A stretch of 64,000 nucleotides of DNA from Zootoca vivipara. Its lineage: Eukaryota. Both the position numbers and the translations under genes were made by a program. This document shows, piece by piece, positions 1 through 64,000 of this stretch. The stretch spans positions 120,280,001 to 120,344,000 of the forward strand of contig NC_083278.1 in NCBI RefSeq assembly GCF_963506605.1, read 5' to 3'. Numbering within the stretch: the stretch's first letter is position 1; every line of letters starts with the position of its first letter. The notes beneath the pieces were generated by a model. The model saw nothing but the letters and a program-made list of their open reading frames with translations. It was not told where the DNA came from and searched no databases.

Positions 1-1229
1 CTCCTTGTCAGGCCTGGTCAGGCTCAGGGCACTGGTTGCAAAGCCAACATCCAAGGGGACCCAAGACCACCTGCAAGTCAGCAGGTGAGGAAGGAGGAGC
101 TGGGAGGGGCAGGGGAAAGGCAGAGGGGAAGAGACAGGGGCCACGTCCCTCTACAAGTGACTGACTCAGCCTTGGCACGAGGCACCTTCAGACTCCAGGC
201 ATAAAGACAAATCGCCCTTGGAGCGTCCGTCTCCAAGATTCTGCAACTCACCTGTCACCCTCTGGATACGGTTGAACTCCAACTTCCATCAGCCCAGATG
301 GGAGTTGTAGTCCAGCAATCCCCAGAGGGCACCGCTTGCCAAGCCCAGACCTAGCGGAGTCTGCCAGGGAGTCATCCTGCTGCTGATCTGCCATGGATGC
401 AGGGCTGCATCTTCCAAGACGTCCCTCCAAGAAGGCCTTGCGGCACATCTTCCACTCCAAACAGGTGTGCTCCTGGTCAGGGTTCCTGCCGGACAGCCAT
501 GTTCAGGGGCGGATCTGCTGTGAAACTAAGGAGCTTCAGGGCCCCTCATCCCAGAGGAGGCCCAGAAGTGACCTGAGTCCACATTGCTTTAAATTACATT
601 GAGTCTTGTAGACCCCATTGGATTCGCACGATTTGATTACTTTTTGTTGTATGCATTTCAACAATCCCGAAGAGTCAGTAGCACAGATCTTGCAAAGGTG
701 GGGTGATCAGTTGTGGAACAGACCCACTGAAGAAGAGGACAGGGGCTACGTGGACCTTGTTGCTGGTTGAAAATGGGTCCCCATGACAGTTTGAGCTTCA
801 GGGCCCCCCAAATGTCTGTCCACCACTGGTCTGCAGTCTGCCACTTACCTCTCCTGGCACCCGCCTTATCTGCTGGTGGCCGCATGGGTTGCCAGAGCCC
901 AGGGTCTTGCTTTGTCTGGAGAGCTCACTTCCTGGTTCGCGTGGCCCAGCGGTGGAAGCACACAGCTGTTTCAAAGCTGCACCAGGTGTTGAAATTTTGC
1001 ACCCCCTAACCATTTTTTGCCCGGGGCAACTGCCCCTGTGACACCCCCCCCCCGCTACACCACTGAGTGACCATCTCCAGCAGGAGGTGCCCCTCCCTTG
1101 CTGTGCTCCAGGGTATGCCAGCCAGGAAGGGAGATGGCACCACCACCTGCTCCTCCTCCAAGGATGGGAGCTGGGGGTTTGGAGGGACCCAGCCAAGTCT
1201 GTGCCCCATCCTGCCTCCCTTTCTTCCAG

Positions 1230-2934
1230 GGTCTCCGCGGGGTGTGGAGTTCAAAGCCGTGAAGGAAGTGCTGCTGTCCGTCAAGGGCGTGAAGGGGGCT
1301 CACAACCTCCACCTCTGGGCCTTGACCCTCAGCCATCATGTGGTGGCTGTGCACCTGGCAATTGGTGAGCACCCCCTACCCCCCCCCCGGGACTCCCTGC
1401 AGGAACCCAGCAGCCCCTGAGAGGGCAAAAGCCCAAGGAGATGGGGGTGGGGACTGTACCACCTCAGGCTGCAGGTGGGGCAACCACATTTCGGGATGCT
1501 ACCCTGAGTTTAAAACGCCTCAAAAGCAAAACACATCTATCCAGGGCAAAAATCCATTGGTATAGCTGGGAATGTTATCTATTCATGTAAAGGCACTTCA
1601 TAAGCCACTTAATATTTTAAAAACCTCAAAAGTGGTGCACCGCTTAAAAAAGTTTACGAAAAATGCAACATGGAACCGGTAAAACAGCAGCATAAAACCA
1701 GGAATCTGGGGAACTGACATAAATAAAGAACATGACCCAATCTTATGGATCAGGGAAAGCCGGGGGGGGGGGGGGAGGATGTATTTAGAAGACCTCTAAA
1801 GCAAAGGGGATCCCATAATACAGGGGCAATGGTGAAAAATGAGTTTTCAGGTCACCCCCTATGATGTTCTGTAGGGCAGTGTTTCTCAACCTTTTTTGGG
1901 CCACGGCACACTTGTTCTGTGAAAAAAATCACGAGGCACACCACCATTAAAAAAGTTAAAAAATTTAACTCTGTGCCGCCCTATATTATAATTATGACTG
2001 TAAGAAACACTTGCCAAATATTGCTTTCCGGCGGGTCAGCGCTGCGTATTGGCAGCCGCCAGACTCGTTTGCACTGAGCTTTGGGAAAGAGGAGAAATAT
2101 TGCTTTCCGGCGGGTTAGTGTTGTATATTGGCGGCCGCCAGGCACGCGACAATGCAAATCGCCCTTCTCGTCGCCACACGTCGCGGCACACCAGCCAGCG
2201 TCTCGCGGCACACTAGTGTGCTGCGGAACAGCGGTTGAGAAACGCTGCTGTAGGGTGTTGATACGAAATACAATTTCCCCCAGATGACTGAAGTGATCTC
2301 AACAGGTCTATAAAGGGGCAGCTGGCCTTTCGGCCGACAGTTACTTTAAGAGTGAGCAATACTAACAATACTCCCCCCACCCAAGGCTCAGGATCAGGCC
2401 CATCCATGGAGGAGAGGGCTAGCAATGGCTACCAGCCACAATGGCTATGCTCTGTCTCCACAGTTGGACGCCAGGGCTGGAAACTGTAGGAGAGGAGTTG
2501 CTCTTCTGCTCAGATCCTGTTTGCTGGTTTCCCCTGATGGGCATCTGGCTGGCCACTGTGAGAGCAGGAGGCTGGGCCACTGGCCTGATCCAGAAAGCTC
2601 TTCTTTCGTTCTTATGGAGCCTCCAGGTGCAGAGGCAGTCTATCTCGATTCCCAGGTTCATAGAGGTATTTGGCTGCTGTGAGAACAGGATGCTGGGCTA
2701 GCTGATCCTGCAAACTCTTCCGTGGTGAACAAGCTGATCCCTTTCTCTGTCTCCCCGCCACCCCCCCCCGGCCTTTCCCCCCTTCCAGACTCTGGTGCCG
2801 ACATGGAGGTTGTGCTGCGAGAGGCCACAGCCGTCCTGCAGAGCAAGTTTGGCTTTGTCTCCTGCACCATCCAGGTGGAGCGCTACCTGGACGACATGGC
2901 CAGCTGCCGCCAGTGCCAGGACCCACAGGACTGA
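1230..2934 (+). CDS. SLC30A3: Zinc transporter ZnT3, last two coding exons (gene starts before the window)
   Basis: Exons 1230-1364 (SPRGVEFKAVKEVLLSVKGVKGAHNLHLWALTLSHHVVAVHLAI) and 2789-2934 (DSGADMEVVLREATAVLQSKFGFVSCTIQVERY...CRQCQDPQD*) with AG/GT boundaries and matching phase. CDF C-terminal domain. SLC30A3 is chosen over SLC30A2/8 by linkage to GTF3C2. Confidence 0.85.
1877..2247. mobile_element. Non-autonomous hAT DNA transposon
   Basis: TIRs cagtgtttctcaacc / ggttgagaaacgctg; perfect 8-bp TSD ctgtaggg (1869-1876, 2248-2255). Confidence 0.85.
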
Positions 2935-3835
2935 GCCCAGCGCTGCGCCCTCGGTGCCCTCCAACTGCCAACCTCAGCCAGGAGGCGCCGGGAATCCCGG
3001 GGCCAGCAGGGGGGTGGGGGGTGTCTCCTCTGCTCAGCTCCACCGCCAGAGGAGAGGAGGCTGAGCGCCTGCCTCGGCGCATCTTGTTATTCTTCGTGTC
3101 ACATTCCAGGCAGGCACGGGGGGGGGGGAGAGACCCTCTGCTACTGCCCACCCTATTGCCTGCCTCAGTGTCTTTGGTGTGCAAATGCAACCCAGCCCCC
3201 CCCCCCCCAGGCGAGGCCTGCCATTCGTCGGTGTTTGCACGAGTGTGTCCCCTTTCCAGCAAGCTCCCCGCCGTGGAGTCAAGTCTGCAAGGCACCCTAT
3301 GAGTTTAAACAGCTGTACAGAATCGAGAGGGTTCCCCCCCCTCCCCAGGGTCATCCAGTCCAACCCCCTGCGATGCAGGAATCCCAACTGAAGCAGCCAT
3401 GACAGACAAGGGCAGATCCTTCCCCCGCCACCCGCTTGGCCAGGCCGAAAGCAAAGTGGTCTCGCCGGGAGGTCAAAAAGGGATGCCATGGCAGGGAAGC
3501 AAACTCCTTGCTCATCTTTGGCCTCTGCAGAGCTGCCCTGGGGGGGGCAGAAACCAGTTCCCCAACCCTCCTGATCAGGAATGCCTCCACTGCCTGCCAG
3601 ATGCTTTGGGCGAGGTGCCCACGTGGAGAGCCCAGCCCCCCAGCCCCCACTGGCCCAGGAAGTGCTGCTGCTGGGAGATCCCCCCTCCCCATGGAGGGCG
3701 AGCCCCTCCCTCCCCACACTCACGTGTCCTTGTGCCTGTGACCTTGTGGAGTTCACGTCTGTGTGTGTATGTGTTTCGACCGTGTCGAGTGTCCAAGTGT
3801 TGTCTTAACCAAGTGCTCAGAGTACCAGAGATTCC

Positions 3836-3841
3836 AATAAA
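3836..3841 (+). terminator. AATAAA poly(A) signal of SLC30A3
   Basis: Canonical hexamer about 900 nt after the stop codon. Confidence 0.7.
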
Positions 3842-4148
3842 GCGAGCTGCTGCCTCAGCCCAACCCGCCAGCCTGTCTGCCAGTCCTTGGGGCAGAGGTG
3901 GAAGGGGGCAGGGTGGGGGGAGTCGGAAGGGATCCCCAAGGAATGCCAGCTAAGGAACCCCTGAGAACCCCTTGCCTAAAAATGGAGGAGGGTCCGCCCC
4001 CTTCTTCCACAGCTTGGCACTGAGCAGCGTAGATGCCAAGCCAGAGGGAGAATCAGCAGCTGCTGTGGGATTTTTTTTGGGGGGGGGCCTTCCTTAAAGA
4101 GCACAGGCCTCGGAAGAAAGAGCCGGCCTTTGAAACAAAACAAGTCAC

Positions 4149-4154
4149 TTTAAT
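4149..4154 (-). terminator. ATTAAA poly(A) signal of GTF3C2
   Basis: tttaat on the + strand, about 575 nt past the GTF3C2 stop; convergent with the SLC30A3 signal. Confidence 0.6.
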
Positions 4155-4727
4155 AAGAACGACAGTTAAAAGACAAGGAATGAGCTCAATGTGAGCAAGG
4201 CTGCTGTGCCCCCCAGCCCCCCCCCCAAGAGGCCGGCTGGGGCAAAATGCCCAAAATGAATCTAGCAGGGAGCTGGTCTGGGCCCCACGTGCCTAGCCAA
4301 CCTCAGCCGGGCCATGTTGGGGGGGGGGCAAATGGTTGTTCCACTGGGCCAGCCAAAGGGAGGCAGAAACCCCCTCCCTGCCCTGGAGCTGTGGGTCACA
4401 CATAGGGCAGGCTGGAAGAAACCCCTCGCCCACCCCCTGCCCCAGAAGCAAAAGCACACAATCATGGAGAGATGTCCAGTTTGGGGGCAGGGGCTGCTTC
4501 TCGCTCCCAGCCCCACCCAAGGGGAAAGGAGACACCCACAAGCCCACTGGGGGTCTGGCCTCTCCTTGTGCTCCTCCGTAGCTGTGTCCGTCCTCGCAAT
4601 GCAACCAGGATCCAGCCAGTCCACCAACGCCCTGCAAGATGCCCTTGTGGCTCTGGGCGCCTCGAATGAGATTCCCGCCTCCTCCTCCTCCTCCTCGATT
4701 TCTGCCGGTGCTGGGGGGGGGCGCTGC

Positions 4728-7700
4728 TCAGCTGACTGCAGGGTGTGCCCCTGGGGGCTCTGCCGCAGGGCTACCCTCCTCCTCTGTGTCAAACATGGCG
4801 CTGAACTGAGCCTGGCACTCACGGAGGAGCTTGCGGCTGGGGGGCGAGGCCAGGGCCTGGAGGCAGTGCAGACGCACGAGGCCGGACTGGCCCCCCGACA
4901 GCAGCCAGGTGTGGCAGGCCAGGTTGGGGCTGAAGCGCACCTGCAGGAGAAGAGGGACGTCAGGCGGGGAAGCGCAAGGGGGGAACGGACCCTGCCCCCC
5001 CTTCAGGAGGAACAGACTCACTCCCTGGCTGATCCAGGGGGCTCAGAGAGACCGGCCATGAGCTCTGGGAGGCCTGAGGAAAGCGTCCAAGGGAAAACTC
5101 TCCTTTCTCCCCCCCCCCCACTAGAACTTTCAGGTGTGCCATCACAATAATTTTATTCTTATTTACACCCCACCCACCTGGCTGGGTTTCCCCAGGCAGC
5201 ACAAGGTCGGAGGATGCACAACAGATAAAAGAAAGTCCTTCTTCCCTCCCTGCCCCAGGAGGCAGCAATGGCCCCCATTCATGGAGGAGAGGGCTCTGGG
5301 GGGCTCCTGGCCAGGATGGCTCTACTCTGGCTCTAGGGCTGGAGGCAGCAAGCCCCCCCCCCAATCCCAGTGGCTGGAACCCACAAGACTGGAGAGCGCT
5401 CTCTTGCCTGGATCCTGCCTTTGGGATTCCCCCAGGCCTTGGGCTGGGCACTGGGAGGACAGGATGCTGCACTAGCTGAGCCCCCCGTGGCCTGATCCAG
5501 CCGGCTCTTCTGATGCTCTTACAGGAGGCTGCTATGGGACCCCGCAAGTCAGAGCCAATACAATGTCCGTTGTTGGAAACAAGGCAGAGTTGCTCCTGTG
5601 AGAATCTCCTTGCAGGGTCTCCCTTGGGGGCATGGTGAGAACAGGAAGCCCCCAATGGCCTGATCCCACTAATCCATTCTGCAGTTCACAGGGGTAGAGC
5701 CCCCCCCCGCTCACCTTGTGCACAGCCTCCAGCTGCAGGCGCCCCAATCCGTCCCCCTCCTTCTCCTCTTCTGCCAGGAGGGGCTTCTTCCTCCCTTTCC
5801 GCCTGAAGATGTTCTTGAAGCTCCTCTGGAGAGGGAAAAGTGGGGGGTGGGGCTGAGAGAGTTGGTGGGGCCAGGCCAAGTAGTGGGGGGGGGGCTGCAG
5901 CTACATCCCATGGGGGCCTCCTCCTGACAGCTGGCGATTGATGGGCTTGGGAAGGAGCCCTATCAGCCAGGAACACACCACAGAAGAGCAGCGCGCTGGG
6001 GATCAGCGATATGAATCCTGGACACTTGGGGGGTGGGGGGGACACACACCCTGTGACCCCCCAGCACAAGCCACCCAGGTTGCCCCTCCAGGAAGACATG
6101 GGGGGGGGGTTCAAGCAGCCCTTTGCCTCCCTCTTCCTTGCCCCCAGCCTCCCGTCTCCTCCGAGGCCTCACCAGGTCCGTGTCTCGGAAGAGGATGTAG
6201 TTCTGGGCCACAGACTCCTGGTACGTCCTGCCCTCCACGGTGGCCATCAGCTTTTCGCCGGGGGCTCCTGCCGACGCCTCTTGGTTGTGGAGGCGGCAGG
6301 GGAGCAGGCTGGCCTTGTAGACGGGCTGCGGAAGATGAGGAGGAGGAGGAGAGGGCTAGGGGGCGCTGCCAGGCACAACAGCCCTGCCCAAAGGCAGCCC
6401 TGCTTCGGAATCAAAGGAGATCCCTGGCGCAGCGTTCCCACCGTGGGCACCAGGTTGGCCACCGTGAGAACAGGGCGCTGGACTAGATGGGACTCCCAGC
6501 AGGGCTCTTTCTGTTTCTGTGGAACCTCCAGCTCCCAAAGCAGTCTATCTACATTCCTAGGGTCTATGGGGTATTTTGCCACGTGGGGAAGAGCAGCCTG
6601 GACCGGATGGACCCTTTGTCCTGATCCAGCTTCCTCCTCTGACGTTCTATTGGGTGGGCTGTTGAGAGGCAAGGCTCCTCCCAAGCGGGAGGTTTCACAT
6701 CCCCACACGCAGCAGGAGCCAGAAGCCCCAAGTCAGGCACCCCAAATTTTCCAGCACCAGAATCTGCCCCCCCCACCTCAAAAGAGTCCCCTTTCCTGGC
6801 ACTTTCCCAGGCTGTGGGAAGGGACCTAAAGGGCCATCTAGTCTAGCTCCCTGCCATGCTGGAAGCATTTGCCCAATGTGGGGCTGGGACCCACGGCAGA
6901 GAATGAGTGTTCCCTGCCCCCAAACCCGTCTGAGGGGAAAGGGACGTCATGAAGACTTGGAGCTCAGCCATTCTCTCAGAGGGCACAGAAGCCCACCCCC
7001 CTGTGACACACAGAGAGACTTTTCAGAGCTAAAGGGGGGGGGCGCATTGGAGCTGAGAGCACCCAGCTGCCTAGAGGGATTCCAGCCAAGGCAGCTGCTC
7101 CCCCCCACTGGATCCAGCCTGGACTATTCTGTGGCTACAGCCAAGGGGCTGCAGCTCCCTTCATCCCCTGGGTGAGTCGAGGTGTGGGCCAGGGACCCCC
7201 ACCCTGGATCTAGAGGATGGAGGGGTGGGGCAGGCCTCACTTTCTCCCCTGCTGGACTGAAGGCAAAGCTTGTGACTCCCTTGCAGACCCCCCCCACCCC
7301 ACTGAGCGGCAGCAACACCTACAAATCGGCGCTCCGACGGACGCTTGACATTGTGCGGGTTGACGGACAGGTCAGGCATCATGGCCGCCACCAGCTCCCC
7401 TGTGACGTCTCCAGCAGCCACCGTGTTGAGCCAGTCGGATCCAGAGATGCTCTGGAAGAGGGAGGGAGGGAGGGAGGGAGGGAGGGAGGGATGTCACCCT
7501 TCTTCATTCCCCCCTCCCCAGAAATAAGAGGGCCCCCAGCGCCCCGAGGCTGCCCCCTTGTTGCTCTCAAACGAAGGCGGCAGAGGAGACTCTGCTTACC
7601 CACACGGTGCCCTTCCGAGGGGCCACAAAGTAAGCCCGGAAGCCCAGGTAGCCGGCGTCCAGGTAGTGGATCCCACACAAGCCGTACCTGCAATGCAAGA

Positions 7701-10328
7701 GGATTCCTGCAACAGGGATCGGGAAGCAGAGCCCAGCCGTGCTGGCTAGCAGCCCTCCCCTCCCCTCTCCCCGCACTCACGAGGCATAGCAGTTGTCCTG
7801 GGCCACCGTGATGCCGCTGTAGGGCAGCAGCCAGGCAATCTCCGTGCTCAGAAAGCGCTTGATGCTGTTGAGCGGCTCGTACAGCCGCCGCAGGTCCCAG
7901 TACTTGATCTTGCGGTCGTTCCCGGCCGTCACCATGAAGTTGCTGGAGCGAGCAAGGGGGAGGCAGCTCAGCGAGGGAGGTCCTGGCAGGGCCCCCCCCC
8001 CACACTGGGCTTGGTCCCTTGGGGGGTCTCCCCCCAGGCAGTGAGGGGAAGGAGGCCGGAGGAAGTCCCCCCCCCGCTAAGCCCGGCCCCCACCTGTTGG
8101 CCTTGCACCACTGGATGTTGCGCACGGCGTGGTCGTGGGCCAGGAAGCAGTGGAAGGGGTAGAGCTTGAGGGAGCCGTCCGGCTGACGCACTCGCTGCAA
8201 CAGGGAGCGGCTGGCCAGGTTCCAGAGGGCCACTGTGCCTGGAAGAAGGGGGGGGGACAGGCAGGGAGGAGGAGAATTGGAGGGGACCTCAAGGGTCATC
8301 CAGCCCAACCGCCTGAAAGCAAGAATCAGAATTCAAGCATCCCTGACAGGCGGCCATCCAACTGCCAGAGAAGGAGGGTGTGTATCACCTTCTGAGGAGA
8401 AGGCTGGGATTGGGAGCCGGAGCCTGAGCCAGGGGGGCGGGGGGGACACCCCCCCTCAGAGCCACCTTGGCACTTGGGAGTTTCAGCTGCAGAGCTTTCG
8501 CCTCTCACCATCATAGAAACCAGCCGCCAGGCGCTGGTGAGGCTTCGCCGGCATCCAGGCCAAGCTGAGGCACTGTCCGCATTCGGAGGGGCTCCCGGCC
8601 TGGATGGCCCCCACCTGCAGGGAGGCTATGCACTGGACCTGCGGGGATGGAGGAGGAGGAGGAGTCGGGGCGGGGGGAGACCAGAGAAGAAGCCCCCTGG
8701 AAACTCACGCTCAAGATCCCAGGCCTGACCCCTGCTCCCCGTGCAAAGGGGGCTCAGCGACTCCTGCCCCAGTCTTTCCAGAGCTGCAGCTGGACCGATG
8801 AGGGAAGCAGCCCCCTGCTCACGAGGAGGCTCAGGGAGCCGCCCTTTGGTCCCTGCCCCTCAGAACATGGGCAGCTTGAAGGGCTCAGAATGGGGCTCCC
8901 CCAGATCCTCCGTGGGCCTGGCAGGACGTACCTTGCAGATGGTGTGCCGGGGGGAGGACCCACCTAGGAGGAGGGGAGAGATGCTGTGAGGCAGGGAGCA
9001 GCCTCTGTGGGGTGAGAGAAAGCGCCACCCCTCCAGAGGGCTCACAAGACCCGACCCCCCACCTCAGCCAAGCCAAGTCGCCCCCTCCTACCTGACTGAT
9101 TCTCAGGCTGCTCAAGCAAAGCCCCCCTCCCCCCCCAAAGCAGGACCAAACGGTGCTCTGGGCCCATCTTTAGGGAAGCTTTTAATTTTTAACAGACCAT
9201 TGTATTTTAATATTTTGTTGAAAGCCGCCCAGAGCGGCTGATGGGCGGGATATAAATAATAAATTTGTTGTTCTCTCCAGGCATCACCCTCATTTCGTGA
9301 CTCAGGTCAGCTGTAGCCCCTGCCTTTTAAGAGAGACCCTTTTTTAAAAGGCCCCTGCAGAGAAATTGCCTGATAGCTTTTTAGGGTGGCAGCGGAGCGG
9401 TTGCTTCAAAAAGATTGCCTCTGTGTCAGAGAGACCTCAGAGAAGCAGGCGGGGGGGGGGGAGAGGACTCTTGGGCTGGGGCAGCAGCCGCCTTCTCCAA
9501 GGTCCTCCTTGGATCATGAGATGGAGACGAGGGGGGGGGAGGCTGGCTGGCTGGCTGGCCCTCAGTTAGGGAGCCAGCTGTCGGGCAGAGATGCCCTCGA
9601 AGGCTCTGCCAGGCAGAGGCCTGAGCAGTAGAGTCTCATGGAGGGTGTGTTTGGAGAGGGGAGGGGGGACTGAGCCTCCTTTATTCCCCCCCGCCGCCGG
9701 CGGCCGCCAGAGGAGGCAGAGCTGAGCACCCCCCAACGTCGCCTGCCTGCAGTCCTCATCCATCATGCCTGCAGACAGATATCATTACAAGGCTCATTAG
9801 CTGATACGGCTGGCTGAGCACCCAGGCCGCTGCCGGCCCCCCACCCCACCCCCCAGCCCCACCAGGGAGGGGGCAGCTGCCTCTTCCAGAACGTTTTGGC
9901 CGAGAGACTCTCTTCTGCCACCCCATAAAACAGCCCTGAGCTGGCAAAACACCAGCCAAGGCAGAGAAAGGGAGAAAGGGAGAAAGGGAGAAAGAAAGAA
10001 AGAATCATAGAATCATAGAGTTGGAAGAGACCACAAGGGCCATCCAGTCCAACCCCCTGCCAAGCAGGAAACACCATCAAAGCATTCCTGACATATGGCT
10101 GCCAAGCCTCTGCTTAAAGACCTCCAAAGAAGGAGACTCCACCACACTCCTTGGCAGCAAATTCCACTGCCGAACAGCTCTGTCAGGAAGTTCTTCCTAA
10201 TGTTTAGGTGGAATTTTCTTTCTTGTAGTTTGAATCCGTTGCTCCGTGTCCGCTTCTCTGGAGCAGCAGAAAACAACCTTTCTCCCTCCTCTATATGACA
10301 TCCTTTTATATATTTGAACATGGCTATC

Positions 10329-10391
<63 letters not shown>

Positions 10392-13300
10392 AAAAAGGGG
10401 GTGGTGGAGAAAGAGATGCTCCTTCCCACCCACAAAGGGAACCACAATGGCAGAGGCCCTGGCGCCCCACCCTCCCCGTGCCCCAGGGGAGGAGGGGTCC
10501 CTTCACAGCTCTTCCTACCTGTTACCTGGGCTCTCCGGGAGCCACGCAGGTCCTCTGCGTGAGGCAGGCTGTACAGCATCACCTTGCCATCAGAGAAGGC
10601 CACGGCCAGCAGCCCCAGGCGGCTCATCTGGGAGGGCGACTGCTGGGGACAGGAAAGAGAGCTGGGAGACGCCAGGCTGTGGGGCCCCAGCAAGCGGCCG
10701 GCTCTGCCAGCCTGCCCCCGCTCCACCCCACCCCTCCAGAGCGGCATATGTGCTCTCTCAAGAGGCCCCTCGTACCTTGTGGCGGGTGGCAGGGGGCTCC
10801 CAGGCACCGCTGGGGCAGAACTTCATATCCCAGATGCAGCCGTGGTCGGTGGCAATGCCGTAGGCCAGTCCTGGCTTGGTGGCTGACCTGGGAAGGGGAG
10901 AGAAGGCGGGGGGAGGCGGTCATAGCACAGACCCCAGTCTAGAAGAGTGGCCATGTCTTGGAGAGGGATCCTAGAAGGGACTCCAGGGGTCACCTGGCCC
11001 AAGCCCCTGCAGCGAAGGGGTGGCAGTTAAAGCATCTCTGGCAGACGGCCGTCCAACCTCTGCTTAGCAAGGGGGGGAGCCCGTTCCACTGCTGAACAGT
11101 CCTGACTGTCAGGACTTCCTCAGAATCTCCTTTCTTGGAACTTGAATCTTTTGGTTTGGTGCCTCCCCTCCAGAGCAGCAGGAAACCCATTTGTCGTGTC
11201 TTCCTTGTGGCAGCTCCTCTCTCTACTTTCATGCCAGGGGACCAGAGAGGCCCAGCTCACAGGTGCCAGCCTCTCTGATCCTGCAGCAGATACAGCACCT
11301 CCTCCCCTGCCCTCCCGCCTTGCCCAGGGGTCCTTGGGGATCAGGACACTCCAATGGGAGGCCACAAGGCTGCCCTGGGGCTGAAGCCCTGGGGAAGGGC
11401 GGGCCAAGGAGCTCTGCAGCTGGCCTGGGGGCTCCTGACTCACCCTGCCTCCTGCTGGAGGGGCCCCAGCTCCCAGAGCTGGAGCAGCGCTGGCCCTGTG
11501 TGGGTCCCCGCCAAGCTGTGCCGGTCGTCCATGCCGGGATTGCAGTAGATGGCTGCGTACTGGGAGGCCACAGCGCCTTCTGGGGTGGGGCACCACTCCA
11601 TGGCCCAGACGGGACCCCCCACAAAGAAGGTCACATCCAGGCGCTCCTCGTGGGGCTGCAAGGCGTTGAACCTGCCCGAGGGGAAAGAGGAGGAGGGTGG
11701 GTCTTGCCAAGGGGCTCACAGGCCAGGAGTCTTGCTTCCAACAGGGTGCTTTGCAATGCACAAGGTTCACGGCACATGGCTAATTTGTGAAACTCCTTCC
11801 TGGAGGAGGGCAGGGGGGGCCACCAACCTGGGTGACTTTAAAAGAGGATTAGGCAAATTCATGGAGGAGGAGAGGGCTCTCAATGGCGGGCTCTTCTCTG
11901 CCTCCAGAGTCAGGCTTTGGAAGCCACAGGACGGGTGATTCGCTCTTGTGCTCAGAACCTGCTGGCTGGTTTCCCACAGGCAACTGAGAACAGGAAGCTG
12001 GACTCTTGGGGCCCACGGCCTGATCCCACAGGCGGCTCCTAGGCTCTTCCAAGTACTGAGAGACGGAAGAGGCGTTTACATAAAGTGAGCGGCACCTGTT
12101 GATCCGGTAGAGGACGCTGCTGTCTTCGTGCAGGCCTTCGCGCTTGATGCAGAAGAGCGGGGACTTGGTCTCGCTGGGGAGGTATTCCTCAGCTTCGCTT
12201 TGGAAGAGGAAGGAGGAAAGAGGGGAAACTCACTCCAAGGATCTCCTACACACACACACACACACCCTGACCTCTTTGGGCTCTCAAAAGAGGCTGGGCT
12301 GCACATTCAAAGCGGCCTCTTTCCTGGTGGAGATTTTGGGGCTCCTCCTGCTGGTGGTGGCAGTGGCATAGAGGGCATGCCATGCAGGGCACCCTCTCCC
12401 TCCTCTCTCCCCAGCATGGACTCCTCCCCCCATCAATGCAACCGCCAACCTGGGTCCGGGTGTTCTTAGCCAGGCTGGCCCCTGCCCCCTGCTTCTTTGT
12501 CAGGAGGCCACTCACCTCTCCGAGAGGAAGACCCACTTCCGGGCAGAGGGCACCCACTCTGGAAACTCCCAGGGGGAGTAGAGCTGCTCGCGCCTGCAAG
12601 CAAACACAGCCACATGGCGTCAGAGAGAAGTGGGGCCAGCCCAGAGGGCGACAGCATCCCCAGGGCATCCCTGCAACCTCGGCAGGAACAAACCCAGGCA
12701 GTCCTCGCCCTCCAGGGCCCCAGCTGGAGCCCCTGGAACCCGCACCGGCCTGAATGTTTCAGGCGCACAGTCCCCCCACCCTCCGATTGCATTCCTTGAA
12801 GGGCAGGACAATGAGCCCAACTCCTTTCCGTACTGCAGGGTCGTGCGTTAAAGGAGCTGAGCTTTGTCTTGGCGACAGCGGCAGCAGCACAACAACTGCC
12901 AGGCAGGGGACCCTCCCCTTTCCTCTCCCCTCCCCATTCCTGTGCTTCAGTTCCCTCCCCAGTAAGGCAAAGTCGTAGAGGCGGGCAGGCAGCCCCAGAC
13001 TTACACATGGTGGGTGACGGAGAGCGCCTTCCAGATGGGGGCCATGATGGAGTTGTGTAAGCCGTTGGACGCAAACCCTCGGCATTGGCTCTTGGGCCTC
13101 TGGGGAGAAGGAGGAGGGGGTCAGGGACAGAGGCCCACGGAGCCCACCCTCCCAAGCGGACAGCCCCCAGAGAAGGGCCGGCCTCGCTCTTCGTTCACAG
13201 AGGCCTCTGAGCACACCCCCAAGAGGAGCGCTCCTTCCCCGTCCCCCGGCTTAGTCACCGCTGCTCCACGCAGGCCGGGCTCCAGGTCCGAGTCGGAGGG

Positions 13301-16300
13301 CTCGCTGAGCCGCAGGTCGCTGTCCTCTTCCTCCTCCCCCTCCTCCTCTTCCTCCTCCTCCTGCAGGAGCCCTTCCTCCGAGGGGACGAAATCCGCATCC
13401 TCCTCGCTCTCCCGCTTCTGGCTCTGGGGCTTCCGGCCTCGCCGCTTCCGGATGGGCTCCACCGGTCGCGGGGCGTCCTCCAAGGGCTCGCTGCAAGCGG
13501 GCGGCTGGTACACAGAGGTCAGCTCTTCAGCCAGCTCCTGCAGGTACAGAAGGGCTCTGCGGGCCAAAGGGGAGGGAACAGGGACAAACGGTCACAAGAC
13601 ACCCCCTCAGATCTTCAGGGCAAGAGCAAGAACTGAAGAAGCGTGGTAACAGGGGTGGGGCTGCGGCAGGACCTCCCCGTCCTCTGGGCCAAAGTGCTGC
13701 TTGCAGAAGTCCTGCAGCTCCAAGTTCCACACAAATTCTGGAAGCTCCCATGAGACAGTGAGGACTAGTAACTTGGATGGCTTTAAAAGAGGATTAGACA
13801 AATTCATGGAGAGGAAGTGGCTCCTAGCCAGGATGGCTGTGCTCTGCGCCCCCCTCCCCGTCAGAGGCAGCAACGCTTCTGAATCGCAGCTGCTTGAAAC
13901 TCCAGCCCTCTTGCACTGGGGTCCTGCTTGCTGGCTTCCCATAATGGGCATCTGCTTGGCCACTGTCAGAACGGGATGCTGGGCCAGGAAGGCCATTGGC
14001 CTGATCCAGTGGGGCTCTTCCCACATTCTTATGTTCTTAAGCACCAGCTCCCTCCTCTCTCTGCATCTTTCTGCAGAACTTTGCCTTGCATGCAGATATC
14101 TGCAGAGTCAGTCAATAAATTATGCTGTACAATTTGCTGACTAGGGATTTCTTTAATCTTTTCCCGGTTGGTTTTTGTTTTAGGAATTCGGTTCACAACA
14201 CGAACAACTAGAGGACAACTTCCACTGAAAGCCCAGCAGAAAAGAGGCTCCGCTTGGCCCCAAGTCCATGAGGTCACAGGTGTCGAGGGGGGGCACGTTC
14301 TGCCTGCAACCAGGTGAGGCCCCTGTGGAGTCCCGTTTCCCCCTTCTTGAAAACCTCTTAGGAGGTCTGACCTGCTCAGAAGGAGAGGTGCCTGGATCAA
14401 CCCAAAGGTTCCTTTAGTCCAGCATCCTGTTCTCAGGGTGGCCAACCTGATGCTCCACGGATAAGCCCACCAGCAGGACTGGAGCATGGGAGCCCCCTGC
14501 CTACCTGTGGCTCCCAGAATCTGGGATTCAGGCGCTGCTGCTTCCGATAGGGGAGGCAGAACACAGCCATGGTAGCTAGTAGCTGCTCACGCTCTTCTCC
14601 TCCCCCAGGCATGAGCAGCCCCCAACTGGGATGGCTTTAAAAGAGGATTAAACCCATTCCTGGAGGAGAATGAATCCAGGATTCCATGTATGGCTAGCGA
14701 GTCACGGTGGCTCGGCTTGGCCTCCACAGTTGGAAGCAGCAAAGCTCCTGAAGCCCAGGGGCCGGAAACCGCTGGAGGGGAGACTGGGGCTCTTGTGCTC
14801 AACTCCTGCTTGCATCTGGTCAGCCACTGTGAGAACAGGATGCTGGACTAAATAGGCCACTGGCCTCATCCAGCAGCTTTTCCCCTCTGTTCTTATAGAA
14901 CCCCCAGGTCCAGAGGCAGCCTATCTAGATTCCTAGGTTTTGGGGGGCATTTGGTCATGGGCAACAGGCCTGATCAAGCAGCCTCTTTGACATCCAGTCC
15001 CCTTTTAAAGCCTTCCAAGCTGGTGGCCATTGCTGCCTCCTTTCCCCCTTTGCCTAAGAAGGCAGCACCACTCCTGCTCAGTAGTCAAAGAGCTACCAAC
15101 GAGGTCCTCCCCCTGCCCGCCAACGCCTCTCGCTTACACTTTTGCTGCCCTCCGCTTTGGGCGACCCCCGGGCGTCGTCTCCAGACAGTCCAGATCTCCA
15201 TCACTGGCCAGCAGCTTCTGTTGACAGAGGGGTTCGGGCGCCTGACACTCCAGTCCCTGCGACAGCTTCCTCAGAAGCAGCTCAGCCTTGGACTTGCGCC
15301 CCCGCTTCTTCGGCACCTTCACCGGCAGGGGCGGGCCGTTCTCCGAAGGCCCAGGGGCGTCAGGCGGTCCCTTGGGCTCCTGGCGGGCAGGGCCTCTCTT
15401 CTTGCGGGGCCTGCGACCACGCGGGCGCTTCTGCGCGGACGGGAGAGCTGCCGGCTGCTCTTTGGCAGGAACCAAGGCTGCCTCTGGGGAAGCGCAGAGT
15501 CCATCTGCTTGGAAAAGGAAGGGCCAGGTTAGGTAAGTAGCCGCTGCATGCAAGGAGGCGGACAGAGCCAGGCTGACGAGGGCTACCAGCTCCCCCCCTT
15601 TCCCACTTTCAGCCTCAGCTCCCCACAACTGGAGCCTGCCAGGTTTGAGAACACGGAGCCAGAGGGATGGACTTATTTTCTATGCAGGGCCACACATGGC
15701 ACCTTTCTCCACAGGGGTCATTTTGTCAGGACTGCAGCACACAGGTAGAGGAGGATTAACTTATCCACACACACAGCAACCCTAGCAAAAAAAGACCTCA
15801 TTAGCACTGTAATTAGGGTTAACGAAAACAGTCCTTCCAGTCAAGCCGATGGAAGCTCCTCCTCTTGCAAAAAACCACTATTGCTGCACTTATGTATTTA
15901 TTTCATTTATATCCCACCTTTTCTTCCAAGGGGCTCAAGGTTGTGGGGACGGTTCTCCACTCATTGTATTCACACAACAACCTTGTGAGGTAGGTGAGGC
16001 CGAGGGGCAGTGACTGGCTCTCAATGTTACCCTGCTTCACATCTGAGCATGGATTTGACCCCTGGTCTCCCAGGTCCTAGTCCAGCACTCCAACCATTGC
16101 ACCACACTGTGACCGTGGCAGTGACCACGGAGTGTGCCTGTGGTTGTGTCCTTAGCTGTGGAGTCCAGCAGCTGCTCATCCAGCTCGCCTGGGACCTCGG
16201 GTTCTTCCTCCGCGCCCCTCCCAGTCCCTGCGGAGTTACAGGTTCTACCCAAATCCTCACCAGAATCTCATCAGCCTCCTTTTCTGCAGAGATTTCAGGT

Positions 16301-17248
16301 GCTGTGATGCTGCCACAACTCCCTCCCTCCAACAACTCCCCAAAGGCATCACCCTCCCTAAGATAAAGGCAAGACCTGCCCCTTCATACCCCCCCACTTG
16401 AACCCCACTCCTTCTGCACCAGATTATCTCCCTGTATTGCAGAATGGAAGCAGACACCCCCCCTTTTCCCGGGCATCTTCAGTAAGGAGGACCTGCTCGC
16501 CCAAGGGGCCTGGCCCCCCTCCCAGGCATATCCCAGAGGGTCCCCAAAATCTGGATTAAGCAAAATAAGCCCTGCTTAGGGCATCGAGGGGAGGCGGGCA
16601 ACATAGAAATGGTCACAAGTTAGCTGGTCACAGATTGCTCTGCTGAGAGTTAATTTTCTCAGTTTCGTTTCATTTCAAAATTATCTTTTTATTTTACAGT
16701 TAATTACTGTTTATATTTTGAATTCAATACATATGGGGGCACCAAAATCTTTTAAGTGCTTAGGGCCTCTAAAGGTATTAATCCGGTCCTGCATGACACT
16801 CAGAAGCGACTTCCTGGAGGCCTTGGGGTTGGGGAGTCCCCTTCTGCATGTGGTTCACAGGATCCCAGCCACGGGCCCCCAGAGACGTACCAAGGGCTCC
16901 CTGAGTGCCTGTCTCCTCTGCTTGCCTCTTCAGCTGTGGAGAAGGCAGCTTGCCTTTGGTCTCCAGGCCTCTCTTCTGGCAGGGGGGGCTCTGTGACTTG
17001 GGCCATTCTTCCTGCGGGCAGCTTTCCGTAGGGGGGCCTATTGTTGCTGCTGCTGCTGTGCTTGCCTCGCTCAGACACGCTGCTCCTGCTGAGGCCAGCG
17101 CTTCCGGGGCAGGATAGTTCTGCCCGCCCCAGCAAGGGTCTCTACGGCAAGGCTCCATGCAAAGGATACGGCTGACACATCCATCTGCTCGGTCGGCGGC
17201 TTCCCTGGCTATCCCCATGGCACAGCTTGGCGTGGGGCAAGGTTCCAT
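4728..17248 (-). CDS. GTF3C2: General transcription factor IIIC subunit 2 (TFIIIC110), about 974 aa, WD40 repeats
   Basis: Coding exons (+ coordinates): 16891-17248, 15138-15504, 13259-13556, 13005-13099, 12516-12593, 12096-12197, 11444-11671, 10776-10887, 10519-10642, 8932-8963, 8509-8638, 8094-8238, 7781-7942, 7600-7687, 7323-7451, 6173-6325, 5715-5825, 4728-4940. Sum 2925 nt, in frame. Motifs [60 protein letters not shown]. The first coding exon is divergent and less certain. Confidence 0.92.
10003..10328 (-). mobile_element. Young CR1 LINE 3' fragment
   Basis: Encodes the CR1 ORF2 C-terminus ([24 protein letters not shown]) and has an (attctatg)n tail; near-identical to other copies in the window. 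Confidence 0.9.
10329..10391. repeat. (GAAA)n microsatellite
   Basis: About 15 perfect units directly visible. Confidence 0.95.
13745..14040 (+). mobile_element. Old CR1-type 3' end (related copies near 2420-2700, 5280-5520, 11790-12050, 14600-14900)
   Basis: Shared motifs ctttaaaagaggattagacaaattcatggag, ggccactgtgagaacaggatgctgg, ggcctgatccag and ttcttatgttctt. Confidence 0.65.
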
Positions 17249-17566
17249 GAAGGCACCACAGTGACTCAGGCAAGTGCGACTCCCATCTTACGCTGGGACC
17301 TGCCTGTGAAAGAGAGGCAAAGGAACAAGGAAAGCTGTGAGGACGACAGTCATATCAGATCAAAGAAGCAGATGAAAGCAAGGGGGCTGTTCTAATTATT
17401 TTACCGCATTTAGATCCCAAGTTTTCCTCCAAGGAGCTCACATAAATATCATTGGGGCTAAATTATTCTACTTATTTTGAACACATTTTGGGGGACTTCC
17501 TTTTGCCAAGAACATGTTCACACAACATCAGAGTTTTATGTAAGAGGTTACTACTATAATGAACTA

Positions 17567-17825
17567 CAATCATACCTCGGTTTAAGTATGCTTCGGTTTG
17601 AGTAATTTCAGTTTCAGTACTCCGCGGACCTGTCTGGAACGGATTAATCCACTTTTCATTACTTTCAATGGGAAAGTTCGCTTCAGGTTAAGTACAGACT
17701 TCCGGAACCAACTGTGTACTTAAACCGAGGTACCAAAACTGATGGTGTTTCCTGCTTGGCAGGGGGTTGGACTGGATGGCCCTTGTGGTCTCTTCCAACT
17801 ATATGATTCTATGATTCTACCACTG
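17567..17825. mobile_element. Tc1/mariner (Tigger-like) MITE with a young CR1 tail inserted in its right TIR
   Basis: ta-caatcatacctcggtttaagta ... acttaaaccgaggtacca[CR1 tail ~17739-17817]ctg-ta; duplicated tacca flanks the CR1 tail. Confidence 0.75.
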
Positions 17826-18597
17826 TATACAGCACTGAGGTGGTAATTTTCCAGTATTAGAAAAACTGTGGAAATGTAATGCGAGCCAGATAACTAGTAT
17901 AAACCTAACATTTTTTTATCATTACCTTGGGTTTCATAAAATGATCTTTGAAATTCCTCCAAATGTAAACCACCCTGAGATCTTCAAATGAAGGGCGGTA
18001 TACAATTTTAATAAAATGAATAAATAAATGAATGTTGGTTTCACAACCACCCTGTGAGGTGGGTTAGGCTGAGACAGTGAATGACCCAAGCTGAGCTTCC
18101 TTGTTGTGGGAATTTGAACTCTGGTCTTTTGAGTCAGCTGTCCTCTCCATCACTACCATATGTGAGCTGAAGGGGGGGGGGCTGTGGGCCCTTTGCTTCA
18201 GCAGCAGGAAACCTTCTGCACCCAGGGAGGCTCCTCACACCATCTGGACCCCTCCGGGGGCACAGCAGCCTGCTCATCCCTAAGGGCTTGGCCTTGGAGC
18301 ATCCATAGGGCTCAGGGGAAGCTCAACTGTAAAAATAGATGTCGCAAACCCAGGAAGTATTCAAAGCTCAAGAGACAAGGGAAAATCCCCCCACCAGCTA
18401 TGTTAGATAGCAAAATAAGACAGGCTGTTGCACATGCACTCACAACACATCCTGCTTTTATTTTATTCTACAAGATACGGATTGACTCATTCGTTTGAGA
18501 TACCTGAATGGTTTTTTGTTACCTTATTCACCCCTTAAAGCGAGCAACTGATCAAGTGGCACAGATTAATCTGGAGAGTTTAATGCCGTCCTGGATA

Positions 18598-18750
18598 GCC
18601 CGGATAGCTCAGCTGGTGAGAGCCTGGTGCTGATAACGCCAAGGTTGCAGTTCGATCTCGGCAAGGAAGCTGCCTAATGCTGCATCGCGGGGGCTGGACT
18701 AGATGATCCTCCGGGTCCCTCCCGACTCTACAATCCCATGATTCTCTATG
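18598..18750 (+). mobile_element. tRNA-Ile-derived SINE with a CR1-like 3' tail
   Basis: Head gcccggatagctcagctggtgagagcctggtgctgataacgccaaggttgcagttcgatc (A and B boxes, tRNA-Ile-like). Tail ggactagatgatcct..ggtccct..actctac..atgattct. Confidence 0.75.
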
Positions 18751-18849
18751 GACTGGCCAAGGATCAGCTTTGGCCCCCAGAGCTCATGGGTTGGGGGATC
18801 CAGTGGGATCCCTGACACGGACAGGCTGCCTGGCCAGGGCCGCTTCCAC

Positions 18850-19560
18850 CCCCGTCAGAGACCTCCATCGGGGGCAGCATCTGGGGGCTCCACGCCCTCC
18901 CATCCCGACACCGCCGCCGGCCCCCCGAGGGCTCCTGAGCCGCGCCCCCCCTCCTCGCAGGGAGACCCGCCCCCCCTCAGGCGGGGGCGTGGCCAAGCGC
19001 TCTTTCCGCGCCGCCCGAGGAGCTCCGCGCAGGCCGAGGCCCGTCCGCTTCCCCCGGCGCCGGCGGCCTTGGCCCTGGAGACTCCGGCCCTCGCCTCACC
19101 TCTCGCTCGTCGAAGCCGGTCTCCGGCCGAAGCAGCGGCAGCGGCGGCCCCAGCAGCCAAGATGGCGACCGCCACAGGCGCACAGCGATGACCGCAAGCT
19201 CCTGACGTCACTTCCGTCCCGCGGCGCGGAAGCTCGCCCTGCGGCGTTGGCGGCGGCTCTTCCCCGCCTCGTACACCCACCCACTCGCCGCGGGCGTCGC
19301 AGCCTCGGGAGCTCCCTTCGCTCTCCCGTCCCGCCGCCCCTTCGGCCGCAGCGGCCACGAGCCGCGCGAGCACCGGCCCCTCCGCGGCTGCCGCTGACGT
19401 CACTTCCTCCGCGGGCCTCGCTGGGCAAGGGACTGCAGCGCCTCCTGGTGGCCGAGGCGCCGCGCGCAGTTGCTTTGTTCCTCCCGCGGCGGGTAGAGGG
19501 GCGTGGGAACGCGGTGACACGCGTCGAACCCGGGAAAGGCCCCAAGGGCAACCCAACCGA
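18850..19560 (-). promoter_or_regulatory. GTF3C2 CpG-island promoter and non-coding exon 1 (donor at 19100/19099)
   Basis: CpG-dense. Two overlapping ETS-CRE composites, tgacgtcacttccg (19203-19216) and tgacgtcacttcct (19395-19408). YY1-like caagatggcg at 19158-19167. Donor GAG|GTGAGG on the minus strand. Confidence 0.8.
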
Positions 19561-20604
19561 AGCGGCCGGCGAGGTGCCTTCGCCAACCGAACTGTGGGTC
19601 TCGGCCCCCCAGCTTTTAAGGGGGCTGCAGGGAGCCCCGTGGCTTAAGGCAATGGCTCCCCCCTACACTGACACCCCCAATCATAGGGCGGTAGCGTAGG
19701 AAGAGACCCCGAGGGTCATCCAGTCCAACCTCCTGCAAGGCAGGAATCTTAGCTGAAGCCTCCATGACAGGCGGCCGTTCTTGACCCTTGGCCAGGAAGA
19801 CTCATTCACACTCTCATTTTTGCTGGTCCAAGAGGAACAGGAGACCAGAGGCTTTTGGTGGTCTTTGCCTGATCCCCCCCCCCCCAATAATCTGACACAA
19901 GCCGGCAGGTGGGAACATGGACTCCTGGACAAAAGTTTAGCAGGAAAAATAAGCTCAGAGAAAAGGGGATATTTGGATAGGCGAGTTGACAATACAGTAC
20001 TTTGCTTTAAATGTAATAGGGTTGGTGTTTTTTTTTTCTTTTGTCCCATGTTTTCACGCTTACACTGATTTTTCTGTAAAGTGCCCTGGGTTTGTTCCGA
20101 GAAGCTGGCCCCAAAAGTGGGCAAAGAAACAAATGAGCATCCTTGGGCCGCAGGGATCCACCAGGATCTGAACAGAATCGCGCTCTGCCGTGATTGGCAC
20201 TTCCTTTAATGTTGCGAACCACCCTGTGATCTTCGGATGAAGGGCACTATAGAAATTCAGTAAATGATAATACTGACTTTAAAAGATTTCTAACCACCTT
20301 GGGGCCTATCAGGAAGGTATGTCCCTCTATATTGCCAAAGCAAGATGAGAAGGGAAATGTGAGGAGGCTGATGGGGGCTGGATCTAGAGAGGTGGCTTGT
20401 CCAACCAAAGAGGGAGAAAAAGGTGGCTCTCTCTTCAGGGGGAACCAGCAAAGCCCCTTCACACATCCCAGCCCAGAGTTTGGGCTCCGCATCAACCCCC
20501 CACTTTGAGACGCATCCACCCTTTCGGGAAGGTCTTCCAGGGGTCCTGTTCTGTCCAAGCGCTCAGGCACACACAGCGGAGGCAGGGAGCAGGGCACACA
20601 CAGG

Positions 20605-20610
20605 TTTATT
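20605..20610 (-). terminator. AATAAA poly(A) signal of EIF2B4
   Basis: tttatt about 30 nt after the stop codon, implying a very short 3' UTR. Confidence 0.8.
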
Positions 20611-20641
20611 GACCCTACCCCTCTCCACCCCCCCCCTGGCA

Positions 20642-23600
20642 TTACTGCTCCACATTCTTGACCCGCAGCACGACCGGGACAGAGGTGCAAGGGATCATCC
20701 CCAAGTCCGTAATGACCAGGTCCACCAGCTCCAGGGGGGTCACATCGTAGACCAGGTTGAGGAGGCGCAGGGACTTGCTCTCCTGCCAGCCAGCCAGCGG
20801 GGTCCTCCCTGGCTTCCCACCAATCAGGTCGTCGGGGTCGTCTGCAAGTGGCACAGCGGACAGCCGTTGTCAGCGGCCAGATGCCATTCCCCACCCCCAG
20901 GAAAGAAGCGGGTTAGGGTTCCCCCTCCCTCCCTCCCAAGGTCAAGCTCTGGGGCAGCCCCAATAAGGTGGCTTGAGTGCAAGGGCCTGGGCTCCGTGGC
21001 AGAGCATCTGCTTGGCACATACCTGCCAAGTTGCTGTCGGAGAAATAAGGGACCGGGCCGAAAGTAGCAGACCGGAAGTGGCGCTGCCGCAATTTTGGAA
21101 CTGGGCGGAGCATGCTCAGAAGTGACTTTTGATGCTGCTTTGCCCAGTTCCAAAATGGCCACTGCGCCAGAAGTCGCACTGCAGCCATTTTGGAACTGGG
21201 CAGAGCAGCATCAAAAATCGCTCCTGAGCATGCTCCGCCCAGTTCCAAAATGGCCGCTGCGCCAGAATAAACCGGGGGGAAAACAAAAAAAATCCGTTTT
21301 TTCAGCAAGGAACAGCTGGAAAAACGGGGATTTCCCAGGGAATACGGGAGACTTGGCAGCTATGGCTTGGCATGCAGAAGGACCTTAGCTGCATCTCCTT
21401 GTCCATCTTTGAGGACAAGGCGGCTTCCTGAGCTCAGAAGCAGATTAGGCAACAGTCCTGGGCAGCCTCAAGAAAGCAGCCCCGCTCCAGGATAGAGGGG
21501 CTTCCCGGGGCCCCACAGGCTCCCCACACTCTGCTTGCTGCCATGGCAAACAGTTGCCTCTGCGAGCCTTGCATGGACCCCAGGACCCTCTCAACTTACA
21601 GAGGGCTGTGGGGAGGGGGACGGGTGTTCTCATGGCATTAGCAAAAAGTGCCAGCTGGGCACCTCCCTGCTGCTCCCTCTCTTGCTAGCGGGTCCCCCGA
21701 CCCCCCCCCCCACCAAGGGACCTGTGGCATACCGAGCTCATTGGAGACGAAGGAGTCAGTCTGGACTCTTTCGCAGAACTTGTAGGTCTCGCAGCAGACC
21801 AGGACTGGCACGTTGTGGGCCTTCGAAAGCAGGGCGATCTGCGAGGTGCCCATGCGCGACATCACGGAGCCGTTGGCCAACAGCGCATGCGCGCCCAGGA
21901 GCACTTTGGACACCTGCCAGGGGAGGAAGCAGAGCTGGGGATCTCGGCACTCTTTCACGCCCAGCGAGAGCGCCAGGGGAAAGCCGCCACCCGGGCTCGG
22001 CCAGGGCAGGGGCACAAAGCCTTTGCAGAGTCAGTTGGCCTCCCCGCTCCCCTGCCGCCTCCTCACCTCGGGCAAGACGTAGGAGACGGCATTGATGAGG
22101 ACGTAGCTGCAGCAGAGGCCATGCTTGACCAGTCGGCGCAGCGTCTCCTGCCCCTCCAGCCGCGGGCGGCTGTCCACCACCACCACGCGGAAGGCACGGC
22201 CCGCAGAGCAGCACTGGGTGTGGGCATCACAGAGGATGCGTGTCACCAGGGAGGAGCTGCCAGGCAAACATGGGCAAGGGGTGAGGAGGGGCCTTCCCTG
22301 CTCCTGCCGCTTCGCCCCCTCCACTGCTCTCACACAACCCATCTCACGGGCAGGGTTGTCTTAAGCATATGTGGCGCCGGGGTGCAAAGATCCCCCCAGC
22401 GGCCTCCCCCCCAAGTTGCCCAGTCCCAGGTGTGCAGGAGGGCGGAGCCGGCCGGCTGCCTCAGCGTCTTGCTGGCTCGGTCGCCCCTGAACTCACGGTG
22501 CTGTGGCGCTCCGACCGATGGATGGGCTCTTCCCCGGACTCAACTCTCGGGCCCCGGACCCTTGGCCTGGCGCCCCTGAGAGCCTGGTGCCCAGGTGCCC
22601 TGCACTCCTAGCACCTATGGGTAAGACGGCCCTGCGTGCGGGGCTCCAACAGGCCTCCCGGGAGCCAGCCCCCTCCAACCCCTCAGCTCCCCAGCCAACA
22701 AGACCCTTGCCGCCCACAGCAGGGTGCCCACCCCGCGCGCTCGACTCCGTACCATCCATAGACCAGGATGACGTCCCCATCGTTGATCTTCTCTAAGGCA
22801 GATTTGGAAATGGCTTCAGCCGCCAAGACGATCTTCTCCCGCTCATACCTGTCAATGGCCTTTTGGAGTTCCCGTTTGGCCTGTTGCGGGAGAGGGGCCT
22901 GATCACACCATCCTCTCTTGCCCATCTCCGAGAGGGGAAGAGCGCCCTGCGTGCCCCTCGGAGGACACCAAGAAGCCCTCCGCCTCCCAAGCCACCCCCA
23001 AGGATGAACCCAGAGAGGTCTGACAGCTTGTGGTGGGCTCCGCTGCCACTCAAACCTGCCAGGGAGCATGGCAGAGAGATGGTGCCCCTCTTGCGCCTGC
23101 CATGGACCCCATGGCAAGCCCAGGCCCCTGCCCCCAAAGGCGCCGTTGGACTCACCTCCTCCTCGCGCATGGAGGCAGGCAGCGCCGAGATCTCCTTCTT
23201 GAGGAATTTGATGGCATTGCCCATGCTGGCGGAAAGGGGCCGGCACTGATTCAGGAAGCTGCAGAAGGAAAGGAGCGCTCAGCCCAGCCTCATGGCCCCC
23301 CATCTGCTCTCCAGGGCTACCTGCCCCCTCCCTCTCTTTCCCCAAGGGGGGCCAGCCCCTCCCCGTCACCTGATGTAGGGCTTCAGCTTGTTCACCAGGT
23401 CCCGCGAGAGCTCCTCGTTGGCTGGGGTGGTGTAGTCACCGATCACCTGCCAGGACGACAAGAGGGGCAGCGGCCATGAGATGGCAAGGTCACCCAGCGC
23501 CCTGATTCCGCCAGGGGCCGGCCAGATGCCTTTCCTGGGAGGCCACCGATCTCTGCAGGGGCACGGGAGACAGAGGTCTGCACCCAAGCTGGTGCCAAAT

Positions 23601-24528
23601 GTCTTGCTCTGCTTTCCTTTGGACCCCATCAGTGAGATCAAGAGGGGATGTGTGTCTTGTTCTCTGGGCACCCCTGGACCCCAAGACACACTGCCCAGGT
23701 TTGCATCCCGGGGAGGTCACTTCACTGCTTCCAACGCAGCAGCTTGACTTCACCCCTGGAGGCACACTCCATTGTCTCTCGAGACAGACAGACAGAGGCC
23801 AACAGTAAGAATAAAATCCCCGCACTACCCTATTGAAGTTAGGGTCCCTCCCCCGGAGCTGCTGGCACACCCTCTGCTTGGGGCTGCCCTTGAAGAGCCT
23901 CCGGAAATGTCCATGACGCCAGAATGCTGCCCCTGCCTGGGATGCTCACCCGGGAGATGCGAGTGCGAGGGCAGCACTGACTGACTGGCAGCCAGGCAGG
24001 GTCTGGGGGTGAAGTTAGGCACCTCCCTTGGCACTTACTTGCAGCAAGCCACCTTGGCGCAACCCCACCCAGAACCTTCCCCGCAGTGCCCGGTGGCACC
24101 CACCTGTTTGAAGACCCTCAAGAGGGCAATGCAGCGGGCGTTGGAGCCGTTGATGGTGCCCTGAGAGTACTGGAGGCCGAGGCGCACCACCGCCGGGTGG
24201 ATGGCGGAGGCTGGAATGCTGCAGGGGGCACAAGAACACACAAACACACCGCGGGTCATTTCACACACGTTTCCAGGAAGCGACTCTTGCCCTCCCTCAA
24301 GAGGACTTTGGCGACCCAACTCCACGTCCCTTGTGACTCTGCTCACGCTCAGTGCTTTGAGCTCAGCCTGTTTCTCCCCACACCTTGGCTTGTCAGGGCT
24401 TCCCATCTGAGGGCAGCCCTGTTCAGGGAAGTTTTTAATTTTTGAAGTTTTATTCTGTTTTTAAGGTTCGGTTGAAAGCCGCCCAGAGTGGCTGAGGAAA
24501 CCCAGCCAGATGGATGGGGTAGAAATAA

Positions 24529-24561
<33 letters not shown>

Positions 24562-27500
24562 GCTATTAAAGCACCCACTAAAGAACAGACCTTTTCTGGG
24601 GCAAGATGCTCTCCCCAGAGGCACCCTGGCACCCTCATTGCATCCTGTGAACCACCCTGAGATCTTATGAAGCGTAGTATATACAGGTGAAACTCGGAAA
24701 ATTAGAAAATCGTTGAAAAGTGCATTTATTTCAGTAATGCAACTTATTTTTTATTTTAATTTAATTTTTACAAATGCTTTCTTTTGGAAATTCCACAGCA
24801 ATAAAACAAATAGTTATAATAATATAAAAAGAAACAAAAATATTACATTTCATTAATTACATTCCATTTATAATTGACCCTGCCTAACGACAAATAATTA
24901 CAATGACAACAAATCAAGGCTTGCCATATCTTGCTTTGCATGTCATGCATCTATCTCATAGACTGGTTTCACCTTTTAAGTTGCATTACTGAAATAAAAG
25001 CACTTTTTGACGATTTTCAAATTTTCCGAGTTTCACCTGTAGTATATAAATCTTAAGAAGAAGAAAAAGAACAACAACAACAACAACAGGCCTTTACCTC
25101 TGGCCATTAAATACTGTAACTTATGGCTTGTAAAACGTGGGGGGGGGACACTTATTATTTTTTGTTTTGCTGTGCATTCTGTTATTATTAATTATGCTGC
25201 AAATAAATTATGTTCTAAATGTTGCACACCGCTCTGGGATCTTTGGATAGTGGTATATAAATTGAAATAACAACAGCAACAACAACAATAACAACAATAA
25301 TAAAAGAACTGGAGTAAAACACATGTGGTTTGTGTGCTCACTGCCAAACTGGTACTTCTCCTGCTTTACAGATTCATTTTGAAAAAGCCACACAAAACCT
25401 CAGCCCATTTTTGCAGGTTGTGAAGGTTGCGGGTTGTGAAGCAGTGTGGCTATTGCTGTACCCCACCCCACCCCACCCCACCTATTCAGATACCACAAAA
25501 GAGAAAAGTAGAGATGCGAAAATGAAATGCCTTTTTGGTAGTTTGGTAGTTCTCTCATTGCAAAAAGTGAAATGAGAGGGAAGCAGGTGTTATGCCTGCC
25601 CAGTGGAATGCCCTCCTAGTAGATGCCCAAGAACACTTTGTGTAGACTTCTGAAGCCAGTCCTCTAATGGGAAGCTTTTAATGGTGGTTTCCCTCCCTCT
25701 TATATTTTTGTTGGAAGCCACCCAGAGTGACTGGTGCAACCCAGTCAGATGGCTGGGGGGACAAACAATAAATTATTAGGACCCTCCCTATTCCTGTTTC
25801 CCTGGGGAGACTGGCTGGGTGGATGGCATCTGAGTGCAGGCAGCCTGATGGGGCAGGACGAGGCAGATACATTTGAGACACTGGCCATTTACATGGGCAT
25901 TTAAATACATCCTCTACCCACTTAATTATACCCTGGGAAATAAATACTATTCTCCCCTTGGGAGAGGCTCCTTCTTGCCCAACCCCCTGGGGTCAGCCCC
26001 ACAGCGGCTGTAAGGGGCAAGGCTGAGCTGGATGGAGCAGCCCCCCCCCCAACTTCCTCCTCCCTTTTCCCATCATCCATCGCAAAACAGCCCCCATCAC
26101 AAACTCTGCAAAAGCCAGCGATAAGCACCATGAAATGAATGGGGCAGCCCCACAGCCCTGACGGGGGAAACGGAGCCCTCCTAGGAAGGAGAAGCACGGA
26201 ACGCCCGGGGTCAGAGCGTGACGGACAGGCACCAGGAGGGCACCAGGGTGGATTTGATTTAAATCAAATCAATTTAAATCACTAGTCAGTAAGACTTGGT
26301 TTAAATCTTTTTTTTTTACAGAAAGATTCATTCCCGCTGGTATCATCATAATATTTACAACTAGAGGAAGGTTTCATGTTTGGAATAATAAATTTTCAGA
26401 GTAGTGTTTACAGTTATAACAACAAAAATTTACTGATTTGGTTATACTATTAGAAATACATAGACAGATAGTTATGAAATTATTGTGAGGTTTAATAAGT
26501 TAACTGTTTATATTTGGACAACTTTTCTGCTGCACTTTATTGGAAGGAGAAAAACAATCATTTCCTTAATAACAATTTAAACTATTTAATTAAATAACAA
26601 TTAATAACAATTTAAACTATTTAATTAAACCTGTAACATTACAGCATATGCATCTATGTTTGTTAACTGATGTTGTCAAACATTAAAAAAAAACACCTTA
26701 GACTGAGTTTTAGCACACATGAAAAACTTAAAACAAATCCTTACTTCCTGATGAATGGCCTTCGGAGTACCGTGTAACTTAAATAGAAAACTCCTTCCAG
26801 TAGCACCTTAGAGACCAACTAAGTTTGTCATTGCTATGAGCTTTCGTGTGCCTGCACACTTCTTCAGATGCACACGAAAGCTCATACCAATGACAAACTT
26901 AGTCGGTCTGTAAGGTGCTACTGGAAGGAATTTTTCTATTTTGTTTCGACTACGGCAGACCAACACGGCTGCCTCCCTGTAATTACATAGAAAACTATCT
27001 TTCCTCCAAAAGCATTTAATTTTAAAAATCCAATTTAATTTTTTTAAAAATCCGATTTAAATTAAAAAAATCCATTAAAAAAAACAGCCACCCTTGATTT
27101 TTATCCACCCTGGAGGGCACCCACCTCATTTGCTGTGTCAGCAGCATCTTGCGGCTGTACTGGTGGAGGTGGGAGAAGAGGCTGACTTTGGCCCCGTAAT
27201 CCGGCCTCAGAGGCACCTGCAGCAGGGAAGAGGAAGAAGAAAAGGGGGCCTGAGGGCAGGAGGCGAGACCCTCCCCCCCCCGGAAGCGGCAGCAGTGCCC
27301 CACCGCCCTCCACCCTCAATGCCCCTTGGGAAAGGAAGGGGGAGCGGCATCCCCCCCCCCCGGTCCCAGATCTCCCTTCCTTTCTCCTCCAAGCCCAGCG
27401 CTCCCATCCTGAGCCACAACAGTCTCCTCCACCTCCACCAAGGGGCCCACATCAGCCTGCCTTTGAGTATCCCCCCACATCTCAACATTTTTATTACTAG

Positions 27501-29930
27501 TTACAGGTAGGTGGCAGGTAGTTTATTACTAGTTACAGGTAGGTGGGGACCCAGGTGGCGCTGTGGGTTAAACCACAGAGTCTAGGGCTTGCTGATCAGA
27601 AGGTTGGCGGTTCGAATCCCTGTGACGGGGTGAGCTCCCGTTGCTCGGTCCCAGCTCCTGCCCACCTAGCAGTTCGAAAGCATGTCAAAGTGCAAGTAGA
27701 TAAATAGGGGCCGCTCCAGCGGGAAGGTAAACGGCGTTTCCGTGCGCTGCTCTGGTTCGCCAGAAGTGGCTTTGTCATGCTGGCCACATGACCTGGAAGC
27801 TATACGCTGGCTCCCTCGGCCAATAGTGCGAGATGAGCGCCGCAACCCCAGAGTCGGACACGACTGGACCTGATGGTCAGGGGCCCCTTTACCTTTACCT
27901 TACAGGTACCTTACAGACCGTATTGGTCTGCCATAATCGAAACAAAATAATTTCCTCCCTTCCAGTAGAACCTTAAAGGTAAAGGGACCCCTGACCATTA
28001 GGTCCAGTCGTGACCGACTCTGGGGTTGCGGCGCTCATCTCGCATTATTGGCCGAGGGAGCCAGCGTACAGCTTCCAGGTCCTGTGGCCAGTATGACAAA
28101 TCCGCTTCTGGCGAACCAGAGCAGCGCACGGAAACGCCGTTTATCTTCCCGCCAGAGCGGTACATATTTATCTACTTGCACTTTTTGCCGTGTTTCGGAC
28201 TGCTAGGTGGGCAGGAGCTGGGACCGAGCAACGGGAGCTCATTCCATCACGGGGATTCCAACCGCCGACCTTCTGATCGGCAAGCCCTGGGCTCTGTGGT
28301 TTAACCCACAGCACCACCCGCGTCCTTAGAGACCAACTAAGTTTGTCATTGGTATGAGCTTTCGTGTGCATCTGAAGAAGTGTGCGTGCACACAAAAGGT
28401 CAGACCAGTAACAAACTTAGTTGGTCTCTAAGGTGCTACTGGAAGGTAAAAAAAATTTAAATTATTGTTACTTTAACTATTACATTTTCATAAAATGGAT
28501 GCACTAACTACAAAGAACATTGCGGACTAACCAGCCACATATGCTTTTAAATGTGTTTGCAGGAGGGGTGGGGTGGGGGGAGTGGAGCGGAGGTTGTTTT
28601 TGTTATGTCTTTTGTGTTCTTATTTTGTATTTTTATGCGGCAAACTGCCCTGAGATCTAGGATGAAGAGCAGCATACACAATTAATAAATTACAGGCAAT
28701 AATAAATAATAGCTTCTTGGTTTTCTTGTTTTACCTTTTTGGGTGCCATGTTAAAGGTTTTTTTTTACACAATAACACTTTTAAAACATACAAAAAGTTA
28801 ACATGCTAAAAGGTTAAAACTGACGTCTCTTCCTAAGCATTCTAGACAAACTCAAATGGAATGTTTGCAGCAGGCACCAAACTGTAGCGCTAAACAGACT
28901 ACAATGAAGGTGCCCGCTTGAGATCAAGAGGCAGGGAGTTCCACAGAGCAGGTACTGCCAGGTTAAGCCATGACATTCTTCCAAATGTGCAAAACTTGTG
29001 GGGTTAAGGGAACATAAAAGGGGCAGAAGGAAAGGCGAAGGTGCCATGGTGCCCCCTCCGCTCAGCCCCCTCCCCACCCGCCTACCTGCTGTCGCTCCAG
29101 CTTCTTGGCCAGCTTCTTCTGCGCCGCCGCATCATCCACCTGCACGTGCTCCGGGAGCCGCTTCACCCCTGCGGAGAAGGACGACGGGGCCGGGGAGGCG
29201 GTGAGGGGCTTGGCGGTGACAGCCAGCGGCCGCTTCCCCCGGAGCACCCTCCCCGTCGGGGCGGCTCCGCCTTACCTGGCTGGGTCTCGCCGGGCGGCGG
29301 GCGTGCCTTGGGCATCGCCGGGGCGGCGGCGGGGGCGGCCGCCTGGCCCGGTTCGCCCTTGCGCGCCTGCTTGAGCGCCCGCTCCGCCTCCTGCTTGGCC
29401 CTCCGCTCCGCGCGCAGCTCCGCCTTGCTCTTGGCCGGCATGGCGCCCGCCTTGTCGGCCGCCGACGGCGCGGGAGGCTCCGCTCCTGCGGGGAAGAGGA
29501 GGGGGAGACGGCGGCCGGTCAGCGGGGAGCAGCCGGGGAAGAGCAGCCGGGGAAGAGCCAGCCCACCGCCCGCCCTCCGGTGCCCCGACCTGGCGCTAGA
29601 GGCTCTGCGACGGGGAGGGGGCCTCGAGGGACCTCCGACACCTGCTGCTGCTGCTCCGCCTCGTCCTTCCCGTCGGCGTCGCGGCGCTGCTGCTTCTTCT
29701 TCTTCTGCAGCTTCTTCTCCCGGCGCTGCTGCAGCTTCTCCTCGGCGCTCGAAAGCCCCGACGGCGCCTGCCGAGGACGCAAGAGCAGAGCCCCCCGACG
29801 GCGTCAAAGGCGGGGAGCCGCCGCCCCCCGACGGCGTCCCCCCACCCCCACCCCGGAACCCGACCTCGGCCGGCGGCGCCCCTACCTGCCCGGGCCGCTC
29901 GCCGGCCTCTCCGCTGCTGCGCTCCGCCAT
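20642..29930 (-). CDS. EIF2B4: Translation initiation factor eIF2B subunit delta, about 533 aa
   Basis: Exons 29886-29930, 29590-29767, 29276-29485, 29086-29168, 27125-27216, 24104-24218, 23370-23446, 23156-23258, 22753-22880, 22067-22256, 21733-21913, 20642-20841. Sum 1602 nt, in frame. Motifs [82 protein letters not shown]. Confidence 0.96.
21018..21364. mobile_element. hAT MITE with a palindromic core
   Basis: TIRs catacctgccaagt / acttggcagctatg; perfect 8-bp TSD gcttggca (21010-21017, 21365-21372). Confidence 0.85.
24684..25039. mobile_element. Tc1/mariner MITE
   Basis: About 60-bp TIRs (caggtgaaactcggaaaatt... / ...aattttccgagtttcacctg) flanked by TA. Confidence 0.85.
26244..27112. 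mobile_element. AT-rich non-autonomous hAT element with a nested Penelope-type fragment
   Basis: TIRs cagggtggat / atccaccctg; perfect 8-bp TSD gagggcac (26236-26243, 27113-27120); repeated subterminal atttaaat motifs. Confidence 0.85.
26792..26984. mobile_element. Penelope-like element terminal fragment forming an inverted repeat
   Basis: tccttccagtagcaccttagagaccaactaagtttg... mirrored by ...caaacttagtcggtctgtaaggtgctactggaagga; carries a hammerhead-like core. Same family at 27901-28446 and 51386-51540. Confidence 0.7.
27545..27900 (+). mobile_element. Sauria SINE (full length)
   Basis: tRNA-like head ggggacccaggtggcgctgtgggttaaacc...ggttcgaatccc; Bov-B-like tail gagtcggacacgactggacc; (accttt)n end. 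Confidence 0.9.
27976..28325 (-). mobile_element. Sauria SINE (full length), inserted in a Penelope-type fragment
   Basis: Reverse complement of the 27545 copy; cctta duplicated at both ends. Confidence 0.9.
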
Positions 29931-30492
29931 CGCGGCTCCCCTCTCCGACGGCACCGGATGCTGCAGCGCCCCTGACGGGCCGGACGAGAAGCGGCGGCGG
30001 AGGGGGAGGAGCCAGGCCCGGCGCCCCGCCCCCTCCGTGCGGATCGCCTCCCCCGGTGACGGCGGGGCTGAGATGCCCCCCTTTCCGCGGCTGCTTAGGC
30101 AGCGTCAGGTAGCGGGGGGGGGGGCCGTCGCGGGCGGAGCCGCCTCCTCCCGAGACGGAGCGGCCGGGCTCCCGAGGCCCCTTGGTCGCCAACGGGGCTT
30201 CCGGGCTGCAGAGAGCCGAGGGGCGGCGTCGGGAGGCGGCGTCGGGGGGCCGGGCTCGGCTTGCTCGCGCCCCTCGTGGCCGCCGCTCGGTCTCCGGCGA
30301 GCCCTCCCCCCTGCCGGGAGGGGGAGGAGCAGCCGCCGGAGGACGCCCCTCCCCCTCCCCAGCCCCGCCCCGACGGGGGCCTGCCTCTCCTTCCTTGCGC
30401 AAGATGGCGGAGGCAGCGGCGGCTGTCGGGGCGGCGGAGCTGGGCCCGCGCCTGGGCCGGAGGTAGCGGAGGGCTAGGCGAAGCGAGCGGCC
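29931..30492. promoter_or_regulatory. EIF2B4/SNX17 bidirectional CpG-island promoter
   Basis: Divergent ATGs about 560 bp apart inside a CpG island (~29100-31000); GC boxes, ETS cttccgg, YY1 caagatggcgg at 30400-30410. Confidence 0.85.
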
Positions 30493-33400
30493 ATGCACTT
30501 CTCCATCCCCGAGACCGAGAGCCGCGCCGCGGACGGCGCCAACGCCGCCTATGTGGTGCGTGGCTGGACGGGGCAGGAGGAGGAGGAGGGCGCCCCCCGG
30601 GAGGGAGGGAGGGAGGGAAACGCCGACGCCCCCCGGAGAGGACCGGACATCCCGCTCTTCCCGTCCCCCCCAGCCGCTCGCGGGAGCCGCCACCGCCTGT
30701 CTGGGTGTCCGCTTGGGCCCCGACGGGACGGCCTCTGCTGCCGGGCTGGCCGGTGGCCCTCTTCTCTTTCCCGGTCGCGCTGCCCGGGGAAGTAGCGGGA
30801 CAAGGGCTCCTCCGCGGCTCAGGCTCCGTCTGCCCCCCCCCAAGCAAAGCCAGGCCGGAGGGCCTTAGTGTGGGGCCTCCCGTCCTGCGCCGCTTACCGG
30901 GGCAGAGTCACGCCAGTGCCGCCCGCCTCCTCCCCTCCCCGATCCATTTCCAAGCGGGACCCCCTTCGGAGGAGGAGGAGGAAGGCCCATCGGGCTGCCA
31001 GCCTGGGGTGCGTGCCAGCTGCGCCAAGCGGCCCCTTGGCTTGGGCCTTCTGCTCCTGCTGCGGGGGCCACGGACTTTCCTGCTCCGGCCCTTCGAAGCC
31101 TCCTTCCAGAGGAGAAGAAGGTGGGGGAGGGGTTCAGGGCCCCCTTCACTTGCCCCGCCACATCCCGACTGTCCTTGGGGTGAGGCCCGCTTGGCCCCCC
31201 GACGTGCCCCCCCTTCTCTCCCCTAGAGATCAACTGGAAAGGTTCCAAGAACTCAGGGCAGGAAGGAGATTAATGATAATTTCTTCAAACCGTTTAAAGC
31301 AGGCATCCCCAGACTTCGGCCCTCCAGATGTTTTGGACTACAGTCCCCATCATCCCTGACCACGGGTCCTCTTAGCTAGGGATCATGGGAGTTGTAGGCC
31401 AAAACATCTGGAGGGCCGCAGTTTGGGGATGCCTGGTTTAAAGCTTCCAAGTCATGAGACCAATTCCAGTTAGAACAATTTTCCAATACAGGACAAGGCC
31501 TTGTTTCCTCTATTCTTCATCAGCTCTAGTTTCATGGTCAAAGTGTGCCAATTGCGTTTGCCTTACCTGGCCTCACCTTTCTCTCACCTGCCAGGCCTAC
31601 AACATCCATGTCAACGGGGTCTTGCACTGCCAGGTGCGCTACAGCCAGCTGCTGGGCCTGCATGAACAGGTAGGGGGGTGCATGGCAGGGGGGTTGGGCT
31701 GGATGACCCTTGGGGGTCCCTTCCAACAGACTGCATGCACAGGCCAAGGGGTGTTGGCTGGGTGCTTCCCCCCCAATTGGGGTGTGGGGGTCTGGCCCCT
31801 TCTTCTGAAGTCGGGCTGGGGGCTGACACGCTCTCCCTCCTTGCAGCTCAGGAAGGAGTATGGGGCCAACGTTGTGCCCGCCTTCCCCCCGAAGAAGATC
31901 TTTACCCTCACCCCGGTGGAGGTGGAGCAGCGGCGGGAGCAGCTAGAGAAATACATGCAGGCAGGTGAGTCCCTGGGAAGGGGGGGGCTTGGGGGGTCCT
32001 GGGGAGGGGGAGCCTGGCCAGGAGCCCCCCAGGCTGATGGCTCCCCTTCTTTCTCTCCTCCTGCCCCACAGTGCGCCAGGACCCCTTGCTGGGAGGCAGC
32101 GAGATCTTCAACAGCTTCCTGCGCAAGGCTCAGCAGGTGAGGGGGGGCAGGGGAGGCGGGGGGAGGGGCCCGGTGGGCGAAGGGCCAGCCGCTGACCCTC
32201 TTTGTGCCCCCCCCAGGAGACCCAGCAGATCCCCACAGAGGAGGTGCAGCTGGAGGTGCTGCTGTCCAACGGACAGACGGTCAAGGTCAACCTCCTCACC
32301 TCGGACCAGACGGAGGACCTCCTGGAGGCGAGTCCTTTTGGGAGGGGGAGTGCGATCGACATGTCCAGAAAGGATTTTTTTTTGGGGGGGGCAGGGAGTT
32401 TATTAAGAAATCCAAGAGGAAGTTAATGATGTACCAAAGTTAAAACATTAAAGCAGATTGTAAGTTAATGCCTTGAATGTGTTTTCTGCCTTTCTTAAGA
32501 CGGCAGGTCTTTTTCCCCAGAGAAGGGAGGGAGGGGGAAAGGGGAGGAAGCAGCTGCTTTTGGTGACCCCCCCCCCAATTGCTCCCCATTGTCCGCAGGC
32601 CGTGGCCTCCAAGCTGGACCTGCCAGAGGACCTGATAGGCTACTTCCACCTCTTCCTGGTGCGAGAAGCCAAGGACGGGGCCTTTTCCTGTGAGTGTCCT
32701 CCCTCCCCCCACCCCACCCCACGCCCACCTGACCTGACCCGCTTGGCAGGATTGGGGAGGGAAAGGAGGGGGAATTTGGGGGGCGGGAAGGAGGGGCAAT
32801 GGTCTGGGTTCTGGTGCTGCAGCTCTGCCTTGGTTTTGTTCCCAGTCATCCGGAAGCTGCAGGAGTTTGAGCTGCCCTACGTGTCGGTCACCAGCCTCCG
32901 CAACCCCGAGTACAAGATCCTTTTGCGCAAGAGGTGAGGGGGCTGCTGCTGCCACGGGGGGGGGGACCCCAGAGGCCAGACCCCCAGGCAGTGCAGTCCC
33001 TCGAATGCAGGCTTCCTCAGACTCAGCCCTCCAGATGTTTTGAGACTACAATTCCCATCATCCCTGATCACTGGTCCTGCTAGCTAGGGATCATGGGAGT
33101 TGTAGTCCAAAACATGGCAGGGGGTTGGACTGGATGGCCCTTGTGGTCTCTTCCAACTCTATGATTCTATTCTAACATCTGGAGGGCCCAGTTGGAGGAA
33201 ACCTGCTCTAACGGCATCTGCTCCCCCTTCTCCCCATAGCTACTGGGACTCTGCCTTCGACGATGACGTGATGGAGCAGCGGGTGGGGCTGAACCTGCTC
33301 TACGCCCAGGTGAGCGCCGGGACCCTGGCTGGGCTACGGGGTTCAACTAGATGACCCTCGGTGTCCCCTCAAACTCTATACAGCTCCAAGATTCCTCTCC

Positions 33401-35187
33401 TGTCCCCTTCCAGACGGTGGCCGACATCGAGAGGGGCTGGATCCTGGCAAACAAAGAGCAGCATCGCCAGCTGAAGTCCCTGCAGGAGAAAGTCTCCAAA
33501 AAGGAGGTTGGTTGGGACCCTGCATTGGTTGGGCGCTGCCAGCCCCCAGCTCCTCTGTTTGGAGGGCTCCAACACTGCCTACGATTCCTGGGTTTTGGAG
33601 GGTTGGACTGGAGGACCCTTTAGTACCCCCTCCAACAGAGATTCCCACTCTTTTTTTCCTTGCCGCAGTTCATCCGCCTGGCGCAGACCCTCAAGTATTA
33701 CGGCTATCTCAAGTTTGACCCCTGTGTGACGGACTTCCCCGAGAAGGGCTGCCACGTCATTGTGGGTGCCGGGAACAGCGAGCTGAACTTCCAGGTCAAG
33801 CTGCCCAACGACCAGATCAAGGAGGGCAGCTTCAAAGTGACGCGCATGCGCTGCTGGAGGGTCACATCCTCAGTGAGTGATGCGCAGGGAGCCCCTTTCA
33901 ATTGCCCCTAGTCCTGTGCCCGTCTGGCCGATTGGGCAGGTGGCTGCCTCTCGGCCCGCTTTCTCCCCTGGCAATTTGTGGGTGTGTCGTCCCCCCCCCC
34001 TCAAGCGCAGAAAGGCTTCACACACACACCCCTGCTCCTTTCCAGGTCCCCGTGCATAACGGGACGTCTGGCCCAGCAGGCAGCAAGTCGGAGGTGAAAC
34101 TGGAGTTGGCCTTTGAGTACCTGATGAGCAAAGACCGCCTACAATGGGTCGCCATCACCAGCCCCCAGGTAGGCCTAGCAGTGAGGCGGGAGGGTTTGGC
34201 CCTGGGGGGCAGCTGCATCCGTCCACACTGGGACCCCCTTGCCCTGCCCCATACCCGCTTCCGCCCTCGAGAGCACGCCTGCCCAATAACACACTCCAAA
34301 CACTTCTTGAGAAATGCAAACCGGATTTTATTCTAGTCTGACTCACAGCCCCAAAAATATGGCGCAAGAGGCTGGACTTCCTGCCTGAGGTCAGCAAAAC
34401 CGGGGCTCTTGCTGGGGGGGGGGGCGGGGGCAGCGTGGCACATGGGACTAACATCACAAGATCTCTCCGTGTCGTTCCCCCCCCCCCGCAGGCGATAATG
34501 CTGAGCATCTGTTTGCAGTCGATGGTGGACGAGCTGATGGTCAAGAAGTCTGGGGGCAGCATCCGCAAGGTGAGGCTCTGGGCCCCCAGCAGACCTGGGG
34601 GGGCAGGGCGGGGGGCAGCAATCTTGCTCTGCTTTCCCGGTTGTCCCAATTAGAGTGGGGCTGAAACAGGACCACCCTGTTTCTGAGGAGCACGAGATTC
34701 ACCTACTTCGCTGTCATTCCCCCCCCCCCACAAGCTGTTTCGCCGGCGAACCAACGGTGCCCTGCAGCGCTCCGACAGCCAGCAAGCTGTGAAGTCCCCC
34801 CCTCTCCTGGTAAGAAGCCCCTAACCCCGCTAGACCCCTGCCCCAGCTTGCCCGTGGGGGGGCTTGGTCTCCTCTGACATGTCTGCCTGTCCCAGCAGGA
34901 TTCGCCCGATGCCAGCCGGGACTCCCTCACGAAGGTTGCGGTGAGTAGCGCCTCCCTTTGCCTCTCCCTCGATCCCTGACTTGTGGAAGGAGACCCCAGG
35001 GGTCATCTAGCCCCAGCTCCAAGGGGCTGCCTGTTCTCACTCTCCCCCCTCATCCTTCCTTCCCCAGAGCAAGCTCAGCTCGGTCAGCCTGAGAGCCATC
35101 AGCCATTCCAGCTCCGCCACGGACATCGGGGCGAACGATTTTCATGGCAACTACGCCTTCGAGGGCATCGGCGACGAGGACCTGTAG
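30493..35187 (+). CDS. SNX17: Sorting nexin 17 (PX-FERM), about 471 aa
   Basis: Exons 30493-30555, 31595-31669, 31847-31964, 32072-32136, 32217-32327 (GC donor), 32599-32689, 32846-32933, 33240-33309, 33414-33506, 33669-33872, 34046-34168, 34492-34569, 34735-34809, 34899-34940, 35068-35187. Sum 1416 nt. Begins MHFSIPETESR and ends GNYAFEGIGDEDL*. Confidence 0.97.
31300..31435. mobile_element. Short hAT MITE
   Basis: Near-palindromic caggcatcccca...tggggatgcctg; 8-bp TSD gtttaaag. Confidence 0.85.
33008..33205. mobile_element. hAT MITE interrupted by a 58-bp CR1 tail (33116-33173)
   Basis: Same family as 31300 and 42242; aacat duplicated around the CR1 tail. Confidence 0.8.
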
Positions 35188-35822
35188 GCAGCCTGCCCCA
35201 CCCCCCACCCCCCGCGTGGAATGTACGACCTCCCGGGTTGACCTCGATGTGCCTCGACCCCAGCCGGCTCCACACACCCCACCTCGCCAGGGGGTGGGGT
35301 TGCCGGCTGGCGGCTTCAGCTCCATACGCGCCAAATTAGGATAGAGTGGACATTTTGCACAGCGATCCGACGCAGCTCTGGCGCTGGCCAATAGACTTCT
35401 GTGTAACTGCTAGGCTTGTAATCTCCTTGTTTAATCTCCCTGCTGTTTACAGATGAACACGAACGAATGTTTGTGGCAATGATTAAATAGATCATGATTG
35501 GGAAGTCCTGTCTGCGTCTCCTCCTGCCTTACGCAACACAAAGGAATACAGAGAGAGGAAGAAACAGCTCGCCAAACGCTCTGCAATTCTATGGAGCTTG
35601 GCAAAGACCAGATGTAAAAATTGGGCATTTATATTCCACCAAGGGTCTGGTTTCTTTTAAATGACAGCCTTTCCTTAAAATATGCAATACCATGTTCAAG
35701 GGCGATACAGGATGTCCCAAAACCAAAGTCCCGCCCAATATTCCTCCTTTCAATAAACAGAAAATAATCGCTACAAGTAAATTTGTTTCTAAACGATAAT
35801 CCACATCCCTGGGAGTGTTGTA

Positions 35823-36051
35823 CAGTCATACCTCGGTTTGCGACTGCTTCAGTTTCCGACCACCGCGGACCCGGAAGTGTTTACATCCGGCTTCCGCGGC
35901 GCTCGGATGCACAGGAGCGATCTGTGCAGCACGCGCAGAAGCGCTCTATCGGTGCTTTGCGCACGCTCAGAAGCGTGCATCGTGGAGCGACCGATTCAGG
36001 GAGTGACCGGCTCCCCGGAACAGATTGTGGCCGCAAACCTAGGTATGGCCA
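35823..36051. mobile_element. Tigger-like MITE in the SNX17 3' UTR region
   Basis: TIRs cagtcatacctcggtttgcg / cgcaaacctaggtatggcc; TA at the left end. Confidence 0.7.
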
Positions 36052-36285
36052 TAGTGTTCTTCTCAATCGCTCCAACCGCAGTGGCAGCTGGGCCACTTGG
36101 TGGAATAAAAATGCCCAAGTTTTATGTCTGGTCTTTGCAGAGTTCGATAGATTTGCAGAGAGTTGTGTGAGCCGTGTTTCTCCTGCTTCACCCAGAAAGG
36201 GTTTACGGGGGAGAGGGGGGAGCCACCTCCCAGCAATGCCAGTTGCCGCCTGTGAGTTTCGGTTCTGCTGCTCTCCCCCAGCCAA

Positions 36286-36314
36286 AATAAAGCAAGATAA
36301 GAAAACAGTTTAAT
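36286..36314. terminator. Convergent poly(A) signals: SNX17 AATAAA (36286-36291, +) and ZNF513 ATTAAA (36309-36314, -)
   Basis: Both hexamers are directly visible between the two stop codons. Confidence 0.7.
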
Positions 36315-36755
36315 GCATTAATACACGATATAAATTACACAGATTCAAGCAGCAACCACAGTTAAAAGGGGCTGGGGAGGAGGCACAGAGAGGACAGAAA
36401 AGCACCAAGAACCGCCCTCAGTCGGAGTTTTTTTTTGGGGGGGGGAGTGTTCTGCTGCCCCACAGATACAATCTTTTCCAGGTGACGTGAAAAGGGCCCA
36501 ATCCTCAGGAGCAGGCAGTGCCCAGCTGCGTTTTGGCCAAGGAGGTCCCAGTGGTCCGCTGCTGGCACAAACTCCACTCCCCCCCCCGAAAGGTCCCTAC
36601 AGCTGCTTCCCCCAGTCTTGGGGGGGTTGTTTGGCGAGTGGAAGAGGCCCCCTCTTCCTCCTCCTGCAGTCTGAGCCTATTCCTATGCAGAGGCACCCAG
36701 AGAGGAGGCTGGGGCCTTGGTGTGGCGGGTGCCCGCGGTCTCCCCCCGCTGACCC

Positions 36756-39700
36756 TCAAGGCAGGCTGCTGTCCAGGCTGGGGCCCCCCTCCTCCTCGGG
36801 CAGGCCCTGGCCGTGCACCTTCTGGTGACGCTTGTAGTTGTCCCAGTGGCCAGTGGTGTAGGGGCAGATGCGGCACTGGAAGGGCTTCTCGCCCGTGTGC
36901 CTCAGCATGTGGCGCTTGAGATTCATACTCTGGTTGCAGGAGTAGGAGCAGAGGCGGCAGCGGAAGGGCTTGTCCCCCGAGTGGATGCGGCCGTGGCGCT
37001 TGAGGTTGGCCAGGTTGCCGCAGGCGTAGGGGCACAGCGGGCACTTGTAGGGCTTCTCTCCCGTGTGCACCCGCTGGTGGCGCTTGAGGTTGTCAAGGTG
37101 GGCCGAGGCGTAGGGACAGAGGGCACAGGCGAAGGGCTTCTCCCCACTGTGCGTCTTCATGTGCCGCGCCAGGTGGTTGGGGTAGGTGGTGACGAAGGGG
37201 CACAGCTGGCACGAGAAGCCCTTGGGTGACGAGGGCTCGGCCCCCAGCACCGCCAGGCTGCAGCGCCCACACACCGGCTCGCCCAGGCCCTCGTCCGCCT
37301 CCAGGACTAGTCCGCACGCCCGGCACGTGAAGGGGAAGAGCAGCTCCGGGAGGACGGCCGTAGAGTCCTCGGACCTCAGGAACGGGGAGCCTGGGGCCAA
37401 GAGCGGAGGCTCTGCGGAGGAGAAAGAGCAGTGAGTGGGGCAAAGGGGGCTGGGCGAGGGAACCCCTGCAGCCCAAAACGTGAACCACGTTCTGCGCTCC
37501 CGCACGCAGCGTCCACCTAGAGCCCCCCTTTCCTCTTATCTGCTCCAGTTGGTTCCCACACGGCTGGACTCTGCCGACCCCGTAGAGGTTAGGCTGAAGA
37601 TCCCTTCCAATAAGGAGGCCACAATCTTGGGAAGCAGAAAAAGGAATTTGTTGGTTCCCCACTACTTGCTAGGAATGGCTTTAAATCAGTCATAGAATCC
37701 TAGAGTTGGAAGAGACCACAAGGGCCATCCAGTCCAACCCCCTGCCAAGCAGGAAACACCATCAAAACATTCCTGACAGATGGCTGTCAAGCCTCTGCTT
37801 AAAGACCTCCAAAGGAGGAGACTCCACCACACTCCTTGGCAGCAAATTCCACTGTCGAACAGCTCTTGCTGTCAGGAAGTTCTTCCTAATGTTTAGGTGG
37901 AATCTTCTTTCTTGTAGTTTGAATCCATTGCTCCGTGTCCGCTTCTCTGGAGCAGCAGAAAACAACCTTTCTCCCTCCTCTATGTGACATCCTTTTATAT
38001 ATTTGAACATGGCTATCATATCACCCCTTCACCTTCTCTTCTCCAGGCTAACCATGCCCAGCTCCCTAAGCCGTTCCTCATAAGGCATCGTTTCCAGGCC
38101 TTTGACCATTTTGGTTGCCCTCTTCTGGACACGTTCCAGCTTGTCAGTATCCTTCTTGAACTGTGGTGCCCAGAAGTAGACACAGTACTCCAGGTGAGGT
38201 CTGACCAGAGCAGAATACAGTGGTACTATTACTTCCCTTGATCTAGATGCTATACTCCTATTGATGCAGCCCAGAATTGCATTGGCTTTTTTAGCTGCTG
38301 CATCACACTGTTGACTCATGTCAAGTTTGTGGTCTACCAAGACTCCTAGATCCTTTTCACATGTACTGCTCTCAAGCCAGGTGTCTCCCATCCTGTATTT
38401 GTGCCTTTCATTTTTTTCTTTTTTGCCCAAGTGTAGTACTTTACATTTCTCCCTGTTAAAATTCATCTTGTTTGCAAGGGACTTCCCGGGGTCTCCTGGT
38501 CCAATCCCTTATGTAGGAATTGCTGCTGCTAAGGAATCGCTGATAGATGGCCAAGCAACCTCTTCCTAATGTGGAGTTGGAATCTCCTCCCTCGTCATTT
38601 GAAGCCAAGGCTTCAGATCCTGCCCCCTGGAGCAGCAGAAAATAAGCTGGCTCCATCTTCCAGGGGACAGCATTTCCAGACTTCTCATGGCCAACTGTCA
38701 GGAACGCTTTAGTTGAGATTCCTGGACTAGATGACCCTTCCAACTCTACATTGCTAGGATTCATAGAAACATAAGGAAAGCCTGCTGGATCAGGCCAACG
38801 GGCTCCTGTACTCGCAGTGGCCAAGAGCCTTCAAACTCTTGCTCTCTTCTCCAGGCTACACGGACCCAACTCCCACAAACATTCCTTATAAGGATGGATT
38901 TCCAGACTCCTTCCAGCTTGTCAATATCGTTTCATTCCAAAGCTAAACAGCTCTTACTGTCCGAAAGTTATTCCCAATGTTCAGCCCAATGATTCAAAGG
39001 ACAAGGAAGGAGATACCCACTAAAGTTTAAGAAGAGCTTCCCGACAGCTGTCTACCAGCTCCATCTGGTACGCAGACTGAGACCCTACCTGCCCACACAC
39101 TGTCTTGCCAGAGTGCTGCATGCTCTGCTATCTTCTACTTGGACTACTGCAATGCCCTCTACGTGGGGCTACCTTTGATTCGGAAACTACAACTAATCCA
39201 GAATGCAGCAGCAAGACTGGTGACTGGGAGCGGCCGCCAGGACCATATAACACCAGTCCTAAAGTATCTTACATTGGCTCCTGGTATGTTTCCAAGCACA
39301 ATTCAAAGTGTTGGTGCTTGACCTAAGTGGCCTCGGCCCTGTATACCTGAAGGAGCGTCTCCACCCCCAGACACTGAGGTCTTTGCCGAGGGCCTCCTGG
39401 CAGTTCCCTCCCTGCGAGAAGTGAGGTTGCAGGGAACCAGACAAAGGGCCTTCTTGGTAGTGTCACCCGCCCTGTGGAATGCCCTCCCATCAGATGTCAA
39501 GGAAATAAACAACTATCTGACTTTTAGAAGACATCTGAGGGCAGCCCTGTTTAGGGAAGTTTTTTATGTTTTATCGTGTTTTCAATATTTTGTTGGGAGC
39601 AGCCCAGAGTGGCTGGGGAAACCCAAGCAGACGGGTGGGGTATAAACAATAAAATCATTATTATTATTTATTATTATTATTATTGTTGACAGTAAGAGCT

Positions 39701-41256
39701 GTGGAACCAGCTCATTAATAAGGGTGAGGACTGGAGGGTGCTCACTGGAGGTTGCTAAGCAGCTGTTGGGTGGCTATCTGTCCGGAAGTCTTTCTGCATT
39801 GCAAGGGGTTGGACCCCCACCCCCGCCCTGCCCCACATACCTGTCTCCTGCTCTGCAGTCGCTGGGCCCTCCATCTCCGCCTCCGACTCCCCCTGCGCCC
39901 CGGGGCTGTGGCGCTGCAGGGGGTTGCCCCGGGCACATCGGCAGGTGCAGGAGCCGCAGCGCAGCGGGCGCTCCTGGCCATGGACCCGCTGGTGCCTCTT
40001 GAGGTTGCCGAGGCTGCTGCAGGCAAAGGGGCAGGTGGGGCATCGGTAGGGCTTCTCTCCCGTGTGGGTGCGCAGGTGGCGTGTCAGGTTGACCAGCTGG
40101 GCTGAGGCGTAGGGGCAGTGCGGGCAGCGGTAGGGCTTCTCCCCATTGTGGGTCTTCATGTGGCGCTTGAGGTGGCTGGAGTAGTGCGAGGCAAAGGGGC
40201 ACAGCTGGCAGGAGAAGACCACCCGCCCCTTGGCGGAACCTTCTTCCTCCTCCTCCTCCTCCTCCTCCAGCTCTTCCTCCTCGGGCAGGCAGCAGGCGGC
40301 AGAGGCGGGCGCAGGCAGGCCGCAGTGCTGGCAAGCCCGGCCGGGCCCCTCGCCATTGTCCTGGGCCTGGCACAGTGGCGGGAACTCCTCATCACTCAGC
40401 ACGTAGGACGAGAGTCCGGGCGTCCCCCCGAGGGAGTCTGTGGCACACAAGGAGGGGGCATCAGGGGGGCAGCGGGGGGCATCCTCACCTCCGCCAGTCC
40501 CTTTCCTGCTGGCACAACAGGGGGTTACCACAGTGGGGGGGGGAGCGATCCCTAACCCTTTTCTGGCAGCCCTGGGGGAGCCCTTCCTCTGCCTGCAGCC
40601 CCCCTGCCCATCCGCCCCTCCCCCCATAGCTGTCAAGTTCTCCCTTTTTTTTTAAGGGAAATTCCCTTCTGCTGAATAGGCTTCCTCGCGAAAAAAGGGA
40701 AAACTTGACAGGTCTGATTCCGCGCTGCGCTCCGACCCTCCCGGCTGCCTCTGCCCGCCGCCCGCTTCCCGCCGCACCTTCCGAGTCCTTCTCGAAGGCC
40801 AGGCTGGCGGCGGCGCCGCTCTCCTCCTCGTCGTCCTCGTCCTCCAGCTCCAGCTCGTGTTCCGAGAGGAAGGCGCCCGGCGGAGCCAGGCCCTCCTCGC
40901 CCGGAGGATCGACCGCCGTGCCCGCCGCGTCCACTGCAAGAGACCGAGACGGGGAGGGGCGGACGGGGCGATCCGGTCAGAGACGGGCGCGGCGGTCCCG
41001 GGCAGCCCCGCCCCCGCCCCAACCCGGAAAAGGACCCCCACACGCCCCCCGCCACCCACACGCCCCCCGCCACCCACACGCCCCCCCCCCGCCGCCCGGT
41101 CCAAGCGGCGAGTCCGTATCGGCGGAAGAGGCTCCCTTTACCCGCCCCGGAGGGACCCGGACGGGGCCCCCGCCTCCCCACGCGGCCCGCCGCCCCCGAT
41201 CCCGGCCCGCGCTGACCTTTGACGGGCTGCGGGTGGCGCTGCTTCCGGCGGGGCAT
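36756..41256 (-). CDS. ZNF513: C2H2 zinc finger protein 513, about 482 aa, 3+5 fingers
   Basis: Exons 41217-41256, 40778-40933, 39841-40437, 36756-37411 (1449 nt). Begins [13 protein letters not shown]; fingers include [16 protein letters not shown] and [16 protein letters not shown]; syntenic with SNX17. Confidence 0.95.
37690..38470 (-). mobile_element. Young CR1 LINE 3' fragment (~780 bp)
   Basis: ORF2 C-terminus ([32 protein letters not shown]...); 5' truncated. Confidence 0.92.
39040..39685 (+). mobile_element. L2-type LINE 3' fragment
   Basis: [34 protein letters not shown] and a (tta)n tail; related short tails near 9165-9265, 24405-24563 and 25665-25775. Confidence 0.8.
40625..40716. 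mobile_element. Mini-MITE hairpin in ZNF513 intron 2
   Basis: ctgtcaagttctcccttttt ... aaaaagggaaaacttgacag; ends resemble the TIRs of the 21018 element; no clear TSD. Confidence 0.6.
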
Positions 41257-41760
41257 CTTGCCCGGCCGAGGCGGCGGCGGCGGGGCTCGCGGGGCGGCGA
41301 CGGGCGGCTCCAGCCCTGGGCGCCTCCCGCTCGCCGGGCCTCTCGGCGCCGCTGCTACGGGGCCGCCCCGCCTCTTCCTCCGCGACGCCCCGCCTCTCTC
41401 CCCCGCCGCTCCCGCTCCCGCCCCGCCTCCTCCCGCCCATCCGCGGGGCGGGCGGCCAGACACGCGCGCGCTTCCGGTTCCGCTCACGTCGCGCGGCATG
41501 ACGGGAAGCGGAGCCCCTGCCCTCGCGAGAGCCAGGCCGGAAGCGGCGAGAGCGCAGACTCCGCGCCGAGGGGAGAGGAGTCCTGGGGCGTCGGCTTCCG
41601 GCCTCCGGCCCCCGGGGCGAGGCGCGGGCCGGACTTGACAGCCGCTCTTGCTGCTCGCCCGCCTCTTGCCGCGGCGCAGGCCGGGCGGAGAAGGAGGTCG
41701 GGAGATGCGGGGCTGCCCGACGGGGAAGGCGGAAGATGCTCCGCCATGAAACCTCGGAGA
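41257..41760 (-). promoter_or_regulatory. ZNF513 CpG-island promoter and 5' UTR
   Basis: CpG-dense; ETS sites (cttccgg 41471, ccggaag 41537) and ctcgcgaga at 41522. Confidence 0.75.
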
Positions 41761-41939
41761 GAGAGAGAGAGAGAGAACCACGTGGAGGGAAGGCGGAAGA
41801 GAAAGGGGATCCATAGGGGATCAGCAATGGGGCACTTTCCATTTGCCCAAGGGGAGCGACTGCCTGGCGCCTGGTCCTCACCAACAGGGGGAAGTTCTGG
41901 GCACCTTGGGAGGAAGTCTTGGGGTACACAAGAGCCCTT

Positions 41940-42502
41940 GTAGAGTCGTAGAATCCTAGAGTTGGAAGAGACCACAAGGGCCATCCAGTCCAACCCCCTG
42001 CCGAGCAGGAAACACCATCAAAGCATTCCTGACATATGCCTGTCAAGCCTCTGCTTAAAGACCTCCCAAGAAGGAGACTCCACCACACTCCTTGGGAGCA
42101 AATTCCACTGTCGAACAGCTCTTACTGTCAGGAAGTTCTTCCTAATGTTGAGGTGGAATCTTCTTTCTTGTAGTTTGAATCCATTGCTCCGTGTCCGCTT
42201 CTCTGGATCAGCAGAAAACAGCCTTTCACCCTCCTCTATATCAGTGTTTCCCAACCTTGTGCCTCCAGCTGTTTTCGGACTACAATTCCCATCATTCCTG
42301 ACCACTGGTCTTGCTAGCTAGGGATGATGGGAGTTGTAGTCCCAAAATATCTGGAGGCACTAGGTTGGGAAACACTGCTCTATATGACATCCTTTTACAT
42401 ATTTGAACATGGCTATCATATCACCCCTTAATCTTATCTTCTCCAGGCTAAACATACCCAGCTCCCTAAGCCGTTCCTCATAAGGCATCGTTTCCAGGCC
42501 TT
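41940..42502 (-). mobile_element. Young CR1 3' fragment interrupted by a hAT MITE (42242-42377)
   Basis: CR1 sequence resumes after the MITE; TIRs cagtgtttcccaacct / aggttgggaaacactg; perfect TSD ctctatat. Confidence 0.9.
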
Positions 42503-42700
42503 TGTAGGTTCTCCATCGGTACGCGAAAATAACAGAGGCCAACCAGAGAATTTTGAGAAGCAAAACAGCTAGTAAGCCTGATCTTTATTGAACTGTTGCA
42601 ACAGGGTGCTCCCCTCACAAGAAGGAGGAAGACCCAGAACAAAGGTGTGCCTGCCCTTATATAGACATTTTGAAATTCCCTCCCCCCCCCAAGCAAATCT
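42503..42700 (-). mobile_element. Probable partial retroviral LTR
   Basis: On the minus strand: TATATAA (42657-42663), AATAAA (42584-42589) and a terminal CA at 42503, giving U3-R-U5-like spacing. Confidence 0.45.
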
Positions 42701-42876
42701 ATGGCTGTTTTATTATGATGGGATGATGGGAATTGTAGTCCCAAACATCTGGAGGGCTGGCGTTTGCCTATGCCTGTTTTTTAGCTTGTAACTCTACAAG
42801 GAAGGACCACCTGGGGTTTAATTCACTATAGGTCAGCTGCTCTGCTAGCCTTTTGGGGCTGACTCCAAGTGCTGAC

Positions 42877-43240
42877 AGGACCCAGATGGCGCTGTGGGTT
42901 AAACCACAGAATCTAGGGCTTGCTGATCAGAAGGTTGGCGGTTCGAATCCCTGCAACGGGGTGAGCTCCCGTTGCTCGGTCCCAGCTCCTGCCAACCTAG
43001 CAGTTTGAAAGCATGTCAAAGTGCAAGTAGATAAATAGGTACTGCTCCAGCGGGAAAGTAAACGGCGTTTCCGTGCGCTGCTCTGGTTCACCAGAAGCAG
43101 CTTTCTCATGCTGGCCACATGACCCGGAAGCTGTCTGCAGACAAACGCCGGCTCCCTCGGCCTATAGAGCGAGATGAGCGCCGCAACCCCAGAGTCGGAC
43201 ACGACTGGACCTAATGGTCAGGGGGCCCTTCACCTTTTTA
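42877..43240 (+). mobile_element. Sauria SINE
   Basis: Highly similar to the 27545 copy over its full length. Confidence 0.9.
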
Positions 43241-43299
43241 CCAAGTGCTGGCAGGGCATTTAAAGTTCAAATCCAGGCGGGGCAACCCCAGCTTCCCCG

Positions 43300-43560
43300 A
43301 AGAACCCGCCCCAGTTGGACGGCAGATCCAAGAGACGACCCTTTTCTTTGGCTCTCGCGAGAGCCTCTGCCAAGGAGAGTCCGAAGCGGAGGAGCCGCGC
43401 TCCGAGCCAGAGAGCCCCGTCTATGCTCTTATCACTCTACCCTCTTCTATCTCCTCCACCCGCGCATGCGCAGGAATCCGGAAGCAAGGGAGGCGGAGCT
43501 AAAGCAGCCATGGATCAGCTCCTCGGTGACGTCGTCATGTGGGGCAGGGAGTGGTGTGGG
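43300..43560. promoter_or_regulatory. Orphan housekeeping-type promoter motif cluster
   Basis: TCTCGCGAGA 43353-43362, NRF1 GCGCATGCGC 43462-43471, ETS CCGGAAG 43478-43484, GC box ~43488-43498, TGACGTC 43527-43533. Confidence 0.6.
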
Positions 43561-43900
43561 ACCCGCGTTGAGGGTGGGGGGGGAAGAAGGCAGGGCTCCT
43601 GCTGTCCCCTTAAATGGGGGGATGGGTCTGCAGGGGGGCTTTGCATGCCCCCTGCCTCCTCCTGCACAGCTCCGCCCCCTTTTGGCCCCTTTGATGCTGA
43701 GAGCACAGAGGTAAAGCATGGAGTCGCCAATCTCATTCTTCGTGGAAGGACCTTCCAGGTCTTCTCTCCCAGGGCAGAAGGGAGAATTCCCCATAAAGAG
43801 AAATGGAGACATCTGCGGTTTCAGCGGAGCTGAGAGAGTCTCCATCCTGAAACAATGAGAGCCGTGAAGACATGGCAATCTGCTCTTTCTAACCCAGACC

Positions 43901-44267
43901 TAGAATCATAGAATCGTAGAGTTGGAAGAGACCACAAGGGCCATCCAGGCCAACCCCCTGCCAAGCAGGAAACACCATCAAAGCATTATTGACATATGCC
44001 TGTCAAGCCTCTGCTTAAAGACCTCCAAAGAAGGAGACTCCACCACACTCCTTGGCAGCAAATTCCATTGCCGAACAGCTCTTACTGTCAGGAAGTTCTT
44101 CCTAATGTTGAGGTGGAATCTTCTTTCTTGTAGTTGGAATCCATTGCTCCGTGTCCGCTTCTCTGGAGCAGCAGAAAACAACCTTTCTCCCTCCTCTATA
44201 TGATATCCTTTTATATATTTGAACATGGCTATCATATCACCCCTTAACCTTCTCTTCTCCAGGCTAA
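43901..44267 (-). mobile_element. Young CR1 3' fragment
   Basis: Near-identical to the 37690 and 56454 copies. Confidence 0.9.
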
Positions 44268-44271
44268 GGAG

Positions 44272-44564
44272 TGCCAGGGCTCTGGCAGCACTGGAGAGCC
44301 CCTGCTCCATAGGCAGGAAGAGAGAGAGGCGGAAAGAGTGGACAGGAATAGGGCAGACAGAGAAGGAAAGGGAGGCACTTCTCAGTTCCAAGGCTTTTAT
44401 GCTGGTCGAAAACGTGGAAGGATTTAGTGCAGGAATCTGACTCGAGCGGGTAGACATGAGATGAGCAATCCGTTACACTGTAAATAATGTGCACCAATAA
44501 AAACGTCTGAAAGACAAGCATGTGGACGGTCGTTACTCAAGAGTAGTCACAACAAACCCTGACA
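44272..44564 (+). mobile_element. Probable solo LTR (Gypsy-like)
   Basis: Termini TGCCAGGG...CCCTGACA (imperfect inverted, TG..CA) and an internal AATAAA near 44496; TSD not clean. Confidence 0.5.
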
Positions 44565-45829
44565 GTGAGGGTGCGGGAGAATCACGGGCAATGCTCTGGC
44601 CCTGCAGAACTGGCCATCTTACGCTGGTGTAACATCAGCAGAGAAAAAAATATACAATTTGCACTTCAAGCCAAAACATATTTATTCAGAAGTAAGCCCA
44701 TTCAGATCAGTGGGACTTGCTCCCTAGTAAGTGGGCATAAGATTGCAGCCTTTAGATGGGATCCTGCACGCTCCCAGCACAACAGTGGAAGGGAACAATC
44801 CGCCTGCAGTTTGAAACCCCTTTGGAGCTCCCACACCTAGGCCAATGAGAAAGCACCGTGCTTTTGACTGGGGGACACAAAGAGAAGGCGCGGCAGATAG
44901 TGAAGCTGAGTCCCCAGAGAAGCCGCCTCCAGACGGACCCCAGGAGCATCCCTTGGCCAGACCCAGCAAGGGATGGAGAAGAACAGCAACAAGCCAAAAA
45001 GGAAACTGCACACCTCAGGAGCCTCAGCCAGGCATCTTCTGCCCAAAATATACCCCATAGTTTTAAGAAGCATTGTCATAACAATTGTGGGCTCCCTTCC
45101 TCAAACCCTCCAAGCTTCCAGGGTACTTATGGGACTCCCCGGATTTCCTTGATGGTGCTACATTTAGCCCCCAAACACTTCTGCTTTATATTAAGCAGCC
45201 CACAAATAAAAACAGCTTTGGAGGAAAACAAGCATTGTCAGGTGTGTCGGAGGATCTGCAGCCAAATCACAGAGTGCATGATAGCTAGATAGTCACATAT
45301 CCTCTAAACTTTTGTGGCAGTAAGGGAAACAATATAAAAATAATCTCTCCTTCTTCCTGTCACTACACACCCTTTTCCCTATCTGTGCTCTTCTTCAGAA
45401 AGCAATCTCCAGTTTCAACTGGACAATGGGTATTTGTTTAAGGATTCCTGCCTGCCTGAATCCCATCACTTTATATGTTGAATCCTGGCAAGACTTTGAT
45501 GTGAGTAAGACAGTGATCCCTCACTGCTGTCCAAGGGTGAAGGAAGGGCTGTTTGTCCTGTCCTCTACTGAAGTCAAGTGGCTGGAGGGTGGAGCATGGT
45601 ACCGTAGGCAGGGAGAAGCAGCAGAGGAACAGCAGCAGCTGCACCCAAGGGAACCTTTGGGGATGAAAGGGGTCCCCAGAAGAATGGGGTCTTCACACAC
45701 TCCCCTCTTGGAGGCTGCTTTGCTTCAGAGGTGATGCCCCATCACACACTGATTATTGCATCCCGGGTCTCGCCATTGATTCCTAAGGGAATTTCGTACA
45801 ACAACCTTGGGGGAGAGAGAGGAAGTGCA

Positions 45830-46234
45830 GAGGGCCTGCTCTTGTAGCATACGGTAGATATCACCATCATGTAACGGAGGAGGTGGAAAGTCAGGTCGAT
45901 GGAGAGCGGCGGGTCGCGGTGCTTCGGGCGCTCGGCCAGGCGGCGGCGCAGCAGCTCCACGTCGTGGCCCGAGCGCGGCAGCGAGCGCACCAGCAGGGCA
46001 GGGCCACCCCGTCGGGCCCCGGAGCCGGCAGCGGGGGTGGGAGGGGCCAGGCGGCGGCAGCGGCGGCACGGTCCTCCCCTAGGAGCAGCAGCCGCAGCCG
46101 CAGGCTCAAGTCGCTCTCGGCGCTGCCGTCGAGGACCGGCGCTGGCCTGACTCCGAGAGCCGCATGTGACACCAGCAGGAGCGAGGCCACGAGGATGGGC
46201 AGCTGCGCCCGCCTCGTGCTGGGGTGGTCCAGGC
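45830..46234 (-). pseudogene. UCN: Urocortin 1 pseudogene, coding exon
   Basis: Mature-peptide signature DPPLSIDLTFHLLR (45874-45915); signal peptide RRAQLPILVASLLLVSHAALG. Lesions: ACG at the start position (46215-46217), frameshift near 46000, KHR at the processing site, second frameshift before QEQA, and no amidated C-terminus. Confidence 0.85.
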
Positions 46235-46599
46235 CTAGAAGGGGAGAGGAACAGAACATCATGAGAACCCTGGAGTCGCCGGATCAGGCCGAAGGGGGCC
46301 CGTCGGGGCCCGCAGCCGTTTCTCGCAGCGAGCAGCCGGAGAGCGCGAGGCAGAGGCTGAAGCAGCCACGACGCCCACCTGTAGAGCAGCTCATCACCCC
46401 CCCCCACTGCCCCGTCCCTCCTTCAGCTCTTCGCCCCTCATGTTCCCCGGGCAAACTCTAGGGCAGAGAGGACTGCGCCCTCACCCAAGTCCCTCACCAG
46501 CCATCTCTCAGCCGCTCCTGGTGTCCGATGCCAACAGGGGGCGACACGGGGCAGGCGGGCCCCGGACCAGGCTCCCTCCTCAGGAAATATCTATCTTCC

Positions 46600-46682
46600 T
46601 CTCTTCTTCTTCCTCCTCCTCATCTTCTTCCTCTTCTTCTTCTTCCTCTTCTTCTTCTCTCTCTCACCTTCCTCTCTCTCTC
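46600..46682. repeat. (TCT/CCT)n polypyrimidine low-complexity tract
   Basis: Directly visible, at the start of the UCN intron. Confidence 0.85.
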
Positions 46683-46684
46683 AC

Positions 46685-46780
46685 CACGGTGTCCTTGCCA
46701 AGCCGGGAAGAAGAAGGGTGCGCGGAGCAGCGGGAGGAATCTTTATATAGAGCAGGCCGGGAGATCCATTGACGTCAGCT
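46685..46780 (-). promoter_or_regulatory. UCN promoter and short non-coding exon 1
   Basis: TATATAAAG on the minus strand (46741-46749); perfect CRE TGACGTCA (46770-46777); donor GTG|GTGAGA at 46685/46684. Confidence 0.75.
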
Positions 46781-48122
46781 CGGGACATGGACGGATTGCC
46801 GATGGAGCGGGCGGCGGCGGCCCCCGAAGGACCCTCCTGGGACGGGGCGGAGGACTGAGCAGGACTCGCGGGCGGCTCCCCCCGCGGGGAAGCGGGCTGG
46901 ATTCTCGGCGCTTCTGCAGCTGAGCTCAGAGTCCTTCGCCCGCCCCAAGGCTGCGTGCAGGATCCTCTGGACGTTTGTCCTGAACTCCAAGGCACTTGCG
47001 CGCCCCGCCGCCCCGCTCCCCGCTTTGCCTTCTCGCCCCCCCGTTACCCCTCCAGGCTCCGGGCTGCCTGACCCAATAAAACCACAGAATGAATGGATTC
47101 TAGAGTTGGAAGGGACCCCAAGGGTCATCTAGTCCAACCCCTGCTATGCAGGAATCACAGTTAAAGAATCACTGACAAGTGACTCGGAGAATCATAGAAC
47201 TAAATAGTTGCAAGGGACCCCGAGGGTCATCTAGCCCAACCCCGTCCAATGCAGGAAGGTGAGGACTGGGTGGAGTTCGGGCTGGGCTGGAAGCATCTGT
47301 GTCCAGAAAGGGGAGCAGAAACAAGGCCGCGGGGTCTGTTTCTAGTAAGGGTAAGAAAGTTGAAACTGCAGGCGACACACTGAACCTTCAGACACCACGA
47401 AGTCGTAGGCTGTTTCCCTAAGGGATCTGATCATCTGGCAGTGTGTTGGGGAACGCACGAGGATGGGGGGGAGTAGCACCTAGCAGTCGGCGCGTTCAAG
47501 GGAGGGTTCCGGGGAATTTGTTCCCAGCTGGTCACTTGAAGGGGGTTTGTGGCCGCGATGCAATATCTAATTTACTTTAGTTATTAATTATTATTAACAA
47601 CAACAACAACAACAACAACAGCATAGCTGAAGAGGAGGAACATTTTGTCCCACCTCCGCGTTCCTTCACTACCGGTAGGTGCAATTAGGAGGGTGAGATT
47701 CTGAAGTGTTGCTTCAGGCTCAAGAGACCAGGAGATCCAGACCTGGGCTGCGGGGAACCCCAACGTGAGACTGTCAAAACTGGAGTCAAGGCCAGAGGGG
47801 CAAATCCCCACAGGGGAGAGCCAGGAAGCAGAGGCCAGCAGCCGAGCTGACCCAACACACTGGCCCTCCGGCCGCTGTCACGGTGGAGTGGGGAGTGGGA
47901 AATTTGGCGGTGGGAGGGGGGCAAGATTAGCGCTGGCTGCGAAGGAAGCTGTGCTTTGGGAGAACCTCGTCTTCCCACTCAGGCGAAATCTCCCCACAGG
48001 GCACAGACTGCCTTCCATGTGCACCGGGGAGAGACATGGCCACATGCTAAGGAACAGGGGTTGCGAGGGGTTGGACTAGATGATCCTCTGAGTGCCCCGC
48101 AACTCTACAATTCGAAGATTCT

Positions 48123-48459
48123 TGTTGTTTAGTCGTTTAGTCGTGTCCGACTCTTCGTGACCCCATGGACCATAGCACGCCAGGCACTCCTGTCTTGCAC
48201 TGCCTCCCGCAGTTTGGTCAAACTCATGTTCGTAGCTTCGAGAACACTGTCCAACCATCTTGTCCTCTGTCGTCCCCTTCTCCTAGTGCCCTCAATCTTT
48301 CCCAACATCAGGGTCTTTTCCAAGGATTCTTCTCTTCTCATGAGGTGGCCAAAGTATTGGAGCCTCAGCTTCAGGATCTGTCCTTCCAGTGAGCACTCAG
48401 GGCTGATTTCCTCAAGAATGGATAGGTTTGATCTTCTTGCAGTCCATGGGTCTCTCAAG
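48123..48459 (-). mobile_element. Bov-B (RTE) LINE 3' fragment
   Basis: WTARRSNLSILEEISPECSLEGQILKLRLQYFGHLMRR..LEKTLMLGKIEG..RRGRQRTRWLD; (CAA)n tail; TSD agattct. Confidence 0.92.
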
Positions 48460-49299
48460 AGATTCTAAGCACGCCGAATTCGGTCGGGAGCAGCCGCTGT
48501 CCGTGGTGCTGAACAAGCGCGACCGCTCTCCCTGTCTCTGTCCAGCCTCCGGGTCTGGAGACGCGCCTCGCTCCCCAAGAGCGCAGCCCCCCGCGATTGT
48601 CCTCTCCTATCCCGACTCCTTCTTTCTGGGATGTTGCCCAAACTGGCGCCCGCGAACCCTTCCGCCCAGTGGTAGGAGGGCAGGTGGGGGGAAGGCTGCG
48701 CTCGTACTCCCCAACCATCATTCCTCTAGCCAGTGACTAAGGTCTCCCTCGATGCCAGGGGCTGGGTTAAGGGAGGGGGTCAGGGAGGGGTCTGCTGCTC
48801 GCTTCCCGATCTCCACAGCGGAAGGAGTGCTCATAGTGGCTGGGAAAGGTCTCGGGCTCAAGGAGGGGGGGGGAAGCAGATGCTCGGAGTGCAGAAGGTC
48901 CCAGGTTCAATCTTTGCGTCCCCAGGTAAGGTTGGTAGACTCCAGGGAGACCTTGGAGAGCCTCTGCCTGTGGAAGCGGACTGTCTGGGGACAGAGGGGT
49001 CGCTCCGAAATGCTTTGACATGCCCTTTCCCTCTCCTCACATACAATTACGTATCGGATTGAAAAACAGATAGTATGGTCCAGCAGGAAGCCTTACTGAG
49101 AGAGTCCACAATCCTACAATTCTCCTCCATGACTTCCTTATGCAGAGCTCTCTGGTCAGGATCCAGGAACGCCCACTCCTGCTCTGTAAAATACACAGCG
49201 ACATCTTCAAAGCACAGAGGACCCTGAAGGAAAAAGAAAAACGTCCTCTTCTGAGACAGCCTAAAGATTATCTATACATTGCTTGGTTGTTTTCTGTCT

Positions 49300-50105
49300 G
49301 TTGATTGTTGTGGCGGGGAGGCCTTCCGTGGGGGCCTTTTCAGGCCGGCCCCCCCCGGCCCGTTTTAAAGGCGCGACAGCCGCGGACGCCTCTCCGTTCC
49401 ACGGCAGCACCCTGACCAGGAGCGCGGGGGTTCCTTGGCCTACGATCCGCTGGAGTCCGGTCCCATGGCCCGCCCGCCGGCCGGCCACCGTTGCATGCCA
49501 GCCGGGAACCCAGGGACCTCGCCCTGCGCCGGCCCCCGTGACCAAGGCTCCGTCTCCGAGGCTCTCCGCTCGCGTCATTGTGGCCAAGTGGCGTCTCCCG
49601 GTGCAGCCGTCACTGCGGGGCTTTCTCGGGGGCGGGGGGGGCACCTTCCCAAGATGCTGTGCGGCGGCGGCGCTGGAGCTGCGGGGAGGCTCTGTTGAGC
49701 GCCGAGCAGACCGAGGCCGGTAAGGCGGTGGCGCTGCTGGCGACCCCGGAGTCCTGCCGGTTCCGAGGACCAAAGGCCCGGAGGAAGTCTGACCTGCCAG
49801 GCGCAGTCCCCTCCTTCCCGGAAGACCTTGGCACGGCCGCCGCCGCCCTAGCCGAGCGGTTTGGCGCAACGGATGCGCGGGGCGCTCCGGTTCTGCTTGC
49901 ACTCTCTGCCTTCCACCCGCAGGTCGCTCGGAGCCTGAGTGGATGGGGACCGGCGAACTGCAGGCGATGAGCCGACTCCTATGAGGGCGCTGGCGGGGAT
50001 GGGGAGGAGCCGGGCCTCGGGGCGCCCCTCTGCCGCCCGGACAGCCCGCGGGCCTGAGTCTCTGGGGCAGCAGCAGCGTCGCCCGGCGGCGGCAGCAGCA
50101 GCAGC
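49300..50105 (+). promoter_or_regulatory. CpG-island promoter and 5' leader of the RNF19-like gene
   Basis: CpG-dense region extending through exon 1 to about 51050. Confidence 0.65.
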
Positions 50106-53100
50106 ATGAAGCGGCCGCTGGCGGAGCCTCCCTCCCGGGGCGCCTCGGGCCTCTTCGGAAGGCAGCCCGCAGCAGCGCCGGAGCCGGAGGACGCGCTGAG
50201 CCGTGCCGAGGAGGCGTCCGCGGGGACCCCGTCCATCCCAGCGCCGACTGCGGAGGACGAGGCGTCGGGGGGCTTGCGAGAATGCCCTTTGTGCCTGCTG
50301 CCCCAGCCCGCGGCGGCCTTCCCGGAGCTCTCGTCGTGCGCGCACCTGTCCTGCCTCACCTGTCTGCAGCAGTACCTGCGCATCGAGATCAGCGAGAGCC
50401 GCGTGCAGGTGGCCTGTCCGCACTGCCCAGCCCCGCTCCAGCCGGCAGAGGTGCACCAGCTGCTGCGCCCGGAGCCCGCCTTGCGCGACAAGTACGAGGA
50501 GTACCTGCTCCGCCGCCTGCTTGTCGCCGACCCGGGAACGCGCTGGTGCCCAGCCCCGGATTGCAGGTGCGCTAGGCCGGCGCGGGGGGTGAGTGGGATA
50601 AAGGCCCGGTTGCTCCAGGAAAGGACCCGCTTTGCGCGCCCAAGGGCCCGGTGGCCAATGCCCGACGGCCCTGGAAGAGACCCTCCCCTGCATGACCCCC
50701 TGGAGAGAGGGAGGGAGTGAGGGAGGGGGTGGGGTGGGGCCACCCAGAGCTGCCTCGCAAGAAGGCGGCTTCGGAGGAGGTTGCTTTGTGACCGGTTGTG
50801 CGCTTGCCTCCCACCAGAGGGCGTTCAAGGCCGGCTCGGCTGGTTCTTCTCAGGAAGACCCTCAGAAAGAGCACAGTCCAATCCTTGACCCCTGGATGCC
50901 GGGAAGGCGCCCCTGCAGAGCTCAAGGCACCTGCGGGCCGTCTGTCCAGCCTGTTGCGCACAGCCCGCCCGCCCGCGGCCCCCAAGTCCGCTCACTTTGT
51001 TTCCCCGCCTGACGATGCTGCGACCCCCCCCCCCCCGCAAGGGCGGGCACCGGGCAGGACTTGGTTAGGGAAATCAGAACTTTTTTTTAGAGTGGGGCAG
51101 AACAAACGTGATTGTTTAGTTAAGTATTTCTCTTGTTTCACTTGATCTGGGGGGGGGAGCTGCCCCCCCTGGCTACGCCCATGCCCAAGCCTCCCTCAGC
51201 ACCTTTGGGCCCGGGGGTGGGGTGAGGAGGAGCTGTGCTTCCTGCTTTGCCTTGCAGAGAACTTGCAAGCCGGGAGGAGAAAGGGTTGGCTGGGGGGAGG
51301 CCGCTGGGGGCTCTGACTCCGCCCAAAGGCATCTCAGTCTGTTCCCAAGCTGGAACTGCGAAGCTGAAAACAGAAATAAAAAAATTCCTTCAGTAGCACC
51401 TTAAAGACCAACTAAGTTTTTATTATGGTATGAGCTTTCGTGTGCATGCATACTTCTTCAGATACACTGAAACAGAAGCGTCAGAATTTTTTTTTTATTT
51501 TTGCTTCGACTCAGACCAACACGGCTACCTACCTGTAACTAGAACTGAAAACAGAAGTTATCCCCCTCCCTCCCCGCGCAACACATCACACATTTCCCGT
51601 CAATTAAGGTGAAACACGTGTACTGTAATTCTGAATTGGATTGTGGAAGTAAGATTCTAAAGGTCTCGGGAAGGAAGACCTGTCCAGGCACATTAGAAGC
51701 GCAGCTGGCCGGGAGGCGCCCCTCGCCTCAGAGAGTCGAGCAGGAGCCTCTGGTGCCTGGAGGCCATAGACCAGAGTTTGGTTATTCCCGGCTGCAGAAT
51801 CGGGGCCCCAGACGGCAGCAGACAGTGGCTCCGGCCAGCCGTCTCACGAGGCCTTCCTTAGGGGGCGGGAGTGGAGAGTGGAGCTCACTGCTTCCCCCTC
51901 CTCTGCCATGTCAGGAAAGGACCACCATCTGGTTACGTGAGAGCCCGGTATCAGTAAAGGAGGGGGCAATGTCCCACTGGGCGGGGAGGACCAGGAAGGG
52001 CCAGGACAGCCTAACATTCTGATCCCCCTTTTCCTCCCGCTTCCAGAAGTGGCGGACTTGGGGGGGCGGGTTTATCGTGCTTACCCCTTTCTTCTAAAAG
52101 CGCCTCTGCTTGCAGCTACGCGGTCATCGCCTACGGCTGCGCCGAGTGCCCGCGCCTGGTCTGCGCCCGCCCGGACTGCCGCACCGAGTTCTGCTTCCAC
52201 TGCCGGCAGCCCTGGCACCCCGACGCCTCGTGCGAGCAGGCCTGGCGAGAATGGAGCCAGCAAGCGCCCCTGGGCGCCATGGAGCTCTCCCTGCAACTGA
52301 TCCGGAAGGAGGAAGCCGGGGCGGCGGCGCCAGGGGCTGCGCAGGGTGAGTGAAGCCCCCTTCCCGAGGGACGAGGGGGCGACGGCAGTGGGAAGGGCAG
52401 GGGGCTTTAGGGGGCCCTTTCCCCGCCTAAACGCCCCTCTCTCTCCTCTCGGCCCCCGGGCCTGAGAAGGTCTCGGCCCCGACCTGCCGCCTCTCTCCCC
52501 GCAGACAAGGACGCCATCAAGGTCTGCCCGCGCTGCGGGGCGCTCATCATGAAGGTCAACGACGGCAGCTGCAATCGCATGAACTGCACCATCTGCGGCT
52601 GCCTCTTCTGCTGGCTCTGCCTGCGCGAGATCACCGACGTCCACTTCCTCAGGTGCGACCTGGGGGGCGGAAAGAGGCGGGGGGCGGGCGGGCGGCCCAA
52701 GGAAAGGGCAGCAGGACAGGCTTGGCTCTTCCCAGCCTGCAGAAGTCGACTAAGGCGGCCGTCCTCCTTGTCCCGCTTGCCCGGAGGAAGCCCCGTCGAA
52801 GCAGACGCAAAAGGGAGGAAGGGAGCTCCGCTGGATTTGCACTCGCCCCTCATGGCGTTTATTGTGAAGCGGTTTGGTTCTGCTGGCTACCTGACCTGGG
52901 CAAAGACCGGCTCCCTCGGCCTGAAAGCGGAAATGAGCGCCGCACCCCAGAGTCGAATTGGACTGGACTTAACCGTCCAGGGGTCCTTTACCTTTTTATC
53001 CTTTTCTATACAGTGAAATAGTCCATCCCTCTCTCCTGCTAAAATGACAGGACGGAATGCAACCTAAACCCAAAGAAAATAATCAGCTCGGTGGACAACA

Positions 53101-55677
53101 GTTTCCCAATTCATAGAATGGTAGAGTTGGAAGAGACCACAAGGGCCATCCAGTCCAACCCCCTGCCAAGCAGGAAACACCATCAAAGCATTCTTGACAT
53201 ATGCCTGTCAAGCCTCCAAAGAAGGAGACTCCACCACACTCCTTGGCAGCAAATCCCACTGCCAAACAGCTCTTACTGTCAGGAAGTTCTTCCTAATGTT
53301 TAGGTGGAATCTTCTTTCTTGTAGTTTGAGCAAGGATCTTGTAATTGAGCAGGGATGCTTTGGATGCGACGCCTGCGTTGCAGCGGGTTGGACTGGATGA
53401 CCCCTGGGAAACCCTTTAGAATTCTACAGTTCCGTGATTCTATGAAATGCAGCCAAGGTTGACCACGAAGCAAAGTCCCGCCGGAGCAAAAGATGTTCTG
53501 GAGGGGCGGGAGGATTATCAGGAGGGAGGGAGGCGAAAACGTGGCAGGTGGATGGGCGCCTCGGCCTGTCAATCACATGGCAGTTATTAGGATGTCACGT
53601 GAGGGGCAGGTGAGTTGGGCTGCCCCACCTGTCAAATATCCTTTCCCCTCCAATCTTAAAAGGGACTGGGAGAGGTATGCAAAATCCATAGACTCATAGA
53701 AGTGTCGAGTTGGACGGAGCCCCCAAAAGCGAAATGGGGAGCTGGTGGTGGGGCTCCCCAAGAGGAGGCGCTCTGGTGCTCCTGTGGATGCTCTTCGACA
53801 CCCCCCTTGCTGACTCCCCCCCTTGTCGTCTCCTCAGTCCTTCCGGATGCACCTTTTGGGGGAAGAAGCGCTGGTCGCGCACGCGGAAGGTCCTGTGGCA
53901 GCTGGGGATGGTGCTGGGCGCCCCGATGGTGATCTCGCTGGTGGCGGGGATCGCCGTGCCCGTCATCACGCTGGGCATCCCCATCTACATGGGCAAGAAG
54001 GTAAGGAGGCCGCGGCTGCCCGGCCGTCCTGCTGCGCCCAGCCTGAAGGGGCCCAGAGGGAGGAGACCCACTGCCGCCTCCTTCTCCGCTCCCCGCCAGG
54101 TGCTGAGCCATGGACGCAAGAGCAAGCTTTCCGGCTGCCAGCAGTGCCTGTCGGTCGTGAGCAGCATCCTGCTCTCCCTCTTCGTGTCGCCCGTCATCAC
54201 CGCCGTCACTGTGGGTAAGGGCCACCAGGGGGTGCCTACCCGGCCGCGGCAGAGGGCACTGCTGCTGAGTGGCTAGAGCACCTGCCTCGCAACCAGGAGG
54301 TCCCGGAGGGTTCAGTCTCCAGGAAGGGCTGAGAATCCCCCACCCTAAACCCTGGAGAGCAGTTGCTGCTGCCAGTCAGTGTACACGGTATGGAGCTATT
54401 GAATGCAACTGCTCCTCTTCTTGTTGGACCCATCAGGACTAGAATCTTAATTCATTTTCATAGAAGAGCTGTATCTCCGCGGTGGAGCATCTGCCTTGCA
54501 TGCAAACGGTCCCGGGTTCACTCCCCGCGGGCATCTCCAGGAAGGGCTGGGAGAGACTCCTTGCGGCTTTCTCTGGTCCTGGATCGGCTGCTCCTCGGCC
54601 GCACCTCACACCAGCCTCTCTGCCCGCAGGCGTCGGGGTGCCCCTGATGCTCACCTACGTCTACGGGGTGGTGGTACTCTCGCTGTGCCGGAACCGCTGG
54701 GGCTGCGGAGGCGCACGCAGGAAGGCCGGGGAGCTCAGGGCCGTGGAGCTGGAGAACCTCGCCAAACGTACGTGAGTCCTGGGCCGCAGGAGCAGCGGGA
54801 GGGGGCGGCCTGGCCCGGAATCCCCTCTCCCTCAGCCAAGGCTCCGTCCCAACCGGGTGGGCGGAGAGCTCTCAACCGGTAGGGGGGCTGCAGTATGGAA
54901 GGGGCTTTTGTGGCAGAGACCCTCTGCCGGTCATCCTTGAAGCCTTGAGTCCTCTCTGCCCTCTCCGGTGCCAAGCGGACTAGGAACATGTTCATTTGGT
55001 TGTGCATTTATCTTCTGCTTTTTGCTGTAGTATCATTATGAAAGCCAGCCGGAGAACTTTTGATTTAAGGTGCCATATCACCTCTGAGCAAATCCTCTCT
55101 CCTCCTTCCTCTGCCTGTTGCAGTGAACGAGCTGCTGGCTGCGCTCCCCGCGCCGATGGGGGCTGAGGGAGGGGGGTCTTCTGCCGCCGCCGCCGCCGCT
55201 GCCGCCGCCATAGCTGCGCCCTTCCTGCCCAGCCGGAGCAGCGGGCAGCTGGAGGAGTCCTGCTCGAAGGGCCCGGAGAGCCCGTGGAACGAAGAAGCAG
55301 CCCAGGCCGCTTCCCGCAGGTCAGTCCAGTGGGCGGGGGCAGTGCGGTCTAGTGGTTAGAGTGCCGGGCCCAAGCTACCTCGCAGTGTTGTTCTGAATAT
55401 ACAATGGGGTGGGGAGAACCATCTAAGCCACGTGGAGCGCCTTAGAGGAAAAACGTGGGATAGAAATGTAATTATTATAAAATTATGCCCCCGGCCTTTT
55501 TTATGCTCTGTCCCGCGCAGGGACGGGCAGAACAGGATGGAGGTGGAGGTGGAGGTGGAGCCTCCGGCCGCCCACGAACACAGCCTCTGCAGCGCGGCGT
55601 CGGGCCAAAGCTTCTCCACAGATTCGCTCACCTACACCAGCGACGGCTGCAGTTTGGCCGGAGTGAGGACGGAGTGA
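50106..55677 (+). CDS. RNF19-family RBR (RING1-IBR-RING2) transmembrane E3 ubiquitin ligase, about 535 aa
   Basis: Exons 50106-50566, 52116-52345, 52505-52652, 53838-54000, 54100-54214, 54630-54767, 55124-55319, 55521-55677; 1608 nt, open frame, all GT-AG. RING1 [31 protein letters not shown]; [29 protein letters not shown]; RING2 [26 protein letters not shown]; [11 protein letters not shown] followed by hydrophobic segments. Confidence 0.92.
51386..51540. mobile_element. Penelope-like terminal fragment
   Basis: ttccttcagtagcaccttaaagaccaactaag...agaccaacacggctacctacctgtaact; same family as 26792. Confidence 0.7.
51428..51465 (-). ncRNA. Minimal type I hammerhead ribozyme motif
   Basis: Minus strand reads GUAU-CUGAAGA-A-GUAUGC-AU-GCACAC-GAAA-GC-UC-AUAC: conserved core boxes, stem I GUAU/AUAC, stem II, minimal palindromic stem III. 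Confidence 0.6.
52850..52997 (+). mobile_element. Sauria SINE 3' fragment
   Basis: ggctccctcggcctgaaagcggaaatgagcgccgcaccccagagtc...cctttaccttt. Confidence 0.7.
53111..53328 (-). mobile_element. Young CR1 3' fragment
   Basis: Same family tail, with a small internal deletion. Confidence 0.85.
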
Positions 55678-55854
55678 TGCTGCTTCGCCGCCTGCCTCCT
55701 GCTGCAAAGATGGACTCGCCCGCCGCCTCCACTGGACTGGCCAGCGCAGATGCCCCCCATCCACCCGACACCCCCCTGCCTGCACACCTTCTGCACTCGA
55801 GCCCCACCCTCACCCGTCAACAATTCCAGGCTCTGGACTTTGGTGCTTTGAGGC

Positions 55855-55860
55855 AATAAA
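55855..55860 (+). terminator. AATAAA poly(A) signal of the RNF19-like gene
   Basis: Canonical hexamer about 180 nt after the stop codon. Confidence 0.8.
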
Positions 55861-56453
55861 TTTGCAGCTCACAGAGAAGCCGGCCTCATCTTTCCTCCCC
55901 AACGGGTGAGGGCCCAGCGCGCCGCCTCCCCTCTCCAGGGACCAGGAAGAAGCCTGCACCCCCCTCCCCTCGAGGACCCTGCAGAGCACAGCTTGGGGGG
56001 AGGGCTGGTCAGTCAGGGTGGAGAGGACCGAGTAGCGGGGGGGGGGACAGTAGCTGTTGTTTGAGTCATGAAAAGGGACCTTTGGAGGAGGAGGAGGATG
56101 GTGGTACTAATACCTAATACCCCACCCATCTAGCTGGGTTTCTCCAGCCATATATTGAGCTAGTAAGAGGATTTGGAACTGACTGTGCAGGAGGAATAGG
56201 ATTGTAGAGTTGGAAGCGATCCCAACCCCCTGCGAGGCAGGGATAATTCAGAGGAGACTGGGCAGTGTGTTGTGGGCAAAGAGCAGAACCCCTGCCAGAG
56301 AGAAGAGTAGGAGCCTTTGAAAGAGGATTAGACCAATTCATGGAGGAGGGAAAGGCTCTCCATGGCTCCTAGCCAGGGTGGCTCTGCTCTGCTCTACCTC
56401 ACAGTTGGAGGCAGTGATACTTTGGAATCTGTTTTTGGAAACCACAGGAGGGG

Positions 56454-57167
56454 TCATAGAATCAAAGAATCATAGAGTTGGAAGAGACCACAAGGGCCAT
56501 CCAGTCCAACCCCCTGCCAAGCAGGAAACACCATCAAAGCATTCTTGACACATGCCTGTCAAGCCTCTGCTTAAAGACCTCCAAAGAAGGAGACTCCACC
56601 ACACTCCTTGGCAGCAAATTCCACTGCCGAACAGCTCTTACTGTCAGGAAGTTCTTCCTAATGTTTAGGTGGAATCTTCTTTCTTGTAGTTGGAATCCAT
56701 TGCTCCGTGTCCGCTTCTCTGGAGCAGCAGAAAACAATCTTTCTCCCTCCTCCATATGACATCCTTTCATATATTTGAACATGGCTATCATATCACCCCT
56801 TAACCTTCTCTTCTCCAGGCTAAACATACCCAGCTCCCTAAGCCGTTCCTCATAAGGCATCGTTTCCAGGCCTTTGACCATTTTGGTTGCCCTCCTCTGG
56901 ACATGTTCTAGCTTGTCAGTATCCTTCTTGAACTGTGGTGCCCAGAACTGGACACAGTACTCCAGGTGAGGTCTGACCAGAGCAGAATACAGTGGTACTA
57001 TTACTTCCCTAGATCTAGATGCTATACTCCTATTGATGCAGCCCAGAATTGCATTGGCTTTTTTAGCTGCTGCATCACACTGCTGACTCAAGTCAAGTTT
57101 GTGGTCTACCAAGACTCCTAGGTCCTTTTCACATGTACTGCTCTCAAGCCAGGTGTCACCCATCCTG
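56454..57167 (-). mobile_element. Young CR1 LINE 3' fragment with an open ORF2 C-terminus
   Basis: About 210 uninterrupted codons of CR1 ORF2 ([23 protein letters not shown]...VFKQRLDRH). Confidence 0.92.
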
Positions 57168-58129
57168 TCACAGCTCTGGTGCTCAGATCCCGCTTGCTGG
57201 TTTCCTGAGAGGCCCCTGGTTGGCCTCTGAGAACAGGAGGCTGCACTCAACGGGTCTCTGCCTTGATGCAGAAGTGCTTGTCTTTCTATGTTTACATGGC
57301 CCAGCTGTGTTCTTGGTGGCCAGACCAGTCTCTCTCTTTCGTCAGGTGAACGAAGGGGCCATGTGGGCTCGAACTGGGCCTGTGGAACTGGCATAGGAAG
57401 CTGCCCAATTCCAAGCCAGACCATTGGTCCCTCCTACTTGGTACTGTCTACACCAGCTGGCAGCAGCTCTCCAGAATTAGAGACTTCCTAGGATATTTCT
57501 GGAGACGCCAGCAGGGATTGAACCCGGGACCTCCAGCATCAAAGGCAAATGCTCTGCCACTGAGCCGCAGCCCTCCTGTCTAAGCAGCCAGGGAGCAGTG
57601 GGGCAGCCCTGTTTCCTGATGCAGTGCTCAGTACAAAGGAGAGGTCAGCTGGTTCATCATCCAGAGGCAGGGTGAATGGGGGCTGCAGGACAGCCTTCAC
57701 GCCAGGCCAGAGATCTGGGCAGCTTGGGGGAACAGATCCACACACCCCTCCTTCATCCCTGTTGGGCTGGGCCAGACAGGCACCTCAAAAGCTCCGGATG
57801 TACCTGTGAAAGGACCGGGCCCTGGAGGGGGAGGGGGAGAGGATAAAGCCTTCTTGCTACCTCAGTCACAGCCCCCAGCCATCTCTCTGTCCCTGGTGAG
57901 AGCCGAGTGCCCCCCTTGGTTGAATGGCCACCAGGCAAGCGAGAGCAGCATCTGGGAGCCCCCTTTTGCAAGCAGAGACCTCCAGTAGAGGTTGGGTGAC
58001 CATCCATCAGCTGCAGGGAGTTGGACTATATCACCCTGGGGGTCTGTTCTACCTCTAAAATTCAATGATTACAAGCTGTTTCACAGTGGGGGAAGGAGAG
58101 AAGTGCCTGAAATGAACCAAGCCCTGTTA

Positions 58130-64000: not shown

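What the first reader, a model, noticed from the sequence alone, without database searches (positions are those of the whole stretch)
52525..52652. Catalytic His replaced by Arg in RING2 (GSCNRMNC) of the RNF19-like ligase
Seen: the catalytic Cys (52570-52572) and the zinc-ligand Cys residues are intact, but the +2 residue is Arg (CGC, 52576-52578). Established: in Parkin, HOIP, HHARI and, as I recall, RNF19A/B (GSCNHM), this position is the His that activates the acceptor nucleophile. RNF216 has, from recall, GCNRM and is an active K63-chain builder. Inference: convergence on an RNF216-like active site could change chain linkage, nucleophile or pH dependence, so the paralogue may be functionally distinct and not redundant.
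Basis: partly seen in the sequence, partly recalled or inferred. Interest (0 to 1): 0.75.

Follow-up and report, generated by a model that had tools for sequence, protein, structure and literature searches.

The report
Third RNF19 ligase lacking catalytic histidine
This lizard gene is an ancient third copy of the RNF19 ubiquitin ligase, kept from bichirs to birds, in which the active-site cysteine is intact but both helper residues are replaced; it is likely still an active enzyme that tags proteins by a different chemical route, not a copy of the RNF216 mechanism.

Summary
Cys253 (52570-72) is intact and the +2 residue is Arg (CGC, 52576-78) in an intact 8-exon, 535-aa RING1-IBR-RING2-transmembrane gene. 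It is not a private variant. The gene belongs to a third vertebrate RNF19 clade (100/100 support) running from bichir and sturgeon to coelacanth, salamanders, squamates, crocodilians and birds. No member read lacks Arg (295 proteins, many near-copies). The same genome's RNF19A- and RNF19B-type genes and the lancelet and crinoid relatives have His, so Arg is derived. The RNF216 comparison holds for the residue only. This RING2 lacks the zinc-finger insert to which the literature credits K63 specificity, and 7 of 15 readable RBR active sites in this genome lack the His. Best reading: an active, membrane-anchored ligase with base-free, proximity-dependent ubiquitin transfer. Activity is untested. 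I found no paper on the paralogue, and the scan had not noted it before. It gives a natural matched pair for testing how His-less RBR ligases work.

The parts
50106..50566 (+). Exon 1: start codon, RING1 (residues ~60-107) and start of IBR
   Evidence: Gene model with GT donor; Pfam RING and IBR hits below cut-off for the single exon; exon 1-2 joint in spliced contigs
52116..52345 (+). Exon 2: rest of IBR and IBR-RING2 linker
   Evidence: exon 2-3 joint in X1 contig
52505..52652 (+). Exon 3: RING2 (Rcat) domain
   Evidence: Pfam IBR_1 29.3 bits, over cut-off; aligns to ARIH1 RING2
52570..52572 (+). Cys253, predicted catalytic cysteine
   Evidence: Aligns with the catalytic Cys column of ARIH1 and parkin; no change across 233 distinct clade sequences
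52576..52578 (+). Arg255 (CGC) in place of the triad His
52603..52605 (+). Leu264 (CTC) in place of the triad Glu; Gln in ray-finned fish
   Evidence: Aligns with ARIH1 Glu370, parkin Glu and RNF19A/B Glu; 167 Leu and 128 Gln, no Glu, among 295 Arg proteins
52642..52644 (+). His277, inferred second-site zinc ligand (shared with RNF19A/B), not a substitute catalytic His
   Evidence: Conserved in both His and Arg clades; ligand role inferred from the RING2 Cys/His spacing
53838..54000 (+). Exon 4: last RING2 Cys (Cys284, 53848-50) and first hydrophobic segment
   Evidence: hydropathy windows starting at residues 298-314; exon 3-4 joint in X8, X1, X6
54100..54214 (+). Exon 5: second hydrophobic segment
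54630..54767 (+). Exon 6: end of membrane region
55124..55319 (+). Exon 7: low-complexity tail
55521..55677 (+). Exon 8: tail and stop codon
   Evidence: model equals P0245; this last junction was not seen in the contigs listed

Best explanation
The gene is a third, bony-vertebrate RNF19 paralogue whose RING2 keeps the catalytic cysteine but has lost both the His and the Glu of the triad, and it is likely an active membrane-anchored RBR ligase that passes ubiquitin to substrate lysines without a general base. Shown: intact gene, spliced transcripts in related lizards, invariant Cys and Arg, Glu replaced by Gln or Leu, no substitute His, no zinc-finger insert. Inferred: (1) RING1 binds a UBE2L3-type E2 and Cys253 takes ubiquitin as a thioester, as in RNF19A; this step does not need the His in parkin, HOIP or HOIL-1. 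(2) Transfer to lysine is slower on free acceptors but efficient on substrates held close in the membrane, as for parkin H433 mutants on Mfn2. (3) Arg255 is kept for an electrostatic job: favouring the thiolate, the oxyanion or the neutral lysine, or gripping an acidic partner. Once His was gone, its partner Glu was freed. (4) Without an acceptor-ubiquitin platform it would make mono- or mixed-linkage products, not pure K63 chains.
For: Clade monophyly 100/100 with both diagnostic residues masked, nested with RNF19A and B at 99/96. Arg255 and Cys253 show 0 changes on a tree of 8.6 substitutions per site, where 41 of 305 non-Cys columns are unchanged and the median is 4 changes. RING2 is the most conserved part of the clade: 19 of 40 non-Cys columns invariant, against 5 of 41 in RING1 and 1 of 39 in IBR (four RING2 columns were partly imposed by my filter). 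RING1 zinc ligands and core hydrophobic residues are kept. His goes with Glu/Asp in 106 of 112 diverse family members; Arg never does, 0 of 11 and 0 of 295. Literature: parkin H433A slows acyl transfer only 5- to 10-fold and hardly affects Mfn2; RNF144A/B (Gln) build K6/11/48/63 chains (PMC8767196); RNF216 is active without the His (PMC7458406); HOIL-1 H510A still discharges to Lys (PMC11962058); RNF19A needs its RING2 Cys and UBE2L3 (PMC13038411).
Against: No activity data exist for this protein. HOIP H887A cannot form chains and traps the thioester (PMC7458406), so His loss can be crippling. The paralogue evolves much faster than RNF19A (RING2 exon, lizard against fish: 73-83% versus 98-100%) and the IBR-RING2 linker has no column at 99% conservation. 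Same-species RNA reads (about 6% of each of 3 runs, tissue unknown) gave next to no exon cover. The role given to Arg255 rests on chemistry alone; the AlphaFold model is too weak in RING2 (block pLDDT about 44-62) to place side chains.
Confidence: 0.55

Rival explanations
1. Stalled or slow-release ligase: Cys253 is charged with ubiquitin, but without His and Glu it discharges very poorly, so the protein would act as a long-lived thioester carrier, an E2 sink or a regulator of RNF19A/B.
For: HOIP H887A and HOIL-1 H510A accumulate the thioester. Both helper residues are lost and Leu264 cannot take part in catalysis. An invariant Cys fits this reading too.
Against: RNF216 and RNF144A/B are active without the His; parkin H433A keeps 15-20% activity. 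No evidence here of binding to RNF19A/B.
Confidence: 0.18
2. Drift then entrenchment: Arg was fixed during relaxed selection after duplication and is now kept for packing; chemistry and products would be much like RNF19A/B, and any distinct role comes from expression or substrate binding.
For: Long stem branch, 0.61-0.72 substitutions per site; His to Arg is one base change; 9 other divergent RNF19-family proteins keep Cys but carry Leu, Gln, Glu, Val, Ser or Lys there; humans have only RNF19A and B (PMC13038411).
Against: No change, not even to Lys or back to His, over 8.6 substitutions per site, while most other Arg columns change (16 of 20).
Confidence: 0.17
3. RNF216-type K63 chain builder: the Arg reproduces RNF216's chemistry and linkage.
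For: Same Arg at +2; ray-finned orthologues even share RNF216's Cys/Arg/Gln set.
Against: No zinc-finger insert: RING2 has the same length as RNF19A/B, whereas the genome's RNF216-type exon carries the Cys/His-rich insert. RNF216 needs residues beyond the RBR for activity (PMC6411869); here a membrane segment follows within about 14 residues. The RING2 exons are 34% identical. Lobe-finned copies have Leu at the third position. I could not read the RNF216 structure paper, so a direct role of its Arg is not excluded.
Confidence: 0.09
4. Private variant, sequencing error or decaying pseudogene.
For: Next to no exon cover in three same-species RNA runs.
Against: Intact frame and splice sites; same codon in other contig sets and spliced transcripts; Arg in all orthologues read.
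Confidence: 0.01

Closest known systems
RNF19A (Dorfin) and RNF19B (NKLAM)
   Same: RING1-IBR-RING2 followed by membrane segments; matching exon boundaries; RING2 exon 66% identical to both paralogues of the same genome; one clade with them, 99/96.
   Different: Triad Cys/Arg/Leu (Gln in ray-finned fish) instead of Cys/His/Glu; shorter tail; much faster evolution; no counterpart among the human RBR ligases. Databases label it RNF19A, RNF19B or '-like' without distinction.
RNF216 (TRIAD3; PDB 7m4m, 7m4n, 8eb0)
   Same: Arg two residues after the catalytic Cys (PMC8767196); Gln at the third position, shared with the ray-finned orthologues.
   Different: RNF216 has a zinc-finger insert in RING2 and needs a C-terminal extension; this protein has neither, has membrane segments, and is only 34% identical over the RING2 exon.
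RNF144A/B and RNF14 (other His-less RBR ligases)
   Same: No His at +2 (Gln; Lys) and no Glu at the third position; RNF144A/B are also membrane-anchored and active, with mixed chains.
   Different: Other subfamilies; neither has a close His-bearing sister in the same genome.
HOIL-1 (RBCK1)
   Same: No His at +2 (Trp).
   Different: HOIL-1 supplies a substitute His510 from a C-terminal zinc cluster; no new conserved His exists in this clade.

Membership tests
RBR E3 ligases | RING1-IBR-RING2 order with zinc ligands intact | tested here: met
   best sequence and fold matches in the PDB are RBR ligases
RBR E3 ligases | Catalytic Cys in RING2 | tested here: met
   Cys253 aligns with the ARIH1/parkin catalytic column and is invariant
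RBR E3 ligases | Forms an E3~ubiquitin thioester and transfers ubiquitin | not testable with these tools
   Needs biochemistry
RBR E3 ligases (canonical triad; typical, not defining) | His at Cys+2 and Glu/Gln as third residue | tested here: not met
   Arg255 and Leu264; the triad is not fully conserved in the family (PMC7458406)
RNF19/Dorfin subfamily | Groups with RNF19A/B in a tree | tested here: met
   99/96 with RNF19A and B against lancelet, crinoid and unnamed outgroups
RNF19/Dorfin subfamily | Conserved post-RING2 segment and membrane helices; shared exon boundaries | tested here: met
Orthologue of RNF19A or RNF19B | Is the genome's RNF19A or RNF19B locus | tested here: not met
   Both exist separately on contigs C8 and C6 with His and Glu; the Arg clade is separate at 100/100
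RNF216-type K63-specific ligase | Arg at Cys+2 | tested here: met
RNF216-type K63-specific ligase | Zinc-finger insert in the C-terminal half of RING2 and soluble C-terminal extension | tested here: not met
RNF216-type K63-specific ligase | Builds K63-only chains | not testable with these tools
   Needs linkage assays
HOIL-1-type ligase with relocated His | A substitute conserved His after RING2 | tested here: not met
   Only His80, 182, 188 and 277 are conserved at 90% or more, all shared with RNF19A

The most novel reading that the evidence does not exclude
The active site was rebuilt for a different acceptor: with the His-Glu relay gone and an invariant Arg beside the thioester, a few residues from the membrane anchor, this ligase ubiquitinates a non-protein, anionic membrane acceptor such as a phospholipid or glycan head group, with Arg255 holding its acidic group. 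Leads: RNF19A/B already ubiquitinate a small-molecule amine (PMC13038411) and Arg-bearing RNF216 ubiquitinates maltose in vitro (PMC9834252). This would be a ubiquitin chemistry of fish, amphibians, reptiles and birds that humans lack.
Probability: 0.07. Interest if true: 0.85.

Novelty: new variant of a known kind. Interest (0 to 1): 0.42.

Why it matters
Reviews state that His-less RBR ligases must use other modes of acyl transfer but leave the mode open (PMC7458406, PMC8767196). The known cases have no close His-bearing sister, so the effect of the residue cannot be separated from the rest of the domain. Here RNF19A/B (Cys/His/Glu) and the third paralogue (Cys/Arg/Gln or Leu) share two thirds of RING2 and sit in the same genomes, including chicken and carp, so reciprocal swaps make the question directly testable. 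It also matters for annotation: fish and bird records named RNF19A or RNF19B are often this paralogue, so expression or knockout results filed under those names may be misassigned.

Tried and rejected
AlphaFold2 on a 26-row alignment gave mean pLDDT 56, pTM 0.32 and a weak RING2; it shows residues 255 and 264 on strands but cannot place side chains. Its fold search returned RBR ligases without separating subfamilies. ESM Atlas added only IBR-family clusters. No RNA holder on record was listed; the RNA label of X1, X6, X8 is a guess, but their contigs skip the introns. Sharks, frogs, turtles and mammals: no Arg-type named hit, but those lists were cut (120 of 134, 120 of 929, 20 of 20) and one search carries no names, so absence is not established. 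A His-bearing protein that fell beside the Arg clade (P0328, 92/67, long branch) proved to be a divergent dragonet RNF19A-like copy; I treat the placement as long-branch attraction. Whether the Arg clade is nearer A or B is unresolved. RNF216 was missed by the Pfam searches of the genome and found by a short pattern; PF26200 is not in the library. The two primary RNF216 mechanism papers were not held. No complex prediction was run. Earlier scan notes: none at this place or on this sequence; the eight word matches concern other RBR cases and were not used.

Full report
Observation. Window 52525-52652 is the RING2 exon of an RBR ubiquitin ligase. The catalytic-position Cys is TGC at 52570-72 and the +2 codon is CGC, Arg, at 52576-78. 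Eight exons from 50106 to 55677, all with AG/GT ends, give a stop-free 535-aa protein: RING1, IBR, RING2, hydrophobic segments at about residues 298-332 and 349-392, and a low-complexity tail. The model equals the annotated lacertid protein P0245 (XP_034966291.1, 'RNF19B-like') letter for letter. Two contig sets cover the codon without difference (they may be the window's own source). Contigs from three runs labelled as other organisms join the exons at the predicted junctions and keep the Arg codon. Raw RNA reads under the same species label (about 6% of each of 3 runs, tissue not given) gave next to no exon cover, so expression may be low or restricted.

What the gene is. The genome holds three RNF19-type RING2 exons: this one and two with His, on contigs C6 and C8, whose other exons match RNF19B and RNF19A types with the same intron positions (the A/B names rest on the trees and on recall). 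A search with the RING2 exon listed 120 of 134 hits, all with Arg (119 by pattern, P0035 read by eye); that query favours Arg. A search that did not use RING2 (coelacanth RING1-IBR) listed 120 of 929 hits: 110 Arg, 8 His, 2 without a RING2. All 8 His proteins have RNF19A-type RING2 sequence, and the 7 placed in a tree fell with RNF19A. Over the 309 proteins held, 295 had Arg, 8 His and 6 no RING2; these include isoforms, near-copies and the window's own protein twice. Named carriers: bichir, sturgeon, paddlefish, gar, bowfin, many teleosts, coelacanth, lungfish, caecilians, salamanders, lizards, snakes, crocodilians and birds. With the two diagnostic residues masked, 12 Arg proteins form one clade (100/100, stem 0.61) that splits into ray-finned and lobe-finned branches and sits with RNF19A and RNF19B (99/96) against 24 database representatives, three of which fell inside the vertebrate group. 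Lancelet and crinoid relatives have His, as do 112 of 134 readable family representatives (150 listed of 6075; 16 unreadable). His is ancestral and Arg arose once, before the ray-finned/lobe-finned split (about 430 million years, recalled). A sturgeon gene model fuses SNX17 to this paralogue's tail, and SNX17 lies at 31.5-34.6 kb in the window, which points to conserved neighbourhood. An origin in the early vertebrate genome duplications is plausible but is recall, not tested.

The third triad residue is also gone. Position 264 aligns with ARIH1 Glu370 and with the Glu of parkin and RNF19A/B. It is Gln in 128 and Leu in 167 Arg proteins, never Glu, and changed once on the tree. Among His-bearing representatives it is Glu or Asp in 106 of 112. 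No new conserved His appears anywhere in the clade, so there is no HOIL-1-style substitute.

Constraint. On 233 distinct core sequences (tree length 8.6 substitutions per site) Arg255, Cys253 and the whole loop 250-255 show no change; 41 of 305 non-Cys columns are unchanged and 16 of 20 Arg columns change. The set was picked by having Arg, but the census above found no clade member with another residue. RING2 is the clade's most conserved domain. Against this, the paralogue evolves faster than RNF19A in every exon compared, and its IBR-RING2 linker is variable and shortened in birds and crocodilians.

How unusual. Not very, at family level. In this genome 8 readable RBR sites have His and 7 do not: Gln twice, Lys once, Trp twice, Arg twice (gene names recalled from the motifs; one site is split by an intron and unreadable). 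PMC8767196 (passages and first part of the Discussion) lists HOIL-1, RNF14, RNF144A/B and RNF216 as lacking the His, notes RNF216's Arg, and reports that parkin H433A slows acyl transfer 5- to 10-fold while the well-positioned substrate Mfn2 is hardly affected. PMC7458406 (passages), PMC9834252 and PMC9853177 (passages) tie chain or substrate specificity to zinc-finger inserts in RING2. The genome's RNF216-type exon has such an insert; this gene's RING2 has the length of RNF19A/B and runs into the membrane segment. PMC11962058 (passages) shows HOIL-1 without its His loses O-linked transfer and gains Lys transfer. PMC13038411 (passages) shows RNF19A needs its RING2 Cys, a membrane segment and UBE2L3. 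PMC3940038, PMC10575588, PMC7658342, PMC6411869 and PMC1570150 were seen as passages. The RNF216 structure paper and Seenivasan 2019 were not held; they, and supplements that I did not open, may assign a role to RNF216's Arg.

Mechanism. I commit to an active, membrane-anchored ligase that loads ubiquitin on Cys253 and releases it to lysines without a general base, relying on proximity, with Arg255 kept for an electrostatic role (0.55). All catalytic steps are inferred. Rivals: stalled thioester carrier (0.18), drift and entrenchment with RNF19A-like chemistry (0.17), RNF216-type K63 builder (0.09), error (0.01).

Novelty. The protein is annotated in many genomes, under RNF19A, RNF19B or '-like' names. 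Ten full-text searches found no paper on the third paralogue or its active site; one search gave only 3 listings, for an aphid, a mosquito and a carp-goldfish transcriptome study, which I did not open. Subscription papers on RBR evolution are not covered and may list the gene. Verdict: a new variant of a known kind, real and ancient, of moderate interest (0.42), mainly as a matched pair for testing His-free RBR catalysis.

Noticed in passing
window 49047-49271, minus strand: A KRAB box (Pfam 68.8 bits) lies about 0.8 kb upstream of the ligase's start codon on the opposite strand, across a CpG-rich stretch; its gene was not traced.
   Followed up: no
window 31538-34569 (+), 39755-40651 (-), about 59780-63750 (-): Neighbours: SNX17-type gene, a C2H2 zinc-finger gene and a PP2C gene with an acidic insert (ZNF513 and PPM1G by recall). 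From recall these three are neighbours in human without an RNF19 gene between them.
   Followed up: partly
L016 (G000:C8:690393) and L018 (G000:C7:92616566): Two HOIL-1-type RING2 exons with Trp at +2 in one genome; from recall, non-mammalian vertebrates keep a SHARPIN/RBCK1-related second gene.
   Followed up: no
P0367, P0370, P0412, P0414, P0420, P0434, P0436, P0444, P0452, P0419: Divergent RNF19-family proteins (named ones from a snail, a tick and a rotifer relative) keep the catalytic Cys but carry Glu, Leu, Gln, Val, Ser or Lys at +2; P0419 has lost the Cys. His loss recurs in this family.
   Followed up: partly
P0048, P0021, P0103 (alignment A2, columns 415-450): The helix after IBR is shortened and proline-rich in crocodilian and bird orthologues but kept in fish, amphibians and squamates.
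   Followed up: no
P0328 cluster: Dragonets carry a strongly diverged RNF19A-like protein with an altered loop before the catalytic Cys.
   Followed up: partly
window 51370-51545: A short repeated element with inverted ends in intron 1 draws thousands of reads from elsewhere in the genome, likely a small non-autonomous transposon.
   Followed up: no

What the first reader, a model, noticed from the sequence alone, without database searches (positions are those of the whole stretch)
50106..55677. Intact third RNF19-family RBR ligase at a locus where human has none: candidate retained ohnologue
Seen: a complete 8-exon, ~535-aa open gene with a CpG promoter, canonical splice sites and a poly(A) signal, lying between UCN and PPM1G. 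It is clearly RNF19-type but divergent, and its C-terminal tail is much shorter than RNF19A/B. Established (from recall): human has only RNF19A (8q22, next to SNX31, the SNX17 paralogue) and RNF19B (1p35), and SLC30A3/SLC30A8/SLC30A2 and TRIM54/55/63 tie 2p23, 8q and 1p into one paralogon. Inference: this is a whole-genome-duplication copy kept in reptiles and lost in mammals, i.e. an uncharacterised membrane E3 ligase. It has introns, so it is not a retrocopy.
Basis: partly seen in the sequence, partly recalled or inferred. Interest (0 to 1): 0.85.

Follow-up and report, generated by a model that had tools for sequence, protein, structure and literature searches.

The report
Ancient third RNF19 ligase gene
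This lizard carries an intact, spliced and conserved third member of the RNF19 membrane ubiquitin-ligase family. The gene dates back at least to the common ancestor of bony vertebrates and was not found in mammals. Two of its three presumed active-site residues are replaced, so it probably works differently from RNF19A and RNF19B.

Summary
Window 50106-55677 (+) holds an 8-exon, 1608-nt, 535-aa gene with GT-AG introns throughout, a CpG-island start and an AATAAA signal. It lies between UCN and PPM1G.

It encodes RING1-IBR-RING2 plus two transmembrane helices and a short disordered tail. Spliced RNA contigs reproduce six of the seven predicted junctions.

A careful tree gives three vertebrate clades: RNF19A, RNF19B and a third, called "C" here. 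Each clade has 100% bootstrap support, and C is sister to B (98/91). Clade C runs from bichir, gar and teleosts through coelacanth, lungfish, salamander, caecilians, alligator and birds to squamates. An AU test rejects a recent squamate duplicate (p = 1e-51).

No mammal, turtle, frog or shark member was seen. That absence rests on a truncated hit list and is not proven.

All zinc ligands and the catalytic Cys are invariant in C. The neighbouring His is Arg in 128 of 132 C sequences, against His in all 239 other RNF19s. The triad Glu is Leu or Gln.

Databases already hold the gene under inconsistent automatic names (RNF19A-like, RNF19B-like). I found no paper describing it. A WGD origin and the biochemical effect of the remodelled site are inferred, not shown. 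Other readers of this scan had already noted the His-to-Arg change on this same window.

The parts
49300..50700 (+). CpG-island promoter region and 5' end of the gene
   Evidence: GC 0.73 and CpG obs/exp 0.85. The transcription start itself was not mapped.
50106..50566 (+). Exon 1: start codon, low-complexity N-terminus (aa 1-57), RING1 and the start of the IBR
   Evidence: A spliced contig of run X1 covers 50119-50560 and joins to exon 2.
52116..52345 (+). Exon 2: IBR and the linker
   Evidence: Junctions 50566/52116 and 52345/52505 are seen in an RNA contig.
52505..52652 (+). Exon 3: RING2 (Rcat)
   Evidence: Pfam IBR_1 at 29.3 bits. It aligns to the RING2 of ARIH1 and ARIH2.
52570..52572 (+). 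Codon of the catalytic Cys253 (TGC)
   Evidence: Aligns with the active-site Cys of ARIH1/ARIH2 in the motif GGCNHM. Invariant in all 68 aligned RNF19 proteins.
52576..52578 (+). Codon of Arg255 (CGC), at the position of the RBR active-site His
   Evidence: It is Arg in 128 of 132 clade-C sequences and His in 239 of 239 other RNF19 sequences.
52603..52605 (+). Codon of Leu264 (CTC), at the position of the triad Glu
   Evidence: Glu in all A, B and invertebrate sequences; Leu in lobe-finned and tetrapod C; Gln in ray-finned C.
53838..54000 (+). Exon 4: [11 protein letters not shown] motif and the first transmembrane helix (aa about 297-332)
   Evidence: Hydropathy. Modelled helix 294-339. Junction 54000/54100 in contigs of X1 and X5.
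54100..54214 (+). Exon 5: loop and the start of the second transmembrane helix
54630..54767 (+). Exon 6: end of the second transmembrane helix (to aa about 392) and the juxtamembrane segment
   Evidence: Junction 54214/54630 is seen in X1 and X5, and 54767/55124 in X1.
55124..55319 (+). Exon 7: disordered Ala/Ser-rich tail
   Evidence: pLDDT is below 50.
55521..55677 (+). Exon 8: conserved acidic MEVEVE motif, C-terminus and stop codon
   Evidence: A contig of X5 covers 55526-55776.
55855..55860 (+). AATAAA poly(A) signal

Best explanation
This is a functional gene for a third vertebrate RNF19 paralogue, called RNF19C here. It is a membrane-anchored RING-between-RING ubiquitin ligase.

Origin. 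The gene arose by duplication of the RNF19B/C ancestor before bony vertebrates diverged. Going by the tree, the duplication also predates the split from cartilaginous fishes, and it most likely came from the vertebrate whole-genome duplications. The gene has stayed in the SLC30A3-GTF3C2-EIF2B4-SNX17-ZNF513-UCN-PPM1G neighbourhood.

What is shown:
- an intact 8-exon gene;
- spliced transcripts;
- a separate, old clade whose branching follows the species tree;
- complete conservation of the zinc scaffold and the catalytic Cys;
- mostly synonymous change within the domains.

What is inferred about mechanism. By homology with RNF19A/B, RING1 takes ubiquitin-charged UBE2L3 and passes ubiquitin to Cys253 of RING2 at a membrane surface. 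The next step differs. The His that acts as general base for transfer to lysine in HOIP and HHARI is Arg here, and the triad Glu is Leu. Discharge must therefore use another chemistry or another acceptor, or be slow. I put about 55% on an active ligase with altered acceptor or kinetics, as in RNF216, which works without that His. I put about 25% on a weakly discharging regulator.
For: Gene model and splice sites. Domains. Fold: the AlphaFold model of the 96%-identical Podarcis lilfordi orthologue has RING1 at pLDDT about 90+, two long helices at 294-339 and 346-395, and a disordered tail. All of its top Foldseek hits are RBR ligases: RNF216, ARIH2, HHARI, HOIL-1, parkin and HOIP, with E down to 1e-9. 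Expression: spliced contigs of 837 nt (exons 1-2-3, depth 142) and 423 nt (exons 4-7, depth 360) in a related species, and a spliced exon 4-5-6 contig in the same species. Phylogeny: A 100/98, B 100/99, C 100/100, B+C 98/91, and vertebrates against amphioxus and invertebrates 100/99. AU test p = 1.3e-51 against a squamate duplicate of B. Constraint: the listed differences from the related species' transcript are 15 synonymous and 10 non-synonymous nucleotide changes over 311 and 922 sites (pN/pS about 0.22). Only 2 changed codons fall in the RBR-TM core. Against P. lilfordi there are 4 differences in the 338-aa core and 17 in the other 197 aa. All Cys/His ligands are 100% conserved in clade C. 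Active site. Role of the His, and RNF216 as an exception: PMC7458406. RNF19A uses UBE2L3, Cys316 and at least one TM helix: PMC13038411.
Against: Two raw RNA-seq runs of the same species showed no reads on the exons. Only about 6% of each run was sampled and the tissue is unknown, so expression is low or restricted there. The clade-C stem is very long (0.91 substitutions per site), so its position as sister of B could be partly a long-branch effect. No cartilaginous-fish member was seen, although the tree implies one once existed. The pN/pS figure uses only the differences that the reads tool listed and is not a full count. No biochemical data exist for any member. Loss of two triad residues would also fit an enzyme that no longer ligates.
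Confidence: 0.85

Rival explanations
1. A recent squamate or sauropsid duplicate of RNF19B (or RNF19A) that diverged quickly.
For: Annotation pipelines call it 'RNF19B-like' or 'RNF19A-like'. Its closest paralogue by identity is RNF19B, at 51%.
Against: Clade C contains bichir, sturgeon, gar, teleosts, coelacanth, lungfish and amphibians in species-tree order. Forcing the squamate copies together with gecko RNF19B costs 479 log-likelihood units, p-AU 1.3e-51.
Confidence: 0.01
2. It is this lineage's RNF19B orthologue, merely fast-evolving, so there is no third gene.
For: RNF19B was not found in this genome itself. Some bird members of clade C are named plain 'RNF19B'.
Against: A gecko RNF19B (P0540) and bird RNF19Bs (Loxia, Malurus) fall inside clade B with mammals. 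Coelacanth, gar, bichir, Rhinatrema, Geotrypetes, Betta, Salmo and Scleropages each have both a B and a C protein. The gene lies next to PPM1G, not in the RNF19B neighbourhood (the human RNF19B location is from recall).
Confidence: 0.02
3. A catalytically impaired pseudo-ligase. It still folds, binds E2 and perhaps accepts ubiquitin on Cys253, but it does not ligate efficiently. It would act as a regulator or as a partner of RNF19A/B in the membrane.
For: Both non-Cys triad residues are replaced. In HOIP and HHARI, mutating the His leaves thioester formation intact but blocks transfer to amines, and in parkin it impairs both steps (PMC7458406). The stem branch is long, with 17 clade-fixed changes.
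Against: The catalytic Cys and every zinc ligand have been invariant for over 400 million years, which is unexpected if catalysis were dispensable. RNF216 is active without the His. The Arg itself is conserved rather than variable, which suggests it has a role.
Confidence: 0.25
4. An old paralogue that came from a small-scale duplication and transposition, not from whole-genome duplication.
For: No synteny comparison across the three loci was run here. No shark or lamprey C gene was seen.
Against: The B/C split lies below the shark-plus-chimaera branch of B. The window holds SLC30A3, SNX17 and UCN. From recall, their paralogues (SLC30A8/SLC30A2, SNX31, CRH) lie on the human chromosome arms that carry RNF19A and RNF19B.
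Confidence: 0.2

Closest known systems
RNF19B (NKLAM, IBRDC3)
   Same: Sister clade (98/91). Same RING1-IBR-RING2 layout followed by the [11 protein letters not shown] motif and two transmembrane helices. Same zinc ligands and catalytic Cys.
   Different: Only 48-51% identical, whereas A and B are 69% identical to each other. Differences: His to Arg and Glu to Leu in RING2; SRKKK to SRTRK next to the membrane; a tail about 200 aa shorter that lacks the LEVQADVQKE / DNAST.AMAGSI block; a different chromosomal neighbourhood.
RNF19A (Dorfin)
   Same: Same architecture. The acidic M/LEVQVDIE-type motif near the C-terminus is recognisable, as MEVEVEVE. By homology the E2 is UBE2L3, and the RBR core plus a TM helix suffices for activity (PMC13038411).
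   Different: 48% identity. In squamates RNF19A evolves at least twenty times more slowly: the Podarcis-Rhineura path is about 0.016-0.022 against about 0.42-0.5 for C. 812 aa against 535 aa. Active-site His and Glu are retained in A.
RNF216 (TRIAD3)
   Same: An RBR that lacks the active-site His and is still an active ligase (PMC7458406). It is the best Foldseek match of the model (8eb0, E = 1.3e-9).
   Different: A different RBR subfamily. It is soluble with no TM helices, has its own RING2 insert, and shares 23% identity over the aligned part. The resemblance is functional analogy only.
RNF144A/B
   Same: Small RBR ligases anchored by a C-terminal transmembrane segment (PMC7458406).
   Different: One TM helix, no RNF19 signature motif, and not in the RNF19 clade. 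Not compared by sequence here.

Membership tests
RBR (RING-between-RING) E3 ubiquitin ligases | RING1 with C3HC4 zinc ligands | tested here: met
   C60, C63, C78, H80, C83, C86, C104 and C107 are present and 100% conserved in clade C. Pfam RING hits fall below the curated cut-off when exon 1 is scanned alone. The model has pLDDT of about 90+ here.
RBR (RING-between-RING) E3 ubiquitin ligases | IBR domain between the two RINGs | tested here: met
   The Pfam IBR match is split over exons 1 and 2 (19.5 and 22.9 bits, each below the 24.3 cut-off because the domain is cut by the intron). All Cys/His ligands 148-193 are conserved.
RBR (RING-between-RING) E3 ubiquitin ligases | RING2 (Rcat) with an active-site Cys | tested here: met
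   Pfam IBR_1 at 29.3 bits (cut-off 27) on exon 3. Cys253 aligns with the active-site Cys of ARIH1 and ARIH2 and is invariant.
RBR (RING-between-RING) E3 ubiquitin ligases | Cys-His-Glu/Gln catalytic triad in RING2 | tested here: not met
   Arg255 replaces the His and Leu264 replaces the Glu. The review notes that the triad is not universal among RBRs, citing RNF216, so this does not exclude membership.
RBR (RING-between-RING) E3 ubiquitin ligases | Overall fold like solved RBR structures | tested here: met
   54 PDB matches with E <= 0.001. Every match listed is an RBR ligase. The model was made from the P. lilfordi orthologue, which is 96% identical to the window protein.
RBR (RING-between-RING) E3 ubiquitin ligases | Forms a ubiquitin thioester from an E2 and transfers it | not testable with these tools
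   Needs biochemistry.
RNF19 subfamily | Falls inside the RNF19 clade of animals | tested here: met
   Vertebrate A+B+C are monophyletic against amphioxus, crinoid, mollusc and arachnid RNF19 (100/99).
RNF19 subfamily | [11 protein letters not shown] motif and two transmembrane helices directly after RING2 | tested here: met
   The motif is invariant. Hydrophobic stretches at 297-332 and 349-392. Modelled helices at 294-339 and 346-395.
RNF19 subfamily | Long C-terminal regulatory tail (about 300-400 aa) | tested here: not met
   Only about 140 aa follow the second helix, and the central conserved block of the A/B tails is missing.
RNF19A orthologue | Groups with RNF19A of other vertebrates | tested here: not met
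   Clade A (100/98) excludes it. Podarcis lilfordi has its own RNF19A, P0343.
RNF19B orthologue | Groups with RNF19B of other vertebrates | tested here: not met
   Clade B (100/99) excludes it. AU test p = 1.3e-51.
2R ohnologue of RNF19A/B | Duplication node older than the gnathostome radiation and younger than the amphioxus split | tested here: inconclusive
   The topology fits: C is sister to a B clade that already contains sharks and a chimaera, and amphioxus lies outside. No cartilaginous-fish C was seen, and the stem is long.
2R ohnologue of RNF19A/B | The three loci lie in paralogous chromosome blocks | not tested
   The window shows SLC30A3, GTF3C2, EIF2B4, SNX17, ZNF513-like, UCN and PPM1G beside the gene.

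The most novel reading that the evidence does not exclude
Clade C is a His-less, Glu-less RNF19 ligase conserved in most non-mammalian bony vertebrates. Its invariant Arg next to the catalytic Cys would redirect ubiquitin discharge away from ordinary lysine aminolysis. The new target could be another acceptor, such as a hydroxyl, lipid or small-molecule group at the membrane. Alternatively the enzyme could hold a long-lived thioester with a regulatory role. Either way, mammals would have lost a distinct branch of membrane ubiquitin chemistry.
Probability: 0.25. Interest if true: 0.75.

Novelty: new variant of a known kind. Interest (0 to 1): 0.55.

Why it matters
RBR ligases are usually counted as 14 human enzymes, and RNF19 as a pair (A and B). 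This result shows that the ancestral bony-vertebrate set had a third RNF19. Fishes, salamanders, caecilians, crocodilians, birds and lizards still keep it under purifying selection. Annotation hides it under inconsistent names: the same orthologue is labelled RNF19A, RNF19B, A-like or B-like in different species.

Its active site is a natural experiment. The scaffold and the catalytic Cys are frozen, while the general-base His and the Glu are replaced in a clade-specific way. That makes the disputed role of these residues in RBR catalysis directly testable by swapping them between paralogues. It also bears on the newly found ability of RNF19A/B to ubiquitinate a small molecule.

For comparative genomics, this is a clean example of an ohnologue candidate lost in mammals. 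Expression or knockout work in zebrafish or chicken that cites 'rnf19a' or 'rnf19b' may in fact concern this gene.

Tried and rejected
- **Exon 1 search.** Exon 1 alone was searched against the 50%-identity representatives. It gave orthologues but no tetrapod RNF19A or RNF19B, so those had to be reached indirectly. An amphioxus query brought in RNF19A. A search restricted to the near-invariant RING2-TM1 stretch of a teleost RNF19B brought in RNF19B; I chose that stretch after a rank simulation on RNF19A.
- **Earlier notes of this scan.** Word searches for RNF19A and RNF19B found nothing, so their presence in this very genome is untested.
- **Long ORFs in the window.** Pfam scans of ten long ORFs elsewhere in the window gave no significant match. 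Such ORFs are frequent in this GC-rich DNA. The neighbours were identified instead by amino-acid composition and motifs, then by Pfam.
- **Raw RNA runs X19 and X20.** They gave no exon coverage. This is not evidence of silence, because only about 6% of each run was read.
- **'Lampetra planeri' RNF19B-type protein (P0435).** It nested among percomorph fishes and was dropped as probable contamination.
- **Literature.** Searches for rnf19c, RNF19A-like/RNF19B-like, RBR ohnologues, the Dorfin subfamily and teleost rnf19 genes found no description of a third vertebrate paralogue.
Full report
**Method note.** The joined 535-aa protein was never typed or sent to any search tool. It was assembled from /data/window.fa inside scripts only, and used there for local alignments and trees.

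**The gene.** Reading 49800-56100 and checking by script gives eight + strand exons: 50106-50566, 52116-52345, 52505-52652, 53838-54000, 54100-54214, 54630-54767, 55124-55319 and 55521-55677. All introns are GT..AG with pyrimidine tracts. The phases join into 1608 nt, which is 535 codons plus a stop. At exon 6 the donor at 54767 is the correct one, because the alternative four bases downstream runs into a stop codon in exon 7. AATAAA lies at 55855. The start sits in a CpG island (GC 0.73, CpG obs/exp 0.85). Pfam finds RING1 and the first half of the IBR in exon 1, the second half of the IBR in exon 2, and RING2 in exon 3. Two hydrophobic stretches follow, at aa 297-332 and 349-392.

**Surroundings.** Motif and composition scans followed by Pfam give this order:
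- the SLC30A3 3' end (+, about 2.9 kb);
- GTF3C2 (-);
- EIF2B4 (-, IF-2B domain);
- SNX17 (+, PX domain);
- a C2H2 zinc-finger gene that fits ZNF513 (-, 39.8-40.6 kb);
- a UCN remnant (-, 45.7-46.4 kb, only 16 of 38 CRF positions matched);
- a KRAB-box exon (-, 49050-49271);
- the RNF19-type gene (+);
- PPM1G (-, last coding exon ending near 59781, PP2C domain at 61.6-62.0 kb).

**Expression.** Logan contigs from a related species (run X1) include an 837-nt contig joining exons 1, 2 and 3 and a 423-nt contig joining exons 4 to 7. Every junction is GT..AG at the predicted base. A same-species run (X5) has a spliced exon 4-5-6 contig and a contig over exon 8 and the 3' UTR. Two raw RNA-seq runs of the same species, read to about 6%, covered only the intronic repeats. 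Expression is therefore real but low or restricted in those samples.

**Relatives.** Exon 1 found a tight group of proteins that annotation calls 'RNF19B-like' or 'RNF19A-like' in squamates and birds. A full-length Rhineura member then retrieved the same kind of protein from snakes, lizards, many birds, alligator, axolotl, caecilians, coelacanth, lungfish, sturgeon, bichir, gar and teleosts. No mammal, turtle, frog or shark appeared among the 120 best. Orthologues from turtles, frogs or mammals would be expected to score at or above the alligator and amphibian members, which were listed.

RNF19A proper (Podarcis, Rhineura, Paroedura, chicken, turtles, mammals, a shark, teleosts) came from an amphioxus query. 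RNF19B proper (a gecko, birds, mammals including platypus, caecilians, coelacanth, gar, bichir, chimaera, sharks, teleosts) came from a search on the RING2-TM1 stretch.

**Phylogeny.** The careful tree has 68 rows and 535 columns, under LG+C20+F+G4. Support values (UFBoot/SH-aLRT):

| Grouping | Support |
|---|---|
| RNF19A | 100/98 |
| RNF19B | 100/99 |
| Third clade C | 100/100 |
| B + C as sisters | 98/91 |
| Vertebrates against amphioxus and invertebrates | 100/99 |

Inside C the order follows the species tree. The window protein is sister to Podarcis lilfordi. Holding the squamate C proteins together with gecko RNF19B costs 479 log-likelihood units (p-AU 1.3e-51). The stem of C is long (0.91 substitutions per site), and C evolves much faster than A. 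Identities for the window protein are 96% to P. lilfordi C, 78% to Rhineura C, 68-70% to alligator and kiwi C, 57-58% to gar and coelacanth C, 48% to Podarcis A and 51% to gecko B. A and B are 69% identical to each other.

**Constraint.** The differences listed between the window and the related species' spliced contigs are 15 synonymous and 10 non-synonymous nucleotide changes over about 311 and 922 sites (pN/pS about 0.22). Six of the eight changed codons lie in the low-complexity N-terminus. This is a partial count, because the reads tool lists only the best-supported differences. Against P. lilfordi there are 4 amino-acid differences in the 338-aa RBR-TM core and 17 in the remaining 197 aa. 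Every zinc-binding Cys/His and the catalytic Cys are 100% conserved across the 29 clade-C rows.

**Active site.** The RING2 motif is DGSCNRMNC. It aligns with DGGCNHMVC of ARIH1 and NGGCNHMQC of ARIH2, so Arg255 occupies the place of the active-site His. Counts among all sequences retrieved:

| Set | His position | Glu position |
|---|---|---|
| Clade C (132 sequences) | Arg in 128 | Leu in lobe-finned fishes and tetrapods; Gln in ray-finned fishes |
| Other RNF19: A, B, amphioxus, invertebrates (239 sequences) | His in 239 | Glu in 239 |

The clade-C exceptions are three sea-eagle isoforms with His and one falcon with Cys. In all, seventeen positions are fixed in C and differ from a residue fixed in both A and B. 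One example is SRKKK to SRTRK next to the first helix.

The review PMC7458406 states that the His is needed for aminolysis but not for thioester formation in HOIP and HHARI. It also states that the His affects both steps in parkin, and that RNF216 is active without it. PMC13038411 shows that RNF19A and RNF19B work with UBE2L3, and that RNF19A needs Cys316, the RBR core and at least one TM helix.

**Structure.** The model of P0170 built with a 45-row alignment has a confident RING1 (pLDDT about 90+), moderate IBR and RING2, two long helices (294-339 and 346-395, pLDDT 75-82) and a disordered tail. All leading Foldseek matches are RBR ligases, with RNF216 first.

**Interpretation.** The gene is a real, expressed, constrained third RNF19 paralogue of great age. 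The tree places its origin before the bony-vertebrate radiation and, read literally, before the shark split. Together with the neighbouring SLC30A3, SNX17 and UCN genes, whose paralogues I recall lying on the RNF19A and RNF19B chromosome arms in human, this fits a whole-genome-duplication origin. That step is inferred.

Mechanistically it should accept ubiquitin from UBE2L3 on Cys253 at a membrane. What happens next is open, because the general base is gone. An altered but active ligase seems more likely than a dead one, since the Cys, the scaffold and the Arg itself are all conserved.

**Novelty.** The sequences are already in public databases, with inconsistent automatic names. Six literature searches found no paper that recognises a third vertebrate RNF19 or its remodelled active site. 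I therefore class it as a new variant of a known kind and give it moderate interest.

Noticed in passing
window 49050-49271 (-): A strong KRAB-box exon (Pfam 68.8 bits) lies on the opposite strand, about 0.8 kb upstream of the RNF19C start and at the edge of the same CpG island. It could belong to a divergently transcribed KRAB zinc-finger gene. It might splice to the C2H2 exons at 39758-40651, which would place the UCN remnant in an intron.
   Followed up: partly
window 45745-46422 (-): The UCN reading frame matches only the first 16 of 38 positions of the CRF family model (23.1 bits).
   Followed up: partly
window 51232-51625 and 52808-53398 (introns 1 and 3); similar copies near 56478-56759, 10118-10204, 37803-37886 and 44019-44102: Interspersed repeats draw very deep RNA-seq coverage from all four runs, with many loose ends and inverted joints. 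The reads come from copies elsewhere in the genome, not from this gene.
   Followed up: no
protein P0435 (labelled Lampetra planeri): An RNF19B-type protein filed under a lamprey nests among percomorph teleost RNF19B, next to Betta and Nerophis, in the quick tree. It is probably fish contamination or a mislabelled contig in that assembly.
   Followed up: partly
proteins P0187, P0218, P0243 (Haliaeetus) and P0202 (Falco): These are the only clade-C sequences without the Arg. The sea-eagle isoforms have His again and also lack the GCTFWG motif. The peregrine falcon has Cys. They may be lineage-specific reversion, decay or sequence errors.
   Followed up: no
window 50245 (exon 1): The related species' transcript lacks 21 nt in frame (7 codons) in the low-complexity N-terminus. 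This part of the protein is free to vary.
   Followed up: no
window 1-46500: The gene order differs from the human order as I recall it. Here UCN lies between the ZNF513-like gene and PPM1G. No TRIM54 or DNAJC5G was noticed between SLC30A3 and GTF3C2, which suggests a local rearrangement.
   Followed up: no
C-termini of clade-C proteins: Fish, lungfish, coelacanth and amphibian members end in a hydrophobic residue after Ser/Thr/Asp (for example ...TDSV...EANIV), like a PDZ-binding tail. Sauropsid members, including this one, stop a few residues earlier, at ...TE or ...AE.
   Followed up: no
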